Source: Negativicutes bacterium (GTDB lineage: Bacteria; Bacillota; Negativicutes; UBA1444). From it: a DNA stretch of 64,000 nt. Both the position numbers and the translations under genes were made by a program. A model generated the notes under the pieces. That model worked only from the letters and a program-made list of their open reading frames with translations, made no database searches and was not told the DNA's origin. Each line of letters opens with the position of its first letter. Position 1 is the stretch's first letter. The DNA lies in the NCBI GenBank assembly GCA_963665275.2, contig CAXXIN010000004.1, forward strand, positions 1-64,000, read 5' to 3'. Positions 1 through 64,000 of the stretch are shown here, one piece after another.

Positions 1-1957
1 GATCGATAGCATACGGAACATCTCGGACATCGGCGCCATAGCCCTCACGATGCCCAAGCCGCCGCCAATCGGTTCCATCCCGAGAATTCGGCCTCGTTTA
101 CCGTTGAGATCACCGATGATATCGCCCATGTAAGATTCAGGTACAGTTACTTCCACGCTGTAAATCGGCTCGAGCAGCGTCGGTTTCGCCTGCACGACTC
201 CTTTACGGATGGCGAGGGCACTAGCGACCTTAAAAGACATCTCCGACGAATCGACGTCATGGTAAGACCCATCAGTCAGGGTTACCTTGATGTCCACCAA
301 TGGATATCCTGCAATAACACCCTTAGCGAACGCCTCACGCACGCCCTTTTCAACCGCAGGAATGAACTGCCGAGGTACAGAACCACCAAACGTTGCATCG
401 ATGAATTCAAATGGAGATCCTGAGTGCAAGGGATCAAGCTGCAGCCAGACATGTCCGTATTGACCGTGCCCGCCAGTCTGTTTCTTGTGTTTTCCTTCGA
501 CCTTTACTCCATTTTTGATCGTTTCGCGATAGGCAATTTTGGGATCGCTTAATTTAACATCGACAACCGAATTTTCTTTTCAGACGTTCAGCCATAATCG
601 CCAGATGCAGATCCCCTAAACCGCTTACAAGCAGTTGGCTCGTCTCCGGATGTTTCTTGAACTTCAGGGTTGGGTCTTCGTCCGCCAGGCGGGTCAACGC
701 GGCCCCAATTTTATCTTCGTCACCCTTATTCTTGGGTTCGAGGCAAAGTGTGAACATTTGCCTGGGATAGTCCAATGGCCGGGGAAAACCACTGATTTGT
801 CTTTATCGCACAGAGTGTCGCCGGTACCTGTTTCCGCCAGTTTGGCTACAACGACAATATCGCCTGCATTGCCAACAACCATGGGGTCTTGCGTTTTTCC
901 TCTCATGGTGAAGATACTGCCGATACGCTCTGTTTTGTCTTTAGTCGCATTATACAGCATGCTATCCGGTTTCAACACACCCGAAAATACCCGGATAAAA
1001 CTGAGTCTGCCGACGAACGGGTCCGCAGTTGTTTTGAAGACCAACGCGGAGAACGGATCGTTCACGCCTCGTGTTATGGGCTCCTCAGTTTTTGGCTTAA
1101 ACCCCTGTCACTTACCGTCTTGTTGGCGGAAGGCGCATACTGTGCCAGTGCATTCATAAAATCTGCAACACCGATGTTTTTCGCTGCAGATCCACCAAAA
1201 CACAGGAGAAAATCTTCCTTCGGAAATACCCCTTGACCAAGCCGAGCTTTATCTCTTCGTCCGTCAGTTCCTCGCCTTCAAGATACTTGGCCAACGCATC
1301 ATCATCGGCTTCTGCTGCAGCTTCGATCATCGTTAGTCGTGCAAGCTCTGCAGCGTCCTGCATTTCTTGGGGAATCTCAATTTCAGTCCCTTTACCACCC
1401 TTATAAGCAAACGCCTTCATGCCCACCAGGTCGATGATGCCCGAAAAAGCTTCCTGTGATCCGATTGGCAGCTGTAACGGGATTATACTCCCCCCAAAAG
1501 ACGCCTTCATAGCTTCGACAGTTGCGTCGAAATCGGCATTCTCGCGATCCATTTTATTGACAAATGCAATCCGCGGCAATTTCTGTTCCACGGCATATTT
1601 CCAGACTTTTTCGGTTTCAACTTCCACGCCGGAAGCCGCGCATAAAACAACGACAGCCGCATCAACGGCCCGCAGTGCGCCTTTTACTTCGGCTACGAAA
1701 TCCGAATACCCAGGAGTATCCACGACATTGATTTTGAAATCTTTCCATTCGCAGGGCGCCAAAGCGGCACTGATACTGACCTTCCGTTTGACTTCCTCTG
1801 CTTCGAAATCGGTGGTCGCCGAGCCGTCATCTACGCGTCCCAGTCGGGTAACTGCCCCGGCGTTGAACAGCATGGCCTCGGTCAGAGAAGTTTTTCCGGC
1901 GCCACCGTGAGCGACAATGCCCACATTTTTGATCCTGTCACTTTTGTACTCTTTCAA
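1..1957 (-). pseudogene. fusA: Elongation factor G paralog (EF-G2 type), interrupted by several frameshifts and truncated by the window edge; probably sequencing/assembly indels rather than a true pseudogene
   Basis: Successive EF-G segments lie in different frames: AHGGAGKTS/DTPGYSDF/NKMD (1154-1957), FKTTADPFVGRLSFIRVFSG (694-1065), EDPTL..SGLGDLHL (554-775), then PKIAYRETIK..KKQTGGHGQYGHV continuing to position 1. Frame breaks occur near 1080-1230, 780 and 565. Confidence 0.9.
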
Positions 1958-2090
1958 ATCGGGCCCCTCCTATTTTGTCATATTCACCAGTACGGGAAAA
2001 GTTTTCTATTAACTTCTCTCTTTAATTAGCATTTTCCTGCCGATTCTGACGATTCAAACAAATAGATAGGAGAAATTTTACTGGCCACGT

Positions 2091-2128
2091 AAAACCTGAC
2101 CCGCTGTGAAGTCACAGCGGGTCAGGTT
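2091..2128 (-). terminator. Rho-independent terminator after the cobalamin adenosyltransferase gene
   Basis: Inverted repeat AACCTGACCCGCTGTGA/TCACAGCGGGTCAGGTT with a T-run on the minus strand. Confidence 0.75.
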
Positions 2129-2136
2129 GATTCGAT

Positions 2137-2646
2137 TTAATTTTCGGTTATTTCAGTTTCTGCCCGGGATAGGGTAAAGCAAAGGTCGGACAAACGATTC
2201 AGCACCATGATTAATGATCCGTCTATCGGCTCCTGCCGTGAAAGGCGCCACACTTGACGTTCCGCCCGACGAGTTGTAGTTCGCGCCACGTCTAGGGCTG
2301 CCGCACCCGGATTATCGCCCGGAATAATAAAGTGATTCAACGGCGTCATGCGGGCGGTAAAGGAATCAATCAACCCCTCAAGCTGAGCCACATCGGCTTC
2401 CGTCGTATAGGGAGGCGCGCCGATGCTCGCCAGATCGGACATTACGCGTTGCATCAGAAGTTTTTGCAGTTCCTGAATCGCAGTACGAACCTCTGCGTTT
2501 TTCACTAGAGCTCTCGCCATCCCGAGGGCGGAATTGATTTCATCGACATGGCCATAAGCCTCTACACGCAGACTGTCCTTGTCAATGCGCTGCCCCGTAT
2601 AGAGACCGGTTGTCCCATGATCTCCTGTTTTCGTATAAATTTTCAT
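2137..2646 (-). CDS. ATP:cob(I)alamin adenosyltransferase, PduO type
   Basis: N-terminal KIYTKTGDxGTT, RVEAYGxVDE, RRAER and NRLSD motifs. Confidence 0.93.
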   Translation of the reverse strand: MKIYTKTGDHGTTGLYTGQRIDKDSLRVEAYGHVDEINSALGMARALVKNAEVRTAIQELQKLLMQRVMSDLASIGAPPYTTEADVAQLEGLIDSFTARMTPLNHFIIPGDNPGAAALDVARTTTRRAERQVWRLSRQEPIDGSLIMVLNRLSDLCFTLSRAETEITEN

Positions 2647-2666
2647 AGCTTCTCCGCCCCGCTTTT

Positions 2667-3080
2667 TTAAAATATTTCACTGGGAGCAAAAAACAAAGAA
2701 ATTTCCCTTGCTGCACTTTCGGGGCCGTCCGAACCATGAATAACATTGTTGGACATCGAAAGCGCCAAATCACCACGAATCGTCCCCGGAGTCGCCTCCA
2801 ATGGATTAGTAGCCCCCATCATAGCGCGCACGACACGGATAGCGCCATCCCCTTCCACAACCATGGCCATGACGGGACCTGAAGTAATAAAGTCGACCAG
2901 TCCCGGAAAGAATGGCTTTCCTACATGTTCCGCATAATGTTTTTCTGCCATTTCGCGCGTTATCAAGCACAGCCTCAGAGCCGCCAGACGCAGCCCCCGC
3001 TTTTCAAACCGACCGATAATTGCGCCGCCCAGACCACGATTCACGCCATCAGGTTTGACTAATACCAGCGTCTTTTCCAT
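2667..3080 (-). CDS. ndk: Nucleoside-diphosphate kinase
   Basis: KPDGV, GATNP..A.PGTIRGD and NVIHGSD active-site His motif. Confidence 0.97.
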
Positions 3081-3118
3081 AACACACCTCTCCTAATTGT
3101 TTTTGCTGCCTGCCGAAA

Positions 3119-4210
3119 TCAACCCAACAATTCCTGCATTTTTTTCTCATCAAGCTTTTTGAGCAGTTCGATGATCAAATTCACGGTCGCATTATAATCT
3201 TTCCGGCTGATAATCCCATTATGGGAATGAATATAACGGGTCGGAACCGATAGGACGATACTCGGAACGCCCTGCGCATGCAGGTGAATTCGGCCACCAT
3301 CCGTTCCGCCGCCTTCAGAAAACTCCAGTTGGTAGGGAATTCCAGATACCTTGGCCGTCTCCAGCACGAAGTCCCGCAACCGCACATGGGGAATCATCGA
3401 TGCATCGTAAATACAGATCGCAACCCCTGCTCCAAGCTTCGCAGAAGCCTGGTCTTCGCTCATGCCGGGGGTATCGCCAGCAATGCAAGTGTCAACCGCA
3501 ATAGCGACATGAGGCCCGATAACGTCGGCACTTGTCTTAGCACCGCGGCAGCCAACTTCCTCTTGAACCGTCCCCACACCGAACACTGTATTGGGATGTT
3601 TAATACTGCCCAGTTTCTGCAAAACGTCTGTGAGCACCGCGCATCCTACCCGATCATCCCAGGCCTTGCCTACGAGAAGATCTGGATTTGCCATCGGCGT
3701 AAACGGAGTGAACGGAACCACTGGAACGCCAGGGGTTACCCCCATCGTATCCTCTGCGTCCTTCTTGTCAGCCGCGCCAATATCAATATACATTTCCTTC
3801 TTCATAACCATTTTCTTTCGTTCTTCCGCCGAAAGCACATGTGGAGGCTTAGATCCAATAACTCCAGGGATATCTCCTTTAGGTGACATCACCGTAACAC
3901 GCTGACCCAGCATGACCTGCTCCCACCAGCCGCCAAGCGTCACAAACTTCAGAAAGCCTTCTTTGGTTACAGACTTCACCAGGAAGCCAATTTCATCCAT
4001 ATGGGCGGCCAACATGATTCCGGGGCCGTTTCCCAACCCCTGCTTTTTGAATATCACGCTGCCAATCTTATCTTCCAGAACTTCACATTTTCCTTCCAGA
4101 CGTCGAATCATTAGATCCCGTACCCGCCGTTCAAAGCCGGACGGTCCAGGAACTTCTGAAATTTCCTGCAACCAATTCAACAACTCATCTGATTTCTTCT
4201 TTTTATCCAC
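3119..4210 (-). CDS. M42 family (TET/FrvX-like) aminopeptidase
   Basis: AAHMDEIG, GKAWDDRVG, VQEEVGCRGA, GGTDGG, PTRYIHS motifs; GTG at 4210 chosen as start (ORF track starts at 4234). Confidence 0.93.
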   Translation of the reverse strand: MDKKKKSDELLNWLQEISEVPGPSGFERRVRDLMIRRLEGKCEVLEDKIGSVIFKKQGLGNGPGIMLAAHMDEIGFLVKSVTKEGFLKFVTLGGWWEQVMLGQRVTVMSPKGDIPGVIGSKPPHVLSAEERKKMVMKKEMYIDIGAADKKDAEDTMGVTPGVPVVPFTPFTPMANPDLLVGKAWDDRVGCAVLTDVLQKLGSIKHPNTVFGVGTVQEEVGCRGAKTSADVIGPHVAIAVDTCIAGDTPGMSEDQASAKLGAGVAICIYDASMIPHVRLRDFVLETAKVSGIPYQLEFSEGGGTDGGRIHLHAQGVPSIVLSVPTRYIHSHNGIISRKDYNATVNLIIELLKKLDEKKMQELLG

Positions 4211-4301
4211 TTTATCTCTCCCGCCTCTTTGCATTAGTTAATCTCATACTACAAAATACGACCCCCTGATATTTCAGAGGGCCGCAAGCCTTCATTTAAA
4301 A

Positions 4302-5171
4302 TCAGCGCATCGACTGTGCTAATTCCTGAAGTTTTTGAATTCTGGAATCCGTGGGCGGATGCGTACTAAACAGGTTCATCAGTGCAGCGCCCGACCCTGA
4401 GAACGGATTGATAATAAACATGTGGGAAGTCGCCGGAGTCGCTTCAGGCATCACGCGATTTTGCGCATAATACTCAATCTTTTTTAGCGCAGAAGCAAGT
4501 GCCAAGGGTTGTTCAGTCAGCCGTCCGGCAGACTCATCTGCCATGTATTCCCGGGAGCGCGAAATGGCAAACTGGATCACCGCTGCAGCTAGCGGCGCAA
4601 CAATGATCATGAACAGGTAACCGACGATACCACCACCGCCGGAATTTTCATCGTCGTTGCTGCGTCCAAAGCCGAACATAGCCGCCCATTGCGCCACATT
4701 GGCCAGCATCGTGATCGCACCGGCAATCGAAGAAACCATGGTACTGATGAGTGTGTCCCGATGTTTCACATGGCTAAGTTCATGAGCCATGACACCTTCC
4801 AATTCCGCAGTAGTCAAACCCCGCATAAGCGATGAAGTCACCGCCACGGCGGCATGTTCAGGGTCCCGCCCCGTCGCGAAAGCGTTGGGAGTATCTGTAT
4901 CAATGATATAAACCCGCGGCATCGGCAGGTTGTCTTTTCGAGCCAAGTTCGCCACTAGTTTCACCAGTTCAGGTGCAGTTTGGGCATCCACTTCCCTCGC
5001 TCCGTACATACTGAGAACGATCTTGTCACTGTACCAGTAGCTAAAAAAGTTCATCAGCATGGACACAACAAACATCACGGTCATCCCGCGAGTCCCGCCA
5101 AAGAAACTTCCGGCCGTGATTAGCAGGCCGGTCAGCGCAGCCAACAATACGGTCGTTTTAAGGGTATTCAC
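4302..5171 (-). CDS. htpX: Membrane zinc metalloprotease HtpX
   Basis: PNAFATGR, AHELSH (HExxH), SRSREYMAD, FSTHPP; GGAGG RBS before GTG. Confidence 0.95.
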   Translation of the reverse strand: MNTLKTTVLLAALTGLLITAGSFFGGTRGMTVMFVVSMLMNFFSYWYSDKIVLSMYGAREVDAQTAPELVKLVANLARKDNLPMPRVYIIDTDTPNAFATGRDPEHAAVAVTSSLMRGLTTAELEGVMAHELSHVKHRDTLISTMVSSIAGAITMLANVAQWAAMFGFGRSNDDENSGGGGIVGYLFMIIVAPLAAAVIQFAISRSREYMADESAGRLTEQPLALASALKKIEYYAQNRVMPEATPATSHMFIINPFSGSGAALMNLFSTHPPTDSRIQKLQELAQSMR

Positions 5172-5240
5172 CGTTATTACACCTCCATACTATTTTCAGA
5201 AGTACAGTTCATAATTGAACTTAAAACATATTATACCATA

Positions 5241-5268
5241 AATAAAGCCGCAGAAAAATCTGCGGCTT
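5241..5268 (-). terminator. Terminator after motB
   Basis: AAGCCGCAGA/TCTGCGGCTT hairpin followed by a T-rich tail on the minus strand. Confidence 0.6.
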
Positions 5269-5287
5269 ACGTGACTTTGAGGATGAA

Positions 5288-6094
5288 TCAAGTGTTGGAT
5301 TGTTTCTGTGCTCTGATGATCCAGACCTCGACCCGCCGATTTTTTGCCCGATCTTCATTGGTGAGGTTTGGCCGCAACGGGCGGTATTCTCCGTAGCCGA
5401 CTGCACTAAAATTTTGCGGTTTCAGAGCATTTTCCTGCGATAAAAGATACCGCATAAAATTGACCGCCCGTGTCCCGCTAAGTTCCCAATTTGAAGGGAA
5501 CTGTCCAGTATTTATCGGCACGTTGTCGGTATGTCCCGCCACGACAATTTGCTGCGGCAATCCCACCAGCATTTTTGCGATATCACCAGCCAGCTTTCGG
5601 GACTCAGGGCGCAAATAGGCCTCTCCCGAAGGAAAAAGTGCTGAATCCTTAATCCGCAACCTAAGACCATCATCTGTGGAGAGGGTTTCCAACTGTGCTG
5701 CCAGTCCTTGTGTCCGGATATATTGATCTATAATTTCCTTGAGTTGCAGAAGCTGAACGGTTTCTCTCAGCGCCTCCTGTGTCTGCCTTTGCGCACTTCC
5801 GACAGAGGTAGGTACAACGGTAAAATTATTCGGCGCATCCGGATTTGATGCTCCAGGTGGAATATCGACCGGCACTATTTGCGGGGCCATTCGATCGAAA
5901 GGCATGACAGCAACGGATCCGCCGCCAAAGGCAACATGAAAAGAGCGGCCCATTTCACCCATTTTCTTTTCATCTGTTTTCCCCATAGCAAACAACACGA
6001 TAAACAACGCAAGCAAGAGCGTCAACAAATCAGCATAGGGGACAAGCCAGGTTTCATCTGGATGCTCTTCGTGATGCGGTGCTCGTTTACTCAA
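5288..6094 (-). CDS. motB: Flagellar stator protein MotB
   Basis: WLVPYADLLTLLLALFIVLF transmembrane helix with conserved Asp; OmpA-like domain GHTDNVPI, NWELSGTRA, NRRVE. Confidence 0.95.
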   Translation of the reverse strand: MSKRAPHHEEHPDETWLVPYADLLTLLLALFIVLFAMGKTDEKKMGEMGRSFHVAFGGGSVAVMPFDRMAPQIVPVDIPPGASNPDAPNNFTVVPTSVGSAQRQTQEALRETVQLLQLKEIIDQYIRTQGLAAQLETLSTDDGLRLRIKDSALFPSGEAYLRPESRKLAGDIAKMLVGLPQQIVVAGHTDNVPINTGQFPSNWELSGTRAVNFMRYLLSQENALKPQNFSAVGYGEYRPLRPNLTNEDRAKNRRVEVWIIRAQKQSNT

Positions 6095-6100
6095 ATGAAA

Positions 6101-6886
6101 TCAACCTCCCTCGCTGGAATCCTTCAGCGATTTGCGGCTAGAAGCCGGCAAAAACACCATCAATTTGGCCTCGATCGCTACCGGCGAGTCACCGGCTTGC
6201 AACGACAAGATCCCTTCCACCATCATCCGCCTCAGCTCGACTTCCTCGTTGGACATTAGTTTCAATTTATTTGCGAATGGATGCCACATCACATAGCCGG
6301 TAAAAATACCAAACATCGTCGCCACAAAAGCTGCCGCAATCGCATGCCCCAAGGCATCAATATCCGCCATATTTCCGAGAGCCGCGATCAGGCCGATAAC
6401 TGCGCCGAGCACCCCCAGCGTTGGTGCATACATTCCCGCCTGGGAAAATATCAGCGCACCTGTCCGGTGGCGTTCTTCCATCAGGGCGATATCAAGTTCC
6501 AATACATCCCGTACGAACGTCCCGTCCATGCCATCGATGACCATGGTCAATCCACCTCGTAGAAACTGATCGTTGACGCCCGTCAAACTGTTCTCCAGTG
6601 CGAGCAGTCCCTCCCGCCGCGCCGTCTGGGCAAAGCCAACCATGATTTTAACCAGTTCCGCCGCGTGCATGAGCTGCGGTTTTTTGATCAACAGTTTGAA
6701 ATACGTCGGCATTTTTTTGATAATTGCCATAGGAAATGCATTCAACAAAGCGCCAAAGGTCCCAACAAAAATAATCAGAAACGCAGCCGGATTGATCAAA
6801 ACTTCCGGTGGCGCTCCTTTCATTGCCATGCCCACAACTACTGCCAACAGGCCGACGATCATCCCCGCAACTGTCGAAATCTCCAA
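6101..6886 (-). CDS. motA: Flagellar stator protein MotA
   Basis: ARREGLLALE, YAPTLGVLGAVIGL, AFVATMFG..HPFANKL; TTG start at 6886 after a GGGGGA RBS. Confidence 0.95.
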   Translation of the reverse strand: MEISTVAGMIVGLLAVVVGMAMKGAPPEVLINPAAFLIIFVGTFGALLNAFPMAIIKKMPTYFKLLIKKPQLMHAAELVKIMVGFAQTARREGLLALENSLTGVNDQFLRGGLTMVIDGMDGTFVRDVLELDIALMEERHRTGALIFSQAGMYAPTLGVLGAVIGLIAALGNMADIDALGHAIAAAFVATMFGIFTGYVMWHPFANKLKLMSNEEVELRRMMVEGILSLQAGDSPVAIEAKLMVFLPASSRKSLKDSSEGG

Positions 6887-6950
6887 ATTTATCCCCCCAT
6901 AATGTCCAGGGAACTGCGCCACGGCAGCTCAAACCAACTCTTCAAAATTA

Positions 6951-6978
6951 TTATCGAATAATTTACTGATAAACTGAA
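6951..6978 (-). promoter_or_regulatory. Putative sigma28 (SigD/FliA) promoter for motAB
   Basis: Minus strand TTCAGTTT-N12-TTCGATAA resembles TAAAGTTT-N11/12-GCCGATAA and lies just upstream of motA. Confidence 0.6.
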
Positions 6979-7071
6979 CTGTTTTCGAAAAGAAAGTCAC
7001 CGAAAGAATCCAATGCGAATATTATACGTCATCCTAGTGCGCTGCACAAACAACGCCTAAAAACAATGCAC

Positions 7072-7791
7072 CTACTTGCCGATTTCAACGCGTAATATAT
7101 CCGCAAGTTCTTGATACGGGATGAGCATTTTTACAAATCCTTCACTATAGGGAGCGATCTCATAAAGCTGAAAAAAGAGAACGACGCCGTCGTTCGTTAA
7201 ATAAAAACCAGAACCCGTCCCTACCCCCTTGAACCCCCATAAAGGCAGTTTTCGGGCTAGTCCTTCTCTTCGGACGACCTCGTTCAGTCTGCTGGCGTAG
7301 TCTGCGCCAGAAACGAACAAATCTGCCAAGTCATACTCGCTTCCGGTTCGCAGATCAAGGGTAGAAGCACTCATCCAACTCATCCCATGTGCGCCACCCG
7401 TATATTGATAAGTTTTTTGCGTAACGCTGACAAAGCGCTCATCATTGCGAAACACTTCATATCCAGCTCTAAAAGTCATGGCATTCTTCATGTGATCTGG
7501 AATTTGCGAATCAGCACGCATCTTCAAGGCAACCGTTTCGAACTTGTCGAATGCCTGAAGCACAACATTTCGATAGCTTTCGTTGAATTTGCTCAAAAGT
7601 CTCGGTTCCATCCCACTTTCAAACTGAGGAATCGTCGCAACAAAAAAATCACCCTGCTCAATTTTCAACGGAGTTACCAGCACTGCCGCAGCTACGGGTT
7701 GGATATGAAAAAGCAGTAACAACACAGCTATACCACAAACTCCGCACAACCCCAACCTTCTCTCTCTCCAAAGAACTCGATGCATATACAA
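7072..7791 (-). CDS. Exported DUF3298/DUF4163 (PdaC/RsiV-like) protein
   Basis: Signal-peptide-like N-terminus; YTGGAHG and FYLTxDGVVLFFQxYEIAPYSEG motifs. Confidence 0.8.
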   Translation of the reverse strand: MYMHRVLWRERRLGLCGVCGIAVLLLLFHIQPVAAAVLVTPLKIEQGDFFVATIPQFESGMEPRLLSKFNESYRNVVLQAFDKFETVALKMRADSQIPDHMKNAMTFRAGYEVFRNDERFVSVTQKTYQYTGGAHGMSWMSASTLDLRTGSEYDLADLFVSGADYASRLNEVVRREGLARKLPLWGFKGVGTGSGFYLTNDGVVLFFQLYEIAPYSEGFVKMLIPYQELADILRVEIGK

Positions 7792-7925
7792 CCCCTACTC
7801 CTTTTCACTTATGCTGGGTACCGGCGCCGCCGGTCCTTTTTTTTTGGATTACTACTTTATGCGAGGGCGCTCTAGTCCTCCCAAGAGTGTTTCGTTGATC
7901 ATCATCCAATTTCCTTTTGCGATAC

Positions 7926-7955
7926 AAAAAAAAGACCACCTTTCTATAGGCGGCC
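7926..7955 (-). terminator. Terminator downstream of the 33-aa small ORF
   Basis: Minus strand GGCCGCCT-loop-AGGTGGTC followed by a T8 tract. Confidence 0.65.
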
Positions 7956-7996
7956 CCAAATCCCATTATGAGTCACATAATCTCTCCAGCCCGTAT

Positions 7997-8098
7997 TTAC
8001 AGAATGGCGAACGATAGAAGGATTGCTTCGGCGATAAAGAAGACAGTCGCTACCTTTGCCGTTCTTTTTTCCCGTTCCGCCAAAATAACCTGATACAT
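7997..8098 (-). CDS. Small hydrophobic protein, 33 aa (MYQVILAEREKRTAKVATVFFIAEAILLSFAIL), not in the ORF track
   Basis: AAGGGGG RBS 8 nt before ATG, C-terminal transmembrane-like segment, own terminator downstream, separated from feoB by another terminator. Confidence 0.6.
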   Translation of the reverse strand: MYQVILAEREKRTAKVATVFFIAEAILLSFAIL

Positions 8099-8209
8099 CG
8101 TTTCAACCCCCTTTAGTTTGTCATACTTATCTTTGTCAAAATATTATCATATTTATATTTGTCTGACAAGTATGTTTTTTTAGAATTTCCTGTTAATTTT
8201 TTTCCGCAC

Positions 8210-8237
8210 AAAAAAAGTGGGCAGTTTTGCCCCACTT
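8210..8237 (-). terminator. Terminator after feoB
   Basis: AAGTGGG..CCCACTT hairpin with a T7 tract on the minus strand. Confidence 0.65.
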
Positions 8238-8267
8238 CACGAAACCAACTATTGAAAAACCTTTCGC

Positions 8268-10190
8268 TCAGAAAAACAAGCTCCCCAGGTAAAAACTCAG
8301 GCTCCCCAGAACAACTGCCGAAACAACACTGCCAAGCGCGCCATAAACGACGATGCGCCAATCCCGAGTTTCCTGATACATAGTAACCAGTGTCGTCACG
8401 CAGGGAGTATAGATCATATAAACCAACAAGAACGTAAACGCTGTCAGCGGTGAAAAATTATGGATCAAAATATCGGCAAGATTCCCCGAACCTTGCGCTG
8501 CATGATAGATGATGCCCAAGCTCGACAACACACTTTCTTTCGCCGCTATGCCGAATAGGAGCGCCACAATGAGCTGCCAGTTCAAACCCATGAGGTTTCC
8601 GATCGGCTCCATGGCCTTTCCAATATGGACGATATAGGTATTTTCAAACGGTCCTGCGGGAAAGTTCGACAGACACCACATCACGACTGAGGAAGCGATG
8701 ATAACATTGCGGATTCTGTGGACAAAATTCAGGGTCATCCACGCCGCAGAACTGGTCAGACTCTGCAACGTCGGTTTCTGATAAGGCGGAAGCTCCATCA
8801 TAAAGGAACTTTCGCCTTCCCGCGGAATGAACCAGCTGACGATATAAGCCACCACAACCATCAGGGCCAGGCTAATTCCCAGCAAGGCTAACATAACCAG
8901 CGTGGCTGACGAAGAAACAAAAAAAGCCGAAACCAAAAATACCATAACCCCGAGCCGAGCCGGGCAAGGCGCGTAAGAGCTGACCAGTATTGCCACCGTT
9001 CGGTCGTAAGGACTCGAGAGAATGCGGGAAGCGAGAATACCGTTAACATTGCAGCTGCAACCAAGAACCAGCGGTAAAAAAGTCTTTCCATTCATCCCCA
9101 GCGCACTCATGATTCTATCAGCCAAAAACACCACGCGTACCATATAGCCGCTGTCTTGAATCAAAGTATAAAACAGGAAGAACATAGCCATCTGCGGCAG
9201 AAAACCCACAGCAGCCCCAACCCCTTTCAGGATCCCGCCAACAACGAGATCAGCGAGAAGTGGCGGTACACTTACCGAAATTAGCCAAGGCTCAAACATC
9301 TCACCGGCGATATCAAAAAATTGAGCCAACCATTCTGAAGCAGGCCGACTGACGGCAAAAGTCAGATAAAACATCACGCCAAAAACAAGCAACATTAAAG
9401 GGCCGCCCCATATTGGATGTAAGGTCCAGCGGTCGATCCTGTCCGAAAAAGTTTCACCCGTCGAGCGTTTTGCCGCAATTCGCGCAGCGATATCTTCTGC
9501 GATATTGTAACGAGTACTGATGATTTCACTTTGCAGAACATCGCTTTCCGTTTCCAGTTGTTTCAGCAGTTGCCAACGGGCGCTGCCATAATTGCTGTCC
9601 TTGATGGCGCCTTTACGTTCAGCGAGCATCCGTTCAACCTTTTCACCGTACCGGATCGCATAGCTGCGCCGCGGCAACAAAGGATCCGCAACTTCAAGCA
9701 CCGTTGCAAAGAGCTCTTCGGTGCTCAGCCGCCCTTGGGCCACTTCAGGAGTAACCGGTACTTGAAGTTCCGATTCGAGCCGATCGTGAAATACAATGAT
9801 CGACTGTTCCAAGGCCGCATCAACTTTATTGAGGATCACCATCACATGATGGTACCGTTCCAGCGTCTCCAGTAGTAGATAGAGGCCCCGTTCCAGGTTC
9901 ATCGCATCGAGAACCACCATGACAACATCAGGAGACTCTTCACGTAAAAAGTCATTCACCAGAACTTCTTCTGAAGAATGACTGCCAAATCCATATATGC
10001 CGGGGAGATCTGTAAAATGGAACTCCCTTTTTTGGTAGTGTACCGCCATGGTGCAAACCTCAGTGGTTTTGCCGCACCAATTGCCGATAATTTGACTTGC
10101 ACCTGTTATCGAATTAAAAAGGACGCTTTTCCCAACGTTCGGGTTTCCAATGATTGCAACACTGACAGGTTGATTGATTCCATCTTTCAC
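8268..10190 (-). CDS. feoB: Ferrous iron transporter FeoB
   Basis: G-domain GNPNVGKS, DLPG, NKVD; membrane domain with DSGYM, GCSCNV, CPARL, FMMELPPY, YTPC. Confidence 0.95.
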   Translation of the reverse strand: MKDGINQPVSVAIIGNPNVGKSVLFNSITGASQIIGNWCGKTTEVCTMAVHYQKREFHFTDLPGIYGFGSHSSEEVLVNDFLREESPDVVMVVLDAMNLERGLYLLLETLERYHHVMVILNKVDAALEQSIIVFHDRLESELQVPVTPEVAQGRLSTEELFATVLEVADPLLPRRSYAIRYGEKVERMLAERKGAIKDSNYGSARWQLLKQLETESDVLQSEIISTRYNIAEDIAARIAAKRSTGETFSDRIDRWTLHPIWGGPLMLLVFGVMFYLTFAVSRPASEWLAQFFDIAGEMFEPWLISVSVPPLLADLVVGGILKGVGAAVGFLPQMAMFFLFYTLIQDSGYMVRVVFLADRIMSALGMNGKTFLPLVLGCSCNVNGILASRILSSPYDRTVAILVSSYAPCPARLGVMVFLVSAFFVSSSATLVMLALLGISLALMVVVAYIVSWFIPREGESSFMMELPPYQKPTLQSLTSSAAWMTLNFVHRIRNVIIASSVVMWCLSNFPAGPFENTYIVHIGKAMEPIGNLMGLNWQLIVALLFGIAAKESVLSSLGIIYHAAQGSGNLADILIHNFSPLTAFTFLLVYMIYTPCVTTLVTMYQETRDWRIVVYGALGSVVSAVVLGSLSFYLGSLFF

Positions 10191-10426
10191 TCAGCAGATG
10201 CCACCCTTATATTCTGACATTCATCCCGTCGCAACAACATGCGTGTTCCGCGTACCTTAATTTCCACAGGATCGGCCATCGGAGCCCTGCGTAAAATCCT
10301 GACTCGCGTGCCAGGAGTAAAACCCATTTGTAACATACGCGTTTTTTGTGCCTGAGATCCGTTCACCCCGATAATTTGCATTTCCTGCTGTTCAGCGGCG
10401 ACATCTAAAGTAATTTCTTTTCCCAT
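10187..10426 (-). CDS. feoA: Ferrous iron transport protein FeoA
   Basis: RMLQMGFTPG..RRAPMADPVEIKVRG; overlaps the feoB start. Confidence 0.93.
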   Translation of the reverse strand: MGKEITLDVAAEQQEMQIIGVNGSQAQKTRMLQMGFTPGTRVRILRRAPMADPVEIKVRGTRMLLRRDECQNIRVASAE

Positions 10427-10449
10427 ACGGTTCGCACGCCTCCCTCAAC

Positions 10450-10464
10450 TGAAAAATATTATCA
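10450..10464. promoter_or_regulatory. Putative Fur box upstream of feoAB
   Basis: Minus strand TGATAATATTTTTCA matches 12 of 14 defined positions of the 7-1-7 Fur consensus TGATAATnATTATCA. Confidence 0.65.
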
Positions 10465-10514
10465 AATGTTATGACTTCATTATACACGATTTTAAAGAAA
10501 AAGAAAGTACTGCT

Positions 10515-11630
10515 TCAAATCCATTGCCAAATATCCGATTGTTTTTGGGTAATAAAAAACTGGCAATTCCAGCCACCCAAAGCCGAACAATCGCTTAGAT
10601 AACGCTGCAACGGACTCATTGTCGGAAATTCCGTGCCAAAATGTCCACCATCGATTAAACACAATCCCTCCGCCAGTTCATTCATTGCGTCGTGATAACG
10701 AATATCACCAGTAACCAAAACATCAGCCCCCATTAACCGTGCTGCCTCCGCAACCTCCACCCCAGCTCCACCGCAAACAGCGACGCGCTTCACTAGCGAA
10801 TCAGGGTTGCCGACAAAACGGACGCCCGCTAAAGATAACAGCCCCTTAACCCGATTTGCAAAATCCGAGAGCGTTCCCGGATGAAGCAAATTACCCACTC
10901 GCCCCATCCCTCCTACCGTCCGACTGTTTTGCAAGGGGTAAAGGTCATAGGCCACCTCTTCATACGGATGAGCTCCAATCATCGCCTGAACAATTCTGTC
11001 TGATATGGCCGCAGGAGCGACAGTCTCCAGCCGGACCTCATCGACTTCTGCCAATTGATGAACTTCCCCGATGAACGGCCTGGCCTCTTCACCAGGCAGA
11101 AAGGTTCCTGTTCCGACCACTCGAAATCCACAATGGCTGTATTTGCCGATGTGTCCAGCGCCTGCGTCAGTCATTGCCTGCCATATCGCCTTCCAATGTC
11201 CGGGCGGCACATACGTAACAATTTTAACAAGGGGCTGCTGTATCGGGCGGAGCGGCATAACTTCGTGTAACTGCAATCTTGCGGCCAACGCATCGTTAAC
11301 ACCGCCAACCGCTGCGTCAAGGTTGGTGTGGGCAGCATAAACCGACATATCCATTTTAATCAATTTTTTCAGCAGGGAACCGGTCATCGTATCCGTGCGG
11401 ATATTTTTTACAGGGTGAAATAAACAAGGGTGGTGGCTGATAATTAGGCCAGCTTCCAGCGCGACAGCTTCATCAATAACTTCCTCTGTCACGTCTAGCG
11501 CTAACAGAACTTTCGCCACTTGATGCTCCAGGCTTCCGACCAGTAATCCGACATTATCCCAGGCCTCCGCCAGTTCAAGCGGCGCCAGTTTTTCGATTGC
11601 ATCGGCTATCATTTTACAGCTTGCAGACAT
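10515..11630 (-). CDS. Nif3-like dinuclear metal center protein (YqfO type, with PII-like insert)
   Basis: WDNVGLLVG, HHP, HTNLD, HPYEEVAYD, GDIRYH, GHFGTE. Confidence 0.93.
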   Translation of the reverse strand: MSASCKMIADAIEKLAPLELAEAWDNVGLLVGSLEHQVAKVLLALDVTEEVIDEAVALEAGLIISHHPCLFHPVKNIRTDTMTGSLLKKLIKMDMSVYAAHTNLDAAVGGVNDALAARLQLHEVMPLRPIQQPLVKIVTYVPPGHWKAIWQAMTDAGAGHIGKYSHCGFRVVGTGTFLPGEEARPFIGEVHQLAEVDEVRLETVAPAAISDRIVQAMIGAHPYEEVAYDLYPLQNSRTVGGMGRVGNLLHPGTLSDFANRVKGLLSLAGVRFVGNPDSLVKRVAVCGGAGVEVAEAARLMGADVLVTGDIRYHDAMNELAEGLCLIDGGHFGTEFPTMSPLQRYLSDCSALGGWNCQFFITQKQSDIWQWI

Positions 11631-12310
11631 GTGATCCTCGCCTCCAATGCGTTGATTTTCCCCAAGCAGACTTCCCGTCGTTTTTGTACCGCTATGGATT
11701 TCGACTTCTCCATGTCCGCTGCCCGGCGTTCATATTGTCTCTTCAAGCGGGCCAGCTGTACGAGTAGCAAAGGATGTCGCTGTTCCCACAAAAGCGGACC
11801 GATCTCTAGCGTCAGAGGATCCGATGGGCTTGATGTTCCAGGTTCTGCGGCCAGAACTTCATAGAGCTTTCCATCCTCCAGCACAAGTTCTTCAACTATA
11901 ATTTTCCAGCCGTTTTCGGCCAACCAACTGCGCAATCCCGGGGCCCCTGTCATCGGTTGGCACACCAGCCTCCGCAGACCCTCCACAACGTCTGGCGAGC
12001 GTTCCAGGATACCTCTGATCGCTTTGCCACCCATACCGGCAAGCACCGCTACCTCAACTTCTCCAGGCGCTAGTATTTGAAGTCCATCCCCCAGCCTCGC
12101 CACTACCTTCTCTTCCATCGCAGCATCCACAATTGTCCGCTGTGCCGCTGCAAGCGGTCCCGGCATAATTTCGCCCGCCACCGCGGAAGATATTTTGCCG
12201 GCCTGCGCCAGCCATACTGGCAGATAGGCATGATCCGATCCGATATCTGCCACTTTTCGGTAAGGACCAACCTGCGCTGCAACCGCATTGAGTCTTGCAC
12301 TCAGCTTCAT
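11609..12310 (-). CDS. trmK: tRNA (adenine22-N1)-methyltransferase
   Basis: ADIGSDHAYLP, RLGDGL, AGMGG; conserved position next to nif3 and sigA. Confidence 0.92.
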   Translation of the reverse strand: MKLSARLNAVAAQVGPYRKVADIGSDHAYLPVWLAQAGKISSAVAGEIMPGPLAAAQRTIVDAAMEEKVVARLGDGLQILAPGEVEVAVLAGMGGKAIRGILERSPDVVEGLRRLVCQPMTGAPGLRSWLAENGWKIIVEELVLEDGKLYEVLAAEPGTSSPSDPLTLEIGPLLWEQRHPLLLVQLARLKRQYERRAADMEKSKSIAVQKRREVCLGKINALEARITCLQAVK

Positions 12311-12378
12311 GCTGCATAGAACCCCCTTTTCCTGCTTAATAAATTCTACGCCAAATACACAGAGCCCTGCGCGCGCTC

Positions 12379-12408
12379 AAAAAAAGTCCGGGAAAAATTC
12401 CCGGACTT
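12379..12408 (-). terminator. Terminator of the tRNA operon
   Basis: AAGTCCGGGAA/TTCCCGGACTT hairpin with a T7 tail on the minus strand. Confidence 0.8.
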
Positions 12409-12416
12409 ACCTTGCT

Positions 12417-12491
12417 TGGTGACCCGTGGGGGAATCGAACCCCCGATACCGCCGTGAAAGGGCGGTGTCTTAACCGCTTGACCAACGGGCC
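12417..12491 (-). tRNA. tRNA-Glu (TTC)
   Basis: GGCCCGTTGGTCAAGCGGTTAAGACACCGCCCT-TTC-ACGGCGG...GTTCGATTC...CCA; cloverleaf with encoded CCA. Confidence 0.97.
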
Positions 12492-12499
12492 ATATGAAT

Positions 12500-12574
12500 T
12501 GGTGGGCCCACCTGGGATCGAACCAGGGACCAGCCGGTTATGAGCCGGCGGCTCTACCGCTGAGCTATAGGCCC
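12500..12574 (-). tRNA. tRNA with CAT anticodon, most likely tRNA-Ile2 (lysidine-modified)
   Basis: GGGCCTATAGCTCAG...GCCGGCT-CAT-AACCGGC...GGGCCCACCA; paired 1:72 and no GGG/CCC anticodon stem, so not fMet; acceptor stem resembles Ile2. Confidence 0.9.
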
Positions 12575-12623
12575 CAGAGACACAAAGCAGGTTTTCCGAA
12601 GAAAGCCTGCAGATTTTGAAAAT

Positions 12624-12698
12624 TGGCTCCTCGAGTAGGACTCGAACCTACAACCCCGCGGTTAACAGCCGCGTGCTCTACCATTGAGCTATCGAGGA
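12624..12698 (-). tRNA. tRNA-Asn (GTT)
   Basis: TCCTCGATAGCTCAATGGTAGAGCACGCGGCT-GTT-AACCGCG...GTTCGAGTC...GAGGAGCCA. Confidence 0.97.
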
Positions 12699-12716
12699 AT
12701 GTCGTCAACGTTGTTT

Positions 12717-12746
12717 ATTATAATGCAAGCAATATGGCACCGTCAA
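12717..12746 (-). promoter_or_regulatory. SigA promoter of the tRNA operon
   Basis: TTGACG-N18-TATAAT immediately upstream of tRNA-Asn. Confidence 0.8.
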
Positions 12747-12785
12747 GGGCTTTTGCAAAATTCTTTGCATGTTTTTCTATTGGCC

Positions 12786-14567
12786 CTATTCCAGGAAATC
12801 CTTCAACTTTTTACTTCGACTTGGATGACGCAATTTCCGAAGCGCTTTGGCTTCAATCTGTCGGATACGCTCTCGCGTCACCTGAAAGAAATGGCCAACT
12901 TCTTCTAGTGTACGGGCTCTTCCATCATCTAACCCAAAACGCAGTCGCAGCACTTTTTTTTCTCGTGGCGTCAACGTTTCCAGGACTTCCTCCAATTGCT
13001 CCTTGAGAACCATGAAAGAAGCGGCATCGGCTGGAGCCTGTGCGTCGGCATCTTCAATAAAGTCTCCCAGGTGAGAATCTTCTTCTTCGCCGATTGGTGT
13101 TTCCAACGAAACCGGCTCCTGTGCAATTTTCATGATCTCACGTACCCGTTCAACCGTGATATCCATCATTTTGGCAATTTCGTCAGGAGCTGGTTCACGG
13201 CCGAGTTCCTGCAGCAATTGGCGTGATACGCGGATAAGCTTGTTAATAGTCTCAACCATATGCACGGGGATACGAATGGTCCGTGCCTGATCCGCAATCG
13301 CGCGCGTGATGGCCTGGCGAATCCACCACGTAGCATAAGTGCTGAATTTATAGCCTTTTGTATAATCAAATTTTTCAACAGCCTTAATCAGCCCGAGATT
13401 CCCCTCTTGAATCAAATCCAAAAATAACATACCGCGCCCAACATAACGTTTCGCGATGCTGACCACCAGCCGTAAATTCGCTTCGGACAGGCTTCGTTTC
13501 GCACGATCTCCAAGCTCCATCTCCATTTTGGCCGTAGCATTGATCCGCCGAAGTGCTTCAACAATCTCAGGCGATGGTTCTGGAATTCCCTGTAGCAAAA
13601 AGTGGGCCAGTGAAAGGTTACCGCCATCGATCAGAACGATGTTTGCCGTCTCTAGTCCCTGCATAAGCTTAGTGATGTGGCTTCCCTCAGAAACGCGAAC
13701 TGTAGGCGGATCCGTTGGACGCAATGCCTGATTTAGCTGTTCGGTCGTAACGGTATCTGATTGAAGTCGCCCCAAGTCAACCAAAACCCTGACAACTTCG
13801 GCGTTTTCCGCAGACACCGGGATCTCAAGCCGAGGAACTCCAACTGTCACTGGCGGCTCAAAATAGCCGGGCAAGGAATCCCCTTCGATGGTATCAATCC
13901 CTTCTGAATTCAAATGATTTTGCAGGGATCGTGCTTCTTCACGGGTCAGCTCCGATATCGCCGCCTGATAGAGCCCCGTGGAAATCTTTTTTCCATGTGT
14001 GGCGGCAATATCGCAAAGAGTTTTAAATGTTTCACTTGTCTGACGAACACGCGCAATGTATTCTTCAGGCGCTAAAAGCTGCAATGCCAACTCCAGGCGA
14101 TTCCCAATCGACATAGCGCCAACTTGCGTATGCAACTCTTCGGAGGTAATTTGATCCAGCAGTCGCTGTGCTTCATTTCCTTTATCCATCCGCCGGGCAA
14201 GTTTGGTTTCATCAACAGCAGACAACAAAGAAACACGACCGATTTCCTTCAAATACATCCTTACAGGATCGTCAATACTGACCCCTTCAGGAATCGATTG
14301 CTCGAGGTCCACCTCTTCTACAACAGGCTCCGCTTCACTCGAAATCGCCCCGTCTATTGCATCGGGATCTGGAAGTTCATCGACAATCTCTATGCTCTTT
14401 TTCGCCAACAGCTCAAAGACATCTTCGATGTCTTCTGGTGACACATCCACCGTCTGGAACGCGTCCAAGACCTCCGCGCTCGCAATCATGCTGTTTGCCT
14501 GCGATGCTTTTTTTGCCAACTCATCGACACGATCTGCAATGAGTTTCTTTTTGTCGATCATTACCAA
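12786..14567 (-). CDS. rpoD: Primary RNA polymerase sigma factor RpoD/SigA with a large insertion between regions 1.2 and 2.1
   Basis: [92 protein letters not shown]; follows dnaG. Confidence 0.97.
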
Positions 14568-14602
14568 ACCCTACTCCCTCCGGCTGTAAAACAAAATTTA
14601 GT

Positions 14603-16393
14603 TTACCCCTGCGATTTGGTTAAATCGCTAATTTTTGTAAGTATTCGCTGTGCATTCGTTAATTCCTGCACGTATTGCAAATCTCCTTTGCGCAACATTT
14701 CGTCCGCCTGCATCCGATGGGCTTCATATTGCTCGTTTAGCCGCGCCAGCAACATGATTCGTATGCAGTCGTCCAAAGCTTGCGAAACATCCGGGCCGCT
14801 CTCTCCATTCAACATCAGCCGTGATAATAGCTTCACCGCCGATTCCTCAAGAATTTGCACCAAATTTTCTGCTCGTGGCACCTTTCCGCTGGCATAACTT
14901 TGCCAAATTGCTTCTGCCAGATTGCGACGCGGCCCGCTCTGAAAAAGTTCCGGCGTCAGGGATTTTTTAATGTCCGCGAAGCGGTCCGGTTGCTCCAAAG
15001 TCTGTCGCAATACATACTCTTCCGCGACAATCTCCTTAGAATCAGCACTGCGCCTCACATGAACAATTGTCGGCCGGCCGGCTTCCTTTTGCCCGCGCTC
15101 CCGCTTCAATTCACTGCGAATCGAATTTTCATCAATTCCCAATTTTTCCGCCAGTCGGGCAATATGGGCATCGACCTCCACTGCGCTACCTGACATCGCC
15201 AGATACGGAACCGCACGGTTAATCACAGAAACCTTTCCCGCGAGATCCGAGTAGTCGGATTCGCCCAGAACACGGCTCATTTGAAAATCAAGCAGTCCTG
15301 TAGCAGCCGTGATGCGATTCCTCACAGCTTCAGCACCATGCTTGCGGACAAACTCGTCAGGATCTTTGCCATCGGGGAAAGAGGCAACCTTCACGACCGC
15401 ACCGCTCGACCGTACGATAGACAAGGCGCGCATAGTAGCATTCTGGCCTGCCGCATCGCTGTCGTAGGCAAAAATGATCTCTGGCGCATAATGAAGCAAG
15501 AGACGTGACTGCTCGGGAGTAAAGGCGGTTCCCAGCGAAGCTACAACGTTAGGTACTCCGTTGGTTGCTAGGGCGATCGCATCCATGTAACCTTCGACGA
15601 CGACAGCATGCCCCGCTTCCTTAATGGCACGATACGCGCGTGGAATGTTGTATAACACTGTGCGCTTGTTGAACAAGATCGTTTCCGGGCTGTTGAGATA
15701 TTTGGGCTGCGAGGTATCCATGACCCGTCCACCAAAACCGATTACCCGTTCCCGAATATCCTCGATGGGAAACATGATTCGGTTGCGAAATCGATCATAC
15801 ACACCCTCTTGTGAACGCGGAACCGCAAGACCAGCTTTGACTAGGGTATCAGATGCAACGCCTCGTTTCTGCAATGCTGTGGAAAGCATATTCCAGGCTT
15901 CGGGTGCGAAGCCCAGTTTCAAATCCTTTATCACCTCAACCGTCAGGCCGCGTTCCTCAAGATAAGACAAGGCCGCAGCGCCCAGAGGCGACTTGATCAG
16001 ATACGCATGAAAAAAGTCCCGGGCCAACATATTGGCACGCAGAAGTTCTTCGCGCTCTCTTTCTCGCAATTTTTCAGCTTCCGTACGTTCTTTTTCCGGC
16101 ACCGGTATATTCAATTTTTGAGCCAGCAGTTTCACGGCGTCGCCAAAACCGATATTTTCCACCCGCATCAGAAATCGAAAAACATCTCCACCCGCCTGAC
16201 AACCGAAACAATAAAAAAAACCTTTATCGGGCGCCACTGAAAAAGACGGAGTCTTTTCTTGGTGGAACGGACAACAACCCCAGTAATTTCGCCCTTTTTT
16301 GTTCAATGGGACATACTCGGATACGATCGAAACGATATCAGCCTGAGCCCGCAACTTGTCAATAAAATCGTCGGAGGCGGAATAATTTATCAT
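14603..16393 (-). CDS. dnaG: DNA primase
   Basis: CPFHQEKTPSF..CFGC zinc finger, DRFRNRIMFPI, KYLNSPET, TOPRIM VVEGYMD, YDSDAAG, KDPDE. Confidence 0.97.
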   Translation of the reverse strand: MINYSASDDFIDKLRAQADIVSIVSEYVPLNKKGRNYWGCCPFHQEKTPSFSVAPDKGFFYCFGCQAGGDVFRFLMRVENIGFGDAVKLLAQKLNIPVPEKERTEAEKLREREREELLRANMLARDFFHAYLIKSPLGAAALSYLEERGLTVEVIKDLKLGFAPEAWNMLSTALQKRGVASDTLVKAGLAVPRSQEGVYDRFRNRIMFPIEDIRERVIGFGGRVMDTSQPKYLNSPETILFNKRTVLYNIPRAYRAIKEAGHAVVVEGYMDAIALATNGVPNVVASLGTAFTPEQSRLLLHYAPEIIFAYDSDAAGQNATMRALSIVRSSGAVVKVASFPDGKDPDEFVRKHGAEAVRNRITAATGLLDFQMSRVLGESDYSDLAGKVSVINRAVPYLAMSGSAVEVDAHIARLAEKLGIDENSIRSELKRERGQKEAGRPTIVHVRRSADSKEIVAEEYVLRQTLEQPDRFADIKKSLTPELFQSGPRRNLAEAIWQSYASGKVPRAENLVQILEESAVKLLSRLMLNGESGPDVSQALDDCIRIMLLARLNEQYEAHRMQADEMLRKGDLQYVQELTNAQRILTKISDLTKSQG

Positions 16394-16404
16394 AATATCT
16401 TTAT

Positions 16405-16433
16405 GTATTCGCGAAAACTCCGCAGTATCCTGC
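16405..16433 (-). promoter_or_regulatory. SigmaH-like promoter directly abutting dnaG
   Basis: GCAGGATAC-N11-CGCGAATAC versus the SigH consensus RNAGGAWWW-N11/12-RNNGAATWW. Confidence 0.55.
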
Positions 16434-16525
16434 CTGAGGCAATATTTTTTCAGGTTTTACTCTGGCATTCTTGATTTTACGATATTTAGCAGCGGCATTA
16501 TTCCCAGCACTTGGAATTCATTTTA

Positions 16526-16534
16526 TGTTATAAT
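16526..16534 (+). promoter_or_regulatory. Extended -10 promoter element for the LptA-like gene
   Basis: TGTTATAAT about 45 nt upstream of the ATG, which has a GAGG RBS. Confidence 0.55.
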
Positions 16535-16580
16535 AGAGGATAGACTCAAGAAAAAATCACTTGCTAGAGAGGAATCACAC

Positions 16581-17072
16581 ATGAAAAAATTTTGTTTATC
16601 CATTTTGATGGCAATATTATTGATGTCGTTTGCTTCCACCAGTTTCGCCGCCGTAAACAACAAGTATTTTCGCGCCGACAAGCAATACTATGATGTTGAG
16701 ACCGGGCAATATGTTATCAGCGGCAACATCATGATTAATGTGGAAAACGGCTTTATTGCCGGAGATAAAGCTCAAGTCAAACTCTCAACTTTGGAATTCT
16801 GGGGAACCGGCGGATGGTTGTTAAAACAATATGACGTAACTTTCAAGGGAGAATCGGCTTACGTAGTGTTTGGCAAAGATGTTGCCTTAATCGAGGGTGG
16901 CGCCGATTTTCAGCGATCCGATCTGCAGATCACTTCGGACAAAGTAGACTACAACTGGAAAACCAAAATTGCTATATTCAAAGGAAATGTGAAAGTAATC
17001 CAACCCGGACTGATACCCGTTGGATACGATCTGGTCAAATATAATGTAGAGACGAAGGACTTTATCAACTGA
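16581..17072 (+). CDS. Exported LptA/OstA-like beta-jellyroll protein
   Basis: Sec signal peptide; repeated ADKQYYD..GNI and ITSDKVDYNWKTKIAIFKGNVKV patterns typical of the OstA fold. Confidence 0.7.
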   Translation: MKKFCLSILMAILLMSFASTSFAAVNNKYFRADKQYYDVETGQYVISGNIMINVENGFIAGDKAQVKLSTLEFWGTGGWLLKQYDVTFKGESAYVVFGKDVALIEGGADFQRSDLQITSDKVDYNWKTKIAIFKGNVKVIQPGLIPVGYDLVKYNVETKDFIN

Positions 17073-17098
17073 AAAATGGAAAATCAGTTTTACTGTTA

Positions 17099-17153
17099 GA
17101 ATACGTGAAGTAAAATCCCGGCCAAATCGGCCGGGATTTTACTTCACGTATTC
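17099..17153. terminator. Bidirectional terminator formed by a 25-bp perfect inverted repeat
   Basis: GAATACGTGAAGTAAAATCCCGGCC-AAATC-GGCCGGGATTTTACTTCACGTATTC between convergent genes. Confidence 0.8.
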
Positions 17154-17155
17154 AT

Positions 17156-17971
17156 TTACGCGACACCGTTTTTAAATACAATCTCCAAAATCTTATTGGC
17201 AGTTTCTTCGATTGCCTTATTCGAAACATCGATAATTGGGCATCCGATCCGTTCCATAATTTTGGTTGCATATTCCAATTCTTCACCAATACGATTCAGT
17301 GTGGCGTAATTGGCATCTGGTGGCAAACGCATGATTTTAAGACGCTCCGCCCGGATTTCATTAAGTTTGCGCGAATCAATGACCAAACCAACCACTTTAT
17401 GAGGCGGCACCTGAAACAGTTCATCAGGCGGCGGCACTTCCGGTACGAGGGGAACATTGGCTACCTTGATTTTTTTATGCGCCAGATACATGCTGAGTGG
17501 CGTCTTGGAAGTCCGGGAAACTCCGACCAAAATCAGGTCCGCTTTCAAAAGTCCCCAGGGATTTTTGCCGTCATCATATTTTACGGCAAACTCAATGGCT
17601 TCGACCCGTTTAAAATAATCCTGGTCGAGCAAATGGATCAAACCCGGCTTAAGTTTCGGCGTCATATCAGCCACCGATTGGATAGCCCGGATCATCGGAC
17701 CCATGATATCTACAGTAACGAGATCATACTTCTTGGCTTCTTCCAGCAAAGCATCCCTGAGCTCCGGCGATACCAGCGTATGGCAAATAACACACGGATG
17801 TTTGGCAGCCTCGCGTATCGTTTCTTTGATTTGAACGGCCGAAGTAATATAGGGAATTCTGACTATGTCAAACTTTCCCGAATCAAATTGGCTCGCTGTG
17901 GCGCGGGCGACCATTTCCGCCGTTTCGCCGATGGAATCGGATAATGCGTAAATGATAGGTAAAGCGGCTAT
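17156..17971 (-). CDS. ppsR: PEP synthase/pyruvate dikinase regulatory kinase-pyrophosphorylase (PpsR/YqfL, DUF299); probable ATA start
   Basis: FAVKYDDG, GVSRTSKTPLSMYLA, KVANVPL, NKAIEETA; the conserved IYALSDSIGETAE lies upstream of the first ATG (17914), and an AGGAGG RBS precedes ATA at 17971. Confidence 0.9.
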   Translation of the reverse strand: MAALPIIYALSDSIGETAEMVARATASQFDSGKFDIVRIPYITSAVQIKETIREAAKHPCVICHTLVSPELRDALLEEAKKYDLVTVDIMGPMIRAIQSVADMTPKLKPGLIHLLDQDYFKRVEAIEFAVKYDDGKNPWGLLKADLILVGVSRTSKTPLSMYLAHKKIKVANVPLVPEVPPPDELFQVPPHKVVGLVIDSRKLNEIRAERLKIMRLPPDANYATLNRIGEELEYATKIMERIGCPIIDVSNKAIEETANKILEIVFKNGVA

Positions 17972-17976
17972 GACGG

Positions 17977-18627
17977 TTACCTCCTTTTTCCCTCTCCCAT
18001 TTCGACTAATAACCGGGTAATGTTAGTTTTTGTCAACCGACCGACCACCTCAAAAACCTTTTCATCTTGGGCTCCCATCGGTCTGACTACCGGCAGACTG
18101 TCAATCTCACCATCCACCAATTTTTTCGCCGCAGCCAGAACTGGTTCTTCAGGATCAGTCGTTATCATTTTCGACATCCCGGTCATTAATACCTTCACGG
18201 GTATCTTTTGAAGATCACGACTTCCCATCGCAACTTTCAACAAATCTTTTCGGGAGACGACGCCCCGCAGGATACCACCAGGTTCTACCACAAAGACCGA
18301 TCCAACATCTTCGAGAAACATCGTCACAATGGTATCATAGGCGCTGGCAGTCGCCGCAACGACAACCGGAACGGACTGGATATCCCTCACCTTATAGCGG
18401 GCAATCTCCTCCGTAAGCATACTAAAAGCGCCCTTGCCTGTGTAATAATATCCGACTTTAGGCCGTGCGTCAAGCACACCCGACATAATGAGAATAGCAA
18501 GATCCGGTCGCAGCGCTGCCCGACTAACTCCTAGGCGTTCAGCTAATTGTTCTCCCGTTAGCGGACCGCCTTCCTTGACCATTTCAATGATTTTGTCCTG
18601 GCGAGGTGTTAGTAGAATGGAAACCAC
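17977..18627 (-). CDS. ccpN: CcpN-like repressor (HTH plus two CBS domains)
   Basis: GPLTGEQLAERLGVSRAALRPDLAIL..LDARPKVGYYY; VSRKDLL and VVGRLTKTNIT; adjacent to ppsR. Confidence 0.9.
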   Translation of the reverse strand: MVSILLTPRQDKIIEMVKEGGPLTGEQLAERLGVSRAALRPDLAILIMSGVLDARPKVGYYYTGKGAFSMLTEEIARYKVRDIQSVPVVVAATASAYDTIVTMFLEDVGSVFVVEPGGILRGVVSRKDLLKVAMGSRDLQKIPVKVLMTGMSKMITTDPEEPVLAAAKKLVDGEIDSLPVVRPMGAQDEKVFEVVGRLTKTNITRLLVEMGEGKRR

Positions 18628-18645
18628 CCCTCTTTGAAATCTATA

Positions 18646-21078
18646 TTACCATGTATATTCGCTATTTTCTGCCAGACCCCTGCCTGTAACCTTTTCTAAA
18701 ATAATTCGTTGTTCAATTTGCGCAACCCAGTGCTTGGCCGATTTGACCGCATCAGGATTAACGGAAATGGAGTCAATGCCGCTTCGAACAAGGAATTCAG
18801 TAAAATCCGGGTATACGCTGGGTGCTTGGCCGCAGATTGAAACAGTCTTGCCATCTTTATGTGCAACTTCAATCAAATGCCGAATAGCCCGCTTTACTGC
18901 CAGATTCCGTTCATCAAAAATTTTCGCCACGCTGTCGTTATCCCGATCACAGCCTAGAATCAGCATAGTCAAGTCATTCGATCCGATCGAGTAGCCGTCA
19001 ACATATTTATTGAATTGATCCGCCAAAATAATATTAGACGGAATTTCAGCCATCAACCATACCTTGAAGTCTGGGCCGCGTCGCAAGCCTTCTTCCTCCA
19101 TGAGAGCCGTCACTTTCGCCGCTTCATCAACAGTCCGGCAAAACGGGATCATGACATGCAGGTTATTGAAACCGTATTCTTCGCGAACTTTTTTTACTGC
19201 GCGCAGTTCCAGCCGGAACGCTTCAATGTATGCAGGATCATAATAACGTGAGGCTCCTCTCCAGCCGAGCAGCGAGCTAGGTTCCGACGGTTCATATTTG
19301 TCCCCACCTTTCAGATCCCTATATTCACTAGATTTGAAATCGCTGAATCGTAATGTTACAGGGCGTGGAGCCATCGCTTGGGCAACTTTTCGGAAAGCAT
19401 CCGCCAGCACATTTACCACCCGGTCTGGTTGATTCATTTCAATCAGATACATTGGATGCTCATGAATGAATGTTGTCCAAATGAACTCCTCCCGCATCAG
19501 GCCAATACCATCAGAGGGCAGCGGTGCATAACGGGCAGCTAAGTCAGGGTCGCCCAGATTCATATAAACCTTGGTTCCGGTAACCGGGAAAGTTTCCACA
19601 GCGAAACCGGGTCCGGCTTCTGCGGGACGAGGCGCGGCGATCAGATCACTGACCAGACCCTCATATATAACACCGTTTGTGGCGTCCACTGTGATTTGCA
19701 TCCCTGTCTGTATTGTCGTTGTAGCTGATTTTCCGCGGCTTTTGGTCCCAACTACACAAGGAATCCCAAGTTCGCGGCTGACGATGGACGCATGGCAGGT
19801 CATGCCACCTGAATCGGTAACAATGGCCTTGGCTTTTTTCATGGCCGGCACCCAATCCGGAGCTGTCATCTCGGTGATCAGAATTTCCCCTTCTTTAAAA
19901 TTATCAATCAGGTTCGGCGATAAAATCACATTGGCAATTCCGCTCACACGGCCGGGACTTGCCGGCAACCCTTTTACCAGGATATTTCTTTCGGCGATAT
20001 GTGCGGCTTCCGGTTCTTTTTTCACAGACACTACCTCCCTCTTATCCATTGTGGCTGGGTTGACCTTCGATTTATTTTTATTGGACCAGATGGTCTCCGG
20101 TCTGGCCTGAACAATCCAGAGTTTTTTGGTCCGTTCGTCCAACGCCCATTCAATATCCATGTAAGTGCCATAGTGTTTTTCAATATCCAACGCATAGCCG
20201 GCCAATTCACGGATTTGTTCGTCCGTCAGCACGGCAATTTCGCGCAATTCATCCGGAACAGCCTGCTCTACCACGCCGCCGCCTGGCCTTCGGATCAAAC
20301 GAATTGCCTTGTCGTGCACGGAACGTTCCACAATATCCAGGTTCTTCTTTGCCACCCAGAAATTGTCCGGGGTAACGGTTCCCTGTACGATATATTCGCC
20401 CAAACCCCAAGATCCTTCAATAAGAATATTCTGGTCCTGTCCAGTAACAACATTGACTGTGAACACGACTCCAGAAGCTTCTGAAAAAACCATCATCTGA
20501 ACCACGGCGCTCAGAGCCGCTTCCGTGTGACTGTAATTTTTTTTGGTCCGGTAATAAACCGCACGGTCAGTGAACATAGAGGCAAAGCACTCCTTGACCC
20601 GCTCCACAACTTCGTCGGCGCCACGCACGTTCAAATAACTTTCTTGCTGCCCGGCAAAACTGGCGTCTGGCAGATCTTCAGCCGTTGCGCTCGATCGGAC
20701 AGCTACAAAAGGTTCACCTTCACCAACTTTAGCAGCTAACTCCGTGTAGGCTTGCCTGATGGCCTGGTCAAACGCTTTCGGTAAAGATGCATCAACAATC
20801 ACCTGTCGAACCCGCGCACTGATTTCACGCAGTTGACGGCTATCTTCAACGTCTGTCAGGCCTTTCAATATCTCAACGATTTTTTGGTCCAGACCCGTTT
20901 CTTTTAGGAATAGGCGATATGCGTGGGCCGTAGTGGCAAATCCATAAGGAACCGGTACTCCTGTTTTCGAAGTCATTTCACCCAAAGATGCCGATTTTCC
21001 ACCAACAACACCCACATCTTCTCTGGATATTTCATTAAACCAGAATACTAATTTTTCACTTCCCTGTTTACTACTCAC
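18646..21078 (-). CDS. ppsA: Phosphoenolpyruvate synthase (pyruvate,water dikinase)
   Basis: VGGKSASLGEM, VAVRSSATAEDLPDASFAGQQ, QARPET, GGMTCHASIVSRELG phospho-His, YSIGSNDLT, ICGQAPS; GTG start after AGGAGG. Confidence 0.96.
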   Translation of the reverse strand: MSSKQGSEKLVFWFNEISREDVGVVGGKSASLGEMTSKTGVPVPYGFATTAHAYRLFLKETGLDQKIVEILKGLTDVEDSRQLREISARVRQVIVDASLPKAFDQAIRQAYTELAAKVGEGEPFVAVRSSATAEDLPDASFAGQQESYLNVRGADEVVERVKECFASMFTDRAVYYRTKKNYSHTEAALSAVVQMMVFSEASGVVFTVNVVTGQDQNILIEGSWGLGEYIVQGTVTPDNFWVAKKNLDIVERSVHDKAIRLIRRPGGGVVEQAVPDELREIAVLTDEQIRELAGYALDIEKHYGTYMDIEWALDERTKKLWIVQARPETIWSNKNKSKVNPATMDKREVVSVKKEPEAAHIAERNILVKGLPASPGRVSGIANVILSPNLIDNFKEGEILITEMTAPDWVPAMKKAKAIVTDSGGMTCHASIVSRELGIPCVVGTKSRGKSATTTIQTGMQITVDATNGVIYEGLVSDLIAAPRPAEAGPGFAVETFPVTGTKVYMNLGDPDLAARYAPLPSDGIGLMREEFIWTTFIHEHPMYLIEMNQPDRVVNVLADAFRKVAQAMAPRPVTLRFSDFKSSEYRDLKGGDKYEPSEPSSLLGWRGASRYYDPAYIEAFRLELRAVKKVREEYGFNNLHVMIPFCRTVDEAAKVTALMEEEGLRRGPDFKVWLMAEIPSNIILADQFNKYVDGYSIGSNDLTMLILGCDRDNDSVAKIFDERNLAVKRAIRHLIEVAHKDGKTVSICGQAPSVYPDFTEFLVRSGIDSISVNPDAVKSAKHWVAQIEQRIILEKVTGRGLAENSEYTW

Positions 21079-21135
21079 CGTACCGCCTCCTACTTTTGTT
21101 TGTATTAACAATATCATATATAATCAAATATCTCA

Positions 21136-21153
21136 ATATAGTATATACTATAT
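21136..21153. promoter_or_regulatory. Perfect 18-bp palindrome upstream of ppsA-ccpN-ppsR; candidate CcpN operator
   Basis: ATATAGTATATACTATAT is its own reverse complement; the assignment to CcpN is inferred from gene context. Confidence 0.5.
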
Positions 21154-21189
21154 AAATAAATATTATCCTTTTTTCGACTACTGTTTTTT

Positions 21190-21225
21190 AAAAAAAGACG
21201 GAAGCCGATAAAATTCGACTTCCGT
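21190..21225 (-). terminator. Terminator after glyS
   Basis: Imperfect stem (plus-strand arms ACGGAAG and CTTCCGT) with a T7 tail on the minus strand. Confidence 0.6.
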
Positions 21226-21272
21226 GCAAACCGTAGTGTCTATAAATTTCTTTCAGGAAATAGAAAGGCAAA

Positions 21273-23345
21273 CTATGCCTTGGGAACAATCCGACTGAAA
21301 TCAGCAATCCCCACAGTAAGGTCACTGATACTTCGGAGCAGTGCCAGACGGTTCGCTCGAATTTGAGGATCGTCCACCATAACCATCACCGCGTTGAAAA
21401 AATTATTGATGGGCTCAGAGAGTTCAGCCACGGCCTGCAAGGCGCCAACATAATCACGGACCGCCGTTAATCCTACCACTCGCTGTCGCGCTTCCAAACA
21501 GGCCTTGTATAAAACTTTTTCCTCGTCAGTTTCAAACAAATCTGACTCGATTTTGTCATTTTCCGCCTTGCCGGCCAGATTGGTTGTGCGGGTAAAGGCT
21601 TCGACAGCTTTCTCCATTGCGGCCATACCTGCCGGGGACGTTATTGCCTTGGCACGCAGCCACACTTGATATACATCATCACTGCCAGCACTAAGCACGG
21701 CATCGATGATATCGTGCCGGACGCCTGCATCTCCAAGCACATTTCGCACATTCAAGCGTTGACGGAAAAATTCAATCATTGCAGTAATGATAAATATGCG
21801 TTTTTCGACATCGTCAATACCGGCCAAGTCTAGCGCTGCAACAATCATCTCCTCTGTTGACAACGATAGCTTCCCGTCAATCAGAATATTGACGACTCCC
21901 AGCGCCTGACGGCGCAACGCATAAGGATCCTGTGATCCAGTGGGAATTTTCCCGCGACTGAAAGTTGTTACGATGTTGTCAAGCTTGTCTGCAATAGCCA
22001 CCGCTCTGCCCGCCTGCGTTTGGGGCAAAATATCGCCGGCGAAACGTGGCAGATAATGCTCGAAAATAGCTTCGGCGACAGCCGGTGATTCACCAGACTG
22101 CAACGCATATTCCCGGCCCATGATTCCCTGAAGTTCTGTAAATTCGCATACCATGCCGGTAACCAAATCCGCTTTGGCGAGTTCCGCCGCCCGCGCCACT
22201 GTGGCCAGACCTGCCAAATCCAAACCAATCTTGGTTCCTATCATAACAGACAGTTTTTTCAAACGCTGTACTTTATCGTACATCGTTCCAAGGCCTTCCT
22301 GGAATACGATGGATTTCAATTTTTCCACCCGGTCTCCAAGAGGAGCCTTGCGATCTTCGTCATAAAAGAAGCGCGCATCAGACAGACGAGCTCTCAAAAC
22401 TCGTTCGTTCCCATGTCGCACATTGTCTATGAAATCTGTACCGCCATTCCGAACGGTGATGAAGACAGGCAACAAGCGGCCTTCCTTGCTAAAAACAGGG
22501 AAATAGCGCTGATGTTCCCGCATTGGGGTAATGACAGCTTCTGCCGGCAGGTCGAGATATTTCTCTTCAAAACGGCCGCATAACGCCGTCGGGTATTCCA
22601 CAAGGTACAGTACCTCTTCCAACAATTCAGCGTCAATGGTCGCTGTGCCGCCCTGTTCTATGGCCAGCGCCTCCACCTGCTTGCGGATCAGACTGCGGCG
22701 TTCTTCCTGATCAACAATGACGAAGTTAGCGGCCATACACGAAAAGTAATCCGCCGCTGTCGCAACTACCACTACATCCGACCCGAGCACGCGATGACCT
22801 CGACTGATCCGACCCGACTCAATCCCAGCAATCTTGACAGGAATGACATCCGCTCCATAAAGCGCGACCATCCAGTGGATTGGTCGGACAAACTTCATGT
22901 CCAGATTGCCCCAGCGCATATTTTTAGGGAAATTCAGTCCCTCCACGAGCCCAAGCAATAACTCCGGTAACAAATCTACAACTGGTTTGCCGATCTCATG
23001 CAAAACCGCGTGAACATATCCGTCTTCTACCACCAGGTCAGTTACCGTCACCCCAGCGCCACGTGCGAAACCTTCGACAGCCTTGGAGGGTTTTCCCTCA
23101 GCGTCGAATGCCATTTTCACTGACGGACCTTTCTTTTTCGTTGTTTGGTCGACCTGAACTTCAGACAAGTCTTTTATAATTAATGTGAGTCGCCGCGGAG
23201 TTCCAAAGGTTTTTAGTTCTCCGTGTGTAATCCGTTTATCATCAAGCGCCTTGCGGGCGATCTCGGCAAATTGCGCCAACGCGGCAGGCATAAATCGGGC
23301 TGGAATTTCCTCGGCGCCAATTTCGAACAATAAATCTTTTGCCAT
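21273..23345 (-). CDS. glyS: Glycine-tRNA ligase beta subunit
   Basis: LLFEIGAEEIPA, TPRRL, FPKNMRW, GNERVLRARLSDARFF, EFTELQGIMG, PTGSQDPYALRR, NRLALL. Confidence 0.97.
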   Translation of the reverse strand: MAKDLLFEIGAEEIPARFMPAALAQFAEIARKALDDKRITHGELKTFGTPRRLTLIIKDLSEVQVDQTTKKKGPSVKMAFDAEGKPSKAVEGFARGAGVTVTDLVVEDGYVHAVLHEIGKPVVDLLPELLLGLVEGLNFPKNMRWGNLDMKFVRPIHWMVALYGADVIPVKIAGIESGRISRGHRVLGSDVVVVATAADYFSCMAANFVIVDQEERRSLIRKQVEALAIEQGGTATIDAELLEEVLYLVEYPTALCGRFEEKYLDLPAEAVITPMREHQRYFPVFSKEGRLLPVFITVRNGGTDFIDNVRHGNERVLRARLSDARFFYDEDRKAPLGDRVEKLKSIVFQEGLGTMYDKVQRLKKLSVMIGTKIGLDLAGLATVARAAELAKADLVTGMVCEFTELQGIMGREYALQSGESPAVAEAIFEHYLPRFAGDILPQTQAGRAVAIADKLDNIVTTFSRGKIPTGSQDPYALRRQALGVVNILIDGKLSLSTEEMIVAALDLAGIDDVEKRIFIITAMIEFFRQRLNVRNVLGDAGVRHDIIDAVLSAGSDDVYQVWLRAKAITSPAGMAAMEKAVEAFTRTTNLAGKAENDKIESDLFETDEEKVLYKACLEARQRVVGLTAVRDYVGALQAVAELSEPINNFFNAVMVMVDDPQIRANRLALLRSISDLTVGIADFSRIVPKA

Positions 23346-23346
23346 T

Positions 23347-24222
23347 TTATTTCGCCCCCTTCAGAAGCGGATATCCTAATTTTTCGCGTTGCTCCAGATA
23401 CCCCTGAGCGCAGAGGCGGGCCAGATGACGCACCCGTCCGATGAAAGCGGTGCGCTCACTGACGCTGATTGCGCCTCTGGAGTTGAGAAGATTGAAAGTA
23501 TGGCTGCATTTCAGCACATAGTCGTAAGCGGGTAAAACATAGCCAAAATTGACGACGCGGACGGCTTCCTTCTCGTACATGTCAAACAGTTGAAACAGCA
23601 TCTCCGTGTCAGCGATTTCAAAATTGTAATGGGACTGCTCAACTTCATTGCGGTGAAATACATCACCATAAGTAATCCCATTGACCCAATCGATGTCGAA
23701 TACATTTTCTTTCCCCTGAATATACATAGACAGGCGTTCCAGTCCATAGGTGATCTCAACGGCAACCGGTTTCACATCGATACTGCCAACCTGCTGAAAA
23801 TAAGTGAACTGTGTGATTTCCATCCCATCCAGCCACACTTCCCATCCCAGGCCCCAAGCCCCCAGCGTCGGTGATTCCCAATTATCCTCAACGAAGCGGA
23901 TGTCATGTTCAGCTGCTTTGATGCCCAGCTGAGCCAGACTCTCCAGATATAGTTCCTGGATATTCAGCGGTGAAGGTTTCATGATGACCTGGTACTGGTG
24001 GTGCTGAAACAAGCGATTGGGATTGTCTCCGTAGCGGCCGTCAGCCGGACGGCGAGATGGTTCAACATAAGCTACATTCCATGGTTCTGGCCCGATCGCC
24101 CGCAGAAAAGTCGCAGGATTCATGGTACCAGCGCCCTTCTCCACATCGTACGGCTGCTGGATAATACAGTTCTGGCTAGACCAAAACTTTTGCAGCGTGA
24201 GAATAATTTCCTGAAACGTCAT
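23347..24222 (-). CDS. glyQ: Glycine-tRNA ligase alpha subunit
   Basis: [69 protein letters not shown]. Confidence 0.98.
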
Positions 24223-24251
24223 GCTGATTTCGTCCCCCTTCATATTTGCCT

Positions 24252-24505
24252 AAAAAAATAAAAACCCGTCCCTGCAACGTTATCATCGTTGCAGGGACGG
24301 GTTGTCTTGCGCCCGCGGTTCCACCCTGCTTGACCCCTACGGGGTCCGCCTTGCTTCTATTACGGGTTTTACTAAGTTCGTCGCTGAACCTTTCCTCCCG
24401 CGGTTTGGGAACGCCCTTCACCTGTCGTCAAACGCCGGTCTTCCACCCTCTCCGGCTCGCTGATGTCCTTTAGACCAGGTTACTGTTTCCCGCATCACCA
24501 TAATT
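24252..24505 (-). ncRNA. Glycine T-box leader of glyQS
   Basis: T-box AAGCAGGGTGGAACCGCGG (24313-24331); terminator AACCCGTCCCTGCAACG/CGTTGCAGGGACGGGTT plus T-tract (24252-24303); stem I with AGTA motif and GGC (Gly) specifier at 24413-24415. Confidence 0.92.
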
Positions 24506-24511
24506 GTGATT

Positions 24512-24540
24512 ATCATATCGGAATTGAACGAAAAAATCAA
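24512..24540 (-). promoter_or_regulatory. SigA promoter for the glyQS T-box leader
   Basis: TTGATT-N17-TATGAT. Confidence 0.65.
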
Positions 24541-24669
24541 GTTTGCCAAGGTCTTTTCGCATTATACTGCTATGTTCCTAAAGTTGAGCCACAAACAAAA
24601 TCCTTCTATTTTAAAATTCATTGAGTTATAATATTTATAGAAAACAATTACCGTTTAGGAGGTGATTTT

Positions 24670-24975
24670 TTGTATCCGCAGTCTTCCGTTTCACTTTCTA
24701 CAGCCGCTATCGAACATATCCGCAACAATGGCGGCGTGGCTCTTGTAGAAGCCAATCGGCCAGTCGCCGCCGGTTGATGCCGTGTTGATCTTGGCCCGTC
24801 CGTGCGACTGGGCGAACCTAATTCTAAAGACATCGATCGTCATCATCGATGGCAATATCAAGATGTAGTGCTGTATGTTCCAAAAAGTCTGCTCATTCCT
24901 AATCCATTTTCCATCGTTGTCTCCACTTTTTTCTGGTATCGTAGACTGGCTGTGGAAGGCTGGAAACTCATATAA
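24670..24975 (+). CDS. Putative 101-aa selenoprotein (G-U-C motif; HesB-like or CC/Se-motif family), missed by the ORF track
   Basis: AGGAGGTGA RBS then TTG; in-frame TGA at 24775-24777 followed by TGC (Cys); the frame stays open for 65 more codons to ..LAVEGWKLI-TAA; SECIS-like hairpin at 24794-24813; terminator directly after the stop. Confidence 0.8.
24794..24813 (+). promoter_or_regulatory. Candidate bacterial SECIS element
   Basis: GCCC-GUC-[CGUGC]-GAC-U-GGGC; the apical loop starts 23 nt after UGA with G at loop position 2 followed by U. Confidence 0.6.
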
Positions 24976-24978
24976 CTC

Positions 24979-25025
24979 ATGAAAGAAACAACCAGCGCTT
25001 TGAAAGCGATGGTTGTTTCTTTCAT
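24979..25025. terminator. Bidirectional terminator between the selenoprotein gene and the Smr gene
   Basis: ATGAAAGAAACAACCA..CGCTTT/AAAGCG..TGGTTGTTTCTTTCAT inverted repeat. Confidence 0.75.
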
Positions 25026-25028
25026 ATA

Positions 25029-25376
25029 TTACAACAAAACCAGTGTAATTCCCGCATTGCCGCGCCCCAGATCCCTGTCCCTTGACAATTCGGGACAGGC
25101 CTCGATCAATTGGCGTGATCCTTCGTTGAAAATATCCCATTCTTCGCCAGACACAAAAGCTTTAATGGTATTCCGTCGCTTCTTGACGCCCAAAAACTGT
25201 CGGACACTAATCCGCAATTTGCCACCCACCCCGCTGGACCCATAGCCATGGATCAGTTTAACGACCTTTGCGCCAGAAGCGCGGGCACGTCCAAGTTCTG
25301 ACATCAAACGCAATTCAGCCTGATTTGCCGTAGGCATTCCTTCTTCCAAGTTAACCATCAACAAATTCGCAGCCAT
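25029..25376 (-). CDS. Stand-alone Smr/MutS2-domain protein
   Basis: VNLEEGMPT, KLIHGYGSSGVGG, GNAGITLVLL. Confidence 0.8.
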   Translation of the reverse strand: MAANLLMVNLEEGMPTANQAELRLMSELGRARASGAKVVKLIHGYGSSGVGGKLRISVRQFLGVKKRRNTIKAFVSGEEWDIFNEGSRQLIEACPELSRDRDLGRGNAGITLVLL

Positions 25377-26137
25377 TACTTTTCCTCCAAACGTTCCGTA
25401 CCCTTCATCATTTGTATGAACCTCACGGATTTAAGAGGTCTTTCAATCCGATGAGCAATGAATTCAATCAGCATTTTTTCTGCCTGTAACAATGTTGCTC
25501 CAGTCACTTTAAACTGAGGCGGTTGTTTCCAATTGACATTCAACAGTTTGTCGACGAACCCACAGACCGCATCGTCAAGAGGCTGCATGCCTGTATGTTC
25601 ACAAACCGGACACACTCCTCCACCAGCGCAGGCATCAAAAAATGCCGGCAAGGCCAATACTTGACCACAGGTGACACACCGCTCATATTCAGGGTGAAAC
25701 CCAGCCAGAGCCAACAACTGCCAGGCGCCCGCAAGGGAAACCAAGCGTGGGTTACGTTCCGACAAGAGCGACCATGCACCCATTAAGCCGTCGTACGCAG
25801 AAGGTTCCGGTGATCTGTCCGGCCATAATTCAGAAACCAGCTCCGCCAAGAAAGACGCGTACGTCATCAAGGCTATATCTTCGCGCAATTCACGGAAACT
25901 GCGAATCACTTCACATTGCCCGATCGTGTCCAAATTACGCCCTGGCATCAGAGAAACCGAAACATGTGAAAACGTCTGAACCGTACCTGCCAATCGACTC
26001 CGCGGGCGTCTGGCTCCATAGGCCGCCGCCGAAATTTTCCCATGCTCCCGGGAAAACAAAACAGCCAACCGGTCTGCTTCACCCATGTCGCGCACTGACA
26101 GGACCAATGCTTCGGTCACGTACTGCTGCTGCGTCAC
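25376..26137 (-). CDS. recO: DNA repair protein RecO
   Basis: GEADRLAVLFSREHGKI..YGARRPRSRL, CVTC/CPVC zinc motif; located downstream of era. Confidence 0.93.
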   Translation of the reverse strand: MTQQQYVTEALVLSVRDMGEADRLAVLFSREHGKISAAAYGARRPRSRLAGTVQTFSHVSVSLMPGRNLDTIGQCEVIRSFRELREDIALMTYASFLAELVSELWPDRSPEPSAYDGLMGAWSLLSERNPRLVSLAGAWQLLALAGFHPEYERCVTCGQVLALPAFFDACAGGGVCPVCEHTGMQPLDDAVCGFVDKLLNVNWKQPPQFKVTGATLLQAEKMLIEFIAHRIERPLKSVRFIQMMKGTERLEEK

Positions 26138-27495
26138 AACAATGCGCTCCGGTAATCAGGGTCAGGAGGATCCGTTGGGTGGGAAGGTGCACAAGCTAAA
26201 ACGCGCAAAATTCGAAAGCCGTCGGTCTTCAAAACTTTAAACTGATATTCACCGATTTCCACTTGATCACCTTTCGCCGGCTGACGGCCCAACATGCCGA
26301 AAATGTAACCGCCCAAAGTATCTTCTTCGTGTTCGTCCATCCGAATGTTGAGCAGTTTAAGCACATCATCCAATAATACGCCGCCATCAAACTGGAATGC
26401 ACCATCCGGCATGCGTTGAATCTCAGGTTCTACCGGCTTGTCGTGCTCATCCTGAATATTGCCTACGATCTCCTCGATCACATCCTCAAGCGCAACCAAA
26501 CCGGCAGTGCCACCATATTCATCGACCACAACCGCCAGATGAATCCGTTTATGCCGCATCAATTGCAGAAGTTTCGCCACCGACATCCCTTCCGGAACCA
26601 TCAGCACTTCACGCATAACTGAGGTCAGCTCTGGATTTTCGTGCCGAGTCCCGTTATAATTCATCAAATCCCTGATATGAACCATGCCGAGAACATGATC
26701 CTTATCGCCACGGCATAGTGGGTAACGGGTATGAGCAGTTTCCATGACCAGGCGCAGATTATCCTCATAAGGATCATCCACGAACAGGCACACCATGTCC
26801 CGGCGTGGAATCATGATTTCTCGTGCCATCAAGTCGGCGAAATCGAATACATTATCGATCAGTTCGCTCTCCATTTGATCCAGTACGCCACCCCGGCGAC
26901 TGGCACTGACAATCATGCGCAGCTCTTCTTCCGAGTGCGCCATGTCGGTATCCTTCGCTGGCTCAATCCCCATTAGATTCAAAAGAATACGAGCAGATCG
27001 GTCAAACAAGGTAATGATCGGCCACCCCAACTGATGAAAAATATACAACGGCCAAACACACCACAGTAGCATAGTCTCAGTTTTTTGCATGGCAACATTT
27101 TTAGGAATCAATTCGCCCAAAACCACCGTAACGAAAGTTACGATAGAAAAACTAAGCAAAAATCCCACCGATTGCAATACAATTGTCGAACCGGGGAAAT
27201 ACTGAAAAACAAAGGGTTCAATATAGGCTGCAACTGCCGGTTCACCAAGCCACCCCAGGCCGAGCGAGGCCAACGTCACTCCCAATTGCACAGCGCTCAG
27301 ATAGGAGTCAAGACGCGACACCATCTTTAGCGCGAGTGAAGCCCGTTTATCCCCACGTTGAGCTAACTCTTCCAATCGCGTTTTGCGAATCCTTACCAGA
27401 GCAAATTCTGCGAGAACAAAAAAACCGTTCACCCCTAGCAGAAAAATTGCTGCGAGAAGGGCGATCATACTATGAGCAGGACCGTCTATGGCCAA
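26134..27495 (-). CDS. CNNM/HlyC-CorC family membrane protein (DUF21, CBS pair, CorC)
   Basis: NGFFVLAEFALV, QLGVTLASLGLGWLGEP, GELIPK, HTRYP, VDEYGGTAGLV..EEIVG, TLGG. Confidence 0.93.
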   Translation of the reverse strand: MAIDGPAHSMIALLAAIFLLGVNGFFVLAEFALVRIRKTRLEELAQRGDKRASLALKMVSRLDSYLSAVQLGVTLASLGLGWLGEPAVAAYIEPFVFQYFPGSTIVLQSVGFLLSFSIVTFVTVVLGELIPKNVAMQKTETMLLWCVWPLYIFHQLGWPIITLFDRSARILLNLMGIEPAKDTDMAHSEEELRMIVSASRRGGVLDQMESELIDNVFDFADLMAREIMIPRRDMVCLFVDDPYEDNLRLVMETAHTRYPLCRGDKDHVLGMVHIRDLMNYNGTRHENPELTSVMREVLMVPEGMSVAKLLQLMRHKRIHLAVVVDEYGGTAGLVALEDVIEEIVGNIQDEHDKPVEPEIQRMPDGAFQFDGGVLLDDVLKLLNIRMDEHEEDTLGGYIFGMLGRQPAKGDQVEIGEYQFKVLKTDGFRILRVLACAPSHPTDPPDPDYRSALL

Positions 27496-27508
27496 TCACC
27501 TCTTTATA

Positions 27509-28093
27509 TTAATTCGACGAACTCCGTGGCATAATGCTTCCAGCCGTTAAAACATACTGTAACGCGCTTTCACTGGTTACGTCAAGTGGCTCGACATCCT
27601 CTACCGGTACAAAAATATTGAACCCCGCCGTCAAATTGAGGCTCATTGGTACAAATACGCAGATATGAGCACCTGGTAGTTTTTCTGCGATGCAGTCGCT
27701 CACGTCAGAGGTGACAAAGCCCAACGCCCGCGTACCTGGATGAGGGAATGGCACCAATACTGGGTTTTTCAGTAAACTTTTGGACTCCAGCATTGCTGAG
27801 GAGAGCTGTTTCACACTATTATAGATAAATTTCACACCCGGAATTTGATTCAGCATTTTTTCGGCCCACTTCAGCAACCACTTCAGCGCCCAGTGCGTCG
27901 ATAATAAACCAATCGTGGCAATAGCCACCAACATAACAAGCAAAGCCATACCAGGAAACCGCAGGAACGAGGGTAAAAAACGTCCCACTACCCACTCAGT
28001 AAACTCGAATACCTCACTGACCACAAATACGGTAATGGCAATGGGGATTAGCACGATGACGCCATTCAAAAAATACTTTGACAACCTACTCAT
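27509..28093 (-). CDS. DUF502 family membrane protein
   Basis: FLNGVIVLIPIAIT, IPGVKFIYNSVKQ, VFVPMSLNLTAG. Confidence 0.85.
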   Translation of the reverse strand: MSRLSKYFLNGVIVLIPIAITVFVVSEVFEFTEWVVGRFLPSFLRFPGMALLVMLVAIATIGLLSTHWALKWLLKWAEKMLNQIPGVKFIYNSVKQLSSAMLESKSLLKNPVLVPFPHPGTRALGFVTSDVSDCIAEKLPGAHICVFVPMSLNLTAGFNIFVPVEDVEPLDVTSESALQYVLTAGSIMPRSSSN

Positions 28094-28128
28094 TCATGGT
28101 CATCCCCTTCTCATATCAAGACGCAGCT

Positions 28129-29043
28129 CTATTGATTTTCCCTGTCGTCATATCCAAACATCCGCAAACTTCCATCCTTGTTCCGCCAATCTTTTTTCAC
28201 TTTGACCCAAAGGTCAACAAAAAATCGTGAACCGAAAATATTCTCCATTTCAATCCGTGCCTGCTGCCCAATCTCTTTGAGCATAGACCCTCCGCCACCG
28301 ATGATGATGCCTTTTTGAGAATCGCGCTCCACATAGATGGTAGCGCGCAAAAAGACGTCCCCATTGGGACGAGTCTTCATTTCTTCAACTTCAACCGCCG
28401 TCGAATGTGGAATCTCCTCCCGCGTCAGGCGAAATATTTTCTCACGGATCAGTTCGGCCGCCACAATGCGTTCGGGCTGATCCGTGATCTCATCTTCCGG
28501 ATAATACTGGGGCCCCTCAGGTAACGACTCTTTAATCACAGAAAGCAGTCTATCCGTATTGTCGCCGGTAAGCGCCGACACAGGCACCACAGCTGCAAAA
28601 TTTCGGAACCCGGAATATTTCGTTATAATTGGCAACAGCTTTTCTTTGGGCATCAAATCAACCTTGTTCAGAACCAGCACCACCGGCGCCGTCTCGCCCT
28701 CAATCATATCGAGAATGAAACGTTCTCCGGGGCCGACAGATTCAGTCACGTCAGAAACAAACAAGATCAGATCTACTTCCCGCAAGGCGCTTCGGGCGCT
28801 TTTGACCATATATTCGCCGAGCTTGTGCTGTGGCTTATGGATACCGGGTGTATCCAGAAAAAGGATTTGTGCATCTGGCAACGTCAGAATGCCTAAAATG
28901 CGATTCCGGGTTGTTTGCGGTGTATCCGAAACAATGGCAATTTTCTGCCCAACCAGGTGGTTCAGCAATGTAGATTTCCCCACATTGGGCCGCCCGATAA
29001 CCGCTACAAATCCCGATTTATATTTCTTTCCTGACTCACTCAT
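28129..29043 (-). CDS. era: GTPase Era
   Basis: GRPNVGKSTL, PQTTR, DTPG, NKVD, KH domain SQKGIIIG. Confidence 0.97.
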   Translation of the reverse strand: MSESGKKYKSGFVAVIGRPNVGKSTLLNHLVGQKIAIVSDTPQTTRNRILGILTLPDAQILFLDTPGIHKPQHKLGEYMVKSARSALREVDLILFVSDVTESVGPGERFILDMIEGETAPVVLVLNKVDLMPKEKLLPIITKYSGFRNFAAVVPVSALTGDNTDRLLSVIKESLPEGPQYYPEDEITDQPERIVAAELIREKIFRLTREEIPHSTAVEVEEMKTRPNGDVFLRATIYVERDSQKGIIIGGGGSMLKEIGQQARIEMENIFGSRFFVDLWVKVKKDWRNKDGSLRMFGYDDRENQ

Positions 29044-29456
29044 TCTCTGCGGCCCCTTTCCTTATCATCCGATCCAAACGCGTACGGCAATAGCTCGGTC
29101 AATCCAAAAATCTTGTATTCACCAGCCATATTGCATAAAACAACTTCTTGAATGTTAAATTCCCACATTACTTGGCGGCAAGCGCCACAAGGCGCGATAG
29201 GTTCAGCCGTATCAGCCAAGACCAATATTCGCACGAGCCGCGATTCTCCGCAGGAAACCGCATTGAATATCGCGGTACGCTCTGCACAATTTGTTAACCC
29301 GTAGGCTGCGTTTTCCACATTGCAACCGCTGTATATTTTGCCGCTTCCGGCCTCCACCGCCGCCCCTACGGCGAAATTCGAATAAGGAGCGTATGCCTTT
29401 TGGCGTGCTAGCGATGCCGCTTTCAACAATGCATCCGGCACAGCTTCAATCGTCAT
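29040..29456 (-). CDS. cdd: Cytidine deaminase
   Basis: AYAPYSNFAVGAA, GCNVENAAYG..CAERTA, PCGACRQ. Confidence 0.96.
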   Translation of the reverse strand: MTIEAVPDALLKAASLARQKAYAPYSNFAVGAAVEAGSGKIYSGCNVENAAYGLTNCAERTAIFNAVSCGESRLVRILVLADTAEPIAPCGACRQVMWEFNIQEVVLCNMAGEYKIFGLTELLPYAFGSDDKERGRRE

Positions 29457-29932
29457 CGGCCGATCCCTAATGCAGCCAGAATTCTTTTTTCTTCATCCCG
29501 CATAATTTTCTCTGCAGTCGCATCCGTTTCATGGTCATGGCCCAACAGGTGCAACATTCCGTGTACGGCCAGAAAGGAAAGCTCACGCTCAATTGAATGT
29601 CCATATTCTTCCGCCTGTTCAACAGCTTTCTCAATAGATATAACGATATCTCCCAGCATTCGTTCCGAAGGCCCGCCAATCACCGACGGTTCCCCTGTAT
29701 CTTCCGCTTCCTCTTCCATGGGAAAGGAGAGCACGTCAGTAGCTGCATCTTTGCCTCGATAATCGCGATTCATTTCTCGAATCGTTTCGTTATCCACCAC
29801 GAGAACGCTGACTTCTGCGTCCTCCTCCACCTCAAGCAGAGTCGCTGTTTTTTGTAGAACTGTCCGTAGTAGTTCCTCGGTTTTCGATGGCAACGAGAGC
29901 TTTTCCGGTTGCGTATTTATTTCCATTTGCAT
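29453..29932 (-). CDS. ybeY: rRNA maturation endoribonuclease YbeY
   Basis: NRDYRGKDAATDVLSF, LGDIVIS, HGMLHLLGHDH; ATG at 29932 after AAGGAGG, inside the 3' end of pgpH. Confidence 0.95.
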   Translation of the reverse strand: MQMEINTQPEKLSLPSKTEELLRTVLQKTATLLEVEEDAEVSVLVVDNETIREMNRDYRGKDAATDVLSFPMEEEAEDTGEPSVIGGPSERMLGDIVISIEKAVEQAEEYGHSIERELSFLAVHGMLHLLGHDHETDATAEKIMRDEEKRILAALGIGR

Positions 29933-32045
29933 TGCGAGACCGCCTCCTTTCCAGTTCCCTGATGGCATCGGCCGGATATTCTATACGCGAATGGCAGGTG
30001 CTGCAAAGTACACGAACAAATATATCGCCGATGACATTCAGATCGCGCAGCGTTAGATCACATTCATTGAGCTGTCCGTCTCGCAGACGTTCATTAATAA
30101 TACGGCGCACCGTATTTTCAATACGGCTGACATTGGGCTTGGTTATCGCACGAACTGCAGCTTCACAACCGTCTGCCAACATAATCAGTGCCGCTTCCCT
30201 CGTCTGAGGTTTCGGACCTTCGTAGCGAAAATCTTCCTCAATAATACACTCCCCATGTTCGCCTTCCGCAGCCTGTTTGTAAAAATAAGAAACAAGCGAG
30301 GTCCCGTGATGTTGTCCCACAATATCTGCAATCACTTCAGGCAGTTTATGCTCGCGGCAAAACTCCAGACCATCTCGAATATGCGAGGTGATGATCATCG
30401 TTGACAGACTCGGGGACAGTTTCGCGTGAGGATTCTCCATATTTGTCTGGTTTTCAACAAAAAAGTACGGTCGCTGAATTTTACCAACATCGTGATAATA
30501 GGCCCCAACACGTGCAAGAACAGGATCGGCGCCGATCTGGCCCGCCGCTGTTTCGGCCAGATTACCAACCAAAATGCTGTGATAATAGGTACCCGGCGCT
30601 TCCAGCAGCAGCCGTTGAAGTAGAGGATGATTCGGACGCGCCAAATTCAACAACTTTTCCGAAGTAGTAATTCGAAAAGCTTGCTCCAAATAAGGTAGCA
30701 GCCCGATGGAGAGAATCGCTGCCGCAATCCCCCCCACAGCACCCATTAATGAATCAGAGAGGACTTGCCGAAAATCGATTTCTTCAATCAACCCCATCAA
30801 AAATATCGTCGTTGCGTTAGCCAGCGCCACCCACAGGCCTGCACGAACCAGACTATATCCTTGAGTACTTTTGACAACGCTGTAAATACCAGCAGTACTA
30901 CCCAATAAAACAAACGAAACAACTCGCAAATTTTGTTCAGTAATAATCCCAAACAATAATGCGATGACCATCTCCAACATCAGCGCGGCCCGTGGCCCCA
31001 CCAAAATCGCTGTCAGTAATGGGCCCACCGCGATGGGCGTCGCAAAATCCGAATAAACATGTCCGACCCGTGCAATCAACAGTGTCAGCAAGATAACTAA
31101 ACCGACGAGCAACAAGCGTCGATCATCGGCGAACACATCCGGCAAAAACCGCTGGAAGAACAAAAGCAACATGCCCATTACCAACAAAACATATAGAGCA
31201 AGTCCCAAGAGTCGCGCCATTCCCACTTGGGTCCGGTGCAGTCCAAGCTCGCTCATCGTCTGCATCTGCTCTTCTGTTACCACATCGCCCCTGCGCACAA
31301 GTATCTGCCCACTCTTCACAGTGATGCGAACCGGTTCCATTTTTCGCAGTGCGGATTGTCGGCGCAAGTCAGTTTCTCGAACGTTAAGAATGAAATTGGG
31401 TCGTAAATGCGGCAACGTGATATCCAACAGAACCATTACGCCGCTTTCGCCCAGTCCCAGTTTCTCTACATCAGCGGCAGCCTGCTTCCGTACGTTCTCA
31501 ATTTCTTCATCCCTGATCCCCCGATAGAGGTATTTGCGTAACAGGGTCCGGGCGTGCTCCTCGATCTGCTCCAGTTCCGCAGGGGCTAATGTCATCAACA
31601 TTGTCACGGTCTGATCCTGTATGGGACCGGAAATAAGCCCAGAGATGAGCCCTTTGAAACGATTCAGCTTTTCTTCCGGAGTTTTGATCGTTTTATCAGC
31701 CTGAATCGTCCGAATGTTCCGGAAAATACGGCTGATATCTTCTTCCGCAGTAACTGCAGCGCCGATATCAAGGTCATATACATTGGCCACCCCAGCCAAT
31801 ACTTCCGCTTCAAGTTTCTTCGTACGAGGTTCATCAACAAAAGAGACTGTTCGTGGCGCCATAACATCCCTATCGCTGACCTGCCCCACAGAAAGAGAGA
31901 CCATATCCGGCAGAAAATCCATCGACAGTAATACGGTATTCAATACAAAAAACAACAAAAATAAAACGATCTTGCGAAAGGGAGAATGCTCTTTCGCTGT
32001 CGCCGATTCTGTGAAAAAAGAATCTATTTGATTCCAAAATCCCAT
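29832..32045 (-). CDS. pgpH: 7TMR-HD c-di-AMP phosphodiesterase PgpH/YqfF family
   Basis: Extracellular domain plus 7 TM plus HD domain: EAPGTYYHS, YYHDVGK, HHGT, FRYEGPKPQTREAA, LADGCEAA. Confidence 0.88.
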   Translation of the reverse strand: MGFWNQIDSFFTESATAKEHSPFRKIVLFLLFFVLNTVLLSMDFLPDMVSLSVGQVSDRDVMAPRTVSFVDEPRTKKLEAEVLAGVANVYDLDIGAAVTAEEDISRIFRNIRTIQADKTIKTPEEKLNRFKGLISGLISGPIQDQTVTMLMTLAPAELEQIEEHARTLLRKYLYRGIRDEEIENVRKQAAADVEKLGLGESGVMVLLDITLPHLRPNFILNVRETDLRRQSALRKMEPVRITVKSGQILVRRGDVVTEEQMQTMSELGLHRTQVGMARLLGLALYVLLVMGMLLLFFQRFLPDVFADDRRLLLVGLVILLTLLIARVGHVYSDFATPIAVGPLLTAILVGPRAALMLEMVIALLFGIITEQNLRVVSFVLLGSTAGIYSVVKSTQGYSLVRAGLWVALANATTIFLMGLIEEIDFRQVLSDSLMGAVGGIAAAILSIGLLPYLEQAFRITTSEKLLNLARPNHPLLQRLLLEAPGTYYHSILVGNLAETAAGQIGADPVLARVGAYYHDVGKIQRPYFFVENQTNMENPHAKLSPSLSTMIITSHIRDGLEFCREHKLPEVIADIVGQHHGTSLVSYFYKQAAEGEHGECIIEEDFRYEGPKPQTREAALIMLADGCEAAVRAITKPNVSRIENTVRRIINERLRDGQLNECDLTLRDLNVIGDIFVRVLCSTCHSRIEYPADAIRELERRRSRNANGNKYATGKALVAIENRGTTTDSSTKNSDSA

Positions 32046-32104
32046 ATTATAGCTCCTGCCATATCTGATCGATTATCAGAGGATGAGTCTGCCAATCGGC
32101 GTTA

Positions 32105-32545
32105 CTATTCACCGATATATTTCACGTGCATTTTTTTGAGACACGTGTCCATCACAAACAACAATCCGGCATCAGCGGCAAGATCACCAGCAGTCTGATT
32201 AACCACCTCTTCTTGGAGCCAAAGCACTTTGGCTCTGATTGCAATGGCATCGCGGGCGATCTCTTCGCAATCTTCCGAACGACGAAAAACATCGACAATA
32301 TCGACTGGGCGACCGATTTCTTGCAAGGACTCAACGACGGGCCGCCCCAGGATCTCACCCCCGCCAGGTCTCACAGGAATTACGTCATAGCCATGCTCGA
32401 TCAAATATTTACCAACTCGAAAGCTCGGCCGATCTTCTTGCGGTGACATCCCAACCACCGCAATCGTTTTCATCGCCAATACCGTACGCACCTTTTTCTC
32501 AAAATCGGTACAATCCAATTCTTCTCCACGTCTGCAGTCTTCCAA
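32105..32545 (-). CDS. CoA-binding protein (YccU/YneT-like)
   Basis: TIAVVGMS..RPSFRV..YL, DIVDVFRRSE, LWLQ, MDTC. Confidence 0.9.
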   Translation of the reverse strand: MEDCRRGEELDCTDFEKKVRTVLAMKTIAVVGMSPQEDRPSFRVGKYLIEHGYDVIPVRPGGGEILGRPVVESLQEIGRPVDIVDVFRRSEDCEEIARDAIAIRAKVLWLQEEVVNQTAGDLAADAGLLFVMDTCLKKMHVKYIGE

Positions 32546-32546
32546 C

Positions 32547-32948
32547 TCATAACCTCCTTATGCCACGCCGCATCGGACGCAGCGCAACCGGTGGTGCAAT
32601 AATTTCCGCCCAGACGACTCCTAATGCAGCTCCATTGGCACCCCAAGTTTGCTCCTTAGATTGTTCTGCCACAAAGGGTTTTCCCTCTGACGCCAAGGAT
32701 TCTGAAGGCATTCTCCAAAAGGGGTCCCCTTCGTCACCAGGCATGCCTTCTCCTGACATGGCCGGTACCGGCGGCGGCTTGAGACCGCGCGAAAGCTCTC
32801 CGGGAATCCCTGCGGGTCCCGGCTCTCCCGGAGGCTGAGTTGGCGGAAACTCCGGATACTGATAAGGCTTCTTCGGTTTCAACCGTTTCAGAATCTCAGG
32901 AATAACATACATAGCAATTAACGCAATGATTAATAACCCACTGTCCAT
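32547..32948 (-). CDS. Membrane-anchored Pro/Gly-rich hypothetical protein (YqfB position)
   Basis: N-terminal TM; C-terminal GVVWAEIIAPPVALR motif; directly downstream of floA. Confidence 0.65.
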   Translation of the reverse strand: MDSGLLIIALIAMYVIPEILKRLKPKKPYQYPEFPPTQPPGEPGPAGIPGELSRGLKPPPVPAMSGEGMPGDEGDPFWRMPSESLASEGKPFVAEQSKEQTWGANGAALGVVWAEIIAPPVALRPMRRGIRRL

Positions 32949-32957
32949 AATGAACGC

Positions 32958-33956
32958 CTAGCGCTTGGGTTCTTCGGGTTTGATCGGTACTGTGCCTGGT
33001 TTTGCAATATTTTCCCGCATACTGGTATCAGCCAGTACATTGTTCATCGTATAGTAATCCATAACGCCCAGTTTGCCTTCGCGCAATGCAAACGCCAGAG
33101 CCTGAGGTACTTCGGCCTGTGCTTCCACCACTTTTGCCTGCATTTCCTGTGTCCGGGCTTTCATCTCCTGTTCATGCGCTACCGCCATGGCCCGCCGTTC
33201 TTCAGCTTTGGCCTGGGCGACCCGTTTTTCAGCTTCTGCCTGTTCAGTCATCAATTGTGCGCCGATATTGCGACCCACATCGACATCGGCAATATCGATG
33301 GAGAGAATCTCAAAGGCCGTCCCTGCATCGAGTCCTTTGGCTAGAACCGTGCGCGAAATATGATCGGGGTTCTCCAGCACATCCTTGTGATCGATCGCTG
33401 AACCGACACTAGTTACGATCCCTTCACCAACACGGGCAATGATGGTCGCTTCGCCGGCGCCGCCAACCAAGCGGTCAATATTCGTCCGCACGGTCACACG
33501 CGCTTTAACTTTCAATTCGATGCCGTTTTTGGCCACTGCAGAGACCACCGGAGTCTCAATAACCCGCGGGATTACACTCATCTGGACTGCTTCCAGAACA
33601 TTCCGCCCAGCCAGGTCAATCGCGCAGGAGCGTTCAAGTGACAGAGGAATCTGCGCCCGGGCCGCCGCAATCATAGAATCAATCACGCGATCAACATTGC
33701 CGCCAGCAAGAAAATGGGCTTCGAGTTGATTCACGTTAACATCCAGCCCGGCTTTATTCGCTTTGATTAGGGGTAGCACGATCTGCGCAGGCGGAACCCG
33801 CCGCAACCGCATGCCAACCAATGTAAAGATTCCAACGCTGGATCCAGCGGCCGCCGCGGAAATCCACAATCCAATCGGCACAAAATGCAGGAACAGGCCC
33901 ACAACAACAAAAAATACCACCAACACAAACAAACTGCTAATCAAGGTAGTAACCAT
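32958..33956 (-). CDS. floA: Flotillin-like protein FloA (YqfA)
   Basis: [58 protein letters not shown]. Confidence 0.95.
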
Positions 33957-33978
33957 TAATTCAGCCTCCTTCTTGTTT

Positions 33979-35291
33979 TCATTTCAATTCCTCGATGGCC
34001 CTCACAACAATACGGTTTCCATTTACACTAAGCACCCTGATACGGGCTCCCGGTTCGACAAAACGTCCTTCAGACACTACATCATAAACCATCCCGTCGA
34101 TCTCAACCGTCCCAGCCGGACGCAGGAACGTCAGCACAATACCCTCCTTGTCAGCCAAAGAGCTTAGATTAACGCTGGAAGTGTAGCCGCTGTCAGTCTT
34201 TTGTTCATCCTTCAATGTCAACCGATGCCAAAGTTTCGAAGTGGGCAGATATCTGAGCAGGACCAGGAAGCAACCGTTGCTGCGATCGTTCCGCCGGCCA
34301 TGATGTTCAGCGCGCCGATGCCCCCGCCCAACGTTAAAAATAAACTGAATAGAACGCAGGCAATGCCGGCGATGCCAAAAACTCCGAATCCTGGAATAAA
34401 TAATTCGATAGCCAACAAAATCAAGCCCGCAAGAAACAGCAAAACTTCCACCCAGGTTGCCACCCCCGTTATCCATTGAGTGCCGAAGAACAATGCCGTA
34501 GCCAGAATTCCAATCAAAGCCGCAACACCGGTTCCAGCAGTCTTGATTTCCGTCATAACCGCCAGGAAAATAATGCCCACCAAGGCTGATTTAACCAAAG
34601 GATCAGATAACCAGCCAGCGATTCTCTCAGCCCATCCAGCCTGAACCTCTATCACCGGGACGCCTTGCAGGCCATAATGGTTGAGCACCGCTGCCCGTTC
34701 CGGCGCCACAAGATCAGCATATCCGACTTCGACCGCCTGAACATCCGTCAGTGACAGAATCTTGCCGGGCGAAGCATATTGGCCGTACCCCAGTGTTTTA
34801 TCGACCATTGCTTCCGCCACTTTTGGGTTTCTGCCCATCTTAGCAGCCGTAGCTGCAAATTCAGCGCGAACTGCCGATACAGTTTTTTCCGTAGTCGGGA
34901 TCGGTTCCGCAGCCCCCATTGATCCACCAGGCGCCATGACAATATGCTGGTGTGAAATGGCGATCAATGCTCCCGCAGACCACGCCCGGTTTTTAACATA
35001 ACAAATGGTACGCAGCTTCGAATCGCTGATCATGTCGCGAATCTTCACGGCCGCATCCACCTGACCGCCGAAAGTCTCGATTTCAACGAGCAAGGTTCCT
35101 GCATTCTTATCCGCCGCTTCACCAAGAGCCTTGTAGACCAATGCGGTCTGTCCGGCATCAATTTCCCCCTGGATCGATACCACCACCACCGGGGAGGAAT
35201 CTGCAGCCGTTGCAGGCAAAGGGATCAGGACCGAAAAAAGGACAAACAGAAGCAGCGTAAAATAGTGCATACTGGAAAGTTTTCGACCCAC
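33979..35291 (-). CDS. NfeD-like membrane serine protease (YqeZ), split by one frameshift near 34268
   Basis: [39 protein letters not shown] in one frame; C-terminal OB domain [17 protein letters not shown] in another; one extra T at GCT-TTC would join them. Confidence 0.85.
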
Positions 35292-35323
35292 GTTACCGCC
35301 CCTTCCAAAACCCTTTCTCATTA

Positions 35324-35352
35324 GTATTCGCCATCCCAGCCAACATTCCTTT
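35324..35352 (-). promoter_or_regulatory. SigmaH-like promoter for the nfeD-floA operon
   Basis: AAAGGAATG-N11-GGCGAATAC. Confidence 0.6.
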
Positions 35353-35374
35353 TGAATAGACCTGATGAGATATG

Positions 35375-35407
35375 AAAAAAGCCGGCGTTTTCAAAACGCC
35401 GGCTTTT
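35375..35407 (-). terminator. Terminator after rpsU-yqeY
   Basis: AAAAGCCGGCGTTT/AAACGCCGGCTTTT hairpin with a T6 tail. Confidence 0.8.
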
Positions 35408-35432
35408 CAGATCGAAAAACACATCTTGCTAT

Positions 35433-35882
35433 TTAACTTAGCATTTCTTTGACGACTGAGTTAACTAGTTTCCCGTCCGCCCGACCTTTAACCTTTGGCA
35501 TTAGGATAGCCATGACTTTCCCCATGTCTTTGGGAGTGCTGGCATGCGCTTCGGCGACCGCTTCCGCCACCAAGGCCCGGACTTCCGACTCGCCCATTTG
35601 TTCCGGCAAATACTGCATCAAGATTGCGATTTCCTGCTCCAAAGTTGCAAGCAATTCTGGGCGATCTGCTTTACGGAACTCTTCCAGAGAATCCTTCCGC
35701 ATCTTGACTTCTTTAGCCACCACGTCGAGCAGTTCGTTGTCATCGAGTTCCTTGTGCCGATCGATTTCAAGATACTTAGCCGCCGAACGGACCATACGAA
35801 TTACAGACAGCTTGAGCTTGCCTGCCTCCTTGTCCTTCATCGCCTGCTTCATGTCTTCTGTCAATCGGTCCCTGAGTGTCAT
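35433..35882 (-). CDS. GatB/YqeY domain protein
   Basis: DMKQAMK, KEVKMRKDSLEEF, YLPEQ, KDMGKVM..KGRADGK. Confidence 0.93.
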   Translation of the reverse strand: MTLRDRLTEDMKQAMKDKEAGKLKLSVIRMVRSAAKYLEIDRHKELDDNELLDVVAKEVKMRKDSLEEFRKADRPELLATLEQEIAILMQYLPEQMGESEVRALVAEAVAEAHASTPKDMGKVMAILMPKVKGRADGKLVNSVVKEMLS

Positions 35883-35898
35883 CGCTGGTTCCTCCGAA

Positions 35899-36075
35899 TC
35901 ACTTGAACTTCCGTTTGCGTGCAGCTTCAGACTTCTTCTTCTTCTTCACGCTCGGCTTATCATAGTGCTCGTGTTTGCGTACATCAGCCAATACCCCGGA
36001 TTTCTGACAGGAGCGTTTGAACCGGCGCAGCGCGCTATCCAGTGTTTCATTTTTTCCAACATAGACTTCCGACAA
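35899..36075 (-). CDS. rpsU: 30S ribosomal protein S21
   Basis: [44 protein letters not shown]; TTG start after GGAGGGAGG. Confidence 0.96.
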
Positions 36076-36133
36076 TTGTTCTCCCTCCCTCCACATCAGC
36101 CTTCGGGGGGTGTAACTATTTCTTACCAGCAGA

Positions 36134-36163
36134 ATTATACACGACAAAGGCAGTACTTGTCAA
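36134..36163 (-). promoter_or_regulatory. SigA promoter of rpsU
   Basis: TTGACA-N18-TATAAT. Confidence 0.85.
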
Positions 36164-36197
36164 ATGAAAGCTGATAATTATGAGGAGGTCAGCCCCT

Positions 36198-36476
36198 ATG
36201 AGGCATACAGCACCGCGGCAATCGGCAGATCAGCTTTGGAAAAGTCTCATTTGCAAAGCACCTCGCGAATTTCTCACGACAGGCAGTTCGACGGTGTTTC
36301 TCCCTGTTCGGGCTTCCCGCACGAGAACTCCCATTTTAACGCAAGCTTATCCACGGCTACCCGCTGGAAATCAATATTTTTTCTACCCAACATCGAATTT
36401 ATGTGTGCAGTTTCGCCTCATCACACAGAAGCCGCCACGCAGCGCTCCCCATGCCGAGCATCTTTGTTTGCACTGA
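36198..36476 (+). CDS. Possible 92-aa orphan basic protein
   Basis: GAGGAGG RBS 9 nt before ATG; fills the rpsU-gcvPB gap and stops 1 nt from the gcvPB stop; no recognisable motif. Confidence 0.35.
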   Translation: MRHTAPRQSADQLWKSLICKAPREFLTTGSSTVFLPVRASRTRTPILTQAYPRLPAGNQYFFYPTSNLCVQFRLITQKPPRSAPHAEHLCLH

Positions 36477-36477
36477 C

Positions 36478-37935
36478 TTATACAGGCTTCCATCGCAGAT
36501 TGGGTTTGCGGGCTGCCGTAGCCTCATCCAGCCGCCCCACTACCGTTGTGGACGGTGCCTGTTTGATCAGGTCGGGATTCGTTGTTGCTTCTTCAGCAAT
36601 CTGCCGCATGATGGCAATGAAAGTATCGAGAGTCTCCAGACTTTCCGTCTCCGTCGGCTCGATCATCAGCGCCTCCTCCACAATCAACGGAAAATAGATG
36701 GTTGGCGGATGGACTCCATAGTCTAGCAAACGCTTCGCAATATCCAGGGTTTTGATACCTTGAGGGTTTTGTTTTTTCGACGTGAGAACACATTCGTGCA
36801 TGCAGTAGCGGTCAAATGGCGCATGATATACTTCCCGCAGCCGAGCTAGGCAGTAGTTGGCATTGAGTACCGCATCCTCGCTCGCCTGCCGCAGTCCCGC
36901 CGCCCCCATTGAAAGGATGTACGCATAAGCCCGGATGAGCACGCCAAAATTGCCGTAAAAGACATGCATGCGGCCGATCGAGAGCGGCCTCTGCGTATCG
37001 AAGCAATATAGGCCCTCTTCATTTTGCACAACGACCGGAATCGGCAGGAAAGGTTCGAGGATTTTTTTAACTCCCACCGGTCCCGCTCCCGGCCCGCCGC
37101 CGCCATGCGGCGTACTGAACGTTTTGTGCAGGTTGAAGTGCACCACGTCGAACCCCATATCACCCGGCCTTGTCAGCCCCATAATGGCGTTGGCGTTAGC
37201 GCCGTCGTAGTACACCAATCCTCCTGCGGCGTGCACGATTTCTGTCACCGCGCAGATATTCTTTTCAAACAAACCAAGCGTACTGGGATTAGTCAGCATC
37301 AAAGCCGCCGTATTGGGTCCCACGACAGCCCGCAAGGCTTCCAGATCGATCGCTCCGTCCGGATGCGACTTGATCTCCACAACCTCCATCCCACAAACGG
37401 TTACAGAGGCTGGATTGGTCCCGTGAGCGGAGTCAGGCACGATGACCTGCGTCCGATTTTGTCCGTGATGCCGGTGATAGGCTCTGATCAGCTTCAGCCC
37501 CGTGAGTTCTCCATGCGCACCGGCAGCCGGCTGCAAAGTGACTGCATCCATCCCTCCTATTTCAGACAGCATCGTCTGCAAATCAAACATCAGCTTTAAA
37601 GCGCCCTGTGTATCCCGCACATCTTCCAGGGGGTGCAGACCAGCCAGTCCCGGCAGAGCCGCAACATCCTCGTTGATTTTCGGATTGTACTTCATGGTGC
37701 AGGAACCGAGGGGATAAAAGCCGGAATCCACCCCAAACGTCCGCTGGGACAATTCGGTAAAGTGGCGTACCAAGTCAAGTTGACTGACTTCCGGCAAGTC
37801 TGCCGGATCCTTTCGCAAGAAAGCGGCAGGAATCAAGGAAGACAAGGTTTCCACCGGCACGTCCGAGACAGGCAGATCGACCGCCCGGCGACCAGAACGA
37901 CTTCGTTCAAAGATCAAGGCTGCAGAACGTCTCAT
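36478..37935 (-). CDS. gcvPB: Glycine dehydrogenase (decarboxylating) subunit 2
   Basis: [56 protein letters not shown]. Confidence 0.96.
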
Positions 37936-39284
37936 GCCGACACCTCCTTCAATAAGCCTGCCAACAGTTCAATTTCGTCGCGGGTTCGTTTTTCTGTCAC
38001 TGCAGTCAGCATGCAACCCTCAAGTTCGGGATAGTATTTGCCGAGATCCAGTCCGGCCACAACCCCCGCCTCTCGCAACTCAGTGTTCAGTTCTGAAGGC
38101 GAAATCGGACAACGGACAACAAATTCATTGAAGAACGGCTGTGAAAAAACCGGCTCGAACCCCGGCACGTCCAAGATTGTTTTTCGCGCAAAATATGCTT
38201 TTTGCAGACATAACTCCGACACCTGCCGGATCCCCTGTCGCCCCAGCGCGGACAGGTACACCACCACCGCCAGAGAGCAAAGAGCTTCGTTGGAACAGAT
38301 ATTGGAAGTGGCCTTGTCTCTGCGGATATGCTGCTCTCGTGCTTGGATCGTTAGAACGAATCCTCTCGTTCCCTCATGATCGACGGTCTGCCCGACGATA
38401 CGTCCCGGCGTGCGCCGCAGCCATTTGTCCCTTGTCGCCAAAAAACCGATATAGGGTCCGCCGAAAGATACCGGCAAACCCATCGCCTGCCCTTCCCCCA
38501 CAACGATATCCGCGCCGAGGACGCCGGGCGATTCGAGCACACCAAGAGAGATCGGATTGACGGCTGCGATGAACAACGCCCCCCCTGCTTGCGCGTTCCG
38601 AGCAAGCTGCCTCAAATCTTCGATGCAACCAAAGAAATTCGGACTCTGGCAGATGACCGCCGCTGTTTTATCATTGACTTGAGACGCCAGGACTTCAGGA
38701 GAAGTCACGCCATCCAAATATTCGACCGTCCGAATTGTTATGTCGCGATCCCGTGCGTAGGTTACCAGCACATCTCGCCAGTGCGGATGAACAGTGTTGG
38801 AAATCAGGATTTCATTGCGTCCGGTGATACTGCAGGCCATCATGGCTGCCTCCGCCATGGCTGTCGAACCATCATAAAGCGAGGTCACCGCCATCTCCAT
38901 ACCGGTTAGCAGGCAGATCAGGCTTTGATACTCCCACAGCGCCTGCAAATACCCCTGTGATATTTCCGGCTGATACTGAGTATAAGCGGTCAGAAACTCG
39001 GACCGGCCGACAATGTGCTTCACCACACTGGGCACGTAATGATCATACGCTCCGGCGCCAAGAAAATAAAGAGATTCCTCAAAATCCCTGTCCTGCAGCG
39101 CCAGTTCCTGAATATGCGATTTCAGATCCATTTCGGACAAGGCAGGCGGCAAGTTCAGCGGTCGCGTCATCCGCACATCGGCCGGAATATCCACGAATAG
39201 CTCTTCCACCGATTTGACGCCGATCGCATCGAGCATCGCGCGCCGATCCTCCTCCGTATGGGGAAGATAGCTCCACTCGTTCAC
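37932..39284 (-). CDS. gcvPA: Glycine dehydrogenase (decarboxylating) subunit 1
   Basis: [49 protein letters not shown]. Confidence 0.96.
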
Positions 39285-39285
39285 G

Positions 39286-39675
39286 TCAATGTCCTCCCTT
39301 CGCCACAAGTGCAGCGTAGGCTTCGCTGTCCATCAACCCTTCCGCGCCTGTTCCCTCCGCCATCTCAATGACTGCGATCCACCCCTTCCCAAAAGGATCC
39401 TGGTTGACCGTTTCCGGCGCATCATTGAGCGCCTCGTTGACTTCGACTACAGTCCCGCCAAGAGGCGCGAAAATATCCGACACCGCTTTCACCGATTCCA
39501 CGACAGAAAAACGCTTGCCTGCAGTGATCGTTGCGCCGACCGCAGGCAATTCGACGAATACGATATCCCCCAGCTGCGATTGCGCGAAATCTGTGATCCC
39601 TACCACAGCCCTGCGGCCACTGATCCGGACCCACTCATGCTCTTTGGAATACTTCAAATCTGTTGGAAATTGCAT
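39286..39675 (-). CDS. gcvH: Glycine cleavage system H protein
   Basis: EHEWV, GITDFAQSQLGDIVFVELP, VESVKAVSD lipoyl-Lys motif. Confidence 0.97.
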   Translation of the reverse strand: MQFPTDLKYSKEHEWVRISGRRAVVGITDFAQSQLGDIVFVELPAVGATITAGKRFSVVESVKAVSDIFAPLGGTVVEVNEALNDAPETVNQDPFGKGWIAVIEMAEGTGAEGLMDSEAYAALVAKGGH

Positions 39676-39678
39676 TTT

Positions 39679-40779
39679 TCATTTCCCCCTTTTATAAAAT
39701 GGCCTACTGATGGTTTTTGCCCTAACGGATTTTTCCCTGATTTCAATGTCAATCTCGGTTCCCACTGGTCCAACATCGGCTCTGACGAGCGCCATACCCA
39801 GGTTTTTTCCCAAGGTCGGAGCCATTGTGCCAGAAGTAACGTGTCCAATATTTTCACCATTTTTAAGCACTGGATAACCCGCCCGGGCTATTCCTCGGTC
39901 CGTCATCTCAAAACCGACCAGTTTTCGTTTCAGCCCCTGCTCTTTTTGCGCCAGCAAAACATCCCGTCCGTTAAACGCTCCCTTTTCAAAAGAAACAAAT
40001 CGCGTCAGGCCCGCTTCCAGCGGTGAAATTTCGGCTGTCAACTCGTGACCGTACAATGGCATCGATGCTTCAAAGCGTAACGTATCGCGACACCCAAGGC
40101 CTGTCGGTTGAAGTCCCTTCGTTTTCCCTGCTTCGAGCAGCACATCCCAGACCTTTTCGGCATCCACGGGACGACAATAGATTTCGAAGCCATCTTCACC
40201 AGTATAACCGGTTCGCGACACCAATACCGGCATATCGGCGAGCATCACCTGCGGTAAAAATTCATAGTAACCAAGCTCAGTCACACTACTGCCTGCCAGT
40301 CCTTCCAGTATCGCCGCAGCCGCCGGGCCCTGCAAAGCAACTTCTGCAGTCTGGTCGGACTCATCAGAAATGGCAACCGCCAATCCCGAACTATTTTCAA
40401 GAATCCACGCCAGGTCTTTATCTTTGTTCGATGCGTTAACAACCAACAGATATTCATTTTCCGAAAAACGATAGGACAACACGTCGTCAACCGTTCCTCC
40501 AGTTGGATAACAAATTGGTGAATATCGAACGTCACCGTCTTGCATCCCTGCCAGCGTATTCGTCAAAACCTTTTGCAGAAAATCAAAAGCATCCGGTCCC
40601 TTCACCCGAATTTCCCCCATATGGGACACATCGAACAGCCCGGCTTGTTCACGCACAGCGCGGTGTTCCTCCAAAATTCCGGCATATTGCACCGGTAGCC
40701 ACCAACCGGCAAAATCCACCACCCTGGCCCCCAAACTCACATGTTTCTCATACAACGGGGTTTTGCGTGGGTCATTCAT
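39679..40779 (-). CDS. gcvT: Glycine cleavage aminomethyltransferase T
   Basis: GLFDVSHMGE, VVNASN, SRTGYTGEDGFE, GLGCRDTLRFEA. Confidence 0.97.
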   Translation of the reverse strand: MNDPRKTPLYEKHVSLGARVVDFAGWWLPVQYAGILEEHRAVREQAGLFDVSHMGEIRVKGPDAFDFLQKVLTNTLAGMQDGDVRYSPICYPTGGTVDDVLSYRFSENEYLLVVNASNKDKDLAWILENSSGLAVAISDESDQTAEVALQGPAAAAILEGLAGSSVTELGYYEFLPQVMLADMPVLVSRTGYTGEDGFEIYCRPVDAEKVWDVLLEAGKTKGLQPTGLGCRDTLRFEASMPLYGHELTAEISPLEAGLTRFVSFEKGAFNGRDVLLAQKEQGLKRKLVGFEMTDRGIARAGYPVLKNGENIGHVTSGTMAPTLGKNLGMALVRADVGPVGTEIDIEIREKSVRAKTISRPFYKRGK

Positions 40780-40805
40780 CTCATGCGCCTCCCTTTCACA
40801 GCAAT

Positions 40806-40840
40806 AAAAAAAGACAGGAAAGAAGCCTTCTTTCCTGTCT
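40806..40840 (-). terminator. Riboswitch-controlled intrinsic terminator upstream of gcvT
   Basis: AGACAGGAAAGAAG/CTTCTTTCCTGTCT plus T7, overlapping the 3' strand of aptamer 2. Confidence 0.85.
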
Positions 40841-41019
40841 CTGTCTCATCTACCTGAGAGATTGGCCCGTAGGCTCCCCTTCGGTGACGCACGCCTTCGC
40901 TGGCTGCGTTCTCTCCAGAGTCTGGTCCGGCTGCGGTTCTTTTGCCTGAGAGTTTGCCAGGTCAGCCTGCCCCTTCGGCGCCGCTTCGAGAGCGACCTCT
41001 TCCACAACCATCATTCCCC
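40839..41019 (-). ncRNA. Tandem glycine riboswitch
   Basis: Two aptamers: GGAAGA..CGCCGAAGG..AACTCTCAGGCAAAAG (40929-41009) and CTCTGGAGAG..CACCGAAGG..ATCTCTCAGGTA..ACAGAG (40839-40920), upstream of gcvT. Confidence 0.95.
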
Positions 41020-41063
41020 GTTATTCAGTTCGATCCATTGCCATTTTTCTGCCTATGTTATTG

Positions 41064-41092
41064 TTATTCGGAGTCAGAACAGATATTCCTGC
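41064..41092 (-). promoter_or_regulatory. SigmaH-like promoter upstream of the glycine riboswitch
   Basis: GCAGGAATA-N11-TCCGAATAA. Confidence 0.6.
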
Positions 41093-41099
41093 TAATTGT

Positions 41100-42662
41100 T
41101 CAGGATTTTCGTGGAAACAGAATACCATACTTTTTCAGTTTCTTCAACGCCGCTGTGTGCGACAATCCGAGAGCAGCTCCCAATTTTCGGGAGGAACTAT
41201 GCTGTTGAACCGCTTGCAAAAGCGCCTCCCGCTCCGTTTCGGCCACAGCGTCCTCTAAACTAACCTGTACGCTGCGTCGAATCGAAACCGGAGCATTCGC
41301 TGCAGAACCCTGGACCAATACGTGATGCGCGAGGATCATCGGCCCCTCCATAAGGTTTACCGCACGTTCCAGAATGTTTTCAAGTTCACGGATATTTCCT
41401 GGCCAAGAATAACGGATCAATTTGGCCATTGCGTCTTCTCCCAAAGCAGGTACCGGTTTTTTCATCCTGGCTGCAAAGCGCTGCAAAAACAGCTCCGCCA
41501 AAAGCGGAATATCATCAGGTCGTTCCCGCAGCGGCGGCAAAAATAGCGGAATAACATTCAACCGGTAGTACAGGTCGTCGCGAAACATCCCCTGTGCCAT
41601 GAGCTCTTCCAAGTTCCGGTGAGTCGCCGCCATTACACGCACGTCAACTTCGATCTCCTTGGTTCCTCCCACTCGTCGCAGTTTGCCGTCCTGCAGCACA
41701 CGCAGTAATTTCGCCTGCAACGGGGGCGACAACTCCGCTACCTCATCGAGAAGGATTGTCCCGCCTGTGGCATACTCGAACAGTCCTTTTTTCCCGCCCC
41801 TGGCCGCACCGGAGAACGCACCTTCTTCGTAACCGAACAATTCGCTCTCGAGCAGATGGTCGGGTATCGCCGCGCAGTTGATCGGCACAAACATTCGCGT
41901 GGCCCGCGGCGAAGCTTCGTGGATCGCCCTGGCGAACATTTCCTTCCCCGTGCCTGTTTCACCTCGCAGCAGCACGGTAGATTCGCCTCTTGCAATCGTT
42001 TTGGCCATGGCGATTGCCCGCTTCATAACTGTACTTTCGTGCCGTATTCGTTCGAACGCCGCCGGCATTTGTCCCGTCACCGACTGCACCAATTCCCTCA
42101 CCTCGCTGATATCTTTCAATACAGCCACGGCGCCGATGATTCGACCCGCAGGATCGAAAATAGGCCGCCCGCTCGTCAGATAGTGGCTCTTGGTTTGTTC
42201 GTGTGCAGTTTCCTGATTATTGTAGGAAATACCGCTGCGAAGCGTTTCCAGCAAAGGCATTTCCTCGGGCAGGCACTCCGTCAACAAATGCCCCAGGACC
42301 CTATCCCTGGACAAGTGCAGAATCTGCTCCGCCGCCGGATTATACTGTGTCACCAGGCCTGATGAGTCGATAGCCACGATTCCATCACTGACTGCCATCA
42401 TGACTGCCTTCAGTTGCTCAGCGCGAACTTGATGCGGCATCAAATCGACCGTCACAACTTCAATAATTTGTGGAATGGAAAGCAGAGCCTCCTCCACCTC
42501 ACGCCGGACCTTTTCAGGCATTGCTTCCAGCTCCAGATAGGTGATGTTAGGCTCTACTTCCATTGAAATGATATTTATCCGCCGGGTCACCAGCGTGTGC
42601 GAAATGTCCAGCACCAGCCCGACCCGGTCAATATTTGGCAGTTTCAGCCGGATTGTTTCCAT
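41100..42662 (-). CDS. TyrR/PhhR/GcsR-like sigma54 enhancer-binding protein (ACT-PAS-AAA+-HTH)
   Basis: N-terminal DRVGLVLDI ACT domain, PAS, GETGTGKE, ESELFGYEEGAFSGA, LLDEV, WPGNIREL, TyrR-type C-terminus SSRKLGAALGLSHTAALKKLKKYG. Confidence 0.9.
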   Translation of the reverse strand: METIRLKLPNIDRVGLVLDISHTLVTRRINIISMEVEPNITYLELEAMPEKVRREVEEALLSIPQIIEVVTVDLMPHQVRAEQLKAVMMAVSDGIVAIDSSGLVTQYNPAAEQILHLSRDRVLGHLLTECLPEEMPLLETLRSGISYNNQETAHEQTKSHYLTSGRPIFDPAGRIIGAVAVLKDISEVRELVQSVTGQMPAAFERIRHESTVMKRAIAMAKTIARGESTVLLRGETGTGKEMFARAIHEASPRATRMFVPINCAAIPDHLLESELFGYEEGAFSGAARGGKKGLFEYATGGTILLDEVAELSPPLQAKLLRVLQDGKLRRVGGTKEIEVDVRVMAATHRNLEELMAQGMFRDDLYYRLNVIPLFLPPLRERPDDIPLLAELFLQRFAARMKKPVPALGEDAMAKLIRYSWPGNIRELENILERAVNLMEGPMILAHHVLVQGSAANAPVSIRRSVQVSLEDAVAETEREALLQAVQQHSSSRKLGAALGLSHTAALKKLKKYGILFPRKS

Positions 42663-42705
42663 GCAAAGCGCCTCCTGTAACAAGTGGCGCATCGGCATCC
42701 TTTTT

Positions 42706-43821
42706 TTACAGCAGCGCTTCCAGCGGGCTATAAGGAAGGTTGAGCGCTTCGGCCACTGCTTTATAAGTCAAATGTCCATCAGTCACATTAATTCCTTTGG
42801 CAAACCCTGCATTTTCCTTCGCCATTGTCTTCCATCCCCGACCCGCAATCTGTAATGCATATTGGATCGTCACGTTGGTCAACGCCAACGTCGAAGTCCG
42901 CGCCACCGCCCCCGGCATATTGGCTACAGCATAATGGATCACGCCATGTTTGGCGAAGGTCGGATTGCTGTGGGTCGTGATATGGTCAGACGTTTCGATG
43001 CAACCGCCCTGATCGATCGCAACATCCACAATGACCGATCCCGGATCCATTTCACGAACCATGTTTTCAGTCACCAATTTGGGAGCTTTGGCTCCATGGA
43101 TGAGAACCGCGCCAATCACCAAATCCGCCTCGCGCACACAGGCTGCAATATTGTAACGGTTCGAGCTGACTGTGGCTACCTGCCCCATGAAGAGATCATC
43201 CAGTTGACGCAGTCGTTCCGCCGAGCTGTCGACAATCGTCACTCGCGCACCCATGCCATGAGCAACCCGGGCTGCATTCGTCCCCACAATGCCGCCACCA
43301 ATAATAACAACGCGCGCCGCAGCTACACCAGGAACCCCTCCCAGCAAAACCCCTTTGCCGCCTTCATGTTTTTCCAGGAAATGCGCACCAACCTGGGTTG
43401 CCATCCGTCCGGCGATTTCACTCATCGGAATGAGCAAAGGCAAGCTACGGTTTGCAGTTTCGATCGTTTCATAAGCGATGCCAGTAACTTTCGCCTTCAG
43501 CAAGGCGTCTGTCAGCTCAGGCTCCGGCGCTAGATGCAGATAAGTGAATAAAATCTGTCCGGCATGGAACAAATCATATTCCGGAGGTAATGGCTCCTTG
43601 ACCTTCATGATCATATCCGACATGTCAAAAAGTTTTCGCTTGTCGTTGATAATTTCAGCGCCAAATCCGACGTAGGCCGCATCGGCAAAACCGCTTCCCA
43701 CCCCTGCACCTGCTTCAACCAGTACCTTGTGTCCTGCGTCGCAGAGTGCTTCCGCGCCTGCCGGGGTCAATGCCACCCGATTCTCATTGTTTTTGATCTC
43801 TTTCGCCACGCCAATAATCAT
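42706..43821 (-). CDS. ald: Alanine dehydrogenase
   Basis: [62 protein letters not shown]. Confidence 0.97.
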
Positions 43822-43878
43822 GTTTACTGCCTCCGCTCAATTTATTTGCAAGGAGTTTATCCTTCTCAATAAAGCAAA

Positions 43879-43894
43879 TGCAAAAACCATGCCA
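43879..43894 (-). promoter_or_regulatory. Sigma54 (-24/-12) promoter of ald
   Basis: TGGCATGGTTTTTGCA matches TGGCAC-N5-TTGCW with one mismatch. Confidence 0.85.
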
Positions 43895-44046
43895 ACTTGT
43901 TGAATACAGATCACACATTATGAGAAATATAGATGCAAGGCCAACTATTCAATAGATTCGTGAGTGTCCATCAGCACTCACCCGATTCTCATCAACGCGG
44001 TTATTCGCAGAAGTCAGTCATTACATCTCGCTGCAGATTCAGTAAT

Positions 44047-44107
44047 CGGAAACTTATATTTCCACAAACGCAACAAAATATTTCCACTTTGTATTTAAAA
44101 GTTTCCA
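44047..44107. promoter_or_regulatory. Three phased TyrR-box-like upstream activator sites
   Basis: 18-mers at 44047, 44069 and 44090 (spacing 22 and 21 bp), each with minus-strand TGGAAA-N6; the best is TGGAAA-TATAAG-TTTCCG. Confidence 0.6.
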
Positions 44108-44164
44108 CAATGCGAATAAAAAATCCTTCTTCAGTTGCCATCATGAAGAAGGATTGGAAAACCA

Positions 44165-45382
44165 TCAACCCAACAGCACGAATAATCCTTGCGCCCAAGT
44201 TATCGACTGGCGATAAAGTTCCGCAACATCTTTGTCGGCAATTCCCAAGATTTTTGCATTCGCAGCAAATTCGTCCCACTCAGCTTTTTCATAGTGTCGG
44301 GCCATTGCATGCAACGTCCCCAGATCGTTGTCTCCCCTCAGCAATGCGGCAACGATATCCGCTTCCAAAGGCAATTCCCGGAGAATGTCATCCATGGGAC
44401 GGTCCAGCATCGCATCAACCAACGAAAATAAACCTACCAAAAAAGCCTGATCGCTACGTTTCGACCATCCGAGTTGAAAGGCGAGCAGCTCGCCAAACCG
44501 GGCACGAATCAAGGATAAGGTCACCAATTCGTCCGGTTTGTCCTGCGCAATGTTCTGCAGTGCCAACAGTGAAACCCATTTTAATATTTCTTTGCGTCCC
44601 AGCAGTACCAGAGCCTGACGCACCGACGAAATCTTATTGCGCAAACCAAAAAACGTGGAGTTGATGAATTTCAACATTTTAAAAGACAACGCAACATCGC
44701 GCCGGAAAATTTGTTCAAGTTTGTCGATGTCGATTTCCGACCGACTAGCTTCTCGCAGCATATTAAGGTAGTTGACTGTATACCCAGGGATATCCCGACC
44801 CGAAAAGACTTCCGGCCGACCGAAGAAATAGCCTTGAAAATACTCATAACCGTATTCTTTGGCTTGCTTAAAGTCAAAGTAACTTTCAACCTTCTGTGCC
44901 AATAGGGCAACGCCCATTGGTTTAATCCGGCGCGCAATCCGCAGTCGCTCCGACTCCGAAGTTTTCACGAAATCGACTTTAACCATATCGGCCACTTTGA
45001 CAAGTTCTTCCGAACTTTGATAAAAAGCGAAGTCGTCAAGAACTATCATATAGCCTTGTTCTTTGAGTTGCCGGCAGACTGTCAATATTTCCGGATCGAT
45101 TTCGAGCGGTTCCGCCAGCTCAATTGCCAACGATTGGCTCGGCAATATCGTTATGATCTGATGCTTCAGTAATCGTGGACTGAAGTTGATGAAGGCTCTT
45201 TTACCGCCGCTCAAATCATCTACGATTTTTAGAAAGAAGCTGCTGTTAATGACATCCGCAGTTGCCTGATCGGCATCAGAGCCCGGGAAAAAATCATCCG
45301 TCCCATTGCGGAACAACAACTCATAACCGAAAACTTTTTTTTCGACATTGAAAATTGGCTGCCTCGCTACATGAACTTCCAC
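44165..45382 (-). CDS. EAL-HDOD c-di-GMP phosphodiesterase (YuxH/PdeH-like)
   Basis: VARQPIF..GYELLFR, AFINF, LDDF, KVD, FQGYFF; HDOD with LKFINS and FLVGLFSLVDAML; GTG start at 45382. Confidence 0.9.
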   Translation of the reverse strand: MEVHVARQPIFNVEKKVFGYELLFRNGTDDFFPGSDADQATADVINSSFFLKIVDDLSGGKRAFINFSPRLLKHQIITILPSQSLAIELAEPLEIDPEILTVCRQLKEQGYMIVLDDFAFYQSSEELVKVADMVKVDFVKTSESERLRIARRIKPMGVALLAQKVESYFDFKQAKEYGYEYFQGYFFGRPEVFSGRDIPGYTVNYLNMLREASRSEIDIDKLEQIFRRDVALSFKMLKFINSTFFGLRNKISSVRQALVLLGRKEILKWVSLLALQNIAQDKPDELVTLSLIRARFGELLAFQLGWSKRSDQAFLVGLFSLVDAMLDRPMDDILRELPLEADIVAALLRGDNDLGTLHAMARHYEKAEWDEFAANAKILGIADKDVAELYRQSITWAQGLFVLLG

Positions 45383-45593
45383 TGACAAACCCCTCCCATG
45401 CATCCGCCCGCATTCCCGGAGCGGTGTATCGTCGGACACAGGCACTTGTTCTCAATTGTTTGCTTCGCGCATCAAGCAACCTTTTCCTTCCTGTATGTTA
45501 AATATGTCAAAAATCCCTTCAGCTTGTCTTCAAACAGCTTCAGGTTAAACAAGCCACACCTCAGACACCTTCACTTCATCGCAACCCTGTACT

Positions 45594-46070
45594 CTAATTG
45601 CGGGTTGACGGATCCGGTGGTCTCTCAATGCGGGCAACTGCCTCTGCCGGAGTCGCCCCAGCATATAACACATCCGCAAAAGAGGGGAAATAGCGGTCAG
45701 TCGTCGAAATATTGACTGCTATCAAAGTTTCCACCATACGCGAGCTCAGCTCGCCACCCTCGACATCAATACTAGTTTTATAGCGGATTTCGCCATCGTT
45801 CATATCAATTTCAAAATTTCCAACATTTAATCCATAATTAATCCTTGCCAGCAGTTCAGTTACCTGCAGCAATTGCGATTCTGGCGTGCGAACCGGAATC
45901 ATGGTGTAAAACACAAAGATTTCATGTTCTTCGTTAACACGGCCAAAACATTCATAACGCGCATTTTTTCCTGTAAAGCTGAACCGAATGGCGGACTCTC
46001 CAGGAATGGCTTCATAACGCCAATTGTCCTCCTGCAAAAAAGCGACTACAGAATCAAATACCCGTCCCAC
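45594..46070 (-). CDS. YbjN domain protein
   Basis: ELLARINYGLNVGNFEIDMNDGEIRYKTSID. Confidence 0.85.
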   Translation of the reverse strand: MGRVFDSVVAFLQEDNWRYEAIPGESAIRFSFTGKNARYECFGRVNEEHEIFVFYTMIPVRTPESQLLQVTELLARINYGLNVGNFEIDMNDGEIRYKTSIDVEGGELSSRMVETLIAVNISTTDRYFPSFADVLYAGATPAEAVARIERPPDPSTRN

Positions 46071-46222
46071 GGCAACTCCTCCTCCATCGCGATTTCACAG
46101 CAATACCATGTATTATTTTAGCATTATGACACTCTGCCTGCAAACGCAGGTTGCTTCAATAATTAATTTTAACGGATTAATCGCTCCCCAAACAAGTCGC
46201 AGGATAATAAAGATATGGTAAA

Positions 46223-47374
46223 ATGGAAAAACATATTGGAAAGGGTGCGATCCATTTACTGATGAACAAGAGAATCCTTTTTATAATCTCCGATACCGGC
46301 GGCGGTCATCGAAGTGCAGCCAACGCCATCGTCGCGGCTTTATCGGCAGCCGGCGCCGACGTTACTTGCGAAATGGTCGATTTATTACGGGCGAGCGGAC
46401 TGCCAGGAATCCGCAATGCACCGGAATTATATGCGTTTTTTTCAGCCGGTCATATCTGGCTCCACAATTTTTTGTTCCGTCTCTTCAACAGTCCCAGGAT
46501 CATGGATATGGCATCCAGTCTTTCCTATCGGTTTGCAAGAAACCGAATTCGCCAAATAGTTAATGCTTTTAATCCGGACCTTGTTGTCGTAATCCATCCT
46601 CTGGCGGTCAGACCCATGTGTACGTTCCGCGATGAAACCGGCGCATCTTGGCCGGTCATCACGGTAGTTACCGACTTGATCAGTGTGCACGCCTCCTGGT
46701 TGTCACCTCGCGCCGACCTTTATTTGCTGCCGACGCCTGAATCAGTTACGCTTGCCAAAAAACACGGCGTTCCCGCCGCAAAGGCTAAGTTGTCCGGGTT
46801 TCCCGTGCATCCCCGCTTCTTCTTGCCGTTGCCGGATCGTGAAACGACACGCGCCGAACTGGGCATTCCCGTCGATCGTTTCACCGTGCTCCTCACTAGC
46901 GGCGGCGCCGGTGGTGGGCAAGTTGCAGCACTGGTCCATGAGCTGGAAAGAAAATGTCCCGATTGCACCTTATTAGTGGTCACCGGACGCAATTCAACCC
47001 TCCACCGCATACTTTGCGACCGAATTTCCGCTCCTCACCATACTTACGTTTATGGATTTGTTGACCATATGGAGCAGCTGATGACCGCTTGTGACGTTGT
47101 GGTCACCAAGGCAGGACCAGGCACTATCATGGAAGCTGCCACCCTGCGGCGACCCCTCGTTATCACCGGCGCCGTCGGTCTCCAGGAAGAGGGGAACATC
47201 CAATTTGTGCTTGAATCTGGGATTGGCAGCCTTTGCAGGACGCCAAGGTCGGTTGCACAAAAAGTCATCAGCCTGATAGAAAAAACTCCTCCACTAAGGT
47301 TGTCCGGCAATTATCCTGATGCGGGCACCCGGAATATTGCTGAAATACTTCGATCTATGACAAATCCTAACTGA
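46223..47374 (+). CDS. MGDG synthase/UgtP-like diacylglycerol glycosyltransferase (GT28)
   Basis: DTGGGHRSAA, TVVTD..VHASW, GFPVHPRF, TKAGPGTIMEA, QEEGN. Confidence 0.9.
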   Translation: MEKHIGKGAIHLLMNKRILFIISDTGGGHRSAANAIVAALSAAGADVTCEMVDLLRASGLPGIRNAPELYAFFSAGHIWLHNFLFRLFNSPRIMDMASSLSYRFARNRIRQIVNAFNPDLVVVIHPLAVRPMCTFRDETGASWPVITVVTDLISVHASWLSPRADLYLLPTPESVTLAKKHGVPAAKAKLSGFPVHPRFFLPLPDRETTRAELGIPVDRFTVLLTSGGAGGGQVAALVHELERKCPDCTLLVVTGRNSTLHRILCDRISAPHHTYVYGFVDHMEQLMTACDVVVTKAGPGTIMEAATLRRPLVITGAVGLQEEGNIQFVLESGIGSLCRTPRSVAQKVISLIEKTPPLRLSGNYPDAGTRNIAEILRSMTNPN

Positions 47375-47948
47375 GCCGTGCTTGGGGCACCCAGCCTTTT
47401 CCAAGCATGTGAACCATGACACGAGCGGCGTTGACCGCATCATCCATTGCCAAGTGAGACATGCCGTAACGCTCCACCCCGGTTTCATCAACAGCTTGTT
47501 GCAGTCCAATAGAACGATCACGGCCATAAAACAGTTTGTATTCAAGCGCTAGATCCAGGTAGTCCGCCCAATCGAACGGACAAGGAATTTTGTAACGCCG
47601 GCAGGCATAATCAATCACTTTCTGGTCGGAATCACCCCAGCATGCTATCCACGTGGAACCAGGAACATAAGCCTTCGCCATCTGCGAAAGCAGTTCAGCG
47701 AACCCAATTCCGCCGTCAACGTCTTTTTGGTATATCATGGTTATATTGGTGCATTCCTGCTTGATTCGCGGGAAATGCAGCGGCAAAACAAAGGTCTGGA
47801 TAACGGGAGTTTCGATATAGTCCGGCGGCAATAGTCTAACAGCCCCCGCCTCAATAACTTCAGGGAAAAAAGCCCGAGGTCTTCCCGGTCCTGCGTCATG
47901 AACCGTAAATTCAAAATCGGCCACCAGCAATGTACGGTTAAAATTCAA
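47367..47948 (-). CDS. DEDDh 3'-5' exonuclease (KapD/ERI-1-like)
   Basis: DFEFT, EVIEAGAV, WGDSD, HLAMDDAVN. Confidence 0.85.
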   Translation of the reverse strand: MNFNRTLLVADFEFTVHDAGPGRPRAFFPEVIEAGAVRLLPPDYIETPVIQTFVLPLHFPRIKQECTNITMIYQKDVDGGIGFAELLSQMAKAYVPGSTWIACWGDSDQKVIDYACRRYKIPCPFDWADYLDLALEYKLFYGRDRSIGLQQAVDETGVERYGMSHLAMDDAVNAARVMVHMLGKGWVPQARLS

Positions 47949-48019
47949 AATCGAACCACCCCTTCAAATTTTTCGCTCGCTATTGTTAGGTTGATGAATC
48001 AGCGCTTTGTTCTTACAGT

Positions 48020-48049
48020 TCATTCTTTCCCGCTGCTCTGTATTCCTGC
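48020..48049 (-). promoter_or_regulatory. SigmaH-like promoter for the KapD-like exonuclease
   Basis: GCAGGAATA-N12-AAAGAATGA. Confidence 0.6.
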
Positions 48050-48088
48050 AAACCGCTCACAACAGTCTTCGGATATACCGATTCAAAC

Positions 48089-48139
48089 AAATAAAAGAAC
48101 GCTTCCCTTTCTAAAAGATAAGGGAGCGTTCTTTTATTT
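48089..48139 (-). terminator. Terminator after the beta-helix gene
   Basis: AAATAAAAGAACGCT..CCCTT/AAGGG..AGCGTTCTTTTATTT inverted repeat. Confidence 0.75.
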
Positions 48140-48230
48140 CGAGTGTTTATTGCACTAATTGGGGCATCCAGGAAGTGCAATAAGACTCTCCATTGAGGGT
48201 GAGTTTAGTCTTCCGGTAGTGTAAAAAGGC

Positions 48231-49658
48231 TTATTTTGTTACCGATACACCACTAGTTACTGATCCCATCGACACTCCATTGAGGATCGGCTGGACAATC
48301 GTGATATTTTGCACAGCCTTATTGGAAGCTACATAAAACGCCCCCGTCATATTTCCGCTAGTTCTGGTAACGGTTGGATTGTTGAGGTGAACGTTTCCAA
48401 GAACTGTGGAGTCATAGTTATAGATAGCCATCCCTTCGGAATTTCCTGCATTTACAACTGTGGAATTATTGACCGTGGTACTGAATCCACGGTAATCCAC
48501 TCCAACAATTTGCAATCCATTGGTCTTGCTGTTCGTCCAGGTTGAGTTGTTAATTTCAACTTTTCCCGGAATTGCACCCAATCCGCCGGAAACATCCAAT
48601 CCAATATTACTGCCATTATCTTGATGGTTGTTTACCGTAATGCTAATTGGAGTTGTAGTTCCAACAAGAGCACCAAGGCTCAGACTGATTCCCGATCCTA
48701 AGTTTCCAGATGTTACCGCATCCGTAATTACAATATTTTGTAGAACATCCGTGGGATCATTCGGCTCGACATCGATACCCGCTTGCGGAGCCGTCCCGTT
48801 CGTATTCGTCAATTTGGGACGAATAATCGAGATATTCTGACCGGAAATCACGGATATCCCTTGCCGCCGGTTGTTGTCAGCCGAGACATCAACCAACTGA
48901 ATATTAGTGGAGTGTTTCGTACTATCGCCCCATCCGGGACCATCGTCAATGATAAACCCATCACCCCACATATTGTTGGCTGCGGTTCCCGTCACCGTGA
49001 CTTGATCGGAGCCGAGGATAGCTACGCCAAATCCAGATTCGCCACCAGTAGCCTTATGCGTGTAACGGTCTCCTAACAGGATCCCGCTATTCACCTTGAC
49101 GTTGCTGACTCCGCCTAGATTCAATACCGCATAAAGATCCGAAGCGTTAGGAATTACCTGAAGAATAGTTGACGGAGTCATTTGAAGAGTTACATTGTTC
49201 TTCAGCTGAATTGTCTTCAGAGCGTCAATTGCATACGTCCCAGCAGGAATAACGACTGTTCCGCCTGCGGTAGACAACGAATTTATAGCCGCTTGGATAG
49301 CCGCAGTATCATTGGTTGTACCATTACCTGTTGCACCAAAATTTCTGACATCGACAACAGTTCCGGTTGTTGTCGTCGGCGTCGTTGTTGTCGGTGTCGT
49401 TGTTGTCGGTGTCGTTGTTGTTGTTGTCGTCGGTGTCGGTGTCGTTGTTGTTGTTGTCGTCGGTGTGTAACGGGGGGTAAAGTACTTCGACCAAGAATAT
49501 CGACTATAAGCTTCCGCTTTTCCATAACCCGTCAACAGGTTCTGCGGTTGTCCCAACCCAAAAACTCCGGCTGAAAAAAGTGGAATGCTGAGCGCAAGAG
49601 ACAAGCCCAAGATACGTTGTAATCTTGAATGTTTGTGTTTTTTTATACTTATTGTCAA
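48231..49658 (-). CDS. Secreted right-handed parallel beta-helix protein (pectate-lyase-3/GH28-like N-cap) with Thr/Pro linker
   Basis: Signal peptide; VDVRNFGATGNGTTNDTAAIQAAI..GGTVVIPAGTY; WGDG, NNRRQGISV, PQAGIDVEPN. Confidence 0.85.
   Translation of the reverse strand: MTISIKKHKHSRLQRILGLSLALSIPLFSAGVFGLGQPQNLLTGYGKAEAYSRYSWSKYFTPRYTPTTTTTTTPTPTTTTTTTPTTTTPTTTTPTTTTGTVVDVRNFGATGNGTTNDTAAIQAAINSLSTAGGTVVIPAGTYAIDALKTIQLKNNVTLQMTPSTILQVIPNASDLYAVLNLGGVSNVKVNSGILLGDRYTHKATGGESGFGVAILGSDQVTVTGTAANNMWGDGFIIDDGPGWGDSTKHSTNIQLVDVSADNNRRQGISVISGQNISIIRPKLTNTNGTAPQAGIDVEPNDPTDVLQNIVITDAVTSGNLGSGISLSLGALVGTTTPISITVNNHQDNGSNIGLDVSGGLGAIPGKVEINNSTWTNSKTNGLQIVGVDYRGFSTTVNNSTVVNAGNSEGMAIYNYDSTVLGNVHLNNPTVTRTSGNMTGAFYVASNKAVQNITIVQPILNGVSMGSVTSGVSVTK
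49365..49466 (-). repeat. Low-complexity ACA/ACG/CCG codon repeat encoding TPTTTTTTTPTPTTTTTTTPTTTTPTTTTPTTTT
   Basis: Tandem GTTGTTGTCGGTGTC-type units on the plus strand. Confidence 0.9.
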
Positions 49659-50212
49659 CTAATTATACCCTCTTTCTTTTTTTGTTTTTCCTACATTCTT
49701 CCTAAAACAAAATTATTCTTCCTGTTTTTTTGTTTTTTCTCGATCTCCCTCCCTTTTCATTTTAGTCCCATTGTCAAAATAGTTGTCGGCGAAACATGAA
49801 AAAAAGTTAAGCTCATAAATTTTAGATAATAGTGTGATTAATGCCATTTTTGGTGCAATGTGACAACAACTTGACGATTACTTCAAAAATTTCGTCATTA
49901 TTCGGGACCAGTGTATAGCTTGCCTTAATTATAGACTATTGTCAATGGAAATTACCTGATGCTTACAGCTCATATTTCCACAAGACTTTAGTCCTTTCTT
50001 TTATTGGGACCATTAAAAAAACACAAAAATAAATTCGCAACAAAACTGTCACGAATTTATTTTAACCCCATACACGAAATGAAACAACCTATTAAAAATT
50101 GTATAATTATCCTTTATCTTCTATTATTCCCATCTAGAAAAAGACGGATTGCGCATCATTTTGTCGACAAGTATTTTCCCAAATGAGGTTCCTACGCTAA
50201 AGCGCCTATTGA

Positions 50213-51283
50213 TCAAACACTAATTAATTGAGGCAATTTAATCCTATTCTCTAATTCCTCCAAAGCACTCTTATCACATGTCAACCCCTTGTACCATTTG
50301 ATGTACTCGACGAAACCTTTTTCCAGCGGATATTTCGGATTATAGCCGATAAGTTCTTTAGCCTTATCGACTGATAGTGTGCCACGAGCTGGCATCAGTT
50401 CATCCCGTGGATTTTTTTTCATAATTACTCCAGGAAAATGTTCTTTCAAAATTTCCACCATCTGGGCTACCGTCCGTGCCTCGCCATAAGTCAAATTAAA
50501 TATTTGATTGAGAGCTTTCTCATTTTCCAGCACATTCATCAATCCAGAAACTAAATCGTCGATGTACGTGAAGTCCAAACGATCAGATCCATCACCATTA
50601 ATCGACACTTCCAAGCCTTGAATCGCATTTTCAATCAGCGCCTGCCCTACCCGACGACTTACACAACGCGGTCCATAAAGAGCCGAGGGCCGAACAATCG
50701 TGTATGGCAATTTGAAAACCTGATTATAAGCTATAACGTACTTTTCACCACCAAATTTCAAAGATCCATAAATCCCGAGAGGTTCACATTGAGTTTCCTC
50801 TGTCACTACTGCGGTTTTGAAATTTCCATACACCATACTAGATGACAGATAAACAAAATGCTGCAATTTAAGCACGCGCGCGATCTCCAAAGCATTCGCC
50901 AACGTCCGGAAGCTATGATCAAAAGTAGCATACGGGTCCTTATTGGAACGATTGGCATGGGCTACCGCAGCCATTTGAACAATGGAATCCACCTCTAGAT
51001 TCGCGATGATATTGTATAAACTATCATAGTCACGCGCATCAGCAACAGTCAAGGAGATCTCTTTTTCTCTCATGAGATTAAGGCGTTGTTCGATCATATC
51101 CACACAAAGTTGCGCATTAGGGAGTGAGTCCATATTTTTTTTGATACTGTATAAATTATTAACAGACAAACTATCGACGACCAAAGGTTCGGCGCCCACT
51201 TCTTTGAGCCGTAAGGCCAAATGATGTCCAATGAAGCCAGCTCCCCCTATTATTGCGATTCTACGCCCTTTAAACTCTTTCAT
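50213..51283 (-). CDS. NAD-dependent nucleotide-sugar epimerase/dehydratase (extended SDR)
   Basis: GGAGFIG, SSSMVYG, YGSLK (YxxxK), RPSALYGP, DFTYIDD. Confidence 0.92.
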   Translation of the reverse strand: MKEFKGRRIAIIGGAGFIGHHLALRLKEVGAEPLVVDSLSVNNLYSIKKNMDSLPNAQLCVDMIEQRLNLMREKEISLTVADARDYDSLYNIIANLEVDSIVQMAAVAHANRSNKDPYATFDHSFRTLANALEIARVLKLQHFVYLSSSMVYGNFKTAVVTEETQCEPLGIYGSLKFGGEKYVIAYNQVFKLPYTIVRPSALYGPRCVSRRVGQALIENAIQGLEVSINGDGSDRLDFTYIDDLVSGLMNVLENEKALNQIFNLTYGEARTVAQMVEILKEHFPGVIMKKNPRDELMPARGTLSVDKAKELIGYNPKYPLEKGFVEYIKWYKGLTCDKSALEELENRIKLPQLISV

Positions 51284-51441
51284 TCATCTTCACCTCTTAA
51301 ATTTATTGAACTTTTACACACTAATCCGACCATTCGGCGTAACAAGCGGTCCCCTTCGGATAAAATCGGCTCAAATGGCGGGCCTCCACAGCGAAGAATA
51401 TTCGTTGGGAATTGCAGTGGAGAAATGTGGCAAGATACCAT
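51280..51441 (-). CDS. Possible 53-aa ORF translationally coupled to the epimerase
   Basis: AAGGGGG RBS, ATG at 51441; its TGA overlaps the epimerase ATG (ATGA). Confidence 0.35.
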   Translation of the reverse strand: MVSCHISPLQFPTNILRCGGPPFEPILSEGDRLLRRMVGLVCKSSINLRGEDE

Positions 51442-51536
51442 CTTAAATTTCCCCCTTCGTTTTTGTGAAATAGTTCTGGTCAGGCTTGATTATGGAATGC
51501 CATGACGAGGCTGGGCGCTGGACTCAATTCGACCAA

Positions 51537-52193
51537 TCACTTACGAGAGCTCTGCCTTATGCCCAAATTTCGCTCGCCACCGACCCTTCCAACATATTCC
51601 TGAATTTTTTTGTACCAGGGCATCCCCCAATTATCCATAATCTTGACATTGATACTTTTCCTTATGGTCAACCAAAGGATGCATAAATCAAGTTTTAAGC
51701 TTTTATTATCGACGTACCATACGTCAAGCCGTTCATTTTCGGCCCTGGATAGGCCAATGCTGTCATTGATCTGCGCCCAGCCCGTAATGCCTGGTTTGAC
51801 ATGAAAACGACGAACCTGCTCAATATCGCAATTCACAAGATATTCACGCGTACTCAGGGTGGGACCAACAAAGCTCATTTCACCAAACAGAATATTTAGC
51901 AATTGGGGTAATTTATGCAACTTTGAGCGCTGTAAAAAGCTAACCAGTTGTTCAACCTTGTTCGAATTTGGCAGCAATTTCAAGGATATCTCGCCTTTAT
52001 CGTGATGTGTACGAAACTCATAAAGATAAAAGAGTCTTCCTTGACGCCCTGGACTTAGAGATTTCGAAACTATCGGGAATCCAAAATGACACCCAATGAT
52101 GATGGACAAGATTAAAAAGACTGGAGCCAGTGCTAACAAGAAAAGGGTTGCCATCATCAAATCCATGGCTCGTTTCATGAGTTTCACCCCCAC
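51537..52193 (-). CDS. Monotopic phosphoglycosyl transferase homolog (Bac_transf) with degenerate active site
   Basis: KRAMD, KPGITGWAQIN and LDVWYVDN are retained, but KFRT is EFRT, LDELPQ is LHKLPQ and GPRP is GPTL. Confidence 0.85.
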   Translation of the reverse strand: MGVKLMKRAMDLMMATLFLLALAPVFLILSIIIGCHFGFPIVSKSLSPGRQGRLFYLYEFRTHHDKGEISLKLLPNSNKVEQLVSFLQRSKLHKLPQLLNILFGEMSFVGPTLSTREYLVNCDIEQVRRFHVKPGITGWAQINDSIGLSRAENERLDVWYVDNKSLKLDLCILWLTIRKSINVKIMDNWGMPWYKKIQEYVGRVGGERNLGIRQSSRK

Positions 52194-52452
52194 CCTTCCT
52201 TATTTGCCTGCACCACCTATTAATGCAAACACGAATTAACCAGTCCTTAGCGAAGTTTTATAGGTTCTCAAAAAAACCATTTCCTTTACTTTGATTGTAA
52301 TCAAGTTGTTTCCAGCTGTCATTATTGATTTGTATAATAATAACCCCAAAACAAACTGCAAATATTGTCAATTGTAATGAGTTTTATTAATTCAAAACAA
52401 CGTGGCTAATATCGCGATCTAAAAGGTTTGTTGAATACAACCAATCCATCTA

Positions 52453-54057
52453 TCAGAATAATAAAGTCATTTCAAAATGAATTCGGGTGTCATGGTCAGG
52501 GGTTGTTGCAGCACCTTTTATGACATAGGCATAGTCAGCGTTAACGGTTAGCCACCGGGTAATCGTCCAGCGAATTCCTATGCCAGTACTGGAAATTGTT
52601 GCTGGACCTAAGAGTTCTCCACCGTTGAATGGATAATCATAGCCCCAGATTTGCCCGATATCAAAAAACGCAAGCAGTCTAATTCCATGGCCCAATGGAG
52701 GGGTATACATTTCGAAGCTGGCACTAAAGCCCTTGTCACCAGTCAATTCACGTTCCTCAAACCCGCGGACTGAACGAACTCCTCCCAACCCAAATTGCTC
52801 GTCCGGTATGAGTGATTGTGTCGTGTACTGAGCATCATACCGATTGTTGAAAATCCAGCCATTCTTGAATCTATGCATATAAGTGAGATTGCCGCGCCAA
52901 AGGGCATAATCGGAAGACGCCCCCGGCCAAACTATGCCGTAAATAAAGTCATTATTTAAATATCCACCTGGAATGTTTCGCACGTACGAAATGTTGGAAG
53001 AAACAGTATCCGTCTTTCCCTGCCAAGTATATTGACCAGATATGAAAAAAGGAAACGAATTAATATCCGGATATAGTTTAACTCCGGCAAAATTGGTATT
53101 ATCGATGGAATTACGATAATCAAGGCCAACGTCAAGCGCGAGTTTCGTACTCAAAGACCGATAAAGTGGCTGAATGTAATGCATACTGTAAAAATGCCCC
53201 GCACCGGCCATATTGAAATCGCCATATCCCGATTGCGACATGCCGGTTTCGTTGTTGGAATATGCTACCAGTAATTGCAGACTATTTCCTTGGCTCGACA
53301 AGGGTTGATTGTAATAGGCAAGATACTGCCGGATACTATTGCTGGGAGATCGGGAGAATATAAAAGTCCCCGTTGCATCCCGCCGATCACCAAGGCCGGC
53401 ATCGGTAAATCGATAGTTGATTCTAAGAGGGTCTTGGTAGCGGTTTCCCGTATTATCCAATGAAAGCGACTGAGTAATGATTTTGTCCTCACTTACATTA
53501 ACAAGCGCGTCAAATATACCGACATCTATGGTTTGTAAGGAAACTGTAATAACCCGTGACGGGTTATCGTTGGCAACCAGTATTTGCCTGTCCAATTTTT
53601 TCGTATTGATTGCTTTTCCTGTTTTCAATGCCGGCAACGCCTGTCGGATGTGCGCTTCATGCAAATATTTATTGCCTTTGATTGTAATATTACGCAGAAC
53701 ATCCTCTTTCACAATGACGCTCAACCGTCCTGTACTGTCTGGAAGTTTGAGAATTAACACACTGACCAAGGTATATCCGGCCTTTTTGTATACCAAAAAT
53801 ACCGCATTCTGAATTTTCTCCAGGTCCTTGACGGTTTTATTACTGCCCAAAAATGCTTTAGTCGCCTTTTGCAATACGCTTTCTGCAAATAAATGATTTC
53901 CCTGAAATTCAATTTCTGAAACAGTAAATTTTTCCTCTGCTGCGGATACCACCGTCAGGAAGGGAGCAAAATTTTGCAAGCAAATCATCGATAAAAGGCA
54001 AAAAATCCGAAACACTGCCAGGGCCCTTGACCTGATACGAAAGTTTGACCGTCTCAT
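52453..54057 (-). CDS. ShlB/FhaC/HecB (TpsB) two-partner secretion outer-membrane transporter
   Basis: Signal peptide; two POTRA-like units (IEFQGN..YKKAGY; ITIKGN); LDNTG; GGVRSVRGF loop-6 motif; FFDIG; C-terminal Phe. Confidence 0.85.
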   Translation of the reverse strand: MRRSNFRIRSRALAVFRIFCLLSMICLQNFAPFLTVVSAAEEKFTVSEIEFQGNHLFAESVLQKATKAFLGSNKTVKDLEKIQNAVFLVYKKAGYTLVSVLILKLPDSTGRLSVIVKEDVLRNITIKGNKYLHEAHIRQALPALKTGKAINTKKLDRQILVANDNPSRVITVSLQTIDVGIFDALVNVSEDKIITQSLSLDNTGNRYQDPLRINYRFTDAGLGDRRDATGTFIFSRSPSNSIRQYLAYYNQPLSSQGNSLQLLVAYSNNETGMSQSGYGDFNMAGAGHFYSMHYIQPLYRSLSTKLALDVGLDYRNSIDNTNFAGVKLYPDINSFPFFISGQYTWQGKTDTVSSNISYVRNIPGGYLNNDFIYGIVWPGASSDYALWRGNLTYMHRFKNGWIFNNRYDAQYTTQSLIPDEQFGLGGVRSVRGFEERELTGDKGFSASFEMYTPPLGHGIRLLAFFDIGQIWGYDYPFNGGELLGPATISSTGIGIRWTITRWLTVNADYAYVIKGAATTPDHDTRIHFEMTLLF

Positions 54058-54117
54058 TCGGTCTCACTCCTCTCTTGAATACGGATTTCTTGACGGGGTT
54101 ATTGGGATAGCGCGTAC

Positions 54118-55281
54118 TTAAGTCAGTTGAGATAGCTCAACTTGCTCACCTTTATAAATGCGTTGTAAGTCATGCCAATTTTTAACTATATTGAAAGAGG
54201 TTGCGCCGATTTTTCTGTTCGTATCCATCCAACACAGACCCTGGCTTTTTTCATAAGCCTGAATGCATTGTTGAGCCCATATTTCAGGCGGATCAGAGAG
54301 GGACATCCAATGGAACAATTCGGCAACAATTTCAGTTTCCTTCGGCACGGAGTCGGCAATCACAATGGGCAGGCCTGCAGCCTGCGCCTCAATCACAACG
54401 AGTCCCAATCCTTCAAATATTGAGGGAAATAGAAAAATATCCATTATGCCAAGTAAGCGAGGTACATCCGGGCGAGTGCCTGTAAAGATGATATTTCTAT
54501 CAATTCCCAGTTGCTTCGCTTGCGTCCGAATTGCGTCTTGCAGCATTCCTTCGCCGACGAGGATCAGTCGTCCGTCAGGTTTTCGCTTAAAGACTTCATG
54601 CGCAACATTTAATATAAAGTGGTGGTTTTTGGCCAAGTGAAAATTTCCCACATGCCCCAAGACAATTGATTTTTCCGCAATGTTCCACTCTCTCCGAAGC
54701 GAGGGTTTATTGATGCTTTGTGAAAATTCGGATAGATCGATTCCACAGTGACTGATCCGCCAGGAAAGTTTTCGTTTCTCGCCTATTGTTAGTGCGGTTT
54801 TCGCCTCATTACTGGCCGCCAAGCCAATAGTCGCGAACCGGTCAATAAGATTTTTCATAATTTTTAGGTAAATTTTGCGTGAAAAGGATGCTTGGGAATC
54901 AACCAAAAGTGAATCGCAATGACTATGGGCAATGCGAACAGGGATCCCCAAGAACCAGGCAACCAGCAACAACGCCCCGCTAAAATGATGAACATGACTG
55001 TGGATTACGTCATACGGTCCATTCATTTTCAAAGTTTTCAACAAACGAAATGAGTATAACAAGGGATTGCGCACTAGCGGACAGTAAAGTATTTTCGACC
55101 CCCGCTGTTTAATCTCATCGTCAAACGAAGCATGCACGGGATCGCCCACTAAGAAGTCCATCTGCCACGACTCTCGATCCATAATTCGCAACAAACGCAT
55201 TAACCACGTTTCTACTCCACCACGATTCATTCTTCCGACCACGTGAAGAACCTTCACCGGGCGCGCTTGATTTTTCAGCAT
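54118..55281 (-). CDS. GT4 glycosyltransferase (EpsF/CapH-like)
   Basis: MNRGGVETWLM, RIAHSH, KNHHFIL, FPSIFEGLGLVVIEAQAAGLP. Confidence 0.9.
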   Translation of the reverse strand: MLKNQARPVKVLHVVGRMNRGGVETWLMRLLRIMDRESWQMDFLVGDPVHASFDDEIKQRGSKILYCPLVRNPLLYSFRLLKTLKMNGPYDVIHSHVHHFSGALLLVAWFLGIPVRIAHSHCDSLLVDSQASFSRKIYLKIMKNLIDRFATIGLAASNEAKTALTIGEKRKLSWRISHCGIDLSEFSQSINKPSLRREWNIAEKSIVLGHVGNFHLAKNHHFILNVAHEVFKRKPDGRLILVGEGMLQDAIRTQAKQLGIDRNIIFTGTRPDVPRLLGIMDIFLFPSIFEGLGLVVIEAQAAGLPIVIADSVPKETEIVAELFHWMSLSDPPEIWAQQCIQAYEKSQGLCWMDTNRKIGATSFNIVKNWHDLQRIYKGEQVELSQLT

Positions 55282-55375
55282 CTTGTCCTCCCGTTTTATG
55301 TAAAAACCAAGTGAAGTATGATATTATTATTAAAAATGTTCTTCTGAATTTTAATGAAAAGAAGGTAGAGGAAAA

Positions 55376-55663
55376 GTGAAGTCACCCCTGCCAATCCAGC
55401 TTATTATCAAGGACAACCCTGATGTGTTTAATACCGTTCAGGCATTCAACCTTACTATGACCGGCATCGACTTGCAGACCGATCTCCCACTTCACTTGGA
55501 ACAGCAATTAGGACTTGAGATTGGAACCCCTTCTGGCAAACTTCGCTTGTCAGCGAAAGCGATATGGAATCGCGAAAATCAGTATGGGTGTCAATTTGTC
55601 GATATGACTCCTGCCGTCGCGGGATTGCTGTCCCATTGGTTATTTCCGCCTTTTGAGCCATAA
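55376..55663 (+). CDS. Degenerate PilZ-domain protein
   Basis: NLTMTG (D/NxSxxG-like), AKAIW, YGCQFVDM and a C-terminal helix; no N-terminal RxxxR; GAGG RBS before GTG. Confidence 0.6.
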   Translation: MKSPLPIQLIIKDNPDVFNTVQAFNLTMTGIDLQTDLPLHLEQQLGLEIGTPSGKLRLSAKAIWNRENQYGCQFVDMTPAVAGLLSHWLFPPFEP

Positions 55664-56838
55664 TAAGGGCTGCAATGCCTTCGTTCATGCTGCCGCAAAC
55701 TGTCTTTTATGACACCCAATACTCTATCCTGTTCTGCTTCCGTCATATTAGTCCCGGACGGCAGACAAACTCCGTGTTCAAATAGGCGATCAGAAACGCT
55801 CTCACCTACTCTGTGCGAATAATATGGATAGGCTCCAAAAATCGGTTGTAAATGGAGCGGTTTCCATACGGGACGCGATTCAATGTCATCCTCCGCTAAC
55901 GCATCCATTAATTCATTCGCTGTAATATTCGCCCGCTCCGGATCAACGGTCAGCGTTGTCAACCATCTGTTAGATTGCCCGTATGATGCCTCTGGCATGA
56001 AATCAATGCCGCAATAATTGGATAGCTCTGAATGATAGCGCTCAAATATTTGGCGCTTTTTATTTATGCGTTCATCGATGACACACATTTGCCCGCGTCC
56101 GATTGCTGCAGCAATATTGCTCAAGCGGTAATTATACCCAATCTCGCTGTGTTGGTAGTGTCTGGCAGGGTCACGCGCCTGAGTCGCCCAATAACGCACT
56201 TTCTGCAAAGCCTCCAAATCATCCGACACCAGCATGCCACCGCCCGAGGTTGTAATAATCTTATTTCCGTTGAATGAAAACATCCCGTATTTTCCGCAGG
56301 TCCCGCTTGCTTTTCCTTTATATCTTGCTCCAAGAGATTCAGCAGCATCTTCGATCACCACTGCGCCATAAGAGGCACAGATTGTGAGAAGTGAATCCAT
56401 GTCAGCGCTTTGGCCATATAAATTAACGATGATCACAGCCTTTGGGATTCGTGATTCTCGACTGGCGGCGGCAAAAGCTCGTGCCAAAGCATCTGGTGAC
56501 ATGTTCCAGGATTCAGGTTCCGAGTCAATGAAAACTGGCTTGGCGCCTTCGTATAAAATCGGATTGGCGGAAGCAGCAAACGTTAGTGATGAGCAAAAAA
56601 CCCAATCGTTTCGTTGGATACCCGCGCATTTCAATGCAAGATGAAGGGCAGCTGTTCCGGAAGACAGGGCTGCAGCTCCTTTAGCTCCGACATATTTGGC
56701 GATTGTGTCTTCCAGTGCATCTACATGGGGTCCCAACGGTGCGATCCAGTTCGATGCAAAGGCATCAGCGACATATTCCTGCTCCAAACCGCTCATGTGG
56801 GGTGGCGATAGGCAAATATGTTTTCTTGCATTGGCCAT
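55591..56838 (-). CDS. DegT/DnrJ/EryC1/StrS PLP sugar aminotransferase (PglE/EpsN-like)
   Basis: LSPPHM, NWIAPLGP, SSGTAALHLAL, EDAAESLG, SFNGNKIITTSGGG, GYNYRLSN, RPVWKPLH, CLPSG. Confidence 0.94.
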   Translation of the reverse strand: MANARKHICLSPPHMSGLEQEYVADAFASNWIAPLGPHVDALEDTIAKYVGAKGAAALSSGTAALHLALKCAGIQRNDWVFCSSLTFAASANPILYEGAKPVFIDSEPESWNMSPDALARAFAAASRESRIPKAVIIVNLYGQSADMDSLLTICASYGAVVIEDAAESLGARYKGKASGTCGKYGMFSFNGNKIITTSGGGMLVSDDLEALQKVRYWATQARDPARHYQHSEIGYNYRLSNIAAAIGRGQMCVIDERINKKRQIFERYHSELSNYCGIDFMPEASYGQSNRWLTTLTVDPERANITANELMDALAEDDIESRPVWKPLHLQPIFGAYPYYSHRVGESVSDRLFEHGVCLPSGTNMTEAEQDRVLGVIKDSLRQHERRHCSPYYGSKGGNNQWDSNPATAGVISTN

Positions 56839-56901
56839 TCTAATCATCTCCCACAATAAATTACTTCACACGTTCTGCAATACAGCCGATACGTTTCATG
56901 A

Positions 56902-57972
56902 TCAATCGCTATTGCTTCTATAGGCTGGAAAGTAAGAACCACCAACATCCCATACTTTTCCGTGCTCCATTTCATGGTTTCTACGTTTTTCGCAAAGAGT
57001 TTGATATTTTATAGGATCAAAAACCTGTTTTCCAACCATAAAAGGAACAACACCAGAGGGCGCAAACTTCTTTTTAAATTGAAATACCCCGTCATATCCA
57101 TCATATCCCCCGCCAAGGACACAAGTTTTTTTCCCATGCTCGATGCCCCAACGAAATACGGCCGTCATCAAAAGCTGATTGGGATGAAATTTAAAATAAC
57201 TCTCGTCAGTTCCAGCAAGGTAATAGTAAATATTTTCCTGGGACACCAACACCAAGTACGAAGATATCGCTTCTCCCTGATACATTGCGTGGGCTAGAAA
57301 AAATTGTCCGGGTAGCTGTGTGGTGATTTTGCGAAAAAACTCCTCTGAAAAATAGTATTGTTGTATTGCATTATGTCGCTGCATCGTTTGGTAATATAGG
57401 CGGATAAAGCTTGAAAGACCTTCACCGGTTTCATCGAATTCCACAGTAATTCCACTTTGCTCTGCCCGTCTGGAACGAGTCCTAACTATGTAATCATAAT
57501 CCTGCCAAATCCCCTCCTTTCCCTCTACCAAAGAACGGATCACATTATTCCCGCTCGCCTCCACCACGCCGACAAATTTACCGATATCGGCAGCATAGGG
57601 AGAAAAACGAAAAAATGCAGTAATTATGTTTGACTCGACTGCCCATTTTTGAAGTTGATGCCAAAACGCTTCCATATCATATTGCCCTGTCACATACGGT
57701 CCTCCAAAACCATAGGGCTCCACCACATCAAAATGCTCACTCTCTGCTCCTGCCCACCCTTCCGCCGAAAGTGGGCGCACGATCAGCGGCAACAAAATTT
57801 TTCCATCTGCGGTTTCCTGTACTGCGCAAACCGCGCGATCACATTCCCTGGTAAACAGTTTGGCATACTCCGGATGGGCGAACACTTCGTGCAATGGCCA
57901 CTCCGACCATGTACGAAGCCAGGATTCATAGTCTTCGCTATTGGCGGCGTCTAAAATACTAAACAACTTCAT
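56902..57972 (-). CDS. FemAB-like/GNAT acyltransferase, paralog 2
   Basis: PYGFGGP, F.RF.P, FIRLYYQTM..YYFS, PNQLL, LGGG..VFQFKKKF, FPAYR; ATG after AAGGAG. Confidence 0.8.
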   Translation of the reverse strand: MKLFSILDAANSEDYESWLRTWSEWPLHEVFAHPEYAKLFTRECDRAVCAVQETADGKILLPLIVRPLSAEGWAGAESEHFDVVEPYGFGGPYVTGQYDMEAFWHQLQKWAVESNIITAFFRFSPYAADIGKFVGVVEASGNNVIRSLVEGKEGIWQDYDYIVRTRSRRAEQSGITVEFDETGEGLSSFIRLYYQTMQRHNAIQQYYFSEEFFRKITTQLPGQFFLAHAMYQGEAISSYLVLVSQENIYYYLAGTDESYFKFHPNQLLMTAVFRWGIEHGKKTCVLGGGYDGYDGVFQFKKKFAPSGVVPFMVGKQVFDPIKYQTLCEKRRNHEMEHGKVWDVGGSYFPAYRSNSD

Positions 57973-58014
57973 GCTATTGCTCCTTTGACACAGACTGTGG
58001 CGCCCCATGTTAAA

Positions 58015-59088
58015 TCATCCTGCACGATAAGCCGGAAAAAAGGTTCCAGTATCAGTCCAAAGTTGTTCATGTTCCGATTCATAGTTCTTGCGTTTTGCAC
58101 ATAGAGATTGATATACAACTGGATCAAAAATATGCTTTCCGATCCGGTATGGAACTACACCTGACGGTGCAAACTTCTTCTTGTACTGAAACACTCCATC
58201 ATATCCTTCATGTCCACCGCCAAGAACACTGCTCTTTTTCTCCTGTTCTATTCCCCAATTGAAAATATGCGTATCTAACAACTGATTGGGATTTAGTTTT
58301 AAAAAAGCGTCATTAACTCCGCCCAAAAATGGATAAATGTGATCGTGAGAAGAAAGCACCATCTTGCTGGCAATCACTTCACCCTGATAGATCGCATGAG
58401 CTAGGAAAAATTGTCCGGGCAGCCGAGTGGTTATTTTGTGAAAAAACTCAACAGGAAAATAATATTGTGATGCAGCATTGCACCGTTGCATCGTCTGGTA
58501 ATACAGACGGATAAAATCCGGGAAACTTTCACCAACTTCGTCGAACTGCACAGTTATCCCACTCTTTTCAGCGCTTCTCACGCAAGTCCGAACCGCATGT
58601 TTATAATCTTTCCAAATTTCATCCCTTCCCTCTGTCAATGACCGGATCACATTTCCCCCACATATTTCTACCGTGTCAATAAATTCGCCGATATCGGCTG
58701 CATAGGGAGAGAAACGGAAAAACGCGGAAATCACGCCCGCCTCGACTGCCCAATTTTGCAATTGACGCCAAAACTCTTCCATATCATATCGCCCCAGCAC
58801 ATAAGGACCGCCAAATCCATAGGGCGCCACTACATCAAAATGATTATCGTCTTCTCTCGTCCACTCTTCTGCCGACAGTGGTCGCAGGATGAGCGGCAGC
58901 AGAATGAGTCCCTCAGCATTTTCCTGCACAGCACAGATTGCGCGATCACATTCCCTGGAAAACAATTTCACATACTCCGGATGAGCAAACACTTCGCGCA
59001 ATGGCCACTCCGACCAGGTACGAAGCCAGGATTCATAGTCTTCGGTATTAGCGGCATCTAGCAGGCGAAATTCCTTCATTTTTTCCAC
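58015..59088 (-). CDS. FemAB-like/GNAT acyltransferase, paralog 1
   Basis: Same motifs as the neighbour; visibly highly similar (EDYESWLRTWSEWPL.EVFAHPEY.KLF.RECDRA.CAVQE). Confidence 0.8.
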   Translation of the reverse strand: MEKMKEFRLLDAANTEDYESWLRTWSEWPLREVFAHPEYVKLFSRECDRAICAVQENAEGLILLPLILRPLSAEEWTREDDNHFDVVAPYGFGGPYVLGRYDMEEFWRQLQNWAVEAGVISAFFRFSPYAADIGEFIDTVEICGGNVIRSLTEGRDEIWKDYKHAVRTCVRSAEKSGITVQFDEVGESFPDFIRLYYQTMQRCNAASQYYFPVEFFHKITTRLPGQFFLAHAIYQGEVIASKMVLSSHDHIYPFLGGVNDAFLKLNPNQLLDTHIFNWGIEQEKKSSVLGGGHEGYDGVFQYKKKFAPSGVVPYRIGKHIFDPVVYQSLCAKRKNYESEHEQLWTDTGTFFPAYRAG

Positions 59089-59091
59089 CTT

Positions 59092-60180
59092 CTATAAATT
59101 TATGCACTCGGACAAAATAACGACTACTCTGTCCATATCTGCCAAACTATACCGACCATCACATTGCACAGCCAAAATCCTTTCAGATATCTCAAATGAT
59201 CTCTCCTCGCTCCATGGAGAGCTTATCCGTTCCAATGGCCAAATAACGGCAGGATATACAGATCGTTCAATTAATCGCTGCTTAACCCGCTCCCGTTCTA
59301 GCCGCGAAGAAAGCAGCATTGTCAAAATGAATGGACATGAATCAGCGCCATGTGGCTCAAGAATGCGCAGGTCTGGTGAGCAGCTCAACTTTTGAAGCAT
59401 ATGGCGATGGTTTCTCGAACGTTGCTTGCGCCACACTTTCCAAGGAAAGATCTTCAACATTTCTCTGGATAAGGAACTAACGGCTTTTCCGTCATTATTT
59501 CCTTGCAATGCCAATTGCGCAACTTTTTTCTTTGCCTGATCAAACAGAGAAATATAACTATTTTTTTCGAATGGAGCCCCTGCCAAATAATTCGTTTTTA
59601 GTACCATCGCCCCTAGTTTTTCACTGATTTCCGCAGCCGATCTATCGTTTTCTAGCGGATCTGGAGCAAGTGGTGAACCATTATTCGACCATACTGCTCC
59701 GCCATCAGGAATAGGAAGTACCTTCCTGTAAGATGCGATACAATAGTCCGCCCTACTTTCCATTGCCCAGGGACTCCAGGGATCGTGAGTATGATCTTCG
59801 ATAACTGGGATCCCCAGTTGATAAAAACCGGCATAATCTTCCTTGGATTTGATGCCAAAGAAATTGACAATAAATATTGCATCTCCAGGTGCAATATTGG
59901 TCGGAACCGAAGCCGGATCGAAGGGAGTATCGAAATAGAAAGCAGTTTCGATGCCAGTAGATTCAATAGCTGCCACTACTTCCGGACAATTGTAAGTAGA
60001 TATCCACAGTCTTTTCCACCCCATCCCAAGCATCGCAAACTTTATTGTGTCCGCAAGGGCTGTGCGACCGAGCGAATAAAGGTGGGCATGAGCTGGATGT
60101 GCTGGTTCATTGGAAAAATTCGACAGATTCATCCAATGAAATTCACTGCCTGACTCCCATGGTTTTAGTTTTGCGGACAT
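59092..60180 (-). CDS. Divergent DegT-like PLP-dependent protein
   Basis: GSEFH, GRTAL, VNFFG, IEDHTH, ASYRKVLPIPDGG, CDGRYS..DM. Confidence 0.65.
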   Translation of the reverse strand: MSAKLKPWESGSEFHWMNLSNFSNEPAHPAHAHLYSLGRTALADTIKFAMLGMGWKRLWISTYNCPEVVAAIESTGIETAFYFDTPFDPASVPTNIAPGDAIFIVNFFGIKSKEDYAGFYQLGIPVIEDHTHDPWSPWAMESRADYCIASYRKVLPIPDGGAVWSNNGSPLAPDPLENDRSAAEISEKLGAMVLKTNYLAGAPFEKNSYISLFDQAKKKVAQLALQGNNDGKAVSSLSREMLKIFPWKVWRKQRSRNHRHMLQKLSCSPDLRILEPHGADSCPFILTMLLSSRLERERVKQRLIERSVYPAVIWPLERISSPWSEERSFEISERILAVQCDGRYSLADMDRVVVILSECINL

Positions 60181-60716
60181 GGTTTCGCTCCCTGTCCCCA
60201 GTTTCTTCTAAATAGTGCCAGCATATGAAAGTCCAGGTATTGTCCATTGCGATACTTGGCTTCGCGTAAAACGCCCTCGGATTCAAAACCGATTTTGCGA
60301 AGCAGACCCAGGGCAATAGCATTGCTTGACAACACTTTCGCCCGGATCTTCCTGAGATTCATTTGTTGGAAAGCGTAATCAAGCACACTGCCAATAATCG
60401 CTTCACCCAATCCTTTGCCACTGAACGCCGCCTGTCCGATACAGATATCGATTATTGCCACACCATTTCGTGAATTAATCTCACTTAATCCGCAGTGTCC
60501 GATACAGTTATCGTTCGCATCAACGATTGCCCATACAATATCTGTCGAGCTCTTTCTCTGGCGTTCGACCCATTCCAGCAAGTCGTTCCGGGAATATCCC
60601 TTGGAAAACTGTGTCAGCGCTGCTGCGATTTCAGGGTCATTCCGATACTGATGCATTGCTTCGCTATCCGACGGTTCTGGGCGGCGCAAGTAAATTTGTT
60701 CAGTGATTTTCAACAA
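60165..60716 (-). CDS. RimJ/RimL-type GNAT N-acyltransferase (PseH-like), copy 3
   Basis: LRRPEP, YRNDPEI, CIGHCGL, GKGLG, YAFQQMNLRKI, GFESEGVLRE. Confidence 0.88.
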   Translation of the reverse strand: MLKITEQIYLRRPEPSDSEAMHQYRNDPEIAAALTQFSKGYSRNDLLEWVERQRKSSTDIVWAIVDANDNCIGHCGLSEINSRNGVAIIDICIGQAAFSGKGLGEAIIGSVLDYAFQQMNLRKIRAKVLSSNAIALGLLRKIGFESEGVLREAKYRNGQYLDFHMLALFRRNWGQGAKPCPQN

Positions 60717-60754
60717 AGAGTTCCTCCCCCTTTCCCTTGGCTTGAATGGTCACG

Positions 60755-61303
60755 TCAAGCTGGTAAGCATCTTACCGCATCAGGGTTCCAATCGCATCGA
60801 AACAGACCAAAGACATGCATATCCACGTACAGTCCATTCCTGTATTCTTGTTCTCGCAAAACACATTCTTCCTTGAATCCAAATTTTTTGGTGAAATTGA
60901 TTGATAATTTGTTGGTGTTAAGTACTTCAGCCGTGATTTTTCTCAACTTCAGCTCCACGAATGCATAATTCAACACTGCTTTCATAATGGCCCGGCTTTG
61001 CCCTTTCCTGAAAGCTGCATTGCCGATGCATACGGCAATATCGGCCATGCCGGTGTCCGAATCAATTTTGTATAAGCCGCAGTGCCCAATACACCGGTCC
61101 TCCGCATCAGCGATCACCCATATACGATCATTTTTTCTATTTCGTTGCTGCTCGACCCACTCCAGCATGTCTTTGCGGGAAAACCCTTTCGAGAAGCCTT
61201 CTAACGCCGATATGATATCAGGGTCGTTACGATACTGGTACATCCTTTCTGTGTCTTTTGCTTCAGGGCTACGCAATGTAATTTGTTCATTGATTTTCAG
61301 CAA
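60755..61303 (-). CDS. RimJ/RimL-type GNAT N-acyltransferase, copy 2
   Basis: YRNDPDII, CIGHCGL, YAFVELKLRKI, GFKEECVLRE; TTG start after a GGGGGAG RBS. Confidence 0.88.
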   Translation of the reverse strand: MLKINEQITLRSPEAKDTERMYQYRNDPDIISALEGFSKGFSRKDMLEWVEQQRNRKNDRIWVIADAEDRCIGHCGLYKIDSDTGMADIAVCIGNAAFRKGQSRAIMKAVLNYAFVELKLRKITAEVLNTNKLSINFTKKFGFKEECVLREQEYRNGLYVDMHVFGLFRCDWNPDAVRCLPA

Positions 61304-61357
61304 AGATGTTCTCCCCCTTTCCATCTCATCTGAACGATCACATCAGCCTGGCATCCT

Positions 61358-61894
61358 TTAGAACAGATCCTGATTCCAGTCACGCCGAAACATACCGAAG
61401 ACATGCACATCCTCGTACTGTCCGTTTCTGTATTCTTGCTCGCGCAGCACACATTCTTCTTTAAATCCCAATTTCCGGGTGAAACTAAGTGATATTTTGT
61501 TCGAACTGAGTACATCGCCCCGGATTTTTCGCAAATTCAACTGTTCGAATGCGTAGTTTATCACCGCTACAATAACTTCCCTGCCGGTTTGTCCCCTTCT
61601 AAAGGAGGAATTACCTATGCATATCGCTGTTTCCGCCACGCCTGTAATCGAATTGATCTGATATAAGCCGCAATGCCCTATACAGTTATCTTCTGCATCG
61701 GCGATCACCCATACAATATCATCCGTGCTTTTTCTCTGGCGCTCGACCCACTCCAGCATGTCGCTTCGGGAATAGCCTTTTGAAAACGATCCCAGCGCCG
61801 CAACAATTTCAGGATCGTTACGGTATCGATACATCGCTTCAACATCTTTGGGTTCGGGGCGGCGTAATTGAATTTCTCCGATATTGATTGCCAT
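61358..61894 (-). CDS. RimJ/RimL-type GNAT N-acyltransferase, copy 1
   Basis: LRRPEP, YRNDPEI, CIGHCGL, YAFEQLNLRKI, GFKEECVLRE. Confidence 0.88.
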   Translation of the reverse strand: MAINIGEIQLRRPEPKDVEAMYRYRNDPEIVAALGSFSKGYSRSDMLEWVERQRKSTDDIVWVIADAEDNCIGHCGLYQINSITGVAETAICIGNSSFRRGQTGREVIVAVINYAFEQLNLRKIRGDVLSSNKISLSFTRKLGFKEECVLREQEYRNGQYEDVHVFGMFRRDWNQDLF

Positions 61895-61909
61895 TCTTCT
61901 CCCATCCCT

Positions 61910-62500
61910 TCAATTCGATCCGGAAAAATCCCCATATTCTGTTTCACCCGTACTGTTGCCATCGCTATGCGTAAATACTTTTAGAATGGTCAGCCAAAGA
62001 ATCCGCATATCCAAAGAAAAACTGTGATGATCCACATACCATACGTCCAATTCGAATTTTTCCTTCCACGAAACAGAGGTGCGTCCATTGATTTGTGCCC
62101 AACCGGTAATTCCCGGCTTGACGTTATGACGTCGAAACTGTTCTGCGCTGTAGAGCGGCAAATACTCCATTACTAAGGGCCGTGGCCCGACCAGGCTCAT
62201 TTCGCCTTTGATAACATTCACCAATTGAGGTAACTCATCCAAGCTGGTACGGCGTAAAAACTCTCCCAATTTTGTTACCCGCTGCTTATTAGGTAATAGT
62301 TTTCCAGTGGCGTCACAGTCATTTGTCATGGTGCGAAACTTATACATGCAAAATGGTTTCCCATACAATCCTGGCCTGACCGCTCTGAATATCACCGGAG
62401 AGCCTAGTCGCCACCGAACCACTATCGCAATGGTCAACAGGACAGGCGACAGCAATAATAGTGAAAGTGATGCAATAACCAGTTCAATCATCCTTTTCAT
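61910..62500 (-). CDS. Undecaprenyl-phosphate phosphoglycosyl transferase (PglC/EpsL-like)
   Basis: KFRTM, LRRTSLDELPQL, SLVGPRPL, KPGITGWAQINGR, LDVWYVD. Confidence 0.93.
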   Translation of the reverse strand: MKRMIELVIASLSLLLLSPVLLTIAIVVRWRLGSPVIFRAVRPGLYGKPFCMYKFRTMTNDCDATGKLLPNKQRVTKLGEFLRRTSLDELPQLVNVIKGEMSLVGPRPLVMEYLPLYSAEQFRRHNVKPGITGWAQINGRTSVSWKEKFELDVWYVDHHSFSLDMRILWLTILKVFTHSDGNSTGETEYGDFSGSN

Positions 62501-62525
62501 TTATTTGTCACCACCCGAATTCAAC

Positions 62526-63728
62526 TTATGACGATTTGGAAACCAGATCCCAAGAGAATTCAGCTTGCTTGTCCGTCAAACCCTTCAGTCCCATTGTCTG
62601 TAGAATGATGTGATTGACCTTGTTCTCATCGTACTGGGCCTCGGTAATTTCACGGCTTTGAATCCCCATGTCCGTTATCAGTTTAGTGTTTTGGATAAAT
62701 TTTTCCATTGCGATCGCTAACATCTCAGGGTCACGAACAGGAACCAAAAAACCATTGACGCCTTCAACAACCGTTTCCCTGCAACCCGGTGCATCGGAAG
62801 TGATGACCGGTCGCCCCATTGACATCGCCTCCACGATCGACTGCCCCCGCCCTTCACGATAAGAGGGCAACACATAAACGCTAGCGTCTGCAATATATGG
62901 ACGAACGTCATCTGTTGCCCCCTGGTACTCTACAATTCCTTCCTCTTGCCATTTCAATATATCACTGCGTTTAATGGCACTGGGGTTGTTGTCATAAGGT
63001 CCTACGATCCGCCAACTTACATCAGGATATTTCTTTTTTAACAACCGGGCAGCACTGACAAATTCACCGATCCCCTTGTCCCAAAGCAATCTTGCGATAA
63101 CCAGAAATACGATTTTATCTGTTTGGGGCTTTGTATTAGCAAAGTGGTCGATATTGACACCGGACCCATTTACGACAACCGCTTTCTGGCCACCAGGCAA
63201 TATATTTAATTTCTTAAACAGTTCAAGATCGTCAGGATTATGAAAATAGATTTGTTTGTTAAATTTGAAAGTCATTTTATATAGAAGGATAAGAATTTGG
63301 GCAAGTACTTTTTGTCGCCACGTTTCACCAATAAACACATATCCCAGTCCCGTAATCATGGAAAATATGTTCCTGACTCCCGCAATTCGTGCTGCCATGG
63401 ATCCATACACGACTGGTTTGGCTGTATAGGAAAAAACGATATCTGGTTTAAGTTCATTCATTTTTCGAGTTAAATAATACAGCGTGTGTAAATCACGCAG
63501 CGGACTTATTCCTGTGCGATTGAGAGGAATCGGCACATAAGCAACCCCTATGGCTTTCAATCTTTCCGAAACACTCTGAATCATGCTAGTCGCCATCTCT
63601 CCTGCCAAATCGGTTTCGGGAGCCATGGCAAAAACTTCATGCCCTTCTTCAACCATATTTTTAATCATGGCGAAACGAAACTTTACCAATGAATAAGCAT
63701 TGCCGCCAATAATCAAAATCCTGCCCAT
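62526..63728 (-). CDS. GT4 glycosyltransferase (PglA/Cap1E-like)
   Basis: YTAKPVVYG, ITGLG, NGSGV, ARLLWDKG, LPSYREG..EAMSMGRP, TSDAPGCRE. Confidence 0.92.
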   Translation of the reverse strand: MGRILIIGGNAYSLVKFRFAMIKNMVEEGHEVFAMAPETDLAGEMATSMIQSVSERLKAIGVAYVPIPLNRTGISPLRDLHTLYYLTRKMNELKPDIVFSYTAKPVVYGSMAARIAGVRNIFSMITGLGYVFIGETWRQKVLAQILILLYKMTFKFNKQIYFHNPDDLELFKKLNILPGGQKAVVVNGSGVNIDHFANTKPQTDKIVFLVIARLLWDKGIGEFVSAARLLKKKYPDVSWRIVGPYDNNPSAIKRSDILKWQEEGIVEYQGATDDVRPYIADASVYVLPSYREGRGQSIVEAMSMGRPVITSDAPGCRETVVEGVNGFLVPVRDPEMLAIAMEKFIQNTKLITDMGIQSREITEAQYDENKVNHIILQTMGLKGLTDKQAEFSWDLVSKSS

Positions 63729-64000
63729 AATGCACCCCCATCATCGATAAGTTCGGAATAATCTTGCGCGTGTTGTTGATACCAGTCGGATGCCTCTGCG
63801 AGTCCATCCTTGACGAAATGTGTCGGACTATAACCCAGAAACTGCCTTGCTTTGCTGATTTCAGCGTGTGAATGGCGAATTTCCCCGGGAAGAAAATTGC
63901 GATATTGAGGCGATCCCCAGACCCTAGCCGGATTCGATGATTCAAGCAAATCGCGAATCATTGAAAACAACTCCTGGAGTGTTGTTCTCTCGCCGCATGC
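63713..64000 (-). CDS. C-terminal part of an NAD-dependent epimerase (WbpP/TviC-like), truncated by the window edge
   Basis: ACGERTTLQELF..GEIRHSHAEISKARQFLGY.P..GL..WY. Confidence 0.8.
   Translation of the reverse strand, partial: ACGERTTLQELFSMIRDLLESSNPARVWGSPQYRNFLPGEIRHSHAEISKARQFLGYSPTHFVKDGLAEASDWYQQHAQDYSELIDDGGALWAGF

Follow-up and report, generated by a model that had tools for sequence, protein, structure and literature searches.

Genes and signals between glyQS and the Smr-domain gene

The window analyzed here, a stretch of 64,000 nucleotides of contig CAXXIN010000004.1 from a Negativicutes bacterium, has an apparent gap between glyQS and a gene for an Smr-domain protein. A preliminary description of the DNA had proposed that this gap holds a selenoprotein gene that ORF callers miss. 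The features of the region, numbered by position in the window, are as follows.

24290-24504, minus strand: T-box leader of glyQS (79.8 bits, E 4.8e-17; the Rfam gathering score of 93 is not reached)
24627-24632, plus strand: -10 box TATAAT, seen in the sequence; putative own promoter of the coding sequence
24657-24665, plus strand: Shine-Dalgarno (SD) sequence AGGAGGTGA, seen in the sequence
24670-24975, plus strand: coding sequence (CDS) for a predicted 101-residue CC/Se motif family selenoprotein, with a TTG start and a TAA stop at 24973-24975
24775-24777, plus strand: UGA, predicted from the homologue alignment to be decoded as selenocysteine (Sec, U) at residue 36, with Cys37 next
24794-24813, plus strand: SECIS hairpin, on comparative evidence, of 7 pairs with bulged U24809 and loop CGUGC at 24801-24805, overlapping codons G42-G48
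24979-25025, both strands: bidirectional intrinsic terminator, from its fold energy, common to the CDS and the convergent Smr-domain gene
25029-25376, minus strand: convergent Smr-domain gene, from its domain match

The TATAAT box, the SD, the TTG at 24670, the TGA at 24775 and the final TAA were all found where the preliminary description had placed them. Translation of 24670-24975 with TGA read as U reproduced exactly the 101-residue read-through protein that it had written, with U36 followed by C37; Cys37 is the sole cysteine, and the C-terminus ends in EGWKLI. A Table 11 listing of open reading frames cuts this frame in two, 24670..24777 (35 aa) and 24802..24975 (57 aa). A consensus promoter scan made no plus-strand call for the gene, missing the TATAAT at 24627-24632 because the -35 region is weak. 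An orthologue from another genus (L057, 73% identical) has the identical SD nonamer AGGAGGTGA, 4 nt upstream of its TTG start, and retains GTTATAAT at about equal distance from the SD.

Directly 3' of the CDS, the terminator hairpin at 24979-25025 has a fold energy of -28.5 kcal/mol (z -8.8) that none of 200 shuffles equalled, and a terminator scan called terminator-like sites there on both strands, as expected of the bidirectional terminator described earlier. The gene is monocistronic, and its position between glyQS and the Smr-domain gene gives it no informative neighbour.

A family model covers both sides of the UGA

The CC/Se family named in the preliminary description does exist. The window protein matched the NCBIfam model NF041239, "CC/Se motif family (seleno)protein", with 49.3 bits (E 3.7e-13) against a curated cut-off of 40, and this was the sole NCBIfam model matched. 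Residues 7-98 align to positions 3-91 of the 91-position profile, that is, on both sides of the UGA; a six-frame search of the genome with the same model gave 43.2 bits at the locus with one TGA inside the match. Pfam returned no family for the protein at E values up to 1.

Homologues carry Cys opposite the UGA and are conserved on both of its flanks, as had been predicted. In the nearest Cys form (P0036; 46% identity over 95 residues, E 1e-31), G-C-C aligns without a gap on the window's G-U-C, so that Cys stands opposite the UGA, and the orthologue L057 shows conservation on both sides of the U. The U of the window also aligns with the second Cys position of relatives with C-C-G and C-U-G. 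The motif of the relatives reads C-U-G, C-C-G or G-U-C, and the U or second Cys always lies six residues before G-P-S-V-R-L-G. Sec thus has a fixed position, with its partner Cys on one side or the other. All 15 distinct homologues with the same spacing have TGA at the Sec codon.

The window protein shares with the NF041239 family a length of about 95-100 residues, the vicinal Cys/Sec pair before P-S-V-R-L-G and the C-terminal EGWKL. It departs from other members in that the partner Cys follows the Sec (G-U-C), as in the window's genus and in the nearest Cys form, whereas elsewhere in the family it precedes the Sec or Cys (C-U-G or C-C-G). Some members are entirely without Cys. The CxxU motif given in the table of a recent review (PMC13188914) is absent from the window protein. 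Searched against 1.84 billion proteins, a profile built from 39 family sequences retrieved 648 cluster representatives with an E of 0.001 or lower, of which 155 had an E of at most 1e-10. The genome of the window itself encodes a second, TGA-bearing NF041239 paralogue and a third copy that is Cys-less and frameshifted.

The Sec machinery is present and the code is not reassigned

The preliminary description had noted the lack of sel genes in the window and had asked for them elsewhere in the genome, and all four were located on other contigs of this assembly (20 contigs, 92.6% complete). SelA (530.6 bits) and the adjoining selB (354.5 bits) scored above their cut-offs, as did selD (393.1 bits), which has an in-frame TGA of its own. 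The selC product, tRNA-Sec, likewise exceeded its cut-off with 63.8 bits, and ARAGORN called it as tRNA-SeC with anticodon tca. TGA is the commonest stop codon in the window: among 38 open frames of 250 codons or more, 22 end in it, and the code is therefore not reassigned.

With a family model spanning the UGA, a Cys homologue, a SECIS hairpin (below) and the sel genes in place, 24670-24975 is very probably one standalone gene for a Sec-recoded selenoprotein of the NF041239 family, much as the preliminary description had supposed.

A conserved SECIS hairpin within the most conserved peptide

The hairpin G24794-C24813 folds as GCCCGUC[CGUGC]GAC-U-GGGC, with its loop beginning 23 nt past the UGA and a G at loop position 2. 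The bSECIS criteria in section 5 of the review PMC13188914 ask for a loop of 3-9 nt, a stem of at least 4 bp, a G in the first two loop positions, a distance of 16-37 nt from the UGA and a minimum free energy of -7.5 kcal/mol or lower. The window hairpin lies inside each of these ranges (loop 5 nt, 7 pairs plus one bulge, 23 nt, -11.1 kcal/mol), while its loop CGUGC departs from the commonest pattern, N1-G-[G/U]-N-N2 with pairing of N1 and N2. The isolated 28-nt hairpin folds in this form with a z of -1.56, and 16 of 200 shuffles folded as well; for the 60 nt downstream of the UGA the z is -0.18, with 81 of 200 shuffles as good. These fold energies are unremarkable, so energy alone leaves the hairpin no higher than chance; comparison of homologues does raise it above that.

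The comparison was made on alignment A1, which holds 24 TGA-bearing homologues (22 distinct) of the 28 in hand, four others (L056, L061, L062 and L065) having been left out by the motif filter. In the 22 distinct Sec forms the helix is paired in 94.2% of 154 cells, and RNAalifold predicted the identical helix unprompted. The pair G24798:C24808 varies among these forms (GC in 13, AU in 4, GU in 4, other and unpaired in 1). As the hairpin is otherwise near-invariant, this is the one pair that supplies evidence of covariation within the window's own subfamily. The Cys, Cys-less and other homologues with a similar peptide (n=9) lack the helix, with 49.2% of cells paired. An alternative register, taken from the minimum free energy fold of the 60 nt, paired 76.5% of cells with no covariation and was rejected. 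One motif row (L034 at 2674) was spurious and was left out.

Codon use in the 15 distinct same-spacing homologues gives the same picture at the nucleotide level. Along the hairpin the codons are GGC (15/15), CCG (12, with CCA in 3), TCC (14/15), GTG (14/15), CGA (15/15), CTG (9, with TTG in 5) and GGC (15/15), and an invariant Pro two codons past the hairpin uses all four of its codons. The synonymous sites of G-P-S-V-R-L-G are thus near-frozen in Sec forms; in Cys forms they are free. The SECIS nucleotides also encode G-P-S-V-R-L-G, which puts the RNA structure and the protein motif under mutual constraint.

Among the homologues outside A1, L056 and L061 have the same CCCRUC-CGUG hairpin as the window but at 34 and 40 nt from the UGA, and L062 and L065, both under the family cut-off, have another hairpin without CGUG. 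A second subfamily, represented by 11 loci in other families of the phylum, has the helix in the form CCYRC[CGUGNNN]GYRGG, paired in 55 of 55 cells; this helix contains two compensatory pairs, and its covariation score was reached by none of 500 shuffles. The distance from the UGA to (C/U)CGUG is 22 nt in the window and in this subfamily alike. Judged from these alignments, the hairpin at 24794-24813 is a conserved SECIS. The SECIS-like element of the preliminary description, including its distance from the UGA, its loop G and its fit to the general bacterial model, has thus held up and gained a conserved helix.

The UGA in independent DNA and RNA

The TGA was retained in independent assemblies as well as in 27 other homologues, which bears out the codon as originally read. 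In a second study (run X2) the whole stretch recurred without a difference, TGA included, although this run may be the source of the assembly. In a relative from a wastewater metagenome (X7), a 436-nt contig crosses the UGA codon with 36 differences, 35 of which are listed: 28 precede the start, over a length of 214 nt, and 7 lie in the coding part, of which the contig covers 221 nt. Five of the 7 coding differences are synonymous (codons read by hand), and none of the 35 lies in the UGA or the hairpin.

In one metatranscriptome (X13), coverage of the 1.1-kb stretch is confined to 24667-24985 and comes from three low-depth contigs taken together, with 6-8 differences each, none of those listed being on the UGA. 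Such coverage hints weakly that a related strain transcribes the gene as one unit, within the limits set by DNA carry-over and assembly. The X13 contigs show that the sequence occurs in one RNA library and do not bear on where transcripts end or how abundant they are.

A predicted HesB/IscA/SufA-like fold with Sec at a ligand position

An AlphaFold2 model of the window protein (39-sequence alignment, Sec written as Cys) reached a pLDDT of 81.9 and a pTM of 0.72. Foldseek gave SufA (E 4e-4) and IscA as the top matches of this predicted model, and VIA-align gave SufA a Z of 9.9 (rmsd 2.8, 88 residues aligned), IscA 8.9 and DsrR 8.6. A search of 48,161 chains independent of Foldseek placed seven chains at the top, all of the HesB/IscA/SufA fold, with the next one at Z 3.0. 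Across the IscA/SufA structures (PDB 2d2a, 1r94 and 1x0g) and the Cys-less IscA-like DsrR (2k4z), 87-88 of the 101 residues were aligned with Z 7.9-9.9. The reactive residue of the window protein falls at the position of the first ligand Cys of IscA and SufA. It differs from these proteins in its low identity (7-12%), in having Sec for Cys and in lacking the C-terminal Cys-Gly-Cys, and its own fold is a predicted one.

At the sequence level the link is visible only with profiles. A search of PDB sequences with the family profile found no match at E up to 10, and hhalign against a single canonical IscA-like protein gave a probability of 12%. Against alignment A5, made of 9 HesB-like plus IscA-like sequences, hhalign gave a probability of 84.6% (E 6.8e-6, 86 columns) and placed U36 on the Cys/Sec column with a four-residue insertion after it. 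The HesB-like resemblance first noted from the residue layout is therefore found both in the predicted fold (Z 9.9 to SufA) and in the profile comparison. In eight HesB-like selenoproteins of the phylum the motif is G-U-G-G-P, its U being aligned with the first Cys in the canonical motif G-C-S-G-M. From these alignments, Sec36 is predicted to occupy the same column as the Sec of the HesB-like selenoproteins, where A-type carriers have the first of their conserved cluster-ligand Cys.

The HesB-like selenoproteins (TIGR01911, members of PF01521 with Sec) resemble the window protein in predicted fold and in the Sec column; most of them also lack the C-terminal Cys-Gly-Cys, and both families are frequent in the phylum. 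The window protein differs in its four-residue insertion after the Sec and in its vicinal Cys, and the likeness is one of profiles only. TIGR01911 (cut-off 66.35 bits) had no match in the window protein at E up to 1 and none in its own genome at E up to 0.01, and PF01521 had no match in the window protein at E up to 1. The three ligand Cys of the carriers are not all present: Sec36 takes the first position, and since the protein has no Cys besides Cys37 and ends in EGWKLI, the C-terminal Cys-Gly-Cys is missing. With neither model matched and no Cys-Gly-Cys, the window protein is outside PF01521 and TIGR01911. By its predicted model it looks like a distant branch of the HesB/IscA superfamily.

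Neighbouring genes across the family

In nine genomes of the same genus the orthologue lies near the same Smr-domain gene, with a response-regulator gene between them; on the other side is glyQ (3 loci) or DUF3298/HAD genes (at least 5 loci). Among 48 places surveyed, 7, from 6 genera, have a same-strand neighbour of thiol or sulfur redox within about 150 nt: MsrB, a rhodanese, thioredoxin (twice), a thioredoxin-thioredoxin reductase fusion (twice, in one genus) and a Pyr_redox_2-rhodanese protein. The other 41 have no redox neighbour. In 3 of the 48 places (2 genera; G014, G036 and G020) a C-U form lies directly behind a run of cytochrome b, HycI and HupH_C genes, and 2 places, the paralogue of the window's own genome and L051, are beside DGC-domain genes. 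Cys-less or ECC forms follow CstA in 4 places. The neighbours point weakly to thiol or sulfur redox.

Proposed decoding and function

By analogy with established bacterial Sec biology, a ribosome arriving at the UGA at 24775-24777 would meet SelB with Sec-tRNA(Sec) bound to the mRNA hairpin at 24794-24813, and selenocysteine would go in at the UGA instead of termination. The product, with its predicted HesB/IscA/SufA fold, would carry Sec36-Cys37 in the connection between beta2 and beta3. There the pair may act as a redox-active selenenylsulfide/selenolate centre, recycled by thioredoxin, in thiol, persulfide or sulfur transfer. We tentatively favour this function, at rather less than even confidence, over a role as an Fe-S or metal carrier. 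Points against the redox function are the uninformative surroundings of the window gene, the 41 of 48 surveyed places that have no redox neighbour, the hydrogenase-maturation and DGC-domain neighbours, which would suit a metal role, and the family members that have no Cys.

Mammalian thioredoxin reductase has a Gly-Cys-Sec-Gly redox centre, and vicinal Cys/Sec can form a selenenylsulfide. The window protein has in common with it the vicinal Cys/Sec pair, and relatives of the window protein read C-U-G. The likeness is an analogy only, as thioredoxin reductase is an unrelated protein with its motif at a flexible C-terminus, whereas the window motif is in a predicted beta-hairpin.

Somewhat less probable is that the protein is a selenium-containing analogue of the A-type Fe-S or metal carriers. 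In a putative dimer, a bridging [2Fe-2S] cluster, iron or nickel would be bound by the four ligands of two Sec-Cys pairs and passed to recipients such as hydrogenases. The predicted fold and the place of Sec36 on the first cluster-ligand column favour such a role, and the three places behind [NiFe]-hydrogenase maturation genes and the two beside DGC-domain genes fit a metal function. The window's genome (92.6% complete) yielded no match to canonical PF01521, and only 1 of 61 genomes sampled from the class had one, a further point in favour of the carrier role. The carrier role is opposed by the absence of the C-terminal Cys-Gly-Cys, two of the three carrier ligands, with Cys37 the sole Cys; by the lack of a sequence-level match to PF01521 or TIGR01911; and by the occurrence of Cys-less family members. 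Across the phylum, moreover, the presence of NF041239 and that of PF01521 are not clearly exclusive, since both occur together in 11 of 401 genomes against 17.5 expected by chance, a comparison in which related genomes are not independent.

A broader proposal joins the two functions. Under it, the CC/Se family would have branched from the A-type carrier superfamily, would depend on selenium and would replace IscA/SufA in anaerobic spore-forming Firmicutes lacking them, its thioredoxin-recycled Sec-Cys pair passing on sulfur, Fe-S or Ni-Fe parts, for example in hydrogenase maturation, with PSVRLG frozen as SECIS. We consider this improbable as a whole.

Distribution, annotation gaps and other readings of the UGA

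Of 41 close and class-level relatives, 23 had a match to NF041239. Across the phylum the model matched in 100 of the 401 genomes sampled, and 98 of these scored above the cut-off. Among the 148 family matches listed for the phylum, 116 contain at least one in-frame TGA and 32 contain none (hand count). Public protein sets represent these genes poorly. A search of protein sets for homologues returned only two 57-residue fragments of relatives; among the best 150 of the cluster representatives, 6 are C-terminal fragments of 55-60 residues and 9 print Trp at the Sec position (8 found by the motif filter, and P0125 by eye). The NCBI pipeline takes its protein names from NCBIfam models.

The split made by standard ORF calling, and the presence in protein sets of only the 57-residue fragment of relatives, are what one would see if the UGA terminated translation, leaving a 35-residue peptide and an unrelated 57-residue ORF, or if it were a nonsense mutation or a sequencing error. 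Termination is nonetheless very unlikely. TGA stands in all 15 distinct same-spacing homologues and in 116 of the 148 family matches listed, as well as in assembly X2, and none of the 35 listed differences of X7 (of 36) is on the codon. A single HMM covers both halves in one frame, and the SECIS and a complete set of sel genes are present.

The preliminary description had named Trp in homologues as an outcome that would speak against Sec. Some database homologues do print Trp, but the genomic DNA behind such entries does not uphold it: TGA is found at the Trp position in 11 of the 12 related loci read, which makes it very likely that gene callers mistranslated a TGA as Trp. Genome matches to a profile of the Trp form likewise have TGA in all but 6 of the 81 rows listed (hand count). 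A query with P0001 gave 4 related loci; L089, the one translated through, proved to be GC-rich noise. Read-through as an amino acid other than Sec, by near-cognate suppression with Trp or Cys or by a reassigned code, has the 9 Trp entries among the best 150 relatives in its favour and is the least probable reading of all, given TGA in the DNA of nearly all such loci, TGA as the commonest stop of the window (22/38) and a conserved SelB-type hairpin at fixed spacing.

What is known and what is added

The CC/Se family is listed as a selenoprotein in a 2026 review (PMC13188914), and a full-text literature search with the family name and the accession NF041239 retrieved only this review. Of the papers that the review cites for the family, PMC2398784 and PMC5029168, the main texts do not contain the word 'Moorella'; their supplements may be where the family was first described. 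HesB-like selenoproteins have been known for longer (PMC1794560). The window gene is an ordinary member of an already catalogued and curated selenoprotein family. New here are the proof, by comparison, of its SECIS, the finding that PSVRLG is dual coding, and the link to the IscA/HesB superfamily with Sec on a ligand position.

Current knowledge is not overturned by the CC/Se gene. The case shows how callers that run from stop to stop split a real gene, and this happens widely, as one in four sampled genomes of the phylum has the family, mostly in TGA forms, and public protein sets carry pieces of 55-60 residues or, very likely, versions mistranslated with Trp. The predicted fold link, the Sec on the ligand Cys column and the SECIS within the most conserved peptide make a hypothetical selenoprotein testable, and they raise the question of whether the CC/Se protein is cycled by thioredoxin or is a binder of a cluster or metal.

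Nucleotide conservation around the UGA codon

Sequencing run X2, from a second study, carries in its record 6 an orthologue from a second organism resembling that of the sampled genome G012. Between this record and the window, alignment at 88% identity or higher was confined to 51 nt (24769-24819) around the UGA and the hairpin. This match is in line with conservation of the SECIS element at the nucleotide level.

Other family copies and selD in the same genome

Besides the window gene, its genome (G000) has the following loci, in contig coordinates:

C17:142125-142409 (L021:1501-1785), minus strand, second NF041239 paralogue, 45.1 bits
C18:188486-188751 (L023:1343-1608), plus strand, third family copy, Cys-less, G-D-I form
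C14:37616-38536 (L010), selD, one TGA in frame

The second paralogue has its in-frame TGA inside a G-G-U-G-G motif and lies immediately downstream of a DGC-domain gene. Its hairpin, CCCGUC-CGUGC, is that of the window gene but is placed 9 nt farther from the UGA, and the paralogue is probably another gene overlooked by ORF callers. The Cys-less copy is flanked by CstA and a GRAM-domain gene, an arrangement also seen at locus L050. In this copy, 2 additional bases after ...HYQSI put the two parts in different frames, so that it could be a pseudogene, contain a mistake of the assembly or depend on frameshifting at that point. Because selD has one in-frame TGA, SelD is itself Sec-containing. A second selD-like match (C18:293703-294383) is stop-free and spans profile positions 84-310 only.

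Neighboring genes and leader

In three genomes (G014, G036 and G020; L026:1124-1773, L028 and L030), the C-U form of the family gene begins at the end of the HupH_C gene and closes a hydrogenase maturation run of cytochrome b, HycI and HupH_C. Separately, a regulator with three HTH_3 domains is convergent to the family gene at L094, L105 and L110, in three genomes of different families. In the window, a further feature was matched:

24290-24504, minus strand, T-box leader upstream of glyQS, 79.8 bits (E 4.8e-17), below the Rfam gathering score of 93

In-frame TGA codons across the phylum

One locus (L102, G105:C21:3800-12600) holds three family copies inside 4 kb, each with one TGA (positions on the contig):

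6363-6635, first copy
9410-9685, second copy
9833-10096, third copy

Two in-frame TGAs occur in 7 of the 148 NF041239 matches listed in the phylum survey (e.g., G116:C37, G421:C1:1682877 and G152:C15); such matches may represent either proteins with two Sec residues or copies that have decayed. The HesB-like selenoproteins, which match PF01521 and have one TGA in a G-U-G-G-P motif, are common in the phylum sample, and the C-terminal CGC is missing from most of the eight that were read (L081-L088).

Nine public predicted family proteins (P0085, P0090, P0108, P0118, P0119, P0125, P0131, P0147 and P0149) are printed with Trp, as G-W-C/S/A/N. Related genomic loci (L069-L080) have TGA at the Trp position in 11 of the 12 read, from which we infer that the Trp of these public proteins is probably a Sec codon misread by gene callers.
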